A stretch of 64,000 bases of DNA from the NCBI GenBank assembly GCA_951406725.2, contig OX597822.1, forward strand, positions 54,436,001-54,500,000, read 5' to 3'. The stretch comes from Octopus vulgaris (lineage: Eukaryota). Below, piece after piece: positions 1 through 64,000 of the stretch (the first letter of the stretch is position 1; the number at the start of each line of letters is the position of its first letter). The notes beneath the pieces were generated by a model. That model did no database searches. It was not told the DNA's origin and saw only the letters and a list, made by a program, of their open reading frames with translations. The position numbers and the translations under genes were made by a program.

Positions 1-99
1 TATCTGGGGCCATTCCTGCCCATTACAAAGAAACGTAGACATTGGCAGTATTTGAACAGCAAGGCGTTGTAGTTATCATGACCGAGTGTCTGCTAGGCA

Positions 100-350
100 T
101 ACAGAAGAAGGAAGAGTATATCAAAAAGACATTTTTGAACATTAGGTACAAAACGATGCTTGGTTTAATACGTTTGAAAGTAGAACTTAATGAAAATAAG
201 ACTGAAACGGCATATAAAGTTTCATAGCTACACATAGTTACGTAAAATAAACAAAAAACAAAAAAACTGGAAGTTGATATATCGTGATGCAAAAAAATTT
301 AGACTTATTGCAAAAAATTGATCGCCGAACATTGAAGCTTCTCGCACGAA
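100..350 (+). mobile_element. Highly decayed R4/Dong-like LINE RT C-terminal remnant
   Basis: Fragments translate as LKVELNENK and LLQKIDRRTLKLL, resembling the LKSELNxKNK and LDRKTRKLL stretches of R4-clade RT; broken by stops. Confidence 0.35.
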
Positions 351-494
351 AAAACTGTTCAAGTACAAAAAAGCCACTTACTATATATGATAATGTTAAT
401 GATGAACTTTTAGATGGATGTAGTCTCACGGTGGAACCATATAATAACGACTTCGTTCAGAAGACTGGAATAATGCATATATGTACCAGAGGAG

Positions 495-531
<37 letters not shown>

Positions 532-1296
532 CAACCGAGTAAAAGTTTGAGAGAGTTTTATTGATATGCTAACATGTGTGTGCGCGCGCGCGCGATATGT
601 ATACAGGATAATTGATAGGCTGTCATGAGAACAAAGTACATGTGTGTATAGATATGGATGTATGCGTGTGCGTTAAGAACATATAAGAATAGAAATGAAG
701 ACGGTGAGAGAGTCTATAATGAGAAGTTAGATGAATGTTCATAGACACAAGAATAAGAAATACTATTTCGTAGTCAATTGTACACGGTCATAGAAATACT
801 GTATCAAAAAGTCGCGGCGATAATGCTGAGCCGGTTGCCGTACATGTTGTGGCTGTAATGCTGCTGCCTGGATCACTTGTACAGGAGTTCTCGTAGGTTG
901 TATATTCGCTGTTAAACCATGGTGAATTCACAAACAGTGCTATGTTGAAACCTGTGCTAGTTGCTGGTTGCTGTGTATGTAGAGAGATGATGTTGACGAC
1001 GTTAAGAAAACGGTGGTGACAAAGACAGAGGTTGAGTCTGGCATTGTCGCTGGAACTGGCTGTATCTTGTGTGGTCAGTGGCTAGACCTTAAAAGGTCTG
1101 GAACTAAAGTTATTCTTTATTTCCCACAAGGGGTAAACACAGAGGGGACAACACAAAACATGTGGGGACAAAAAAAAGGAATGAAAGAAAATGAGATGTA
1201 AATGAAAATTGAAAAGATGAAATGAAGCTTTTCAGCCCCACCTCCGAGCAACTTCATTTATTTTGTTAATACGACCTTAATTCAATCCAACTCCAT

Positions 1297-1341
<45 letters not shown>

Positions 1342-1342
<1 letters not shown>

Positions 1343-2762
1343 TAGCATTATGACCCGTCGTTGCCGGGTCATAGTGCTAGTGCATGTATATATGTGTATA
1401 TATATGTGTACATATTACATGTACATCTATATATATACATCTACAGATAAAATACAAAATACAAAATTATATCTTGATATCGCTAGTGATAACAATACTC
1501 AAAATATATAACAGACTGGAGTTGTAGGCCCGTCTCTTGCAATTTCGATCAATTGTATCTTGTCCTCCCTCTTGTATAGAAGTGTGGCTACAATCCAGCC
1601 TACCTCTACTTCTGGGGGGGGGGGGCATTTTAAAATTTTTATCCGGGACGTCCTACGTCCCAGATATAAAGGTAAAAATCAAATATTTCCACTTTGCAAG
1701 GTTCGAGTCGAGTACTCCCTTGCACGCTCCGTTGACTCGAACCTTGCTTCTATTGTGGCAAATTTACCGCCTCTGGTTAGATATCTTTCATAGTCGCACC
1801 AAGACACTTTTCGATGGTGTTTTCCTCCAGGTGTTCAAATCCTTTTTTTTTTCTCTACATTGTATACTTTATAGACAATAGTCTTTTCTTTAATTTAATT
1901 TTTTATTCCGTTTGATGGTGTTATCCTAGATTCATCGTCTTTGTCGGTGATCAATCCGAAATAGGTTTGTATTTCATCCATTTTAATTCTAGTGAGTTCG
2001 CGCCCGCCGACGGCTGCAGCGAAATTCCTTTTGGGACTTTCTTCTATCGAAGGCATTCTAGCAAAAATGCTTTCGTATAATCGGTGAAAATATTGTCAAT
2101 TTCCCCAAACAGGGACACAATTCAATTTTTAAACAATAACCAAAGCTCCTTCTCCCAAAGGGGGAGGGTTACAGTTTACAATTATTTAACAAATGCAACT
2201 AATTTTATTTTTAATTTATTCCCATTCATGTGAAACCACTTACTCAAGTTCAAGTCATTGATGCAATTTTATACCAATTGCTATTTTTATTTTTGTTATG
2301 TTACGATTATATTATACTTTAGTTTGATTTTAATTATTACTTACTACATATAATTCAATTGTTATTACTATCTCTAATTTTTATTGTTAAAGTGAAAGTA
2401 TCTGACATAAAATAGAGAAATGTTTTTGTTTCACTTTTAACACGTAATATTGAAATAGTGGAGAAGATATGATATTGCTATGGGCTCGCTCTAGGCAAGA
2501 AGTTGAACATTTCTTTTGCCCGTGAAACTACATGGACGCTAAGTAAAGCATGTGTAAAATTTGAATGAAATTGGTTGGGTAGTTCTCAAGTTTTAGGGAA
2601 TCGTAGTGGAGAAGATGTGATATAGGCAAAAAGTTAACATTTTTTGCCGATGACACTCCCCGGACCCTAAGTAAGGCATGTGTAAAATTTGAATGAAATT
2701 GGTTGTGTAGTTCTCAAGTTTTAGGGAAACACACAGACAGACAGACATTCTCAGTTTTATAT
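1342..2762 (-). mobile_element. Non-autonomous Helitron (~1.4 kb)
   Basis: Minus-strand 3' end has a GACCCG/CGGGTC hairpin then CTAG|T; 5' end TATAAAACTGAGAATGTCTGTCTG at a TA tract; same 5' sequence recurs at 54013-54200 (+). Confidence 0.7.
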
Positions 2763-2833
2763 ATATATATATATATATATAATATAATTAGTGAATGGAA
2801 GAAATGGAGTTGAACGAAGATTGTACACCAACA

Positions 2834-2913
2834 TTCTACACATGTTTCAAAGGCCACAATTTTCCAAAATCTGATTAAATAAGGATACCATATTGCAGCT
2901 TTCTCTTCAGGAA
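2834..2913 (-). ncRNA. Type I hammerhead ribozyme motif, core intact
   Basis: UUC-CUGAAGA-GAAAGCUGCAAU...AUUGUGGCCUUU-GAAA-C-AUGU-G-UA-GAA; helix II pairs 11/12 and closes on a G-U pair. Confidence 0.7.
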
Positions 2914-3528
2914 AAACCAGGAATTACGTTGTCAGAACAAAACAAAACAAAGGCGCAGCAAAGCAATTCGAACGAGGACGCTCCTTAAGAGCCCATGGGT
3001 AAAATGTTTATCAATGTACGTTGTATATATATATATAATTAAAAATGAGGGTGTCTGAGAGACACCAACATGCCGAAATAGCAGTCGAAATTCTGACTAT
3101 AAAAACCACGTTAAGTGTTCACATCGTACCATGAGATAAGACAGAGGGACAAAATATACAAGCAAAAGTTATTGAATAATTCAAGATCCAGGATTTCTGG
3201 TTTTGCTTTAAATAAGCTTTACCGTCATCAATTGAATATATCAAGGGTACATAAATACAGATATATATATGCAGAACCAACTATATACTTACATATACGA
3301 ACGTCCATATATACCTACATATGTACGTATGCACACGGCCAGTTAAATTGCCCGCCAAAACACCCCATAAGCACGATATGGTTAAAATAAACACCGCAGT
3401 GAATATAATAACGAATTATATAAATTTATATATGAGGATAATATCGATATTTAAGTATCAATATTATCAAGTGGCCAGCATGGAAAAAATACCGTACAAA
3501 GGTAATAATTTTTAAACAATTAAAAATG

Positions 3529-4090
<562 letters not shown>

Positions 4091-4113
4091 CTAATTTAAT
4101 CATTAATAACACA

Positions 4114-4256
4114 GAAACGATGCATCGTCTAAAAGATGAATTAGGGTAAATGTTTTTAAATTTTCACCTAATTTCTGAATTACTACTACTTGGCGGTGTG
4201 AGTTATGGCTGCTCTTTCTGGTGGACGAATGGCCTGTTAAGGTCACTCCTAAATTG

Positions 4257-4260
<4 letters not shown>
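4114..4260 (+). mobile_element. Penelope-like tail beginning at an HHR 3' half
   Basis: Starts GAAACGATGCATCGTC (palindromic helix III plus GUC); homologous to 34040-34190; ends at a TA tract. Confidence 0.55.
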
Positions 4261-4298
<38 letters not shown>

Positions 4299-4433
4299 GT
4301 ACGTGTGTGTATATGTTTGTGTGTCTGTGTTTTTCCCCAACATCGCTGGACAACCGATGCTGGTGTGTTTACGTCCCCGTAACTTAGCGGTTCGGCAAAA
4401 GAGACCGATACACACACACACATATATATATAT

Positions 4434-4498
<65 letters not shown>

Positions 4499-4499
<1 letters not shown>

Positions 4500-5800
4500 T
4501 AGCAGCTAAGTCCGGTTTCACCCGGTCGGTTTGAATGATTTGGTGAACGGGATTTGAGTAAAAACAGGGATGACGGTCTTACGACAATTGGCAAAAGGAT
4601 CTCAACAGTCAACCAACTTCCAACAACCTCATTGACTACTAAGTCTTGAAAATGTTCTGGAAATTTGACTGGTCGTCTGGCTTCTCTCAAATGAGATGAT
4701 CGTCTTATATAAGTTCAGTGTTGTTTTATCATATACCACATTACTTCACCATCCAACTTGTTTTGTTCGACATGAAGATCTTCAATGCAACCGGGTATCT
4801 GTGCGAATGAAAAAGTTTATAACCTTGTTAACTTGTACAAAGATGATGATAAACGTTTGCAGACAAACCTGATAGAAGCAACTTGCTCTTAGTTTGTCTC
4901 TTCGTTGATTATGTGCTTTGGAATGCGACTATCTAAAATTTATGGAAGTGCAAATGCACAACGTAACACAACGCATGCTGTCAGATCCAATGTGTATTGG
5001 ACAAGCTTCGCAGTTCCACTGGCTAGCTATCCTTTTCTTCTCGTAACTGAACAATGGACCGAGCCATAAACAACTAAAGTTGCAGCAGTATGGTGAAAAA
5101 TTCTCTCGCAGCATTCACACGCTTTTACTTAATCAACCACTATTGGGTTAAGTCAGAAGTTTTAATGGGGGGTCCTAGACTGCAAATGTGACATCTTTAC
5201 TACATCGTTAGGAACTATCATGCATTGGCGACACATAACTGGATGAATTAACAAAAAAAAAAAAAAATACAGCACTGACAAAATGAAAAGCAGAAGCAAT
5301 TCTGTGCCAAGTTCAGAAATTCTCAATATCCAATAAATTCTAAGGCGGCGAGTTGGCAGAATCGTTAGCACGCCGGGCGAAATGCTTAGCGGTATTTCGT
5401 CTGTTTTTACGTTCTGAGTTCAAATTCAGCCGAGGTCGACTTTGCCTTTTCTTCTCGTAACTGAACAATGGACCGAGCCATAAACTAAAGTTACTAGTAT
5501 GCGTACTGGCTCGCAGCATTCACACTGATCTAATCCCACAAAAAGTTTCGGGGGGTCCTAGACTGCAAATGTGACATCTTTACTACATCGTTAGGAACTA
5601 TCATGAATTCTTCACAGATAACAATGTTAAAAAAGGTAGCGCAAGAACAAGTGACAGCCGTTTAATTTTCAAAATGATCGTCCTTTTATCCACAATTATT
5701 TCAAAAGATGTCTAAAACTTAGACATTCTTTGAACCATTCCTTATTTGGTGCCACGTCGTCCCGAACATTATGAAGTAAATATTTACATTTCAGTTCCTC
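4499..5800 (-). mobile_element. Helitron-like element; 3' end clear, 5' extent uncertain
   Basis: CCGG-GTGAAA-CCGG hairpin plus CTAG|T; terminus shared with 6724; internal duplication and SINE insertion. Confidence 0.5.
5343..5450 (+). mobile_element. SINE family B head (truncated)
   Basis: GGCGGCGAGTTGGCAGAATCGTTAGC...GAGTTCAAATTC...GTCGACTTTGCCTTT. Confidence 0.8.
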
Positions 5801-6145
5801 TATTATCCATTTTATTAATATAGGGTCGATTGTCGATTAAGCAAGGGTTTCAAGAGCTGGATTGGGGTGGGAGCCCTGATGGAGTGTATACCTAAAGCAC
5901 GAAGACGCAGTGTGTGACGCAGAATGGTAGTTTTGCCTGGGGCCTTCAACTATCATTATGAAGTAAATATTTACATTTCAGAGTTCCTCTATTATCCGTT
6001 TTATGAATATAGGGTCAATTGTCGATTAAGCAAGGGTTTCAAGAGCTGGATTGGGGTGGGGGCCCTGATGGAGTGTATACCTAAAGCACGAAGACGCAGT
6101 GTGTGACGCAGAATGGTAGTTTTGCCTGGGGCCTTCAACTATCAT
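5768..6145. repeat. Tandem duplication, two units of ~187-190 bp
   Basis: CATTATGAAGTAAATATT...GGGCCTTCAACTAT occurs twice head-to-tail with few differences. Confidence 0.9.
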
Positions 6146-6392
6146 CTACGGAACGGGGGATATGTATCCATTTAACGATAAGAAATTTCTTTGATAGAAC
6201 CTGAAAGCCCGTCGGATGGTATTTCATCTTGATATATGGTGAAGTTAATCCATTGCCATGTTTAATAACTTTACTGTGATTGGGTGTCTTTAGAGTCCGG
6301 AACAGGTCTGAAAATAAGTTCTTCCTACCGTGCTATCTGAAAAACAAAAGGAAAAATTTCCCAAAAGTATATAAGAAAACAAAACAAAACAA

Positions 6393-6453
<61 letters not shown>

Positions 6454-6499
6454 GATGCATATATATATATATACTCTTTCGCCCCAACTTTCTCTCACT

Positions 6500-6627
6500 C
6501 TTTCTTCCTGTTTCTTGAGTAACGCTGCAATGGACTGGCGTCCCATCCAGCTGGGGGGAACACATACGCCACAGAAACCGGGAAACCGGACCCATGAGCC
6601 TGGCTAGGCTTGAAAAAGGGCGCATTA
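6500..6627 (+). mobile_element. SINE 3' part with Meta-domain-like core
   Basis: CTGCAATGGACTGGCGTCCCATCCAG...CAGAAACCGG resembles the MetaSINE conserved domain. Confidence 0.45.
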
Positions 6628-6688
6628 AAAATATATATATATATATATGCATACATATATACACACACAGATACTCACATATATATAC

Positions 6689-6723
<35 letters not shown>

Positions 6724-6724
<1 letters not shown>

Positions 6725-7518
6725 TAGCAGCTAAGTTCGGTTTCACCCGGTCGGTTTGGATGATATGGCTGTAAAACTTGCTCTGTGTAAGCATTCGACT
6801 TGTTTGGGCATGCTTACGTCAAAAAACAATTTTAGAATGACTTTTTTTCTGTCAAAACGCTAAAATTAACTGACCAACAAAAAAGAAAAAAACAACCAAG
6901 ATTCAACCAAATGAAACCCAAATACTAAGCGAACAAAGATGAACCATCCCACTTCCATTGCGCGGGCATACGCACACGCACACAAACACACATATTCACA
7001 TACCACCCCTTTTACATACCCACACATATATTCACACAAAGTTGAAACGCTGTTTGATTTATTTTTTCAGCGTACAATTTTCATCATTCCACTACCAAGC
7101 ATGACATCACCCCTTCCTTTCTTATTCATAAACACAAGAGTATTATTATAGTAGATTATCTCGGTAACCATGGGAGCTAAAAAGAAAATATGACCTCACC
7201 CCTTCCTTCCTTATTCTTATTCATAAACACAAGAGTATTATTATAGTAAATTATCTCGGTAACCATGGGAGCTAAAAAGAAAATATTACGCCACCCCTTC
7301 CATCCTTATTCATCTATCACCCCTTCCTTTCTCATTCATAAACACAGGAGTATTATTATAGTAGATTCTTTCAGTAACCATAGGAGCTATGAAAAACGTA
7401 CAAAGCCCAGCATCACCACCGGATCATTCTGTGTAATTTTTCGCGCAATTCCACCCAGCCGTTTGACCGTGAATCTCAAGACAAGAAAGAATCACCCATG
7501 TCAAATTTATATGTATAG
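6724..7518 (-). mobile_element. Non-autonomous Helitron with internal subrepeats
   Basis: Same terminal hairpin as 4499; three related subrepeats at ~7105-7395; minus-strand 5' end TCTATAC. Confidence 0.6.
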
Positions 7519-7616
7519 ATATAAATATAGGGATGGTATTATTAAAATACCGTCACGAGTGGCAAGCGAATTGTCAGGAGTACAAATTAACAAAATATAT
7601 ACACACAATATTAGAT

Positions 7617-7850
7617 ATATTTCTTTACTACCCACAAGGGGCTAAACACAGAGGGGACAAACAAGGACAGACAAAAGGATTAAGTCGATTACATCGACCC
7701 AAGTACGTAACTGGTACTTAATTTATCGACCCCGAAAGGATGAAAGGCAAAGTCGACCCCGGCGGGATTTGAACTCAGAACGTAACGGCAGACGAAATAC
7801 GGCTAGGCATTTCGCCCGACTTGCTTACCTTTCTGCCAGCTCGCCGCCTT
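7617..7850 (-). mobile_element. SINE family B (Nin-domain-like core), full length
   Basis: Reverse complement of 34357-34577; core GTCGACTTTGCCTTTCATCCTTTCGGGGTCGATAAATTAAGTACCAG. Confidence 0.85.
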
Positions 7851-8022
7851 CAATACACTATTAGATATGTGCATATATACAGTAGGGCACTACATGAGCA
7901 TCTACATCGCTAAAAATAGACGTCAAAAATACTTCTATGCCACCGAATAGTCACAAATCTATTACAGACTTGATAAAAAATTCCAGTGAACAATAATAAC
8001 ATCAATAGTAATGCTGGTCAAC

Positions 8023-8077
8023 TTGGTACCGGTTTCGAAATTAGCGTCAAATAGGCGCCTAATTTCTCATCAGCCAA
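8023..8077 (-). ncRNA. Minimal type I hammerhead ribozyme, intact
   Basis: UUGG-CUGAUGA-GAAAUUAG-loop-CUAAUUUC-GAAA-CCGG-UA-CCAA; helix I 4 bp, helix II 8 bp, palindromic ACCGGU helix III. Confidence 0.85.
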
Positions 8078-8411
8078 AAGTCTGCCAGCATTTACAACTA
8101 AAATTACCCTCCCCTCATGCCTTGAAAAGTTTGCTTGGAGTGATCAAGCACTAAGGAACACAAACGAAAGCGTGAAAAATTTAAATACCGCCACACTATA
8201 AAAGGTCAAGTTATTTCTGATGTAAGGGAGATAATTAGTATAAACTCTATAGATTTCGAATCTTAGCGCAACAATGATTTTCTGTTTATTATTTGTGTGT
8301 GAGTCCTGATTGATTAGAATCATGCAGGTTTTCCAGAGGTGACCATCCACTCATTTTCTTAAGATATAGAATGTGTCAGTGTACATTATCTAATGTGTCC
8401 TTTCTAAACAT

Positions 8412-8850
8412 TGGCGCAGGCACAGTTGTGAGGCTAAGAAGCTTGCTTTGCAATCACGCAGTTATGGGTTCACACTCATTGTACACAATCTTGGGTGTCT
8501 TCTGCTATTGCCCCAGGACGACCAATACCTTGCGATTGAAATTTGGTTGATAGAAACTGTGCGGAAGCCTGTCGTATATGTCTTTATCCTTCACTTGCTT
8601 CAGTCATTAGACTGCGGCCATGCTGGGGTACCGCCTCGAAGAAATTTAGTCGAACAAATCAACCTCAGTATTTATTTTTTAAAATCTAGTACTTATTCTA
8701 TCGGTCTCTTTTGTCGAACTGCTAAGTTACGGGGACGTAAACACACCAGCGCCGGTTGTCGAGCGGTGGAGACACACACACGTATGACGGGTTTCTTCGG
8801 TTCTGTCTACCAAAGCCATTGACAAAGCTTTAGTCGGCCCGGAGTGTTTC
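8412..8850. mobile_element. Two decayed family A SINE pieces in opposite orientation
   Basis: Head and body on + (8412-8580), then tail and body on - (8590-8850). Confidence 0.6.
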
Positions 8851-9712
8851 GTGGTGGGACTATATATATATACATTAGCGGTGTGCAGTCGAGACATGCT
8901 AGTCAGGTACTGCATGAACGTTGATTTTTAAATTGCTCAAAGTCAATTTAAGAATGTAATGCATTTATAACCACATTGGAAAGTTGTCCAAATTATTGGA
9001 AACTGAGCTAAAATAATTACTTTGTTTCAAAGGAAACCTGTCCAGATTGATACTTCGCTGAGTTTCCATTTTACTTTCACCAGGCATGCTTAAACGCATT
9101 TGGAATCTTTTGTCCCTCACCTTTCGCCTGTAAGATTCTTTTTTATCTCGATAAAATAATTACGGAAGGCATGCTTTCAGAAAAAACCCATGTTTTGGTT
9201 TCTCCTCCATTTCTACCATTTCTTTTTTGTTAGCAATTCTTTGTAATTGATGTCGCTAACGAGATAGGCTAAATGATTGAATGGGTTTGACTCTTTGACC
9301 CGTAATAATTTCGACCAAAACATATCAAGAATCCCATAATTCTCACTTAGTCAGCTCAAATGTTGTCGTGACTTTGGAACATCTATTTCGCTCTGTCGTA
9401 AGTTTTGAAATTATTATCATTAACCACCCTCTTTGTATTGATAAAAAAAAAAATCTGAAATCAGAAATGTAATATAGCTAATTAATCTTTCCTTGATTTA
9501 CTAAAATTATCTTTCCGTTCTGTTGAAACTGATTTACAATTCAAGATCGCAGTAAAATGAGGTATACTGTAACAAAGTGAAATTAAAGTGTTTTTTTCTT
9601 TCTACAAAATGAAACTTAAGAGTTACAAAAAATATGAGAGCAGGAATAACAGCCAAATATCAAACAAACTCTTTTTTGCAACTGCAAGTGATTTTTCTAC
9701 AAAATGAATACT

Positions 9713-10093
9713 CTCTTTTACTCTCTTTTACTTGTTTCAGTCATTTGACTGCGGCCATGCTGGAGCACCGCCTTTAGTCTTATTCTTTGTAAGCCCAGTA
9801 CTTATTCTATCGGTCTCTTTTGCCGAACCGCTAAGTGACGGGGACGTAAGCACACCAGCATCGGTTGTCAAGCAATGCTAGGGGGACAAACACACACAAA
9901 CACATACATACACATATATACATATATACGACGGGCTTCTTTCAGTTTCCGTCTACCAAATCCACTCACAAGGCATTGGTCGGCCCGGGGCTATAGCAGA
10001 AGACACTTGCCCAAGATGCCACGCAGTGGGACTGAACCCGGAACCATGTGGTAGGTTAGCAAGCTGCTTACCACACAGCCACTCCTGCGCCTA
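9713..10093 (-). mobile_element. SINE family A, full length
   Basis: Reverse complement of 22311-22680 including head AGGCGCAGGAGTGGCTGTGTGGTAAG. Confidence 0.9.
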
Positions 10094-10718
10094 TTGAAAT
10101 TACTTTGAAAGTTGAAATTACTTTGAAATTACTTTGAAATCTTGAAAGTTTAAAAAATTATGCGTGCAGAAATCTCCAACAAACTCTTTTTTACAACTTT
10201 CTCACAGTAAACCTCATTTTACTGCGGGAAATTTCTCTGAAAGAAATCATTACAGAAAGATTACGTATTTCTTTCATTATTTTACTGCAGTTTTTTTTTT
10301 TTCGTCCAACAAATTCCTGTGACATGTAGGTATTATTTTTAGTATGTGTATAGCCTGCTTGAAGGCCGTAGAATTGGGAGGGGAGGGGTGGGGTAATCTT
10401 TTGGGAAAAATTGAAATTTTACAAACAATTTTTTTTCAAAATCATAATTTCCGTATTTTTCTACGTATTTCCCACTAAAAAAAAAAAAAATTTCTGGAAA
10501 AAGCGAAAAATTAAGAAATGGGGGTGGGGATTGAAATTCTGAAGTTGCGATTTTCTTCATTTTCTTTTTCAGAACCGAAATCTCCGAAAACATGGGTTTC
10601 GGTTTTAAAAAAAAAAAATTAAGGATAAGGGAGGGGTTGGGTTACGTCTCCGCCATACGCACCAAGTATTTATTGCATGATCAGCCTCAGAAGTCACCGC
10701 ACGCCATTGATATATATA

Positions 10719-11418
10719 TACGTGAATTATTTTTGAGTAGGGAGATTCTTCTTAAAGTAGTAGAAATGGCTAAAGAAACTTTTTGGCTGCTATTTCTAAA
10801 AATGTCAGTATGTGGCAAAGTAAATTATTTTATTGAGCCCTTAATTATATAACGTAATATTTTGAATACGCCTTGAATGGTCCTTTTACATACTGAACAC
10901 TACTTGGTGAAATTAATTAATAACTAATTGATTTTACCCTTAATTATTGATAATACAATTCCTTTCTCCCTGTTCCTCTTTTACTGCGGTTCTCACCGTT
11001 ATAACCATGTTTACTCGACAACTCACGTGGATGGAAGGGGGAAATACATAAATTCTTTACTTGTACTGTTTGAATTCGCTAGCACTACCAGTTTGGAGAT
11101 GTTCGTCTGAGGTGATTCATGTCGGATGGGTATGTTCATTATTTTTAGTGCTTTCAAATCCAAATTAAGAAATGTTGAGCTGACGAAAGAAATGTCGAGT
11201 TTTAATTCGGCTAATCTAGAAAAGTGAGCGTTCTCAAATAATCTTTGTACATGTGATATTTTAGTTGTTTTCCCTCCAGATCTACGTAAATTATTTTTGA
11301 GTAAGCACTATCAGGGAGATTCTTCTTAAAGTAGTAGAAATGGCTAAAGAACTTTTTGGCTGCTATCTCTAAAAATTTCAGTTTGTGGCAAAGTAAATTA
11401 TTTTACTGGGCCCTTAAT

Positions 11419-11425
<7 letters not shown>
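10719..11425 (+). mobile_element. Non-coding HHR element with pLTR-like direct repeats
   Basis: ~135-bp direct repeats at 10719-10852 and 11283-11425; HHR at 11175-11237; TA tracts on both flanks. Confidence 0.65.
11175..11237 (+). ncRNA. Type I hammerhead motif, slightly decayed
   Basis: UUGAG-CUGACGA-...-GAAA-AGUGAGCG-UU-CUCAA; perfect 5-bp helix I; mismatches at the base of helices II and III. Confidence 0.6.
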
Positions 11426-11491
<66 letters not shown>

Positions 11492-11704
11492 ATAGTTTGA
11501 GAAGCGGTAACTCGACAAATCTGCAAATGATAATATTTTAAAAGCTTACAAACGATTACCATATATTGACTAAAAGAAAATAGTCTAATATTGGCGGATA
11601 ATAAGCCCTCGACAGAAAAAGGTGGGTTTTCCGCTTATAAAATATCATTATTATTTATAGAATATATATTAGTCTTTTGTTTTTATATTAAGTTATAATG
11701 ATTT

Positions 11705-11912
11705 CAAAATTTGGCACAGGGCCAGAATTTTTGAGGGGAGGGAGAAGTCAGTTACATCGACCCCTGTGCTTCACTAGTACTGTTTTATCGACCCCGAAAG
11801 GATGAAAGTTAAAGTCGACCTCAGTGTTATTTGAACTCATAACTTAAAGAAAGAAGAAATGCCGCTAAGCATTTTGCGCAGCGTGCTAACGATTCCACCA
11901 GCTTGCCGCCGC
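11705..11912 (-). mobile_element. SINE family B, decayed
   Basis: TTTATCGACCCCGAAAGGATGAAAG core plus reverse-complement head. Confidence 0.75.
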
Positions 11913-11990
11913 CTTATTTTAAGTTATAATAAAAACAATTTTACTAGAAGCTTAAAGATTATTCAATTCTTTTTGTAGACTACATATTTA

Positions 11991-12122
11991 TTATTCTTTA
12001 ACAAGAATACTATTGATAGTGACTTCGAAGTTTCGGCTTGCTGAACCACTGTCGGACAGTGATGATGGGGTTAGTAGGTCGAAACTTTGAAGTCATTCAA
12101 TATTATCCGTATTAAAGAATAA
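11991..12122. repeat. Imperfect fold-back hairpin
   Basis: TTATTCTTTAA...GACTTCGAAGTTTCGGC pairs with GTCGAAACTTTGAAGTC...TTAAAGAATAA. Confidence 0.75.
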
Positions 12123-12697
12123 CTTACATACATACAAGCATACATACTTTTAATGGCTTCTGTCGTAGGACTGCGGCCATGCTGTAGCACCGCCTTAATT
12201 CATTTTCTTTCAGTTTTGTCGTCGCCTTATGGCTAGAAATTTGATGTACGATTGAGTGTAGCAGATGATCTTCCCCGAGGGTATCATGGTTGACCGGATC
12301 AGCCAATCATTTGTCGTTAGAAGTTTATCCATTGTTTTATTTTATTTGTATGTTTCCGTAGAGGTTCCTCTTATATTTCAGATTTCTGTTGGCAGGCGTT
12401 TAAACAAACTCTAAATATCAGACTGGTAAAATAGAGTGTTTTTGCTTGTGATTTCAAAGGTGGTATATTTGGAGGCAGACAGTATTTACCAGTTCGTGTA
12501 TTACAATTCTCTGCAATACCGAAATTCAGGACATGCACCCCCAAGATTTTTCATGTGTATATAATACGGTTTCGAATCTAAGCATGGAAAAAGGAAGTGT
12601 TAGTTTTTTTTGTTGTTTTTTTTAGAAAACATAAAAACGGAGAAGCACACTCTAAGAACTAGAGCCGTCTATATTTATTACTGGTGAAGGCCTGTTT

Positions 12698-12765
12698 ATA
12701 GGGTTACCCTGGGTTTCTCGCCATAAAGAGAAAGAGTATATTTATGGCGTATCATCAGACCCTAT
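12698..12765 (-). ncRNA. Type I hammerhead ribozyme, intact
   Basis: AUAGGGU-CUGAUGA-UACGCCAUAAA...UUUAUGGCGA-GAAA-CCCAGGG-UA-ACCCUAU; 7-bp helix I; AATAAA ~20 nt downstream. Confidence 0.85.
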
Positions 12766-13534
12766 GACTTGTTGGCCTATGGTCTCTTTAAAGTATGGAG
12801 GGGAAATGAACCAGATATAAAGAACGGGGAGTTATCTCCCTCTTCTGGTAGTCATCGGCTGGTCATTGGCTTCAAGCTATGTCGTCTTCTTTCGGCTACG
12901 CCATCTGTCGGCTGTGAGGTTAGAAGGTAGTGGGTTATTTCCCATTCTCGTCAATCAATTTCCAGCCGTGGTGTAAATATTATCGCTAATACTGCTATTA
13001 TCGTTAATATGTGGTGCCCAAAACGCTACTTGGAGTTGCCTAGTCGACTAGTATATCCTTAGTTATGGCCAGTCAGAAAAGTTACCATTTTTTTCACGTC
13101 TACTCTTGCACTTGGCAGTGGAGGCTACTCAACTAGCCTTCTGATAAAATCACATAGCCTCTTTACTCATGCAGATAAAATAAAATCTTAGCGTGTTTAA
13201 AATAATAAAATAAAGTCTCGAAACGTAAAAACGTAATAAAAAAACCCATTGTGAGGAACAAAGTTACCTCCCCTTGAACTCCTCCAGCTATGGCCGAAAT
13301 GTGGTCATCTATTTGTTAACTCGCATTTGAGTGTCGCATAATGTCATTTGCACAACACCTACTGAACAGTAAAGTGAAAATCGAGTACATTACATGTATA
13401 AAATCAACAGCAAATGTAATAACATCATAAGATTACGTGAAGTATTCCTACACAATTTTTTTGAATGTGCGGCTGGTCCTTTAACAGAGATTTAGAGGGA
13501 AAATATCGATCACAACTGCGAAAACCAACCATGC

Positions 13535-14320
<786 letters not shown>

Positions 14321-14559
14321 ATCTACTCACATAAACGCGCACACAAATAAAACAAAAGCACACAAATGCACACACATAGTACGGACGACTAGAGATTAAG
14401 AAAATTCCGGCGAATATTTCAGTCAGCAAGTATACCATGTAGCAAACCTGGTTATCAGAATGTCAAGGGAGATAATTCAGAATCTATATTCATTGAATCC
14501 ACAGGACGTTTATTATAGACTTTAAATCGAAGCAAATTTACTAATCAATCATTGGGTGC

Positions 14560-15150
14560 ATTTATCGCAGAGTATAATAGTAAATAGACGAATGAACGCA
14601 GATAGTATAACATAACTTTATTAAAGGTTACGGTCGTTTCAATAGCTAGTGGAGCTATTTCATCAATTTACACATTAATTTGGACATTAAAAGAAATTAT
14701 GTAAATCTATTCAATAATAAATTAATTGACCAGCGTTTGTTCATCGGAATAGAAGCAAATAATAAATTAGTGCTGACCCCTAGATAATATCGGGTCATCT
14801 CCAAATAAATCTTAAGTCAATTAGATACATTAATAAAGGATAAAAATTAGTTACATTAGTTACGAAATGAGTGATTGGCGGGTTACACAACAAATAATTC
14901 AAGCGACGGGGTAGAATTAATAAGATACGAACGTTACCATTAATATTTGTTGAATCAAGGTAAACTAGCTATGGGGATTTTTTCTTGGAAATTTTAAGAA
15001 AGTTTTATTAAGTAAGTTTGAGTAACGGATTAGTAACTCGTTATGCTCATTAATTAAACTAGACCTACATTTAAGAATTTCCAAAGCCTCTCTTCAACAC
15101 AAATTACAGCTACTATCTCGAGCCTCCAGTTGATATATTTTAACTAGATT
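14560..15150 (-). mobile_element. Penelope-like element 3' remnant
   Basis: Translates SCNLC*REALEILKCRSSLINEHNEL, resembling the PLE GIY-YIG C-terminal CxLC..E..I..LN..E pattern; followed by a decayed HHR and AATAAA. Confidence 0.5.
14626..14668 (-). ncRNA. Decayed hammerhead motif
   Basis: UUGAUGA-AAUAGCU-ccacu-AGCUAUU-GAAA-C-GACC-G-UA; C3>U; helix I lost. Confidence 0.55.
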
Positions 15151-15270
15151 AGATCTTCGAGGAAAAGGCTTCGAGCGCATGCGCTACGTATTACATTTTG
15201 TGTGCGTGTGTGTTTGTGCGTGTATGATTGTATGTGTGTGTATATGCAGGTTAGTATTATAGTGTGTGTT

Positions 15271-15342
<72 letters not shown>

Positions 15343-15396
15343 GCTAGCTAGCTATCTAGCTATCTATCTATCTATCTATCTATCTAGCTAGCTATC

Positions 15397-15457
<61 letters not shown>

Positions 15458-16502
15458 TTATCTACATACATACATCCAGCCACTCTCGTCCCCACACATG
15501 CGCACACGCAAACAAAGAGAGGAAGGAATGGTTACAAACATTAGTATACACGTATTGGACAGATAATATCAAAGTGATATAAATAAATTTATAGAGTAAA
15601 TATATATCACCATGTTACCATGGTGTATATCTATCCCATTTATTACATCCTTAAGTATCGAATCACTGTTCTATGTTCTCTCTAAAACGACAATCAAGCA
15701 GTAAAGAAGTCCGTCCTCGCACATGTAGCAACGAGTTCGTTTTATTAAAAAATTTTTCTCTCTGTCATTGATATTATATATATTTTCTTGTTATTCGTAC
15801 TACGTTTGCTTATTCTATATTGCATTTATTTTATCTCACAATTTTTACATTATTTTCTTTCATTTTTTTTTTTTTGATCTTGTCATTTTCCTTAACGTTT
15901 CTTTGTATCTGCACAATTTATTCAAATGTAAAGAAAGAAAATAAAAGAAAATAAAAAAAAAGCTGGTCTGCGTTTTTTATAAGGAGAAAAAAGCTAAACA
16001 AATATATACAAGAACGACAACACCGACTGACTAAGTGAAGAACGAAGAAACGAAGATATAATTGATATGACATTTTGATGTACGTCAAATTATCTTGCAA
16101 AACACTCCACATCAACCCACGTATATCGTAGCTGGTGATGTCGTTGTCATCGTAGACGTCATTTAACTAGCTTTGATCAAGTGAATGTAATCTTGATGAA
16201 AAAAGCATTCCACTTATGACCATCTCGTCTCTTGGAGGATGTTTTCCGTTTGAGTAGTAGAGTACTTAGTTGCTTAAAATTTTTTTCTACACAGATTAAA
16301 TTTTGTATGCTTTGTCTTATACGTTCTACTTGTTCCAGTCATCAGACTGCGGCCATGCTGGGGCATCGCTTTGAAGAATTTTTAAAGCCTGGTACTTATT
16401 CTATCGATCTATTTTGCCGAACCGCTAATTATGTGGTCGTAAACACAACAAAACCGGTTGTCAAGCGGTAGTGGATAACACACACACACACATATATATA
16501 TA

Positions 16503-17675
16503 TGACGGCCGTCCACTCGTGATTGCGGAAGACCATTGCTGACCTTTAGGAACATTGTGCTCTCTAAGACTAACTTATATTTTGTATTTTCGGCTCCGTT
16601 GGTGGCTAAAGAGCCCTGCTCTTGACAAACATACACGACTGCAAACATTGCAAACCAAACTTTCTCCATTCACTACGCTAGTAGTGCGCTTTTGAGCAGC
16701 ACGCTTAATTTCTTCATGAAGAATACATGCTCTTTCAAAAATGTCGACCCCACTCTTTAACCTACTTCCTCCATCTGTGGCAATGACAGGCATTGCTCTC
16801 CCAGTTGGTCTCCTGCATATCACAGGCATTTAATGAGGACTTGACATAGTCCTTAAATCGCTGCCTGGTTTCTGTCAGGGTCTCTTTCCACTAACAAGTT
16901 CCTCATATAGCATCTGTTTATGGATCCTGCTATCCTTCATTCTGATAAGGTGTCCAGTCCAATGTAACCGGTGCTTGTGCACCATCGCCTCAATATTCAA
17001 CATATCACAGGTGGCGATCTGGCAGAAATGTTAGCTCGCCGGGCGAAATGCTTAGCGGTATTTCGTCTGTCTTTACGTTCTGTGTTCAAATCTGCCGAGG
17101 TCGACTTTACCTTTCATCCATTCAAGGTCGATAAATTAAGTGCCAGTTGCGTAGTGGGGTCGATCTAATTGACTGGCCCCTCCCCCAAAATTTCAGGCCT
17201 TCTGCCTAGAGTAGAAATAATCAAGATATTAGCTTTCTTCAAGACCCGTGTGTCTGGAGTTTTTGATGTCTAGCCAACATTCAGAATGTGTCTCAGACAT
17301 CTCTGATGGAAGCGTTCAACGACCTTTGCATAAAGTTTGTAAAAGGGTTCATGTATCACACGAGTAAAGGAGCGATGTCAGTGCACTTGCACGGTACACG
17401 GCAATTTTTGTTCGCCTTGTGAAGCCATGTTGGAACCAAACACGAGACTCAAGAGACCGGAAGGAATCAGTTGCTCTCTGTAGCCTGAAAGATATTTCAT
17501 AATCCTGAGAACAAGAACGGCTGAGAGTGCCTTCCCAGGTGGACAACTTTGTCTACCACTTTCAGTATTGTTCCTTCAACCATGATAGCTGGTTCCACTT
17601 ATAGATTTCCCGGTGCAGCAAATCGGTGCAAATTAAAGAGGCGGCCAGAAGATCAATACCTGACATATATTCCTA
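16503..17675 (-). mobile_element. 5'-truncated RTE LINE fragment, same family as 29352-32890
   Basis: Encodes ESLVCNVCSRVCLSRAGLFSHQR and LSRSCSQDYEISFRLQRA; collinear with 29352-30470; SINE insertion and internal deletion. Confidence 0.9.
17009..17218 (+). mobile_element. SINE family B nested in the RTE fragment
   Basis: Head GGTGGCGATCTGGCAGAAATGTTAG plus Nin-like core interrupts RTE homology. Confidence 0.85.
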
Positions 17676-17699
17676 AGGTATTTTTCGATGTTGTTGTTG

Positions 17700-17760
<61 letters not shown>

Positions 17761-17762
17761 CA

Positions 17763-17838
<76 letters not shown>

Positions 17839-17840
<2 letters not shown>

Positions 17841-18679
17841 TATGTTTGACTTTTGCTTTATATTTGTACAAGTTGGCTCCAAGTCTCACCCAGAGACCTC
17901 AAGAGGCAACAGGTTGGATGTTCATGTTGTTGTTATGCCTAGTGTGCCATATATTTGGGGTTTTTTTGGTGTTGTACTAGTGAATGTCAAAAAAAAAAAC
18001 GAAAATGATGTTTGTTTTAAACCCTGAGATTACATAGAAAGTATTTTGCGTAGGATATGAGCAGTTCCCATGAGCACTATCTTTTGAATTTCTGCCATTT
18101 TGGGGTTTCCTGGTATCTGAGTTAGGTGACAATCAGCCCCTTTCGCTATCATTCCCAGGGCACCTATGACAACAGGTATTGTTTTGGTTTTCAGGTTCCA
18201 CATTTTGTTGATTTCTATTTCAAGATATTTATATTTGCTCAGTTTTTGGTAGGTCTTGACAGATACGTTTATATCGATTGGGACAGTCATATCAATGAGG
18301 AGGCATGTTCTTTGTCTGAAGTCTTTCAATATGATGTCTGGCATATTTGCATCTATCTTTCTGTCAGTTTGAATGGTGAAGTTCCAGAGGAGTGAGATGT
18401 GGTCATTTTCAAGCACTGGGGTGGTTTGTGTTCCCACCAGTTTTTTTCATGGGGCAAATCCAGGTTTCTGCAAATTACCCAGTGAATATATTGTGCAGCT
18501 CTATCGTGCCTGTTGAGATACTCTGTAGGCGCTAGAAGACTTCACTTGGAGACAACATGATCAATGGTTTCATTTTGTTGTTGACATACACGACATGTTG
18601 GGCTACTGCCGTTCTTTAATATGTTGGCCTGGTAGTTTCTTGTTGGTAGGCATTGATCTTGAGCTGCTATGATAAACCC

Positions 18680-18680
<1 letters not shown>
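17839..18680 (-). mobile_element. R4/Dong-like RLE LINE 3' fragment, copy 1
   Basis: CRVC...ETIDHVVSK* zinc knuckle, RHD, PDIILKD...LLIDMTVP...KLSKY; ends in (TAA)n at 17703-17838. Confidence 0.85.
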
Positions 18681-18752
<72 letters not shown>

Positions 18753-18754
<2 letters not shown>

Positions 18755-19360
18755 TATGTTTGACTTTTGCTTTATGTCTGTACAAGTTGGCTCCAAGTCT
18801 CACCCAGAGACCTCAAGAGACAACAGGTTGGAAGTTCTGTGCCATATATTTGGGGGGGGGTTGTACTAGTGAATGTCTAATACATAAAAATAAAAAAATA
18901 AAAAAATAAATTTTTTAAAAAATTTGTTTTAAACCTTGGGATTACATAGAGAGTATTTTGCGTAGGATATGAGCAGTTCCCATGAGCACTATCTTTTGAA
19001 TTTCTGCCGTTTTGGGGTTTCCTGGTATCTGAGTTAGGTAGCAATCAGTCCCTTTCGCTATCATTCCCAGGGCACCTATGACAACAAGTATTGTTTTAGT
19101 CTTCAGCTTCCACATTTTGCTGATTTCTATTTCAAGATCTTTATATTTGCTCAGTTTTTGGTAGGTCTTGACAGATACGTTTATATCGATTGGGACAGTC
19201 ATATCAATGAGGAGGCATGTTCTTTGTCTGAAGTCTTTCAATATGATGTCTGGCCTATTTGCATCTATCTTTCTGTCAGTTTGAATGGTGAAGTTCCAGA
19301 GGAGTGAGATGTGGTCATTTTCAAGCACTGGGGGTGGTTTGTGTTTGTGTTCCCACCAGT
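18753..19360 (-). mobile_element. R4/Dong-like RLE LINE 3' fragment, copy 2
   Basis: NRPDIILKD...LLIDMTVP...KYKDL in ORF 18942-19328; near-identical to copy 1; (TAA)n at 18681-18752. Confidence 0.85.
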
Positions 19361-19919
19361 CTCTCTCTCTCTCTCTCTCTCTCTCTTCCTCTTATTTTCT
19401 CTCTCTCTTCCTCTATTTCTTTCTCTCTCTCTTCCTCTTTTTCTCTCTCTCTCTCTTCATATTTTTCTCTCTCTCTCTCGTTGTTCACACGTGACCGTTT
19501 TTCTTTTCCGCACGTGACCATCTTTCTTTTCCTGTACGAACGTTCAAAAGACTGGACGTTTTATTTCTGTCTCTTCTATCTTTTCACTTTTCAAAGAGGA
19601 TGTTTCTCCCAGCGTTCGCTGTTTTCCTCTCATTCTGGTCTAACGACCCTCCATGTTTTATTTTCGTTCGGTTTCCTTCTATGTCTCCACTGTCCTGTTT
19701 TTGTTCCCAACTCTGACCCTCCATAAATCCTAAATTTTAGTTTAGAATTTATGGGAGCAACTGTCTTTAAAGACTCATATTGCCGTTGAATGCTCGAAAT
19801 GAGGAGTAGATAGACAGCTGACAACTGATGAAGGGCCCTTTCTCTGTGTTTACTTGCCCTGTCCTGTTTTTACGCATTTTATGTTGTTTTCACAGTTGGT
19901 GATGTCCCGTATCCATATA

Positions 19920-19990
<71 letters not shown>

Positions 19991-20115
19991 GTATATATGT
20001 ATGTATATATGTATGTATATATGTATGTATGTATATATGTATGTATATATGTATGTATGTATATATGTATGTATATATGTATGTATATATATATGTATAT
20101 ATATATATATGTATA

Positions 20116-20157
<42 letters not shown>

Positions 20158-20182
20158 TACATATATACACATATGCATACAT

Positions 20183-20257
<75 letters not shown>

Positions 20258-20261
<4 letters not shown>

Positions 20262-21075
20262 CCGTCCTGTCTATCTGTCTGTTTGTGCGCAAATAATTCG
20301 AGTATTGTTCATCCAATCGCGCTGAAATTTTTAACATGGATACATGTAATCTAAAAAGATGTTCAAAATTGTGAGTTTCAAAGTGAGAAACGCTATTTTT
20401 GTAGTCTTTTTGTCCTGTTTGTTCCGTCATTAAAAGTAACGAATTTACTTAGATAGCCGGCGCATACTACTTCGCTAACAACAAAGGGAGTGCAGGATGA
20501 CAGTCAGCCCAAACCATCGCTATGCTGTCTCTCTTCTTTCCTCTTTCTGTCCCTCTTATGTCCGATTCCACTTAAAGTTGTATATATTTTGTGCTAAGAT
20601 TCGTTATCAATTATACTTATTGAGAAGAAACAGTCAAAAGTAACCACCACATACAATCACCAGACATCTCCACTACTTAACACCGTCCAAGTTAACCCTC
20701 CTTAACCTTTACAGCTGACCTGAAAAACTACGACGAAAATGCAACCATTTTAATTAAGCAAAAAAGAGAAAAAATTGATCGCTATTAAAACGCGTAAAAT
20801 TTTGGGGTTAATAATCTTAATCTTTAGTTACAGTTTCTCATTCAAACTACATAATAGGCAGAATGAAGACAGGAGGGTGTTTTGCGAGAGATTTAGCTGC
20901 TATTTCTACCTGGTCTAGCTACCATATACAGGTCTCCCCCATTGGCTCACACAGACATGTATACATGCAGATATACATAAAATCGAAATAAAATACAAAA
21001 GACACTGGAAATTTCCAACTTCTTGCCTAACGCGAGCCCAGAGCAATCTCTTATCTCTTACATTATTTCAGTAGC
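20258..21075 (+). mobile_element. Helitron-like 5' portion
   Basis: TATAATCCGTCCTGTCTATCTGTCTG start resembles 47026; 21015-21070 matches the 1342-2762 family. Confidence 0.45.
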
Positions 21076-21174
21076 GACCTATTCAAAGATAGAAACTCCG
21101 GGTAATGTGCAGTAAATTGTATAGTATAAGTAAATAAATGGAGTTGAACGCAGGTGTTATTCAAATTCTTTTTA

Positions 21175-21258
21175 TTTTGACTTATGTTTCGAAGACAATA
21201 TTGGTTTTATTCCAAAGGAACAAACAGTGTAAAATAATGTAACCTTCTAATCAAGAAA
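21175..21258 (-). ncRNA. Decayed hammerhead motif
   Basis: UUGAUUA-GAAG...CUUC-GAAA-C-AUAA-G-UC; downstream CGTTCAACTCCATTT is shared with the 2834 element. Confidence 0.5.
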
Positions 21259-21693
21259 GAAAGAGAACCTATCTCAACATCATCATCATCAACAATAACA
21301 ACAACAACCATAATAATAACAACAACATAGGACAAAGTGCAAAGGATTTTGTAACATTTGCAACTCAGAACTCTTCCATATTCTCTTCTCTAAGAATCAC
21401 CTTGTTAACACACTTATAAAGCGATCTTAGAAATGTAAGCACTGTCAGAAACATACCTTTAGCTCATATAAGTGATTTATACCAGTCTGTATAGTTTGAA
21501 CATTTAGTTCACCTTGCACTTTACTTCAATAGAGAAATCTACTTCCAAGCCTTTGAACATTTTTTCAACCAACATATAGCCCACCATTTAGAAATGTTTT
21601 GTTGTCAATGCTGCACTTTCCCATATCACCTGTTTCAATATAACTGTAATATATTATATACAAACTATGCCAGTATGTGTATGTATATGTATT

Positions 21694-21752
<59 letters not shown>

Positions 21753-21763
21753 GTATGTATTTT

Positions 21764-21812
<49 letters not shown>

Positions 21813-22236
21813 GTATACATATATGTAAGTACATATATATTTTTGTGTAGCTTCAGCTCAGAGCTGTAGCCATTCTGGAGCACCGCCGTTTTCTTATACT
21901 GTTATTACTGAGAGCCTCCTCTAATATGATGAAGAATGGAGTTTGATGTAGCTACCCTCATTTGCACCTCTTGCCGTATGGTAGGTTCATCTGGGACTCT
22001 CGGCAGGAAGAGGTCCAGTTTTGATTTCAAATCGCCTACATCCACGTTGTGCACGTTCCACAGGCTCCTTGGGAGAATATTAAAAAAATGGGTTCCTGAA
22101 ACCCAGGCTGTTGTAGCAACTGGTCCTGAAGCGCAATGGCACTGCTGGGATCTTTGTCACTATGCGGTGTCACCCCGTTCTGGCTTTGGTGTAGCTTTCA
22201 ATGCCCAAATTTTGGCACAATTCCTTGCAGGATCTT

Positions 22237-22310
<74 letters not shown>

Positions 22311-22313
<3 letters not shown>

Positions 22314-22680
22314 CGCAGGAGTGGCTGTGTGGTAAGTAGCTTGTTTACCAACCACATGGTTCCGGGTTCAGTCCCACTGCGTGGCACGTTGGGCAAGTGT
22401 CTTCTACTATAGCCTCGGGCCGACCAAAGCCTTGTGAGTGGATTTGGTAGACGGAAACTGAATGAAGCCCGTCGTATATATGTATATATATATGCGTGTT
22501 TGTGTGTCTGTGTTTGTCCCCTAGCATTGCTTGACAACCGATGCGGTTCGGCAAAAGAGACCGATAGAATAAGTACTGTGCTTACAAAAGAATAAGTCCC
22601 GGGGTCGAGTTGCTCGATTAAAGGCGGTACTCCAGCATGGCCGCAGTCAAATGACTGAAACAAGTAAAAGAGTAAAGAGT
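22311..22680 (+). mobile_element. SINE family A, full length
   Basis: tRNA-like head with A and B boxes; tail CCAGCATGGCCGCAGTCAAATGACTGAAAC. Confidence 0.9.
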
Positions 22681-22881
22681 ATATGTATGTGTGTGTGTAT
22701 GTATGTATGTATGTATGTATGTATGTATGTATGTATGTATGTATGTATGTATGTATGTATGTATGTATATATATATGTATATGTATATATGCATATGTAT
22801 ATATGTATATGTATATATGCATATGTATATATGTATATGTATATATGTATATGTATATATGTATATGTATATGTATATATG

Positions 22882-22912
<31 letters not shown>

Positions 22913-23031
22913 ATGCATATATGTATATATATATGTATATACATATGTATATATATATGTATATATATGTGTATATATATGTATATATATATGATATATA
23001 TGTACATATATGTGTATATATATGTATATAT

Positions 23032-23063
<32 letters not shown>

Positions 23064-23110
23064 CTAGTATCTCGAAATTTAATATACAATTATTCATAAT
23101 TGTAGTGTCC

Positions 23111-23197
23111 TACGCTGATGAGAAAAGAAGTTGGGTAAGATATAATTATCTAATTCTTATGCTTTCCTAAAACTTAATTTCGAAACGTACGTATATT
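23111..23197 (+). ncRNA. Hammerhead motif, core intact, helix I poor
   Basis: CUGAUGA-GAAAAGAAGUU...AACUUAAUUUC-GAAA-C-GUAC-G-UA; palindromic helix III loop. Confidence 0.6.
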
Positions 23198-23381
23198 TTT
23201 TAATAATATATCATTATTATTAATATAAGGAAATCAATATCGAATTTTTCACTAAGATATACCCATATGAAAGACTTTATGTATTAAAAATATATATAAA
23301 TAGATAAATAAATATTAAAAATCTAAATATGATGCATAAATAAGTTTGAAAGTTTAAAAGTTTTGAATTAAGTTTTTAAGC

Positions 23382-23471
23382 ATCTTGCGATCGTTTCGCA
23401 AAAGGGTTGTCCCTATAATGAAGTCCTATATTGATAAGCACTTATAGACAACCCTTCTGCTCTTCAGGGAT
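23382..23471 (-). ncRNA. Hammerhead motif with 14-bp helix II, U16.1>C
   Basis: AUCC-CUGAAGA-GCAGAAGGGUUGUC...GACAACCCUUUUGC-GAAA-C-GAUC-G-CA-AGAU. Confidence 0.7.
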
Positions 23472-23933
23472 ATAAAATATGAATATTGTATAATGCATCG
23501 AATGATATTTTTTTTAAAAATTTGAATTAAAATTGTAAAATGGTGTTTGTAGAAAAATGTTTGTAAAATAGTGTTTGTCTGAAATGTAAAATAAAAATTA
23601 TTAATTACTACTTTTGATGAGAGTCTTTAAATCCATATATATTTCCTTGGTTATTCTACTGCAATAATCCATAATATTCATACTCAAAATCCGTCATATT
23701 ATCTTGCATTTCACACGAACCTGTGTGTCACAAAGCTTTCAGCTTCGTGTGCCGCATAGCTAGCTAGAGGCGATGGCCTCTTGGAGCTAATCAACGGCGG
23801 CATTCGTCCTATATTTCTGGACTGCCATATTAGCTTGGCGATAACAATTAATATCCAGTACCGCTGACCGTAGTCTCCTTTAGAGAGACTTAGAAATTTT
23901 AATCTCTCTCTCTCTCTCTCTCTCTCGATATAT

Positions 23934-23987
<54 letters not shown>

Positions 23988-25424
23988 ATGTATAGGTGCG
24001 TGTCTGTGTGTGTGTGCGCGCATGTGTGAGAGAGCACGTGTGCGCGCATGTGTGAGAGAGCACGTGTGCGCGCGCTTAGCGCTAGTAAATTATGAATGCT
24101 ATACATTTCCTTGCAATCCAGTAATGACTTTTGCTGACATTAACCAACATTATTTTCATCAAATGTTAGAGATTAAATATTGAATTTACTCGTTGATTAG
24201 ACAAACACTTCAAATATTATCGGAAATCTTAATTGAGAAAGATGGAAACAAACAAACATTCTGTTCTTGATGGAAAATATCGATTTAAAAAAAAATATGC
24301 TGTACCATTTTTGTATGAGAAAAGAACAGATGTACTGTAAACGATAACTAAACGTTAACACCGATTGTTGATAGGTGCTATTGTTTTAGTCGGCCATGAC
24401 CAAACTGCGGCCCGTGGGACTTTACGAATGGTTAGCCAACGAAAAATTTATAGTGGTTCGGCTCACCTTATGATGAGCCATGTCTCATGTGGACCGCTTC
24501 TTGAGGTTGCTCATATCTAGTTTACGCCCACTGCCCGTGGAATGTGACTACTCGAATGCTAGAAAGTACAGCTAATTCTCACTCAAATAATACGTTACCA
24601 TCATAAAAATAAAGACGACAACACGTTTGCTAATGTAAAATGTATGATGGTATGATCAGGACTAGAATGCTCTGGCTAAAGGTCACCTCGATCAAGATAA
24701 ACCTGGGGATAAACACCATCATGGCCTTCACGGAACATATTTTACACAAACATCGAACTGAAATGTAAAATCAAATACATTCCAAGGGTGATCATCAGGT
24801 CTTTATTTACACTACTACATTACTCAATGCAGATTTGCATTTTTAAGACGGTAGCAGCGGAGTTTGGTTGATATTTCTAGCAGTCTGACTGACCTCTTTG
24901 CTAATGTATGTATAAATATACACACGTATGTATATTCTTCTTCTCTCCCTTTCACCGGTCCCCCTTCTCTCTCTCACTCTTCTTCCTTAACTCTCTCGTT
25001 GCTCACACGTGACTAACGGCCATTCATTTTTTCTTCCACTTCCGTCCTATAGACAAGACGTGCTTTTATCTGTCTCTTCTTAGAGCTCGTTTTTCCAGCG
25101 GTCACCACTTAACATCGTCTTGGCTTAACAGCCGTTTGTTTTTACTGTTTTGGTCTCCCAGTCCTGTTTTTGTTACCACTTTCTCCCTCCGCAAAAAATA
25201 CCCAATTTTTTTAACGAAGTCGCGTCTTGTTCTTACCTTCGGAACGCGGGGTAGATAAAACAGGAGACAACTGATGAAGGGAATGTTCTTTATGTTGCAT
25301 GTTTCCTTTCTCTGTTTGTTTTTTTTTTCGTTGTTCGAAAAATGTTCGTTTTCTGTTTTTGTTTTTTATGTTCTCGTTTCTCATTCTGTGCTGGGTTTTT
25401 TTATGTCTGTACCCATATATGCAT

Positions 25425-25466
<42 letters not shown>

Positions 25467-25658
25467 ATACACACACACACACATACACGCACATATATAT
25501 GTATGTATGTAATTTTGGCACAAGGCCAGCAATTTTGTGAGTAGGTGGAGTCAGTCAATTATATCGATTCTAGTGTTCCATTGCTTTTTGTTTTATGGAC
25601 CAAAAAGAGATGAAAAACAAAGATGGACTCGGCAGAATTTGAACTTAAAACGTAAATA

Positions 25659-25894
25659 CAGTAATCCGTCACCATATCGTAGTTTACCTATCGCGGTTCA
25701 CCTATCGCGGTTTATTATTTAAACTGACGTCGATTCCTTCGTGGTGTTGTTTTGCATTTATAATAAAATAAATATATACAAACTATCAAAATAAAAAAAA
25801 TATACAGTTCAGTACTGTTTTTACTTCGCGGATTTTCGCCTATTACAGGGGTGAGGTTTGGAACGTAACACCCGCAATAGTCGAGGGATTACTG
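25659..25894. mobile_element. Tc1/mariner-type MITE nested in a family B SINE
   Basis: TA|CAGTAATCC...GGATTACTG|TA; SINE pieces flank it (25513-25656 and 25897-25952). Confidence 0.75.
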
Positions 25895-26364
25895 TAATAG
25901 GAATAATTGCCGCTATGCTTTTTGTCTAAGGTGCTAACGATTTTACTCACCATGTTTATAATAATTTCAGATTTTAGCACAACGCCAGTAATTTCGGGGG
26001 AGGTGATAGGTCGATTTCATCGACCCCCAATGTTCAGCTGTTTTTTTATTTTTATCGACCCCAAAAGGATAAGAGGCAAAGTCGACCTCGGCAGAATTTG
26101 AACTCAGAACGTAAAGATCACCAACTTTATATTGCTTCAAAGTTTGGCACAAAGCCAACAATTTTAGCACAAAGCCAGCAATTCTAATGGGAGCGGGGTT
26201 AGTTGATTCCTTGCACTAGACTGATTTACCATTTAATGGACCTCGGAAGAGTGAAAGCAAAGTTGAGCGTAAAGAGTAATTGAATTTTTGCACTAACACT
26301 ATCCCGAGTTTGTGTTTCTAACATTCAATATTTTAACAATTATTTATATATATTTACATATATT

Positions 26365-26708
26365 CCTGCAGTAAGGCCTTATTTCCACACACGTCAGCGT
26401 AATCAAATTCGTCCTTAGTCGAAAGACACCTGTTGTTATGTCCTGTTATCATTTTAATTGTATTTGTGTAACATTGTCCGTTTGTTTTTCGTCCTTGTTT
26501 TTGTATACATTCGCTCCTTTCTTCCAAGGAATCTAATGCTCTTAGCTTAGTTTTTCCTTGGGGGTGGCCAGATTGGAGCAATCTCGAGTATAACCTGCCG
26601 AAATTGCAAGGATAATCTGGAAATGGACTGAGGAAAGAAAACTCCGAATGACCCGTCCTTGTTTTCTTTGTATCGTCTATCTGGATGTTTTGCGTTCTTG
26701 TCCCATTT

Positions 26709-26711
<3 letters not shown>
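26365..26711 (+). mobile_element. TA-anchored short interspersed element, probable PLE tail family
   Basis: Reverse-complement copies at 48440-48750 and 49175-49510; ends CCCATTTTGTA at a TA tract. Confidence 0.7.
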
Positions 26712-26750
<39 letters not shown>

Positions 26751-26911
26751 AAATGAGAAAATGGAGAAACATACCTAAATCAATCATCAACCACCAGATA
26801 ATACCCAATCAATACTTTATTAAACCATTACATAACAGCAATGACATTATACATAATATATTGCAAATATAACTAGACATGGAAATAGAAATAGAAAATA
26901 CAATTACATCA

Positions 26912-27026
26912 TAGCTGACAGCTGTTTCGGCCGTGAAGACAGGTATGTCCCATTTAACCTATTAGCCATATAAAGCAGGTATAAATGAGACATTAACAAG
27001 AATGTCTCACGGCCTCTTCAGATAAT
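26912..27026 (-). ncRNA. Type I hammerhead motif, core intact
   Basis: CUGAAGA-GGCCGUGA...UCACGGCC-GAAA-C-AGCU-G-UC; helix I weak; tail with AATAAA runs to the TA tract at 26711-26748. Confidence 0.75.
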
Positions 27027-27230
27027 TTAATGTAAGTATGAAAAAATTTACATATAAATATAAAAATAAAAAATATAAAAATGTGTGCATAGACACTCAT
27101 AATTCTACACATATATATATACACATTAATACAATATAAACAAAATATATCAGTATACATTAACAAACACAATTATTTTCCATATTGGACTCATAATTCT
27201 CTCTCTCTCTATATATATATATATATACAA

Positions 27231-27527
27231 ACGTGGCTTAATGGTTAGAGTATTAAGCTCACGATCGTAAGGTCGTGAGTTCAATTCCCGGCAATGTGTT
27301 ATGTCCCCGAGCATGACATTTTGTTTCACATTGCTCCAGCCCACTCAGCTGGCAAAAATGAATAGTACCTGCATTTCAAAGGCCAACCTCGTCACATTCT
27401 GTGTCAGGATGAATCTCCCTCAGAACTACGTTAAGGGTATGGGTGTCTGTGGAGTGTTCAAACACTTGCACGTTAATTTCTCGTGCAGGCTGTGCCAGTG
27501 ATTAGATCAACCGACGGAGTCCCAGTT
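27231..27527 (+). mobile_element. SINE family C
   Basis: GTGGCTTAATGGTTAG...GAGTTCAATTCCCGG head; homologous to 57521. Confidence 0.85.
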
Positions 27528-27550
27528 TACCCACACACACTAACACACAA

Positions 27551-27552
<2 letters not shown>

Positions 27553-27581
<29 letters not shown>

Positions 27582-28000
27582 TGTATGTATGTATGTATGT
27601 ATGTATGTATGTATGTATGTATGTATGTATGTATGTATGTATGTATGTATGTATGTATGTATGTATGTATGTGTGTGTGTGTGTGTGTGTTAGTATGTAT
27701 GTATGTATGTATGAATGTATGTATGTATGAATGTATGTATGTATGTGTGTGTGTGTGTGTGTTAGTATGTATGTATGTATGTATGTATGAATGTATGTAT
27801 GTATGTATGTATGTATGTATGTATGAATGTATGTATGAATGTATGTATGTATGAATGTATGTATGTATGTATGTGTGTGTTAGTATGTATGTATGTATGA
27901 ATGTATGTATGTATGTATGTATGTGTGTGTGTGTTAGTATGTATGTATGTATGTATGTATGTATGTATGTATGTATGTATGTATGTATGTATGTATGTAT
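27553..28000. repeat. (TATG)n compound microsatellite
   Basis: Seen directly. Confidence 0.95.
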
Positions 28001-28359
28001 GGGAACTGGCACTCCATTATATTGTATGTGTGTATGTTTGTGAGCGTTTAAATTTAAGAAAATAGACAGATAAGAAGATGAAGCAGAGGAGTTAAGGGGA
28101 AAAAATCTTTAAAGAAAAGACAAAAGAAGAAATGTAAAAGCAAAAAATATATATTTATTTTTCAAAAACAAAGGAGACAGAGAAGAAAAAAGAACTAAAG
28201 GTAGGCAGGGGTGAATAGAATCGTAAAAAAATAACAGGAACGAGAGACACAGAGAGTGAACGAGGGTGTGGAATAGAAACAAAAAAAAAACAAACTAAGA
28301 AACAGAAAAGCGTTGAGGGATGAAGCAAAGCAAAATCATACACTGAAAAAGAGACTACA

Positions 28360-28402
<43 letters not shown>

Positions 28403-29230
28403 AATGATGTAAGGGAAATAACTTCAGTGCGATAGCAGAATGAATTTCGAAAAAAAAAGGAGTTATTTGGGATTTTTTTATTTATTTAGTGAATGCAGTA
28501 CGCAGATGAAAAATCCATAATTAACTTGACATTTTCTTCGTGGTTGGACAAAAAAAATGCAAAAAGCTATTGGAAATTTTTTTCCCGCTTAATCTAGAGG
28601 AAGAGCCGTGCATATGATTCTTTTTCAGTGATCGGTAGTGATTCTCAAATTTGTGTGGCGAGTTAACATAAAGAAGTTAGGAATTAATTTCGCAAAATTT
28701 ATATATACTCTTTGCAGGAAATCTGCTTTTTGTTAATAGACAAAGAGACAGTTTCGATATTAGTGCACCTCGTCAGTGGAGCTTTCTTGAATTACGACGA
28801 TTTCTGGCTAGTGGTAATCGGTATGATTTAAAAAAAAATTACAATAGATGGTACAAGGTTAAAAATGTGAGAAGCCAGTGAGTTAGTTAATTACATTGAA
28901 TCCAGTATTTGAATAATACTTTAATCTACGGACCCCGAAAACGATGAAAGGTAAAATTGATCTGGCAGGATTTGAACTCAGAATAGAAAGTACCGGAGGA
29001 AACGACGTTCTAGCAATTCTGGATTGGTTTGTTACATTGCATCGAACCTGATACTTGAATAATGCTTTTATTTTATGTATTCCGAAAGGATGAAAATCAA
29101 AGTTGCCCTCGGCGGGATTTGAAATCGAAATAGAAAGAAAATAGAAAGAAATACCGATCCAGAAATTCTATCTGTCCACCTGAAGACAAAATAAAGCAAA
29201 CCAAAAGGAACTTAGTCAAGTTACATACAT

Positions 29231-29277
<47 letters not shown>

Positions 29278-29297
29278 TACATACATACATACATACA

Positions 29298-29330
<33 letters not shown>

Positions 29331-29351
29331 GCATATATACATGATGTATAT

Positions 29352-32300
29352 GATGGCCGTCCACACGTGACCGAGGAAGACCATTGCCGACCTTCAGGAA
29401 CATTGTGCGCTCTAGGACTAAATTATATTTTGCATTTGCGGCTCCGTTGGTGGCTAATGAGCCCTGCTCTTGACAAGCATACATAACTGCAAACATTGCA
29501 GACCAAGCTTTCCCCATTCACTATACGAGCCGTGCGCTTTCGCGCAGCTCGCTTAAGTTCTTCATGCTGGATACGTGCTCTCTCAAAAGTGTCGAGCCCC
29601 TCCTTAACCTGCCTCCTCCATCTGTGGCGATGACAGGCATTGTTCTCCCAGTCAGTGTCCTGCATATCACAGGCCTTTAATGAGGACTTGACATAGTCCT
29701 TAAATCGCTGCCTGGTTTCTGTCTGGGTCCCTTTCCACTAACAAGTTCCCCATATAGCATCTGTTTAAGGATCCTGCTCTCCTTCATTCTAATAAGGTGT
29801 CCAGTCCAACGTAACCGGTGCTTGTGCACCATCGCCTCAATACTCACGATATCAGCTGTCCTCAGGACCTGTTTGTCTAGAATTTTTGAGGTCCAGCCAA
29901 CATTGAGAATGTGTCTGAGACATCTTTGATGAAAGCGTTCAAGGACCCTTACCTGGCGTTTGTACAGAGTCCATGTCTCACACGAGTAGAGAAGCGATGT
30001 CAGTACACAAGCACGGTACACAGCAACTTTTGTTCGTCTTGCGATGCCATGTTGGGACCAGGCACGAGACTGAAGAGACCGGAAGAAATTAGTTGCTCTC
30101 TGCAACCTGAAAGATATTTCCTCATCCAGGGAGCAAGAACGGCTGAGTGTGCTGCCCAAGTAGACAAACTTGTCTACTACCTTCAGAATTGTTCCTTCAA
30201 CCAAGATAGCTGGTTCCATATATGGATTTCCTGGTGCAGGCTGAAACATTACAACAGTCTTGTCCAGGCTAATGCTGAGTCCACATGCCCTGCAAGAAGT
30301 AGAAATGCAATTCACGAGTATTTACATGTCATCCACTGTATGAGTGACTAAGTCACAGTCATCTGCATGAAGGAGGTCACAAATAATCGACTGGGGAACC
30401 TTTGAATTGGTAGCAAATCGGCGAAGATTAAAGAGGCAGCCAGAAGATCGATATCTGACATATATTCCCGGAGAGCTAACCTTAGCAAAAGCATGAGTAA
30501 AAGCAGCAGCAAAGTACAAAGAAAAGAGAGTTGGGGCAAGGATATCACCCTGCTTGACACTATTCTCTACAGGAATGGGTCCCGCCATGGCACCACCAAC
30601 ATTGACCCAAGCCTCCATCCCATCATGAAATGATTTAATTATAGATACAAAGTGATACGGACATCCAAGTTTGCTAAGTATTTTCCATAGAAAGGCCCTA
30701 TTTACAGTATCAAAGGCCTTTGTTAAATCAATGAATACCAGGACAAGATCCATATTCTGCTCATAGCACTTCTGCATCTGTCTTGCTGTGAAAATCATAT
30801 CCATTGTCCCTTACCAGATCGGAAGCCACATTGAGATTCAGATAGGACATCATTTACGAGACACCCATTCAGACGAGTAAGAAGAATATTTGCCAGAACC
30901 TTGTCAGCAGCTGATAGTAGAGCAATACCTCTGTAGTTACCACATATTGTTCTGGCTCCTTTTCCTTTATATAGAGGAAGAATAATTGCACCCTTCCAGT
31001 CCTTAGGGATTGCACCATCCCTCCAGACTGCACTAATAATTTCATGAAGGGACTGTGTGATGCAATTACCACCAAATCGCAAGACCTCAGCACAAGTTCC
31101 ATCCTTTCCAGGTGCCCTACCAAGATTCAATTTACTTATTGATGTCATTACTTCATCTATTGAGGGCGAGGAGTCTAAGGAGCCAATGATAGGTCTTTGT
31201 TGCATAGTATCAATCACTGTTTCATCCACAACTGACTCATGGTTTAGGAGTTCAGAGAAGTGTTCGATCCAGCGACCTGTGATTTCTGTTGATTTAGTAA
31301 ATAGAGTGGAAGACTCCTTGGAAATCAAAGGAGCTGATGTGGAGCTCTTAGGTCCATAAGCTCGCTTCATAAGATGGTAAAGCTTCTTGCTGTCATTTGC
31401 ATCAGCAGCAGCCTGAACATTACGAGCAAGATACTCCCACCAAGAGTTCTGCATCTTCCTGAGAGATCGCTGTAGTAGTGATTTTACACTGTTATAGTGG
31501 GCAAGTGCACAGTAGACAGTTCTCTTCGCTGCAGCAACACACTGTGGGCATGGCACTTTACCACTAACAGTCGCTGAATTTCAGCATCATTCTCATCAAA
31601 CCAGTCTCTGTGTCTGGCAGTAACATACCCCAGTGTTTCGGCTGCACATTGAACAACCTGGTCTCGAAAATCTTCCCATGCTGCAGCAGTTTCAATGCTG
31701 GACAAGCGAGTCTGAAGCTCTTTCCTAACCACAACATCATATACCTTGTGGACATTTAGACGGCGAGGAATGTTGACTGGTCCTCTTCTCTCTTTCGCCC
31801 TAATCACCATTCGGAACTTTGCTCGCACCAGACTGTGGTCTGTCCAGCATTCTGATCCATGCAAGGACTTGACATTACAAATGTCATAAATGTCGCGCTT
31901 GCGGATGATGACATAATCCAGCAAGTGCCAAACTTTGGACCTTGGATACATCCATGTTGTTGTGTGATCACCTTTGTGCACAAAATGGGTGCTTGCAATG
32001 TAAAGTCCATGTTCTTCGCAAAGCTCCAGTAGCACGAGACCATTGCTATTCCTTTTCCCTACTCCAAAACGTCCTAGAGAGTTCCATGTTTGCCAGTCTG
32101 TTCCAATCCTAGCATTAAAATCCCCCAGCAGAATGACTTTATCAGAATTGGGGATTTTTCTAAGTATGGCTCTCAGCTTGTTTTATCTTCATTACAGCTA
32201 GTCAAAGTAGGTGCACATAGGCAAACCGCTTACCTTTCAAGTGCAACCGTAGCGTCTTTATACGTTCATTTATAGGAACAGAGAGCTCTTCCAACTTCTT

Positions 32301-32887
32301 AAGGATATCAGATCGGACTGCAAAACCAACACCAGCCTCTATGCGCTCCTCCTTCTGCCTTCCTTTCCATAAAAGGTGTATCCACCTCCTATTTCCTCAA
32401 GCTGACCATCACCTTCTATAAGAGTCTCTGAGAGTGCAGCTATATCAATTTTATAACGGTTCAGCTCACGAACAACAAGTGCAGTGCGTCTCTCAGGCCT
32501 GCAAACACTCTTGTTGTCCAACGGAGTGCGCACATTCCAACATGAAATGTTTAAGTTCCGTCCAGATTTTATAGATAAAAGACTCTTTGTTTTTCGAGCG
32601 CAGGGTGGACATCCGCCAGTCGCGCTAAACTGACCAGATATGGAAAGACAGGCAATTTTTGGTTCACCTTTTCTAGAACCTCTCCGGTCTCCGGGTGAGC
32701 AGTGCTCTCTCCAAATGGAGTTGTTCAGACACCCATGCAGCAACCGAATCCTACCGCTGTCTTGGGCGACATGGAGACGACTTCATATCTAGCATGGGTC
32801 ACCTACGTGCAGGTCGCTGACTACATGCCACCAACCCGTCAGGTCTGCATGCTTCATCACCTTCCCATCGCCGCAGGACTTCCGAAT

Positions 32888-32890
<3 letters not shown>
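29352..32890 (-). mobile_element. Near full-length RTE-clade LINE (APE + RT + C-terminal C2H2), frameshifted
   Basis: APE: CWNVRT, IAALSET, LLGDFNARIG, WTDHSLV. RT: NYRGIALLS, ESQCGFR, FIDLTKAFD, VKQGDILAP, LLHADD, FVYLGS, LRWTGH. C-terminus CNVC...SHQR. Split over several ORFs. Confidence 0.95.
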
Positions 32891-32968
<78 letters not shown>

Positions 32969-33039
32969 TAAAATTAAAATGAAGAAGATATATACTAAAA
33001 ATAAGATAAATATATATAGAGGAAAAAAATGCACGTATC

Positions 33040-33575
33040 GAGCAGAGGTCGGCAATGCCTGTGCAGAGTTTTAGGTCCAATAAGGCTTGCGCAACACCTC
33101 ATAGACTCTCTCCACTTTATTGACATTATCCAGAAACAAGCCGAAGCAAGATGTCTGGTACCATATGAGTAGCAGGCTCAGGGATGTGGGAGTGCCGTAA
33201 TCTCTAGCACAAACCAAAGATCCCCAAAATGTCCAATGCCATTCCCTGCATATCTGGTTTATATCAGAGTGACCTTCTCCTAGAGACATGCTTTAACAAA
33301 CGCTGAGGGGCGCCTCACTCCCAGTGGTTTTTCAGCACGCCGGACACCATCCCGGAATTTCTGCGTACCCGTGCTAACATTTATTGGATGGCCGTTGACT
33401 CTCAAGAGGTCCTCCGCCCTTTGACGGGTTTTGTTTTTCATCCCGCAGGGTGTCCAATAAACAACCTCCTCACCAAGCAAGCTTGGTGGGGGTTGCCGGT
33501 TTAGTCGCCGACGACCCGACCATGCAACAGGTTGTACTGGGTTACATGTTACCAGTAGCACTCGAAGTGACCTTT
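33040..33575 (-). mobile_element. Probable RTE-type 5' UTR fragment, second family
   Basis: GC-rich with CTAGGAGAAGGTCACTCTGATATAAACC; diverged copy at 42920-43035. Confidence 0.4.
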
Positions 33576-33669
33576 CGTCACACTTCAGTTGTCCTTTGCT
33601 TTCTTCTTTCTTCTTTGTCTTTCCTTACTAACGATCAGCCAAATTGGCTGATCGTTTTATATATGTATG

Positions 33670-33732
<63 letters not shown>

Positions 33733-33816
33733 AGAATTCACAAAAAAAAACAAAGGACGAAGACAGGTGTAGACAACAAACAGATGTATTAGTTTAACGC
33801 TCGGGAAGTGAAAAAG

Positions 33817-33886
<70 letters not shown>

Positions 33887-33888
<2 letters not shown>

Positions 33889-34190
33889 CATCAACAATCA
33901 AGGAACGGCCATAATAGGCCATTCACCCACTAGAAATAACAGCCAAAAGCATTAACCGCAAAATAACGTCAATTCCGTAAACCAGGAGAAAATTGAAAAA
34001 CATTTACCCTGTAATTTCTTAGACGATGCACCGTTTCATGAAACGGTGCATCGTCTAAGAAATTACAGGGTAAATGTTTTTCAATTTTCTCCTGGTTTAC
34101 GGAATTGACGTTATTTTGCGGTTAATGCTTTTGGCTGTTATTTCTAGTGGGTGAATGGCCTATTATGGCCGTTCCTTGATTGTTGATGTT
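33887..34190. repeat. 304-bp spacerless palindrome, perfect as read
   Basis: Two 152-bp reverse-complementary arms about TTTCA|TGAAA (34038/34039). Confidence 0.95.
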
Positions 34191-34285
34191 GAACTTAAAA
34201 ATGGTTTATGACTATTTAATTTTTTCCCACTAGGCCGCTGGTGGCAAAAGAATTCTACAAAATTTTTTTTGCCACCCTATATTGA

Positions 34286-34356
<71 letters not shown>

Positions 34357-34358
<2 letters not shown>

Positions 34359-34577
34359 GCAGAAACGTTAGCACGCCGGGCGAAATGCGTAGCCGTATTT
34401 CGTCTGCCGTTACGTTCTGAGTTCAAATTCCGTCGAGGTCGACTTTGCCTTTCATCCTTTCGGGGTCGATAAATTAAGTACCAGTTACGCACTGGGATCG
34501 ATGTAATCGACTTAATCCGTTTGTCTGTCCTTGTTTGTCCCCTCTGTGTTTAGCCCCTTGTGGGTAGTAAAGAAATA
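34357..34577 (+). mobile_element. SINE family B
   Basis: Head, Nin-like core and tail GCCCCTTGTGGGTAGTAAAGAAATA, between TA tracts. Confidence 0.9.
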
Positions 34578-34636
34578 TATATATATATATATATATATAC
34601 ATATTCATGAATTTGTTCTCTTATCTTGTTTGCATC

Positions 34637-34699
<63 letters not shown>

Positions 34700-35351
34700 A
34701 CACATTAACCAGTGAGAACTTTGGCGACAGTTTATCAAGTTTCACGTCATTTTTGCTTTGTGATGCATACATTTAAATACCACGGGAAACGTTTTAGTAA
34801 ACTCTATTTCGTTGAGCGTCATTCTGCTAATTAAAAATAAAACTAGTACAGTGTGATATATTATTTTTATGTTATCATGCATTATAATTGTCATGTTAGT
34901 CATCTTATTCACAGGATATTGTTATTACATTAATCACTGTAGAAATTGCTGGAAACTGATGCTACATATGATAGCAGAGATTTATACGCCATCTGACGTC
35001 AGCCAATAGTAACGATTGTCTGCTGCTAATAAACAACTTGCTTTCTCATCTTCTTTATTAACAGATGTTCAATTAATCAACCAATAGATTATTCTAAATA
35101 GATTCCGATTCAGAAAGTTTGCTATTAAAATATAGACATCGCTCATTCCAGTCCGCTCTGCGTGTGCATCTCACACACAAACATATTTTTGACATCTCAA
35201 CGTCTGCACAGATTGGGTTTCACTGCAGGGTGACGGATGGACTAACAGATGTATGTATGTATGTATGTATGTATGTATGTATGTATGTATGTATGTATGT
35301 ATGTATGTATGTATGTATGTATGTATGTATGTATGTATGCATGTATGTATG

Positions 35352-36111
35352 TGCAGATTTGTATGTTTTGTTTTATGTATGTATTCTAATGCATATAGTT
35401 GCATATCTAGACATGCTCATGTATATTTAAATGATAAACTTCTGAAAAGTTTTACAGATTTTTACAGTTCCAGTGATGGATTGGATCTGTAGTCTTCGAA
35501 TTAGCTTTCTCCTTTCTTGTTTTGAGAAGCCTAATTTCTCAAGATTGGTATTTAGGCAGTGTGTTACATATCCCAGGGCCCCAATAATTACATGTATAAA
35601 CTTGAACTTGTAATCTGGGTAGAGTAAATGTAGATTTCTCAATAGTTCAATGTAGATATTCTCTTTTTCACTGATCTTCAACTTTATGTTAACATCCGCT
35701 GGGCAGTTAATTTCTACAACTGTACACAGTTTCTCTTCTCTATCCCAAATCATTATATCAGGTCTGTTGTGCTTACATTTTATTCAGGTTTTCACTGGTA
35801 CATTCCAGCAGTACTCCTTTTTATTATGAGTGGCTATATCTTCTACCATACTATGGGTTCTTATTTCTTCGTCCTCGGGGTTACCCTTCCGACGGAATTC
35901 ATTATAGAGTGTGCTAGCTACAACATCATGTCTCATAGGTAGATACACTGTGATGACATTTTCGGACAACTGCTTGACATTTTCTGACAAATGCTTATTG
36001 TGTGGGTTGTATTGTCGGTGTCAACTCCATAAATTCTGCATCGCTTTTGTCTGCAACATTTTACTACTTTTCCTGCATCTCTATCCCTTTTGTGCATCAG
36101 GTATTTGGTTG

Positions 36112-36113
<2 letters not shown>
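35352..36113 (-). mobile_element. R4/Dong-like RLE LINE 3' fragment, second family
   Basis: RHDVV, HNRPDIMIWDREEKLCTVVEINCP, VIIGALG; (TATG)n on both sides. Confidence 0.85.
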
Positions 36114-36142
<29 letters not shown>

Positions 36143-36489
36143 TGTATGTATGTATGTATGTATGTATGTATGTATGTATGTATGTATGTACGTACGTATG
36201 TATGTATGTATGTATGCATATACGTTTTTGCTCATTCATCATGTATAATTCTAACGCCCACGCATACCTGTTCTCCCTCTTTCACTCTCTCTCACTCTCT
36301 CTCATATACATACATACATGCATACATACATACATACATACATACACACATACATATATACATATATATACATACATACATATATACATACATACATAAT
36401 ACACACATACATACTTACACACATGCTCATACACATATGAGATACTATAGAGATCCAAATCTTCGTTTAGTGCTTTATTCCAAAGTGGA

Positions 36490-37440
36490 TGACTCTCTTT
36501 GTTATTTGTTATGACATTAACGAACTATTTACAAGCTTATCTGAAAGACATTATATGCGAATAGCGAACTGTTTATACATTCATCGTTACAAAGTCTAAA
36601 AGCTATTTTATTATATAAAAGAAATTTAAAGCCAGCCATTCCCACCGTTCATTTGCTAAATGTAGAAGAATCTGATATCAACAAGGAGATCCTTTTTACT
36701 GCAGTTCAATACAATGATCATCAATGGAATCTTTGTAGAAATCTTAAAGTAATTCCTATCGATAGAGATTTACCAAGCTCTGCTAATTTCTACGGCTGCA
36801 GTTAAGTTGCGCGATTACATAGTAGTATAATAAAAGTGAATGACTAACCAAGTATTCATGTACTGCCGTAAACAATAATACTAAGTCAGTTTCTTTAGTT
36901 GACAGAAAGAAAATGTTTTGACCCTCGCTTGACATTAAGTTTGGTTTAAATGGCGCTATGAACTGGATTTAGGAGTAAAAATATTTCAAGGGAACTTCAA
37001 ATTCTCTTAGAAATATTTCCAAAATTATATATGGCGAAAAACAGTAAGTTTGTGTAGGACTTTAAGTTAGAGTGGTATTAAAAGATAAAACTTTTGATGA
37101 ATCCCTCACAGCGACTGAGATTAAAAGTTTGCCTCGACTTTAAAAATGGGTCTGTTGATATATCTGAGGAAATTGTGGGTCTCCTCCCTTTTCAAAACGG
37201 AGTCGAGTGACTTAATGAAGCTTTCAAAAATATAGGCTGTCACATGTCTTAAAAATTACATTTTCTTTTATTCATTTTCTCACCGAGATTTCTTTATTGC
37301 AAATCATGGGTCAGTCAGAGATTTCACCAAGATATTAATTTAATGGAAGTTAATAGTGAAAGATCATAGAATGAGATCATAATAGCAGATACCTGCTACA
37401 TGTTTTATCGTGATGATGCAAACCAAACTTGCAAACATGT
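36490..37440 (+). mobile_element. Decayed Chapaev3-like (CMC) transposase remnant
   Basis: YNDHQWNLC..LKVI, SLDIKFGL (~PLHIKLGL), GCHMS*KLHF, QRFHQDI; many stops. Confidence 0.6.
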
Positions 37441-37788
37441 CATATATTCGTGCTCATATAGTCATGTATTCATTCGTGTAGCCATATATTTGTGGTATGA
37501 GATTGCTCAGTCTCTTTTCCTCCATGGCTCTCGTTACTTCATTATTAATTTGTTTTAGTTTTAAATATGAGCACACTCCACTGCACTCGGAAAATTGAAT
37601 GAAAAATGGATCCACAAAACATTTTCTACATTTCGGGAAAAAGACACCATGTAATTGTTAGTTATCAAACGATTTAACTGTAATTGTAACCGGTCTTGTT
37701 TGATGTCACTGCAAGAGGTAATATCAGTTTTAAGCAATTCTATAAACAACACAAATTCTTTAGAAAGATTATTTATAGATCCAGACAT

Positions 37789-38145
37789 AACTGCGTGGTA
37801 AGAAGGTTGCTTCATAACTACATTGTTCCGGGTTCAGTTCTACTGCATGACACCTTGGGCGAGTGTCTTCTACAATAGCCTCAGCTCCACCAAAACCTTG
37901 TGATTGGATTTGAAAGACGGTAAGTGAAAGATGCCCGTCGAATATGTATGCGTGCGCGTGTGTGTGCATCAGCGTCTGTTACCACCACCACCGCTTGACA
38001 ACCGGTGTTGGTGTGTTCGGCAAGAGAGAATGAGAGAATAAGTTCTAGGCTTATCAAGAAATATGTACTGGGATGGAATAATTCCCCTAAAAGTTCTTTA
38101 AGGCGGTGCACCAGCATGGCCGCAGACTAATGACTGAACCAAAGA
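37789..38145 (+). mobile_element. SINE family A, decayed
   Basis: Homologous to 22311 across head, body and tail. Confidence 0.8.
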
Positions 38146-38848
38146 AAAAAAGTGCCTTTCTCCTAGACCTTCCAGATATGATTTGACAAGAACTAATAAC
38201 CTCTTTACTATATCTCGAGATGCAAAACGGCTATAATTTATGAAGGAAACTAAATACAATTAATCTTTTGATAAATCTTCTTGTATTTATTTTTATGTAA
38301 TAACAATAATAACAATAATGACAAGAAAAGTTCGGTTTTTAAACTATTGAAAATGTGTTTGAAATTCACCAAGTGGGTCAAGAGTGCTGGAACCGCTAAA
38401 GTCATTATATCCGCGATTTGGTTCAGGTTAGTTGTTGATAATCTTCTGACTCAAGCAGAATCTTGGATTTTTGTTGAATACCTGAAGCTGTAGATCTCAT
38501 TGTTGAAATATATCCACGCAAACATGGATATAGTTCAGCAATGGACAGTGCGCATAAGATCATAAAGGAGCAATGGTAATTTGAAAACATTGTAATACTT
38601 GATTCTACAATATACCCATAACTTAGGAAACAGTAACTTTTGTCTGTAATTATTATAACGTTTTAAGAATACTACTAAAAGAGAAATCTAGACGCGCTTA
38701 CTCTTCAGCTTTACTTGAACCAAAACCTATAAAATTTTCGAATTATAATTAGATTTTGGATCCAACTGCATAGTTAAAAGACCAATATATAAAGATCAAC
38801 GAACAAGCACGGTGAGCAGTATACAATGCAGTCATCTTTAGTTTGCTA

Positions 38849-38888
<40 letters not shown>

Positions 38889-40555
38889 CAGACATACATA
38901 CATACAAACATTACTGGAGAATTATGTAATTGATTTTTGAAGGACCAATGTGCATAGAACAGCTAGCACGGAGCGCAGTCATCGAAATAAATGCAGGGGT
39001 TCCACGAGTTATTCTTTTGCCTACAGCTATTCACTTGCTCACTGATGTGTTTTAAGTAATTACGAGGGTAACTCTGAAAGACGATGGTCTGAACTCGATA
39101 AATTGTTAGCATTCTCTTCTTCACAATAGATTCTACTGTAACGAAAATACATCTAAGGCTTCTACATCTCAGAGATCCGGAAATGTATGGACATATTTGA
39201 ACAGACGATCCTAGGTGGAACGTCTTTTATTAATAAACGTCTTATAACCGCCAACACTTCTTGATGTATCAGAATCTTGTAGTTTCCTTCTTCCATTCAA
39301 TTCTCTTTTATATGTTGTTAATAACTTTTACCTCAATGCTTTATGCTAAAAATTAGCCTGTGGCAAATTTGAATTGATGGACTTTTTCTTTATAAATCCT
39401 GATTCTGTTTAAAATAAAATCTAAAATACACAGCTCTCAATGCTTCAGCCATTATATGAATGTATCAAAATATAACATTATTATTTAAACAGCTACGGAA
39501 CACAAGCTGATGTTCTCTCCTGGAACATAACACTAATATAATGTAAATTTGATTTTATAATCTAACGGTGAAAATATGACTTGTAACAATTTAAACATAT
39601 TATTTGTTCTATAGTTTTGATTAATGGCATAGAAGCTGTACACAATAAAATGCTTCTTAGCCAGTTCTATATTTATGAATATCCGTCATAAGTAAATAAC
39701 GTAAATAATGTGTTTCTTAGCCGTTTAAAAAACCCGATCTGATTTAATGTGAATGGTTAGCATTACGGTGTCTGAAATGTATTAATATAATTAATTAATT
39801 CGTTTAACCAGCCATATTTATGAGAAAACAGTAATAGTTGCACCCAATTATTATTGTAATAGTTACACCCAGTCATTATTGTACGAGTTCAATGTTTCGA
39901 AATAGAGAAAGAGAAGGGCAAACTTAGAATTCAACAAACGTCAAGTAAATCTTCCCCTTTGCACTTGCCATTATAATTTGTTTTATTTAAAGTGATAAGT
40001 ATTCTGAGTATTGGATCAACCATAAATTACCAGTTGTTCATAAAATACAGGATTTTACGAGACTAAAAAGAACACGTGCAGGACCACAGAATAGTTACCG
40101 TCTACCCAGTTACTCGAGCGCCCTTCAAAATGAGGGCCATATAAGATATGTTACGCTTTTTACTAAGTTAACCCGAACATGTTGATTAAGCTAAAATTCG
40201 GTATTAATTATTATCTTTTTTTCGTTTGTGTTTTATATTGTGAATGAAATGCAATGTATTTACGCTGGTTTAAACATTTTTTTAAAAAACCTCCAAAGAA
40301 TATTCAGCGATGAATTTATCTAGCAGGTAAAACGAGCATGACGACGAATTCACAAGCAATATATCGGCTCACGATTTAATTTACATTGCAATAAAATTAC
40401 CAGGCGATATATTTACTGCCCTTGATTAAACGAACGTAGAGGCGCTTAGCTTAGGGGCTAGGGTGTTGCACTCATGAGATTGTGGTTCCTGAATCGAGTG
40501 ATGTGTTGTGTTCTCGAGCAAAACACTTCATTTCGTGTTGCTCCAATTATACATA

Positions 40556-41428
40556 CTAGCGGAACCCGTGAATATTTCACGGGATTGATAGCAAACCTAT
40601 TGGGTTATTTCTGAAAACTTTATTAAAAAAACCTGAAAGTGTAGCCTGCGTTGTGTCTGTATGGAAAGACATTCGCTCATCTGCTACTCATTGAAAAGCG
40701 AAAGAAATTGGAATACGATGATTACTTAATGCACTTTATATATACACTTTATATACTTTATGCACAATTTTAAAGACTTAATACACAGCACTCATAAAAT
40801 AAATATTCACTCTCTATTTTCCCCATAAACCAAAAAAAAAAAAAAAATTTCGCCGTACATATGATACAACCTTTAGTTAAATTATACATATCTGCCACGT
40901 AAAGAAGCGCGAATATTTCACAGAATGGCACTTATGCAACTGATAGGTGATATAAAAAAATTAGTTCATTAAAAAAAAAATACACTTTTCACTCACCACC
41001 ACCACCACCACCACCACCATCATCTCTCTCCCCGTTCTCTCTCTGTGCCACCTCTCTTTGCCTTTAACCTCACCATCAAAACATCATCCCTCTCCTAAAA
41101 TTTATATCTCTCCTCCTTTATATCACTACCTTCAGCTAACTTTTTAAACCACGTAATATTACATTCGCCTAACTCACATCATGACGCTCCTCTCTCCCTC
41201 TTTTTCTCTCTCATTCTTTCTGTCTCACTGTTCGCCTTATTCCCTTTTTCTCTCTTGCACTCTCTTTCCCTTCAACTGATCACGTGAAAGTAATACAATT
41301 ACGTTCCCTCTACCTCACGTCATGGACGCTTCATTCTCCCTCTTTTTCTCTCTCCCTCTTCTATGATTACGGTAAACCGTTACCGACGGGCTAAGTAACG
41401 GGACGACAAAGATAGTTATTATAATATA
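40556..41428 (-). mobile_element. Non-autonomous Helitron
   Basis: CCCGTGAA/TTCACGGG hairpin then CTAG|T at the minus-strand 3' end; TATATTATAAT 5' end. Confidence 0.6.
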
Positions 41429-42655
41429 TGTGTGTGTGTGAGTGTGTGTGTATGTGAGTTAGTGAGTGTGTATGTATGTGTGTGTGTGTGAATGTAAAAT
41501 ACAGGGCAGAAGTGCTAAGCAATGATGTGTATAAATAAAGAACAGTTGCATTTCAAATATGCTTGAGGTATATTCGAACCCGCAAGAAAGCTATTCACTG
41601 TGCATTACATGGAGAAAATTACTCGCTCTAGACATATATGTGTAAGTACACCTCGTCAGTTCGTAGCGCTCACATATTATTACCACCAGTCTGATTGCTG
41701 GGCGCTGCGAAAGGTTTCTGTTTATGTACACCGATTTGTCTACAACGAGAAAGTTTCTCCTTGATAAAATACAATGAATGGCTTTATTAAGGGCTCGAAT
41801 ATGCCCCAACAAGCTTGCATACATATAAGTATATATTGAGTGCTGGCCTTACGCATTGTGTCTTTGAGTAGGGCACTACATTTTATGTTGCTTCAAACTT
41901 CTCAGCCCCAAATGTATATCCCTCGTGATCTGGTGCAGTGCTCTCTTCAGCTATGACATTCTCCGTGTTCTGCTAGCTCATGGGCAAAGGTCAGAGAGGG
42001 TGTCTTTACTCGCGACTACACAGGCGTCAAAAAACCCCAAAAAACATAGCACATGGTCATACATATTTGCAAGTGACATTTTTGGTTTATATATATATAC
42101 ACGCAACTGGGGTCTAAGGGTAATAATGCATATAGTATCGTATCGGATGAAACTATCGAGGTAATAAGGAAATTAGTTCCTGAAATGGAAAAGTCGAAGG
42201 GTTCCAAAGTGGAAGAGAAATATATGGTTATTCCAAAAATTTTTTATACCTAAATTACACAAGATACTGTATAATAGTATGTTTATTGTGGGTGCTAGGA
42301 AAAGTACTGATAAAATAAAACTAGCTTTATCGATTAACAAAGATTTAAATGTGGTTAGGTCGTACTTCATGAGATCATGAAAATTAATCTTGAATGGTAC
42401 TGCTTAGGTGTCGAAACCATAGTGATGTCTGATTGGCAGGTGATGATGAGAATACACGTTTGTTATGCTTGGGTGTGTATTTCTTATATCTTAGTCTCGT
42501 TATTCTGAGTTGTCCTTCATTCTTGTAAAGTATAATGCGTTTGTGGATTCATTACTGATGGAATCACTTACATTGGTATTATATAGTTTCCTTCATAGGT
42601 AACCCAATTAGGCTTAGATAATACTTAGATATCGGTGTCTAGTTCTGTGAGGGTT

Positions 42656-42714
<59 letters not shown>

Positions 42715-44021
42715 CAATATATATATATATATATATGAATGATATTCTCCTATCATCAGGCGTCCGTAGACCAGACTATAACATTTTCCTGCTATAATTT
42801 ATTTTCAGCAGAAAATAGTAATGGATTGTTGCAAGTTCTCTCTGGATAGGTTTTATTTAAGAAATTTCGTTTTCCTAGAGATCATCTGGTGATCATCTAC
42901 ACTTGACTATACTGGATAACCGTTGACTCCCCTGAGTTCCCCCGCCCTTTGGTCTTCATACAGCAATGTGTCCAAAAATTCTCCTCACCAAGCATGCTTG
43001 ATGCAGTTGTCGGTTTTGTCGCCCACGACCCGATCATATACACACACTCACATACATTTTTCTCTGAGGAGCCGTCAACAAACCATGAAATGCCCCGTTA
43101 TAGACGCTTTCGTTTTTTATTATGCACATCAAGAATATAGAATTAATATGTTTACATTTATATCCTTATTTAACCTACAGTGAGACTGCATAATATTTAA
43201 ATATTAAGTTCTTCTGATTTACTCTATTGTGTTGAAATAAAACTAATGAAGAGCGGTCAAAAGTACAAGTATGCAAATTAGGCTATTCGCCACGGTGCCA
43301 ACCTAATTATTGACTGCTTTATAAGTAGCTTATCGATTCTTGGGGAAAGAAAATTGATGTCTTCTCATATAATTAGGTATAGACATTAATGGTGTTTTGA
43401 TGTCAAACGTCTAACACATGCATACGTGTGCGCGTGCGTGTACACACACGGGGTGTTCTGAATAATTGTGAACAAATTTAAGTGTTTAAATGGGCTGTAA
43501 TTGAGACATTAGCTGACGTAATATTATGCAGCACGTGCCAACTTTTAACTTTATCATTTTTATTTCAAGTGTATGGGAAGTGCATGCGTAAATGTGTGTT
43601 TAAGAAGCTTGCTTTCGAATCATGTTGTCTTGGTTTCAGTTCCACTGTGCTGCACCTAGGGCAAGTGCCATTTACTGTCATCATCTGACTTCTCTGCTTA
43701 ATCAAATGGTTGCTCTCCGCTGGTCATTACTACCAAACCTTTCTTGAATAGATTAATCACAAGTGATGAATAGTGGCTTCTCTGTAATCATATCCAATGA
43801 AAACGATAATTATTAGCACTCAGTGAAAAAGGAAAATCCATTCCCAAATCAGAATCGCACCCGAAAAAAGTTACGCTCTCTATTTGGTGAGGTATGAAGG
43901 GTGTAATCCATCATGAAGTGTTGAACCAAAATGAAACAGCTAATGCGAAGCAGTAATGTCATCAAATAGAAAAATTTGCAAAAGAAATAAAAAGCAAAAA
44001 AAACAAAAGCGTCCATCACAT

Positions 44022-44168
44022 AGGCGCGGGCGTGGCTGTGTGGCAAATAGCTTGCTTACCAACCACATGGTTCCGGGTTCAGTCCCACTGCGTGGCACTT
44101 TGGGCAAGTGTCTTCTACTATAGCCTTGTGAGTGGATATGGTAGACGGAAACTGAAAGAAGCCCCTCG

Positions 44169-44225
<57 letters not shown>

Positions 44226-44445
44226 GTATGTATATGTGTGTGTGTGTATGTTTGTTTATCAGTGTTTGTCCCCCCAACATCGCTTGACAACCGATGCTGC
44301 TGTGTTTACATCCCCGTAACTTAGCAGTTCGGCAAAACCGACCGATAGAATAAGAACCAGAATAAATTCCTGGGGTCGATTTGATTCGACTAAAGGCAGT
44401 GCTCCAGCATGGCCGCAGTCAAATAACTGAAACAAGTAAAAGAAA
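44022..44445 (+). mobile_element. SINE family A, full length
   Basis: Homologous to 22311. Confidence 0.9.
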
Positions 44446-44454
44446 AAAAGCGCC

Positions 44455-44720
44455 CATCATTGGCCAGTCGTGAAGGAGTGTTGCTCTTACACGATAATGC
44501 GAGACCACATATTACCCAAGAAAACATCATGACGTTAAATATGAGAGTTTTGCCACATATTTCTTTCACTAATAACCTTGCTCCATCTTATTCAGATCAT
44601 TGCAATATTATTTGGAAGAAAAACAGTTTGCTAATTGTGAAAAGGTTAAAAGTGATATTGAGTGTTTCCTTGCATCGAAACCTCATGAATCTTATTCCGA
44701 AAGTTCAACAATTTGTTAAT
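44455..44720 (+). mobile_element. Mariner transposase remnant
   Basis: VLLLHDNARPH and LPH...NLAPS (~YSPDLAPSD). Confidence 0.8.
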
Positions 44721-45077
44721 TAGATAGTATTATGTTATCAGTAATGAGGGGAATTATTACCTTCGTTAAATGTATCAATTACGACCAGGGAACAATGTGT
44801 TTCTTTCTCGTTTTAAAATGATATTCTTCCCACCTTAATATGAGTGTGTATATGTGTGTGTATGTGCGCTTATGTGTGTTTGCACAGGAGAACACGCGTG
44901 TACGCGCGAGCGTATTTAGCAGATTGACGTCAAAGCACCAATAATGTCTAACCCAATCAGCAGTAACAACAAGAACAACAATATAATTCCATACGTATAT
45001 AATTTCGCTGCCATTTTCTCTACCACAACTTATCTGAACGTATTCTTTCTCCTTATACATAACAACACTTTGTAATT

Positions 45078-45340
45078 TCACGTGATCACGTGACCGATCA
45101 GATTATCATATGTTACACATCGATGGTGAGAATACGCTCTTTGGCATTGTTTTAGCCTTCAAATGATGCCACGCCGCTGGCTAGGCGAGCAGGCCAACAT
45201 TTCCTCGAGCAACATTCAATGGAGCAATGTGAAATGAAGTATTTTGCTCAAGAATATAAGGCACCGCCCAGTCATGGAATCGATCCCACAATCTAGCGAT
45301 CGTGAGCGGATCAGCCTAGCCAGTAGGCCACGCAATTTCA
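45078..45340 (-). mobile_element. SINE family C variant with a different tail
   Basis: Family C-like head; tail matches 60064-60180 in reverse complement. Confidence 0.7.
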
Positions 45341-45462
45341 CTATATATACATACATATATATACATATATAGAGAGGTAGAATTCACAAAGAAAAAAGAC
45401 GTAGACAGGGGGTGTAGACAACACACAGATGTATTAGTTTAACAATCGGGAAGTGAAAAAGT

Positions 45463-45498
45463 CTTTAACATTTCGAGCCTACGCTCTTCCACAGAAAG
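45463..45498 (-). ncRNA. Ultra-minimal hammerhead-like motif with CUGUGGA core
   Basis: CUUU-CUGUGGA-A-GAGC-GUAG-GCUC-GAAAU-GUU-AAAG. Confidence 0.45.
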
Positions 45499-45680
45499 GA
45501 ACACAGAAAGAAACAAGGAAAGAAAATAAAGAATGTGTAGTGGCTAGTGATCTATCATGGCGAATGCCGGACAGAGGGGTCACATGGGAAAGCTAGGAAG
45601 AAGGGGAGATAACAAAGTAGAGGTGATCCCAAAACAAAGGTGCACGTGCGTGTGTATAAGAGAGTATGTATGTTCGAGCG

Positions 45681-45800
45681 CTAAAATCTCTAAGCGAAAT
45701 ATAAGTAGTAACGATACTAGATGGTGATGTTTTTTTTTTTTGCCACTATAACGTTACCGTCCAGTATTGTTGCTACTTATATCTCGTTTAGAGATTTTAG
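45681..45800. repeat. Hairpin with 51-bp arms
   Basis: CTAAAATCTCTAAGCG... pairs with ...CGTTTAGAGATTTTAG; 8 differences, all transitions. Confidence 0.85.
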
Positions 45801-45854
45801 AACTAGCTATTTTGCTCGTTACGGGACCAGCGGCTGTCTGCCGCTTTTCTGTTT

Positions 45855-45996
45855 ATATATTGTGAGTAGCGACGATTGACGGCCATCTGTAGCAGGCAGG
45901 GATCCAGCACTGGTAAAGGGTAAAGGCCCCAAAATTATGGTGCACTGGTCTTACCAAGCTGGAGGGAAGTGATTCGCTCCCTTACTCACAATATAT
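45855..45996. mobile_element. Small TIR element (MITE or tiny solo LTR, TG...CA)
   Basis: ATATATTGTGAGTA ... TACTCACAATATAT, a 14-bp inverted repeat. Confidence 0.55.
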
Positions 45997-46204
45997 TGGA
46001 CACAGGTGTGTCGTTGATCAGCTGGAAAAGACGTTTTCCTGGGGTCAAAACGTTGTAACATAGTTCTTTATAGAACAGTAGTAACGTATACTAAACAGTA
46101 AACCGAGTAGCCACATCTAAGTGGCAGATGAATGTTAATACTAGTTTAACCCCAGGCGGATTCTCTGCCAGCTGGTTTTCGGTGCAAGCTCTATATACAA
46201 TATA

Positions 46205-46360
46205 CAATATATCGCTAGCAGGGAGAGCGAACCACTACTATCCCCCAGTAGCTGGCAGGATCGTGGGATCAGCCAGCTTCGAGCTATTAGGCTCACATCA
46301 GCCGCACGCACCTGCGCAGTGGAGTGATAGCTAAGATCCGCTTCTGCCAGCGTTATATTG
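46205..46360. mobile_element. MITE with TA flanks
   Basis: TA|CAATATATCGCTAGCAG ... CTGCCAGCGTTATATTG|TA. Confidence 0.6.
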
Positions 46361-46364
46361 TAAA

Positions 46365-46748
46365 CTAGCAGTATCGCCCGGCGTTGCTCGGGTTTGTAAG
46401 GGAAATAACTATAAAGCATTTTTAGAGAGTTATAGCCAAAAAATAGGAAAAAAATGGGAAAAAAAATTATGGTAAATTTTTTTTTGATAGTTAAAAAGGT
46501 CGAGTTGCGTCCCCTAGACCATCTGTGGTTTGTGTTTTTGATTGTTGACCCCATGTCGAATTTATCGATCTTTTTCAGAACTGGGGGAACTTTTCAAAAT
46601 TTTCGCTGCGTTAGTTTTGAATTATGACATTGGGCTATGTGTGTGTCAAGTTTCATCAGAATCGGTTGAAAGCCGTGCTCAGAGTGAGGGTACAACCAAA
46701 CAGACACACAGAAACACACACAGACAAACTGCCGTTTATATAGAGAGA
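46365..46748 (-). mobile_element. Short non-autonomous Helitron
   Basis: CCCGAGCAACGCCGGG hairpin plus CTAG|T; 5' TCTCTATATAAACGGCAGTTTGTCTG. Confidence 0.75.
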
Positions 46749-48249
46749 GATAAAGTGACCATCGGTCACTGATTTGCAACAAGCAAAATAGCTTGGTATG
46801 AAATCTCAAGAAGAGATAGAGTAGTAACGTATACTAAACAGTAAAGCGAGTAGCCACATCAAAGTAGCAAATGAATGTTACTACTAGTTTAACCCCAGGC
46901 GGATCCTCCGCCAGCTGGTTTTCGGTGCAAGCTCTGCACCCTTTATAATATGTACGAAGGAAATCATATCTTTATTTTAGATGACACTTTAAAAATCCAA
47001 CAATTGCTTCAATTGCATTAACATATCTCTTATATAAAATCCGTTCTGTCTGTCTGTCTGTGTATCTTCTAGGATCTCGGGCATCCTCCATCCGATTGCG
47101 CTCAAATTTAATGTGTAGATACCGACGGTATCAGGGCGTGTATAAGTCTTGAAAAAATGACAAAAATCGATTCCAGGTGAGAATGCGATCGATAAAGCCG
47201 TTTTTGTCCTGCTTTTCTTCCGTAAACCTGTACATAACTGCACCTTCCATTTTTTGTTGTTTCTGTACTGCTGGAAGGCACGGTTCTTCCATGCCAAGCT
47301 TACTGTTTAAACCATGTTTGTGTTCTCACAGTCAACAGCTTTATCATTACTAGTACTTTAAACTCTTCGGTTGCATATTTGTGTGAGTAAAATCTTTTTT
47401 CTTTCGAATAGAAAAAAGTCTATCTTTATTTCTTCTTTTGCTGGTGTCTCAAATTTAGGTTAAGTCAGTGTTTCTCAAAGGGGAGGCCTATGGGACGGTC
47501 GGACAAGTTGTTTTGAGAAAATTTGGTTTAAATGTTTGACAACTCGGCACTGTCCATTGAACGGGGGATGGTGTTTTGCTCGTACATACATATATAACAA
47601 TTCATTATTAAAGGATTTATTGATATTTCATTATTTTTTCTGTAATTTTTATTTTTTATTATCCAGTGGTTGTATATGTGGTTGAATATAATAATTCTTC
47701 AGTTATTGTAAAATAAATTTAATTCCGATAGAAGGGTTTATTATATTAGATAAATAAATAGGTAATTAATTATTGCGACGTAAAATTTACAAGTTTCTAT
47801 TAAGCATTATGTAGACTTATTATATGTAGTTTTTATTCTTTAGTTATCTATTAAGCATAACGTAGAATTTTTGTCTGCAGTTTTTGTTTTTCAAATATTC
47901 AGTGACATCATCAATTTTAGTAGATAAATATACTCGCTTTCTATGTTAGGTTTTTCCAATTTTTTATATATTTTTATATAGATTTCAAATTGTCAAAAAA
48001 AAAAATTGGAATTAATATGGTATATTTTATATTTTACTTTTATAAACTAAATTAGTTAGCCAATGACTTCGCTCTTGGTTGAATGAATGAATGTCTACAG
48101 TTAAATTTGGTTTGGCATTTCTTTTTGTTAGCGTTTTAAACAGGAATACTTTTTTCAGATGTTCAGTTAAAATTTCACCAATATGGATTACCTTGACACT
48201 GTTGTGTTGACATAAATTTTCGTACATATTATTATTAATTTTAATAATA

Positions 48250-48337
<88 letters not shown>

Positions 48338-49107
48338 ATCTATGTATGTGTGTGTGTATGTGTGTGTGTGTGTATACAAACATATACATATATGTATGTG
48401 TATGTATATATATATATGTGTGTGTGTGTATAGAAATAGAATACAAAATGGGGCAAGAACACAAAACATCTAGACAGTTAGGTGATACAAATAGGGGACA
48501 ACAAAACATCCAGATAGACGATACAAAGAAAACAAGGACGGGTCATTCGGAATTTTCTTTCCACAGTCGAGTTCCAGATTATCTTATTCCTTGGAAGAAA
48601 GCAACGAATGTATACGAAAACAAGGTCGGAAAAAAACGGAGGAATGTTGCACAAATACAAATAAGAGGATATAACAACAGGTGTCTTTCGTCTAAGGCCG
48701 AATTAAATTAAGCTGGCGCGTGTGGAAATAAGGCCTTACGGCAGGGATACTAGTTTTCACAGGCACAAGGAGGAATATAGATGTTGCACGGACGACAGCC
48801 GAACCAGGAAAAAAAAGATCAGACTTGACCGAACACCGGTCACGTGGGGAGAGAAGAGAGGGAGGTAGAGGCAGAGGGACATAAGAATTAAGGAGGGGCG
48901 AGAAAAATGACAGGGGCACAGTGAAATGAAAGGGGAGGGAAGTGAGCAAGAAGAGCAGGCTGAGAAATGTGAGAGAGTGGGAACGAAAGAACGAAGAGTG
49001 GAATGAACGAATAAGCGTGAAAGAGCTGATAGAAAGAAAGAATATAGTCGTACAAGATTTAGATAAATATATACTTACATATAAGAGACCAAAGTGTACG
49101 TATGCCG

Positions 49108-49177
<70 letters not shown>

Positions 49178-49701
49178 CAAAATGGGACAAGAACGCAAAA
49201 CATCCAGACAGTTAGGCGATACCAAAAAAAGGGGACAACAAAACATCTTGATAGACAATACAAAGAAAACAAGGATGGGTCATTCGAAGTTTTCTTTCCC
49301 CAGTCGAGTTCCAGATTATCCTTGCAATTTCGGCTGGTTATACTCGAGATTGCTCCAATCTGGCCAGCCCCAAAGAAAACTAAGCTAAGGGCATTAGATT
49401 CCTTGGAAGAAAGCAGCGAATGTATACGAAAACAAGGACGGGAAAAAAACGGAGAATGTTACACAAATACAAATAAGAGGACTTAACAACAGGTGTCTTT
49501 CGACTAAGGACATGTATGTATATATATATTTCTTAAAATTCTGCGTAAGGATTGTTGGATTAACCTGTATTGCATGAGGATTTACTCGGGATTTGTATTC
49601 TACACACAATTACTGGTGTCTACTAGTTGGAAATTTAACCGTATTCCTTTATACTGAGTACTTACTTGATATCTACCAGGATTTTAAAATCCCATTTTTT
49701 T

Positions 49702-49748
<47 letters not shown>

Positions 49749-50039
49749 AAATATTAGGGAATAAATCCAAACTTACAGGGAAAAATCAGATTTAGGATTA
49801 AATCCAATTTTATAGTATAAATATATTATATTATATTAAATTAGAGATAAAACCAATATTAGGCAAATCAAACAATGAAAAACATAAGCCAATACATAAA
49901 ATTAATTAATTTATATTATTTTAAATATCAAAAGTATTAAAAGTTTAATAAAAGATAAAGAGTATATATATATATATGTTTGTGTGTGTGTGTATCTTTT
50001 AAATTCGTTTATGGTAACGTTAAGAGTATACAAATAAAG

Positions 50040-50830
50040 CTCCAATATCATTATGCCGGCTACCGTCTAATGATACTGACTAGTGAGTCAGTTTTTCGGG
50101 TATGCATCATGGTTATACCGATATAATGTAGGATAAATATATAAAGAACCCAAACAAATAAAGGAACATACCAATGTTTAAGATGATGCGCACCATAACA
50201 CCAGAAACAGTGAAAATTTCAGCATAAGAGGGTAGCAGTGATCAATTCGGTCATCAAACCCCACTGTATAGCAGCTGAACACTTTTTGGGTTCAGAATTT
50301 ATTGAGGAGCGTCACGTCTTGAATGAGAGAGAACAAAGAAATATATTATCATCCATAAATCTGCTGAATAAAGGACCATCCTGAAAAATGAATAGCAAGT
50401 AAAACCAACAATACCACACACACTTCTATCCCCATATTACTACCATTCCTTTCTCTACTCCTATCACCTACCGCCCCCGACCGAGTACACAGAGAAATAC
50501 CCACATAACTAGATTGACCTTCATACTGGCAAGGGGAAAAAACATCCTTCTGTGATTCATCTACTAATGCAGTATCACCTGATGAAATGAATCGCTGTTG
50601 ATGATCAACCGGATGTTCAGGGATAATACGGACTATACTGTACTCATCCCAAGGGTACGGACTCTGATGTTAAAGTCATGTGACTTGTGGAAATACGCGT
50701 AGCGATGTATTTAAATATTCATAAATTCCATCCTAGAATTATTGTTAATATATATACATATAAAATTAATATAGACAGCGGTATGCAATGTTTATCAAAA
50801 AGGAAAACCACAATTGTCACTAAATATGAC
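50040..50830 (+). mobile_element. Penelope-like 3' remnant
   Basis: AAEHF...NEREQRNI...LLN resembles a GIY-YIG C-terminus; HHR at 50574; tail ends at a TA tract. Confidence 0.45.
50574..50707 (+). ncRNA. Decayed type I hammerhead motif with long helix II insert
   Basis: AUCAC-CUGAUGA-AAUGAAUCGC...GUGACUUGUG-GAAA-U-ACGC-G-UA-GCGAU. Confidence 0.55.
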
Positions 50831-50840
50831 TAAGGTATTA

Positions 50841-50921
<81 letters not shown>

Positions 50922-50931
50922 CACACACACG

Positions 50932-50963
<32 letters not shown>

Positions 50964-50990
50964 TAATATATATATATATATATACATACA

Positions 50991-51023
<33 letters not shown>

Positions 51024-51024
<1 letters not shown>

Positions 51025-51364
51025 GGTAAAGACTCCCTTCGGTCATGAGTGACCATGGGTTTGCACCTAGAGAGTTACCCTCTGAGGCACAAGTCTGGGC
51101 AAGGTTGTTTTTTATGGAAGACCAGTAGTCGCCCATGCATACCGGCCTCCCCTCTCCACGCCACCAGTGTTATCCAAGGGAAAGACAAAGGTCGATACAG
51201 CTTGGCACCTGTGACGTCGCAACTCATTTCTACAGCTGAGTGAACTGGAGCAACGTGAAATAAAGTGTCTTGCTCAAGAACACAACACGCAGCCCGGTCC
51301 GGGATTCGAGCTCACAACCTCACGATCGTAAGCTCGACGCTCTAACCACTGAGCCATGCGCCTT
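51024..51364 (-). mobile_element. SINE family C variant with a third tail
   Basis: Head GGCGCATGGCTCAGTGGTTAG...GAGCTCGAATCCCGG; shared core; distinct 3' region. Confidence 0.8.
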
Positions 51365-51378
51365 CATATATATATACA

Positions 51379-51510
<132 letters not shown>

Positions 51511-51516
51511 TAATAA

Positions 51517-51564
<48 letters not shown>

Positions 51565-51662
51565 CGAGGGATTATCACTCCGGGAAAAATACTTCATAAG
51601 CTCTGTTGGCACACAAGGCTACCAATATTAGCGCGCGCGCACACACACACACATACATACAT

Positions 51663-52190
51663 AAAAGGTGCTTCCCAGAAGTTTTGTGAGTTTTCTGAGA
51701 GGCATTAATTTGAAAGAAGCACAAAACTCTAATTTCCTTCAGAGTAGGCTCCTCTAACTTTAATACATTTGCAGTGAAAGCCCCATGAAAGTCCTTCAAA
51801 TTTAAGGTGTCATAGACCCTCGCAACAGTCTCCTTCATGTACTTGAGCTTGGAGAATTATCACAAGGAGCAAGGTCTGGACTCTAGAGAGGATGAGGGGC
51901 AGTTTTGATGCTCTCAAGTAGTCGATTATGCAGGGACTCTGGCCTTTGGTGACGAAATCTCTTCCTGAACTCCTTCAAAACCTTCAGAAAATACTCATTG
52001 TTGACTGTCTAGCCAGAAGTAACCCAACGGATGAAAATGATGCTCTTGCTGTCGAAAAAGGGGATCACCATGCGCTCCACAGAGGACTTGCTTTGCCTAG
52101 ACTCTTGTGCCAGTGAAAAACAGATGTTCGACTCATATAAATTAATCCAAAAGCAGTCAAGAACATTTCATAAGTCTCTGTAGTGTTTTT
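51663..52190 (-). mobile_element. Decayed mariner-like remnant
   Basis: MKETVARVYDTLNLKDFHGAF resembles a mariner C-terminus. Confidence 0.35.
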
Positions 52191-52330
52191 GCCCAGTTTA
52201 ACGCAAAACCTTAGTGCATGGTGAGCTTCCAAATTATTTGCAAGTTCTGACTACATTCTGTAATGCAGTTCTACGCCATATAAACAAACAAATGAATATG
52301 TAGAATACATACATACAAACGTACACACAG

Positions 52331-52394
<64 letters not shown>

Positions 52395-52804
52395 GTATAT
52401 ATATGCATACACACACGCATACGTACATACAAACATACATACACAAATACATACATACATACATACATGCATACATACATAAATACAAACATACATACGT
52501 GTATATACATGCGTACTGACGCGTACACACCCGCACAAACAAACAAAACAATACATCTCCGATAACGGGATTCAACGACTTTTAAAGAGGTTGCAAGAAG
52601 CAACGAAAATACTAGAAAAAAAATAAATAAGTAAATGAGTGGAAATCGTACCGGTGCGTGTGTTAATTAATAAGGCATTAAATCAGAATGATTCTCCTCT
52701 AACACCATAATATAAACACACGCGCACACTTACACATACACATATATATTTATGCAAATATATACATACATACGTGTATGTGTGTGTTTGTGCGTGCGTG
52801 TATG

Positions 52805-52903
<99 letters not shown>

Positions 52904-54012
52904 CATGTGTGTGTATGTGTGTGTATGTGTGTGTGTGTGCGTGTGTGTGTGCGTATGTATGTATGTATATATATGACAACATAAATGGTGAAGTTGAAAA
53001 TCGTACGTTAACTTAGAACTAAACAGTTGGCTAGAATCCTAGCTAAACACCAAGGAAATTATCTAATACTAAATGTATGTAAATTTACCCAGCTAGCGTT
53101 GAGATAAGAATAATGAGTAAGAAGATTCTTTAACAAATTACGATAACATCAGGAAAGTTTCCAACTCTTGTTATATGACCTCATGGCATAGATAATAGAA
53201 ATATTAAAATAACGTTACAAAACTTGAATAAAGTCTTACGCTTTGATAAAAATTTCACCTAGAAAAAAGATTTTGCTCAACGTGTTTCGTTAATGTAAGT
53301 ATGAAATTGTATTACAGTGCGGAGTTATGCGATCTTGTAGGATTATGTATCTCAGTTGCATTTATTTAGAAATTCCTTTGAAAAATCACTCCTTGGCAAT
53401 GACAACGGGTTAGCTGTAACAAAATGTAGAAACAAAAAGCTTTAGGTACAATAAAGCATTTGAAGCTTTAAAATAACCATACTCCTAACTTAACATTTAA
53501 TTAATAACTTATAAAATCTCTTCAAGAAGCCCAGTGGAAACTCCTGTATTAATGAAGAATCAGCTCCCACGGGCCCTAGTTTTAAGAACGTCAATAACTT
53601 AAGTAGAAGTATTTTTAACCAGTTCTCAAGTTAAGAAATAATCGATACGTAAGACCCTACTACAATTACGCTTTACTAGCAAGCGAATTCAAAGAGAAAA
53701 TTTACGTACCTATGTAACTTCCTGTCCCAAACTAAGAAGAAGAGCCGCAATATCATAACCTGAAATACACTTTAATCTCATTTAATGTTAAATCAAATAT
53801 AGCGTGAAATTTTATGTAATAGAAAAGGACTTCCCTACTAATCATAAATATAGGAAAATTTTAAACAGAAGCAATTTAAGAGCAGGGTTGAGTTCCACAC
53901 GGATATGAAAAATACAATATCGCACAGTCACACAGGAAACTGAAGCCTCATGTTCCCGAGGAAGCAACAATAGATACCCAGCAGATGAATTCTAGAACAT
54001 ATTAGCCATGTA

Positions 54013-54200
54013 TATATATAAAACTGAGAATGTGTGTCTGTATGTGTGAATCACTAAAAGTCGAGAACTACAAAACCGATTTCATTCAAATTTTACACAT
54101 GCCTTACTTAGGCTCCATGCAGTGTCATAGGCCAAAAACATTTCAACTTCTTGCCTAATGCGAGCCCAGAGTAATCTCTTATGACTTACACTATTTCAGT
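54013..54200 (+). mobile_element. Helitron 5' fragment (1342-2762 family)
   Basis: Reverse complement of ~2450-2762 segments. Confidence 0.7.
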
Positions 54201-54225
54201 ATATATATATATATATATATATATA

Positions 54226-54844
54226 TACGTAAATATAAGAGAGTGACCACTATGTGGTCGACTCTAGCACTAAAAATAGATCCGCTACGGTTTCAGCCGC
54301 GAAGAATTGTTTCCGATGAAAGTTAGCACAACTATTAGCGTAACAGAGCAAATAAAAAATAACAAAAATGCAGATTAATTCAGGACAATTGTTTCGCCAT
54401 TAATAAATTATGCAATTTTACTCACATAACATATCTGTAGCTCCTCAGCTGAATTTGTCTAAAATACAATTTACTCAACCGCATACCAGATTTTACCAAA
54501 ACGATAAACACACATGCGGTTCAGTCGATTGCATTCGCCGTTATAATTCAAGTGCCCCCGCCAAAGCCTGCCAAAATTCACGGAAACAGATACTACATCA
54601 AGAATTAAATGCAGTATAATTACAATCAACTAATAAGGGTGAGAAAATTGGATACTAATTTAATAGTACCATCAATTTAACACCAAGTGGCTTAGTGCAT
54701 AAAAACCAGGAATACAATAAATTTTATACGTAAATATAAGAGAGACACCACTATGTGGTCGACTCTAGCACTAAAAATAGATCCGCTACGGTTTCAACCG
54801 CGAAGAATTGTTTCCGATGAAAGTTAGCACAACTATTAGCGTAA
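54226..54844 (-). mobile_element. Non-coding HHR element with pLTR-like direct repeats (period ~501 bp)
   Basis: ~118-bp direct repeats at 54226-54343 and 54727-54844; intact HHR between them; TA tracts on both flanks. Confidence 0.75.
54377..54455 (-). ncRNA. Type I hammerhead ribozyme, intact
   Basis: AAUUCAG-CUGAGGA-GCUA...UGGC-GAAA-C-AAUU-G-UC-CUGAAUU; 7-bp helix I. Confidence 0.85.
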
Positions 54845-54847
54845 ACG

Positions 54848-54925
<78 letters not shown>

Positions 54926-54927
54926 CT

Positions 54928-55146
54928 GTATGTGTGTGTCTGTGTCTGTGTCTGTGTTTGTACCCCCGTCCATTGTTGCTTGAAAACCGATGTTGCTGTG
55001 TTTACGTCGCCGCAACTTAGCCGCTAAGCAAAACACTTCGATAGAATAAGTACTAGGCTTACAAAGGATAAATCCTGGGATCGATTTCTTCGACTAAAGG
55101 CGCTGCTCCAGCATGTCCGCAGTGATATGACCGAAACAAGTAAAAC
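54928..55146 (+). mobile_element. SINE family A tail half
   Basis: Homologous to 44260-44445. Confidence 0.75.
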
Positions 55147-55479
55147 AATTAAAAAAACTATGCTGTTTTGATCCCGAGCAACCCCGGATATCTCTTCTAG
55201 TAATTTATAAAGAAGAATTCACTATATAAACCTGCTCAACTAACCGTCGAACTCTCATCTCTGTTGAGCATAAATTCATCTTTCCTCTCCCAACTTTCAA
55301 CTCACGGTCTCAATTCTGAACCCCTTTTCTTTAAAATTCTCTCCTATTTACCTCTCAAATACGATGCGTACATATACAAACAAATACTCAAAACACGAAA
55401 TGCCCATCCTACTCGAATAACTTTACACGCGGATGAAAAACAAATTTACAGCACCGTACATACAACAGCACAGTACTCA

Positions 55480-55827
55480 TGCACACACAGACTGTAAATA
55501 TACACGCACACATGTTTGTTATAACACTGCTACACATACAAGAGTGAAAGATAAAACACACACATTTTCTAACAAATGCATACATTCAATAATAGGCAAT
55601 AAACACATACATTCAGACAATCAACGCACGCACACACAAACACACACACACACACACACACACATACACACACACACATACACACACACACACACACAAT
55701 GCAAATATATACGCACATCCATACTGCCATACAGTGCAACGATACACACACTCAGACAACACAATACCATAAAACACCCACGCAACTCAACGAAACAACG
55801 ACACCCACCCACACAATGATAAATCAA

Positions 55828-55867
<40 letters not shown>

Positions 55868-56720
55868 ACAGACAGACACACACACACATACACACACACT
55901 CGACAAACGTACAAACATTCAATTTCATAAACAGTTAAAAGAAAAACTAACGTACAGTCCGCCAAATAAAACTATAAGCACACATAGACACACACATACA
56001 CACACATAGACACACACACACCTTCACACACATACACACACATAGACACACACACACCTTCACACACATATACATACACACACACGCACATGCACTCACA
56101 CATTCATACAACGCATACACATACACACAACGCATAATCTTCCATGTACAACACAAGTACACATACACACACAGACACAAACTCAGACACTCACAAAATT
56201 AAATAGTGACATTTACACACACATACACACACGCGCACACACACACACGGAAGCACCCAGTCATATGTACAGATAGACACGGCACACATACCCCATTCCA
56301 TCCCCATTCACCTCACAAATTATACATATACAACAAAAGTACAAACACACGGATGCCGACACACACACACAGCACACACAGACATACACAGACTCACACA
56401 TAGGCACACACGCAAACACACACACACACAGACACATACCTACATGCACACATACATACACACATAAAACACATGCACATAGACACAACGCACAATCTTA
56501 CAAAAAGAACACAAACACAAATACATACATACACACATACACACAAATCCAGATACAGACACAGACACATACACGCTCAAAATTAAATACAGACACACAC
56601 AAACACAAACCCAGACACAGACATATACACGCTCAAAAATTAAATACAAAGACAATTACACACACACACACATACAAACACACAGACATATGTACAGATA
56701 CACACGGGACACATACGCCG
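55480..56720. repeat. Degenerate (CA)-rich low-complexity tract
   Basis: Seen directly; local subrepeats such as CTCAAAATTAAATACAGACAC. Confidence 0.85.
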
Positions 56721-56778
56721 TCATTACAACTTATTTCGTCATTACAGCACTACACGTAATATTCAAAAGATAGTAAAC

Positions 56779-57164
56779 ACTGGAAGCACTCCGTCGGTTA
56801 CGACGATGAGGGTTCCGGTTGATCCGAATCAACAGAACAGCCTGCTCGTGAAATTAACGTCTAAGTGGCTGAGCACTTCACAGACACGTGTACCCTTAAC
56901 GTAGTTCTCGGGGATATTCAGCGTGACACAGAGAGTGACAAGGCCGGCCCCTTGAAATACAGGTACAACAGAAACAGGAAGTAAGAGTGAGAGAAAGTTG
57001 TGGTGAAGGAGTACAGCAGGGATCACCACCATCCCCTGCCGGAGCCTCGTGGAGCTTTAGGTGTTTTCGCTCAATAAACACTCACAACGCCCGGTCTGGG
57101 AATCGAAACCGCGATCCTATGACCGCGAGTCCGCTGCCCTAACCACTGGGCCATTGCGCCTCCA
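56779..57164 (-). mobile_element. SINE with a different tRNA head and family C tail
   Basis: Head GGAGGCGCAATGGCCCAGTGGTTAG...GGTTTCGATTCC; 3' half matches 57660-57843. Confidence 0.85.
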
Positions 57165-57275
57165 CATAGTAAACATACCCTCCACTAAAACCAACGCAAT
57201 GGCACATTCAAAAAATACTATATCCATACGCATACTGAAATCAACGCAGACATATTCAATATTCACAAGCACACA

Positions 57276-57325
<50 letters not shown>

Positions 57326-57520
57326 ATATACATTGCATATATACGCATACACACAGAAACAAACACTAAACCATATACAAGATACATGATGTAACATACA
57401 CACGCAAATGAACCCAAGCACACACATACATACATACATACATACATACATACATACATACATACATACATACATACATACATACATACATACATACGCA
57501 TATTCATTGGTTACATGTGA

Positions 57521-57843
57521 AGGCGTGTGGCTTAGTGGTTAGGGCATTCGGCTCACGATTGTAAGGTCGTGAGTTCAATTCCCGGCTACGCGTTGTGTTC
57601 TTCAGCAAGACACTTTATTTCACGTTGCTCCAGTTCGCTCAGCTGGTAAAAATGTGTTGTACCTGTATTTCAAAGGGCCAGCCTTGTCATACTCTGTGTC
57701 ACGCTGATTCTCCCCGAGAACCGCGTTAAGGGTACACGTGTCTGTGGATTGCTCAGTCACTTGCACGTTAATTTCACGAGCAAGCTGTTCCGTTGATCGT
57801 ATCAGTTGGGACCCTCGTCGTCGTAACCAACGGAGTGCTCCAG
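57521..57843 (+). mobile_element. SINE family C, full length
   Basis: AGGCGTGTGGCTTAGTGGTTAG head with B-box GAGTTCAATTCC. Confidence 0.9.
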
Positions 57844-58928
57844 GATACATGTACACATACTTTCTTTAAAATTATCAAACGTATCCACACGCTCAATTTC
57901 ACACACATACTGCATACATACGTGCATATATACCACTACACAAGTAAACAAACACAAACACATCGCTATACAACTGTGCACCACATGCAGCTCGCGAACA
58001 CAAATGCACAATAGACAAGACACAAATACACAATTCACAAATGCACAAATGAAAAACTCTCGTATAGATTTCAATTTTGCACATACACGCAAATATATAT
58101 ATCGCGCGCACACACATACAAACACACACACAATCCAGCCACAGAGACTCGAAAACAATTTGCTTGTTCAAATGCTGTCAGTCGAAAACTCTGCATATCA
58201 AATACCAACAGGTTTCAAGGATCATCACAATGGCTTTACGACGCACCGGTCCTACTTCACTGATGTGAAACCCCTCCTTCTGGATCGACTGATCGATCTT
58301 AATTCTTTCAGCCTGGGATCAGCACCATTCAAATTGCGGATTCCTAAAAGTCTGACTTGCCATGTAGACATTAGCAGGTACCTACCTCTGGACCCACATA
58401 TCACTTCTCTAACCAGACCTAATCATCCCTTTTCAACAATATTCGACTCTCTCTTGACTGTTGACAAGATTACTTTCAAGACGGTGTTTGCTTGACAATG
58501 ATTCACGCTGATTGATAACAACCGTTAAGACTGGATTCAATAATTCACACAGAGCTTTAAAACAACTACAGCTTATCTCCCTTTACTACTGTTCTTCCGT
58601 GTTTTGAAACGACGTTTTACCCTTCTCATGTTCGGTCATTTTCAAAATGGAGTTAATTCGATATTACATACAATCATGATTTTTTCTTGCAGTTTTTGTT
58701 TTTCCTTCTTGTCTCGTTCTGTCATTTGATGAAGATTCTTCATGCAAAACGTCAAAACATTTCTCATTTCTCAGAGCGTGAAATTAATAACTAAACTTTT
58801 ATATTTTTCTAGTCTTCTATATTGTTGCTTTATCATGCTTTCATTTTATTTTATCGATCGATCGATCGATCGATCCATCCATTCATCCATCCATCCATCC
58901 ATCCATCCATCCATCCATCCATCCATCC

Positions 58929-58983
<55 letters not shown>

Positions 58984-59060
58984 CATCCATCCATCCATCC
59001 ATCCATCCATCCATCCATCCATCCATCCATCCATCCATCCATCCATCCATCCATCCATCC

Positions 59061-59104
<44 letters not shown>

Positions 59105-60040
59105 CACTGTTTGTAAAGTATCCACAAAAGTTCATACATTAAGCATATCGGTATATGATCGTGTGTATGTTTTAAGAAATAAATGCATTCCTTGATTTTC
59201 AAAGAGATATTCACGTCAGCAGAACAACAGACATCTATGAAAGGGCATACGTTTCCTTGCCTGTTCCAAACAACAATATCCGGCCTGTTACGTTTTACAC
59301 TTGATAGAAGCCTTGATAGAGATGTTCCACCAGTATTCCTTGTATTGCTGTTTGTGAATGTATTCAATAACAGGGAGATTCTTTGTATATATTTCAGCGT
59401 AATCTTTTTCCGAAAGGTACTGTATATTGTTACTTTATAGCCCCAAGAGATCTTCGTCTCTAGCTGGCTCTAAACACAATATCTGTGTCTTTGGGGTATT
59501 TGCAAAGGGAGGCCATCCCTTCCTCGCAAGCCTGAGTGATACGCTCGAACTATCACTCAGGCTTGCGAGGAAGGGATGGCCTTCCTTTGCAAATACTCCA
59601 AAGACACAGATATTGTGTTTAGAGCCTGCTAGAGACGAAGATCTCTTGGGGCTATAAAGCTACAGTAACAACCCCCTCCCCAATGTGGTTAGCCATGATA
59701 AGATGGCTTCTATACTTTACATTATCGAGCGATTACTGTTTCAATCTCATTCTGAGATTTAATTATGCTTACTGTATATTGTTTTTGCGGCAGTACCTTG
59801 ATGACATTTTTGGACAGCTCCTAATAACATGTGTGATGTCTTCCAGAAAAATATCTATAATTTTGGTCGCCTTGGAGCTCCAAAATCTTCACTGTCTCTT
59901 TTGTCCATTAGATATTTCGTAGCAATCACCTGTTCATGGAATACAAACGTGTGGTTCTCGAAGTAAGGTGCGATGTAGCAGTCACGAGTTCAAGATAGAC
60001 TGCATTTCATGTCGATATTATTGTCTTCTTCAAATAGTCA
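59105..60040 (-). mobile_element. Decayed R4/Dong-like RLE LINE fragment
   Basis: HEQVIATKYL, EDITHVIRSCPKMSSRY, NRPDIVVWNR...IDVCC; related to 35352. Confidence 0.7.
59433..59659. mobile_element. Fold-back element with 109-bp arms and a 9-nt loop
   Basis: Arms 59433-59541 and 59551-59659 with 3 differences; interrupts the RLE LINE. Confidence 0.85.
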
Positions 60041-60176
60041 AGAAACTTTCTCTCACTCTTTCTTCTGTTGGCCTGCTCGCTTAGCCAGCGGGGTGGCGTC
60101 ATTTGAAGGCTAAAACAATGCGAAGCGCATTGTGACCGGCGATGTGTAGCAACATCTGATAGCCTGGTCAGTCACG

Positions 60177-60224
<48 letters not shown>

Positions 60225-60269
60225 GAAGGAGCTTATTTACTGTGGTTAACCCCGACTCAACCCGGGACC

Positions 60270-60315
<46 letters not shown>

Positions 60316-60339
60316 TACGTACGTACATACATACATACA

Positions 60340-60375
<36 letters not shown>

Positions 60376-60709
60376 TGTATATATATATATATATATATAA
60401 TAGTAATAATAACAATAATACTCGGATGGAATTTATATGGTTACAGTGCATCCCGCAGTATCCGTAGGCATCGGGTAGATCATCTTCATGAATGCATTTC
60501 TTTGAGCGATGTTTAAGATGTATATCCCAGTTCGAAGATTGTTCGAGTTATTACTATATTCATCTTACATTGTATCGGTACACCTCGTGGCACCTCCCCC
60601 CCCCCCAAAAAAACTGATTCACCAGTCAGCATCATTAGACCGTGGCCGGAGTAATGGAATATGAACTTTCTTTGCATATTCAAAACGCTTCCCGTAAACA
60701 AATTTAAAA

Positions 60710-60770
<61 letters not shown>

Positions 60771-60780
60771 ACCTGTATGT

Positions 60781-60828
<48 letters not shown>

Positions 60829-60893
60829 ATGCTTCTCTTTCTACGAAATGAGAAAATACATTGCGGAACTGTTATTTTAACGTCTTGTGTCTA

Positions 60894-61003
60894 TTTATTA
60901 TCTGATGAGATACATCTGCACCGCCAGATACTCCTGAACCAGTTGTTGAGTGTCCCACCCATGAGTGCTCAATGCCAGATGTGTCAAAACAATTGTCGTG
61001 GTA

Positions 61004-61005
<2 letters not shown>
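60894..61005 (+). ncRNA. Type I hammerhead motif with G12>A
   Basis: UUUAUUAU-CUGAUGA-GAUACAUCUG...CAGAUGUGUC-AAAA-C-AAUU-G-UC-GUGGUAAA. Confidence 0.7.
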
Positions 61006-61077
<72 letters not shown>

Positions 61078-61215
61078 TGATAATAATAATGATAATTATT
61101 ATATATATATATAGTTAATCCAAACATGAAAACACAAAGAGAAAACACGACAACTCGAGGACGTGGAACAAGTATAGTATTATTGGACGTTCAGGAAAGA
61201 AGGAAAGAAGGAGGG

Positions 61216-61248
61216 TTTAACGTTTCGAGCGGAGCTCTTCGTCAAAAA
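61216..61248 (-). ncRNA. Ultra-minimal hammerhead motif, C3>U
   Basis: UUU-UUGACGA-A-GAGC-UCC-GCUC-GAAAC-GUU-AAA, inside a TA-flanked element (~61110-61330). Confidence 0.5.
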
Positions 61249-61429
61249 CATAAAAAATGGAAAGATCCAAAGAAGGGAAGACAGAGGAAAAAAAATCCCC
61301 AACGGTACACGAGCGGTCACATTTTGAATATATATATATATATTTATATATCTATATATAATTCTTCATACTTCATTACCATTCCCTCTATAACTTTCAC
61401 TACGACCTAACAACCACGACCACCGCTGC

Positions 61430-61575
61430 CAACACCACCACCACCACCACCACCACCACCACCACCACCACTACCACCACCACCATATTCACCCCACCCC
61501 CCACCACCACCATTACAACCACCACCACCACCACCACCACCACCACCACCACCACCATTACCACCACCACCATTC
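61430..61575. repeat. (CAC)n microsatellite
   Basis: Seen directly. Confidence 0.95.
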
Positions 61576-62014
61576 ACCGCCGCTAAGGTTCGCTACCACA
61601 ATTACCACGAAAAACAACTTACACAACGACGCCTCCACCATCAAAATCATGTGAGCTAGTTTCCTGTTGTTACACATAAATATGTATGTATGTACGTATG
61701 TATGTATGTATGTATGTATGTATGTATGTATGTATGTATGTATGTATGTATGTATGTATGTATGCGTGTATGTATGTATGTATGTATGTAGGTATGTGTG
61801 TGTGTGTCTGTATATGTAAGTTCTTGTGAGTGTGAGTGCATGTTTGTGCATTTGTATATGTGTATGTGTATGTGTTTGCAAATGTAGAAGCATTTATGGA
61901 TGCCATAGAGTTGTAAGGTCCTTATGACGTCAATAGTAAAAGATGGGAGTGGGTGGTGATAAAAAGTGGTAGTAGAGGATGGTCGAGTGTACTGTGAATG
62001 CTGTGAGTCTTTGG

Positions 62015-62068
<54 letters not shown>

Positions 62069-62085
62069 CTCAATACATAGCAGAG

Positions 62086-62126
<41 letters not shown>

Positions 62127-62144
62127 AAGCATGTGTGTGCACAG

Positions 62145-62208
<64 letters not shown>

Positions 62209-62816
62209 ATCTATCTATCTATACACACGTACACGCACGCACATACACACACACACACACGTATATACATATATATATATCTATCTCTCCCTGTCTCTGT
62301 TTTTCTCTTTCTCTCTCTCTCTCTCTGTTCCTTTCTCCCTTTCACTATACATACACACATGCACATATATTCATATTCGTCTTTCTATATATATATATAT
62401 TTATTTATTTATTTCTCTTTCTCTGTATTCTCTGTCTTCTTCTTCTCTCTCTCTCTATTTCTCTCTATTTCTTTCTCTCTGTCTCTCTCTCTCTCTCTCC
62501 CTCTCTATCTATCTATCTATCTATATTTTTTCCTCCCCCCCTTTTTATTCTTTTTTTTTAAAATTTTATTCCCCCCTTTTTTGTCCTCTTTCTTTCTCTT
62601 TACGATCCCTTTTGATCGAAAACCAAACCCCCTTTTTTACCCCCAAAAGAAAAGCTCTACCTTGTAATTTGTCCTGTCTGTGTGCAGCCCTGTGTGGCTA
62701 ATAAAGAAACATATCTATTTATCTATCAATCTATCTATCTACCTACCTACCTCTCTGTCTGTCTGTCTGTCTAGTTATTTAGTTATTTAGTTAGATCGAT
62801 CGATCGATCGATCGAT

Positions 62817-63120
<304 letters not shown>

Positions 63121-63199
63121 TTGATGTGTTTATGAGTGGGCGGCTTAGTTTTTAAATGTTGACAACTGCTAATTAATGTGAACTGTTTAAGTGATTCAA

Positions 63200-63537
63200 T
63201 GAGACAGAAAGAGACAGAAAGGGAGAAAGAGAGAGAGAAGGAGAAAGGGGGTGGAAGGGATGTAGAGGAAGAGAGAAAGGGAGAGCGCGAAAGAGGGAGA
63301 GCGGGAAAGAGGGAAACGGAGAGATGGGGAGAGATGGGAAGAGAATGAGAGGGACATTAAGGAGTAATTGATGATTGAGTAGGGAAAAAAGAAGGAGAGA
63401 GAGAGAGAAAGAAGGAGATAGAGAGATTAAGGAGATGTGTTAGAGAAGGAATGAATGAATGAAGGAGAGAGACATAAAATGAGAGAGAAAGAAAGAGGGA
63501 GAGAGATTAAGGGGGTGTGATAGAAAAGATGAATGAA

Positions 63538-63594
<57 letters not shown>

Positions 63595-63679
63595 AAAGAG
63601 AGAATGAGAGAAGAGAAAGAAAGTGGGTGGGAGTGACTTGAGAGGTTGTTGCAATAAGTGTAGAAAGAGAAATGGTAAC

Positions 63680-63754
<75 letters not shown>

Positions 63755-64000
63755 TGAGAGCGGGAGAGAGAGTTTGGAATTAGATAACAGTCTCAGTGTG
63801 TGTGTGTGTGTGAATGCGAACGAGTTAAAACAGAGAGGAAGAGATGGAGAGAGAGAGAGAGGGGGAGAGAGGCAGAGAATTAGCGAGAGAGAGAGCAAAG
63901 GAAGGAATGAATGATATAAAGAGAGGAAGGCTGAATGTGAAGGAGCCAGAGAAAACAGGAGAGAGAGGGAGAGAGAGAGAGAGAGAGACTTAGGAGGGAG
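63200..64000. repeat. Polypurine (GA)n-rich tract
   Basis: Seen directly. Confidence 0.9.

What the first reader, a model, noticed from the sequence alone, without database searches (positions are those of the whole stretch)
54226..54844. Best retrozyme-like candidate: ~501-bp unit with an intact HHR and terminal redundancy
Seen: near-identical ~118-bp direct repeats, a complete HHR (7-bp helix I, AAUU loop, GUC), no credible ORF and TA tracts on both sides. The architecture matches 10719-11425 although the sequence is different. Inference: ~1.2 rounds of reverse transcription of a ~500-nt circular or tandem RNA.
Basis: partly seen in the sequence, partly recalled or inferred. Interest (0 to 1): 0.75.

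Follow-up and report, generated by a model that had tools for sequence, protein, structure and literature searches.

The report
Penelope-pasted retrozyme; ribozyme bounds its template
This is one of roughly 200 scattered copies of a small protein-free jumping element carrying a predicted self-cutting RNA (a known kind), and where its longest copies stop suggests that the enzyme likely copies a linear RNA trimmed by the upstream ribozyme rather than only an RNA circle.

Summary
In detail: two near-identical 120-bp direct repeats 501 bp apart, a type I hammerhead on the minus strand (Rfam 34.5 bits, gathering 34; cut 54384/54383), no ORF, TA tracts on both sides. It is one copy of a dispersed non-coding family (134 insertions mapped, about 200 estimated) whose helix I shows compensatory changes. 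The 'terminal redundancy' is a 5'-truncated partial tandem: 5' ends vary, 195 of 220 arms end at one of two fixed points about 105 nt apart, and 54 of 70 head-to-head insertions use one of each. That is the Penelope-like 'tail' footprint, also seen on coding Penelope-like elements of this genome (tails 27-35 nt). So it is a non-LTR retrozyme likely moved in trans by such an enzyme. The scan noted other such families in this genome before. New here: arms read through the nearer ribozyme junction (1 of 49 stop) but pile up at the second (7 of 16; 3 of 4 arms fetched afterwards), favouring a linear template cut upstream over a plain circle. This copy has one ribozyme, so it cannot release a monomer itself. 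Cleavage, expression and the partner enzyme are untested or unidentified.

The parts
54224..54849 (-). whole insertion: one arm of about 1.25 units, 5'-truncated, ending at fixed end A
   Evidence: 2.2% from its subfamily majority
54725..54849 (-). upstream, 5'-truncated partial unit (pseudo-LTR-like repeat)
54224..54343 (-). downstream repeat; its last bases (54224-54227) are fixed 3' end A, inferred reverse-transcription start site A
   Evidence: 91 of 209 arms end at unit position 110-135
54615..54724 (-). 'tail' segment between site A and site B (about 100-110 nt); 54615-54625 is the second fixed 3' end B of the family, internal in this copy
   Evidence: 94 of 209 arms end at unit position 205-236
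54377..54455 (-). type I hammerhead ribozyme (helix I 54455-54449/54383-54377; core 54448-54442; helix II 54441-54438/54399-54396; GAAA 54395-54392; helix III and palindromic loop 54392-54385; predicted cut 54384|54383)
   Evidence: covariation
54200..54226 (.). (TA)n target tract at the 3' end
   Evidence: 113 of 131 A/B arm ends followed by TA-type repeat
54850..54924 (.). (TA)n tract at the 5' junction

Best explanation
This is a 5'-truncated copy of a dispersed, non-coding repeat family with a conserved type I hammerhead (a non-LTR retrozyme) that is likely pasted into (TA)n tracts by the enzyme of a coding Penelope-like element, which likely starts copying at two fixed internal points of an RNA that is continuous across the nearer ribozyme and likely cut at the ribozyme one unit upstream. 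Shown: family, ends, TA targets, two-armed structure, conserved ribozyme fold, read-through of the first junction, pile-up at the second. Inferred: a rare tandem source is transcribed; the enzyme nicks both strands of a TA tract; one 3' end primes at site A, the other at site B about 105 nt downstream; the cDNAs run variable lengths and are joined head to head, or one arm alone is kept, as here; RNAs cut at the nearer ribozyme are not used, whereas a cut (or folded) upstream ribozyme ends copying about 660 nt from A. Identity as a Penelope-moved retrozyme about 0.9; the linear-template step about 0.55.
For: Family: 68 matches from 40 scored of 2190 candidates; 175 exact matches of a 17-mer of the repeat, 0 for the control; about 200 insertions from 175/1.31/(39 of 60). 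Ends: 185 of 209 arms (127 insertions) end at A or B; of 70 head-to-head pairs 54 A+B, 1 B+B, 0 A+A, 15 with another end; 195 of 220 in the final 134. Coding elements with RT and C-terminal GIY-YIG show the same alternative ends, one arm with and one without the tail in L093, L099 and L219. PMC11167929 (parts 1-2 of 4 read): a Penelope-like protein cuts and extends both strands, starts at two internal sites that delimit the tail, and uses unprocessed RNA. Ribozyme under selection: 4 pairs changed on both sides, covariation above 500 of 500 shuffles in 12 chosen copies; core intact in 80 of 101 complete spans. One source per insertion: shared non-majority variants 27-36 per kb within against 3.4 between insertions; 1 clearly discordant pair of arms. 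First junction: 1 of 49 arms stops within 10 nt in the sample picked without the ribozyme. Second junction: 7 of 16 within 10 nt against 3 of 125 at the first, Fisher p 6e-6; scan test with raised background 8 of 600; 3 of 4 long arms fetched after the idea was noted stop 2-14 nt short of the cut.
Against: No cleavage, RNA-end or circle data. Three arms overshoot the second cut by 5-14 nt with templated bases and 8 go further (3 end in the 5' strand of the ribozyme), so the end is not a hard wall. In the 10716-11425 family 0 of 3 second-lap arms stop at the cut (2 stop 64-74 nt beyond it). No B-ended two-ribozyme source without deletions was found, and only L010 had two intact cores among the arms tested. 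Upstream and downstream repeats show no recurring position-specific differences (8 recurrent, 13 opposite; 90 vs 99), which suits a circle equally. Long-arm sample is small (16-18) and drawn from best-scoring hits. No coding partner shares sequence with the unit.
Confidence: 0.55

Rival explanations
1. Same element and enzyme, but the template is a covalently closed monomer circle: a two-ribozyme source releases a cut-to-cut monomer, a host ligase closes it, and the enzyme runs round it 0.1-3 times; second-lap stops at the ribozyme come from strand displacement stalling near the U-rich tract or the ribozyme region.
For: Metazoan retrozymes accumulate as circles (PMC7229834, passages and discussion read); free passage of the first junction; identical-by-source laps; circular unit folds with z -6.3 and keeps helices I and II; B arms cross the first junction although B-ended tandem sources are scarce; overshoots past the second cut.
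Against: On a circle the junction is the same bond on both laps, yet stops are 3 of 125 against 7 of 16; no clear pile-up exactly one lap from A beyond AT microhomology.
Confidence: 0.33
2. The repeat is only the orphaned 3' pseudo-LTR of an undetected coding Penelope-like family, the copies being deep 5' truncations.
For: Retrozymes derive from pLTRs (10.64898/2026.07.22.740005, parts 1-3 of 5 read); footprint identical to coding elements; only 4 coding families were sampled of 6136-17475 candidate hits.
Against: Long arms continue into another copy of the unit, never into an ORF; the 6 loci of 92 with nearby Penelope-like protein matches were inspected and are separate insertions beside the same TA tracts.
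Confidence: 0.06
3. A LINE-type enzyme or DNA-level duplication made the copies; the ribozyme is incidental.
For: LINE fragments are common in the window; LINE twin priming also makes inversions (recalled).
Against: No poly(A) or 3' repeat tail; two fixed internal ends; partial tandems; ribozyme covariation.
Confidence: 0.04

Closest known systems
Metazoan non-LTR retrozymes (Cervera and de la Pena 2020, PMC7229834; Li, Clavereau and Pollet 2026, 10.64898/2026.07.22.740005)
   Same: Non-coding unit with a type I hammerhead, short palindromic helix III, low GC, dispersed monomers and a few tandems, co-existing with Penelope-like elements.
   Different: Unit about 503-506 nt (170-400 in the 2020 paper, 51-972 in the 2026 one); 38-nt insert in helix II; almost all copies under 1.5 units with one ribozyme; two-armed insertions; circle not shown and partly questioned.
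Penelope-like elements with C-terminal GIY-YIG (Craig et al. 2021, PMC8557442; Frangieh et al. 2024, PMC11167929)
   Same: 5' truncation, partial tandems, inverted 5' arm, optional tail, AT-rich or (TA)n targets, hammerhead upstream of the 3' end.
   Different: No ORF; tail about 100-110 nt instead of 30-40 nt (27-35 nt in this genome's coding families); canonical ribozyme core whereas coding family A has the U3-A8 variant described in PMC4209133.
Non-autonomous Chlamys elements such as MRC1 (PMC8557442, passage seen)
   Same: Non-coding, form pseudo-LTRs and head-to-tail copies.
   Different: Those share 3' ends with their autonomous partners and lack canonical hammerheads; no such sharing was found here.

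Membership tests
Type I hammerhead ribozyme (RF00163) | Conserved core with helices I-III, open helix I | tested here: met
   covariation
Type I hammerhead ribozyme (RF00163) | Self-cleavage after GUC | not testable with these tools
   needs an assay; helix III predicted unstable as a monomer
Non-LTR retrozyme | Non-coding repeat unit with a type I hammerhead, many genomic copies | tested here: met
Non-LTR retrozyme | Tandem arrangement with two or more ribozymes (competent source) | tested here: inconclusive
   not met by this copy; 4 of 150 arms span two ribozymes, both cores intact in 1
Non-LTR retrozyme | Expressed as linear and circular monomer RNA | tested here: inconclusive
   only contigs of runs guessed to be RNA were available; they cannot show ends or circles
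Penelope-like mobilisation | Variable 5' truncation, partial tandem, inverted 5' arm | tested here: met
Penelope-like mobilisation | Two alternative 3' ends (tail), AT-rich target | tested here: met
   tail about three times the usual length
Penelope-like mobilisation | Sequence shared with the 3' end of a coding partner | tested here: inconclusive
   no BLAST match to families A-D; short resemblance of sites A and B to family D ends, 17 and 32 of 300 shuffles, among 12 comparisons
Autonomous Penelope-like element | ORF with RT and GIY-YIG | tested here: not met
Plant LTR retrozyme | Type III hammerhead inside fixed LTRs | tested here: not met
   type I, outside the repeat; 5' ends vary

The most novel reading that the evidence does not exclude
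[quoted passage not shown] The about 105-nt spacing of the two start sites also shows that the tail length is set by the RNA fold, not by the protein.
Probability: 0.35. Interest if true: 0.65.

Novelty: new member of a known kind. Interest (0 to 1): 0.42.

Why it matters
Animal retrozymes are assumed to move through circular RNAs using Penelope-like enzymes, but the template has not been shown, and the role of the hammerhead in Penelope-like elements is open (in vitro it was dispensable, PMC11167929). This family gives countable genomic footprints (two start sites, read-through of one ribozyme junction, stops at the next) that turn both questions into direct tests. As an element it is ordinary: one more retrozyme family in a genome where the scan has already noted several.

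Tried and rejected
Expression: no RNA holder on record was listed; contigs of four guessed-RNA runs cover parts of the unit but cannot show ends, strand or circles; one contig begins at 54384, but a contig of a run of unknown kind begins at 54383, so this is not taken as evidence. A-to-I editing written into copies: five clustered A/G differences in helix I between subfamilies suggested it, but A>G does not exceed T>C in sense orientation (51 vs 60 shared, p 0.34; 122 vs 144 single, p 0.15). Two-template origin of this copy's repeats: its 3 differences are not shared as a set by other copies. Chimeric retrozyme/coding insertion at L183: rejected, a TA spacer and an older fragment. Enrichment of coding elements near copies (6 of 92 loci): no proper control, dropped. 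Partner search: GIY-YIG family search, one protein search and one short-DNA search gave four coding families, none matching. Ten loci from the ribozyme 17-mer search belonged to another repeat and were dropped; L029 was dropped as a duplicate of L027. The core-intact count had an off-by-one error and was redone; one search was swamped by TA repeats and redone. Literature searches found no paper on cephalopod retrozymes; bioRxiv supplements were not seen and could list such families.

Full report
Observation. The window holds two direct repeats of 120 bp (54224-54343, 54725-54844; 97.5% identical) between two TA tracts. On the minus strand, between the repeats, is a type I hammerhead: my motif scan found it as one of two hits in the window, with a 7-bp helix I, CUGAGGA, a 4-bp helix II around a 38-nt insert, GAAA, a 2-bp helix III with a palindromic AAUU loop and GUC, cut 54384/54383. 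Rfam RF00163 scores 34.5 bits against a gathering score of 34. The strand is strongly structured (z -5.3; -6.3 as a circle) and has no ORF above 69 aa. Unit positions below are u = 54845 minus window position. The genome has 2.8 Gb in 227 contigs; that it is an octopus is my inference from size and recall, not a tool result.

Family. A DNA search of the own genome gave 68 matches from 40 scored of 2190 candidates; exact patterns gave 27 and 105 matches in the ribozyme and 175 in the repeat, controls 0. I mapped 134 distinct insertions with 220 arms; capture arithmetic gives about 200. Two main subfamilies lie a median 2.9% from their own majority; this copy is 2.2% from subfamily II. Helix I changes in step between lineages: 4 pairs with changes on both sides, covariation above all 500 shuffles in 12 copies that I chose for diversity (related sequences inflate this control). 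The core is intact in 80 of 101 complete spans, partly by ascertainment.

Architecture. 5' ends are spread over the unit. 3' ends are not: of 209 arms, 91 end at u110-135 (A), 94 at u205-236 (B), 24 elsewhere; of 70 head-to-head two-armed insertions 54 are A+B, 1 B+B, 0 A+A. 113 of 131 A/B ends run into TA-type repeat. The window copy is a single A-ended arm of 626 nt; its 'terminal redundancy' is a truncated upstream unit. The element at 10716-11425 is an unrelated family built the same way. Coding Penelope-like elements are abundant (6136 GIY-YIG candidates, many 781-aa frames) and show the same two ends with tails of about 32, 27 and 35 nt. [quoted passage not shown] 10.64898/2026.07.22.740005 (parts 1-3 of 5) argues that animal retrozymes are non-autonomous Penelope derivatives; only 1 of its 9 tested dimers cleaved. 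I found no coding partner by sequence.

Template. Parts of one insertion that cover the same unit positions share non-majority variants 8-10 times more often than different insertions, so both arms and both laps come from one source. In a sample picked by the repeat alone (99 of the 100 listed pattern matches recovered), 49 arms reach the first ribozyme junction and 1 stops within 10 nt: templates are continuous there. At the second junction, one unit further, 7 of 16 arms stop within 10 nt and 10 of 18 within 20 nt, against 3 of 125 and 10 of 128 at the first in all arms (Fisher p about 6e-6; the all-arm figure for the first junction is biased low by ribozyme-based picking); a scan test with the raised background of long arms gives 8 of 600. 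I noted the idea before seeing four further long arms, of which three stop 2-14 nt short of the cut. This is what a linear RNA cut at the upstream ribozyme gives. Against a hard end: three arms overshoot by 5-14 templated bases, eight go further, the second family shows 0 of 3 stops at its cut, suitable tandem sources are rare, and no recurring differences between upstream and downstream repeats were seen. A circle with second-lap stalling remains a strong rival, in line with PMC7229834 (passages and discussion). Either way this copy, with one ribozyme, is not a source of monomers.

Expression could not be judged: only contigs of runs guessed to be RNA were offered. RNA editing fixed into copies was tested and not supported.

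Comparison and verdict. It meets the sequence-level features of a non-LTR retrozyme and of Penelope-type insertion; cleavage and circles are untested. PMC4209133 (passages) explains the weak palindromic helix III and the U3-A8 core seen in coding family A. Five library searches found no paper on cephalopod retrozymes. Earlier notes of this scan describe 360-, 485- and 490-nt families in the same genome with the same two-point footprint; none matched this sequence and none surfaced for the second-junction pile-up. New member of a known kind; interest 0.42, carried by the testable template signal.

Noticed in passing
window 10716-11425 (+): Second retrozyme-like family (unit about 564 nt, 2738 candidates), 3' ends at about 137-145 and 237-240, two-armed copies, hammerhead in most copies; the window copy has a damaged helix III.
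   Followed up: partly
window 8022-8078 (-): Another type I hammerhead-like motif (CUGAUGA, 8-bp helix II, CCGG loop, UA) of a third family.
   Followed up: no
L139, L151, L166, L167, L175, L176, L180, L187, L195, L196: A different TA-ended repeat family shares the 17 bases around the cut with this ribozyme but shows no canonical 5' core.
   Followed up: no
L088-L098 and other loci: Young coding Penelope-like family with many intact 781-aa frames, an upstream open frame of 250-480 codons, a long repeat-rich 3' region and a U3-A8 hammerhead variant about 70 nt before its 3' end.
   Followed up: partly
window 54340-54391 and 54623-54685: Contig depth in public runs is 10-100 times higher on these two segments, suggesting that they are shared with much larger related families.
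   Followed up: no
window 29677-32782 (-): Fragmented LINE-type ORF (endonuclease and reverse transcriptase motifs, recalled).
   Followed up: no
L006:1356-2848: Three-unit tandem whose two downstream units are identical over 476 nt and share a changed GAAA, while the upstream unit differs at 5 sites.
   Followed up: partly
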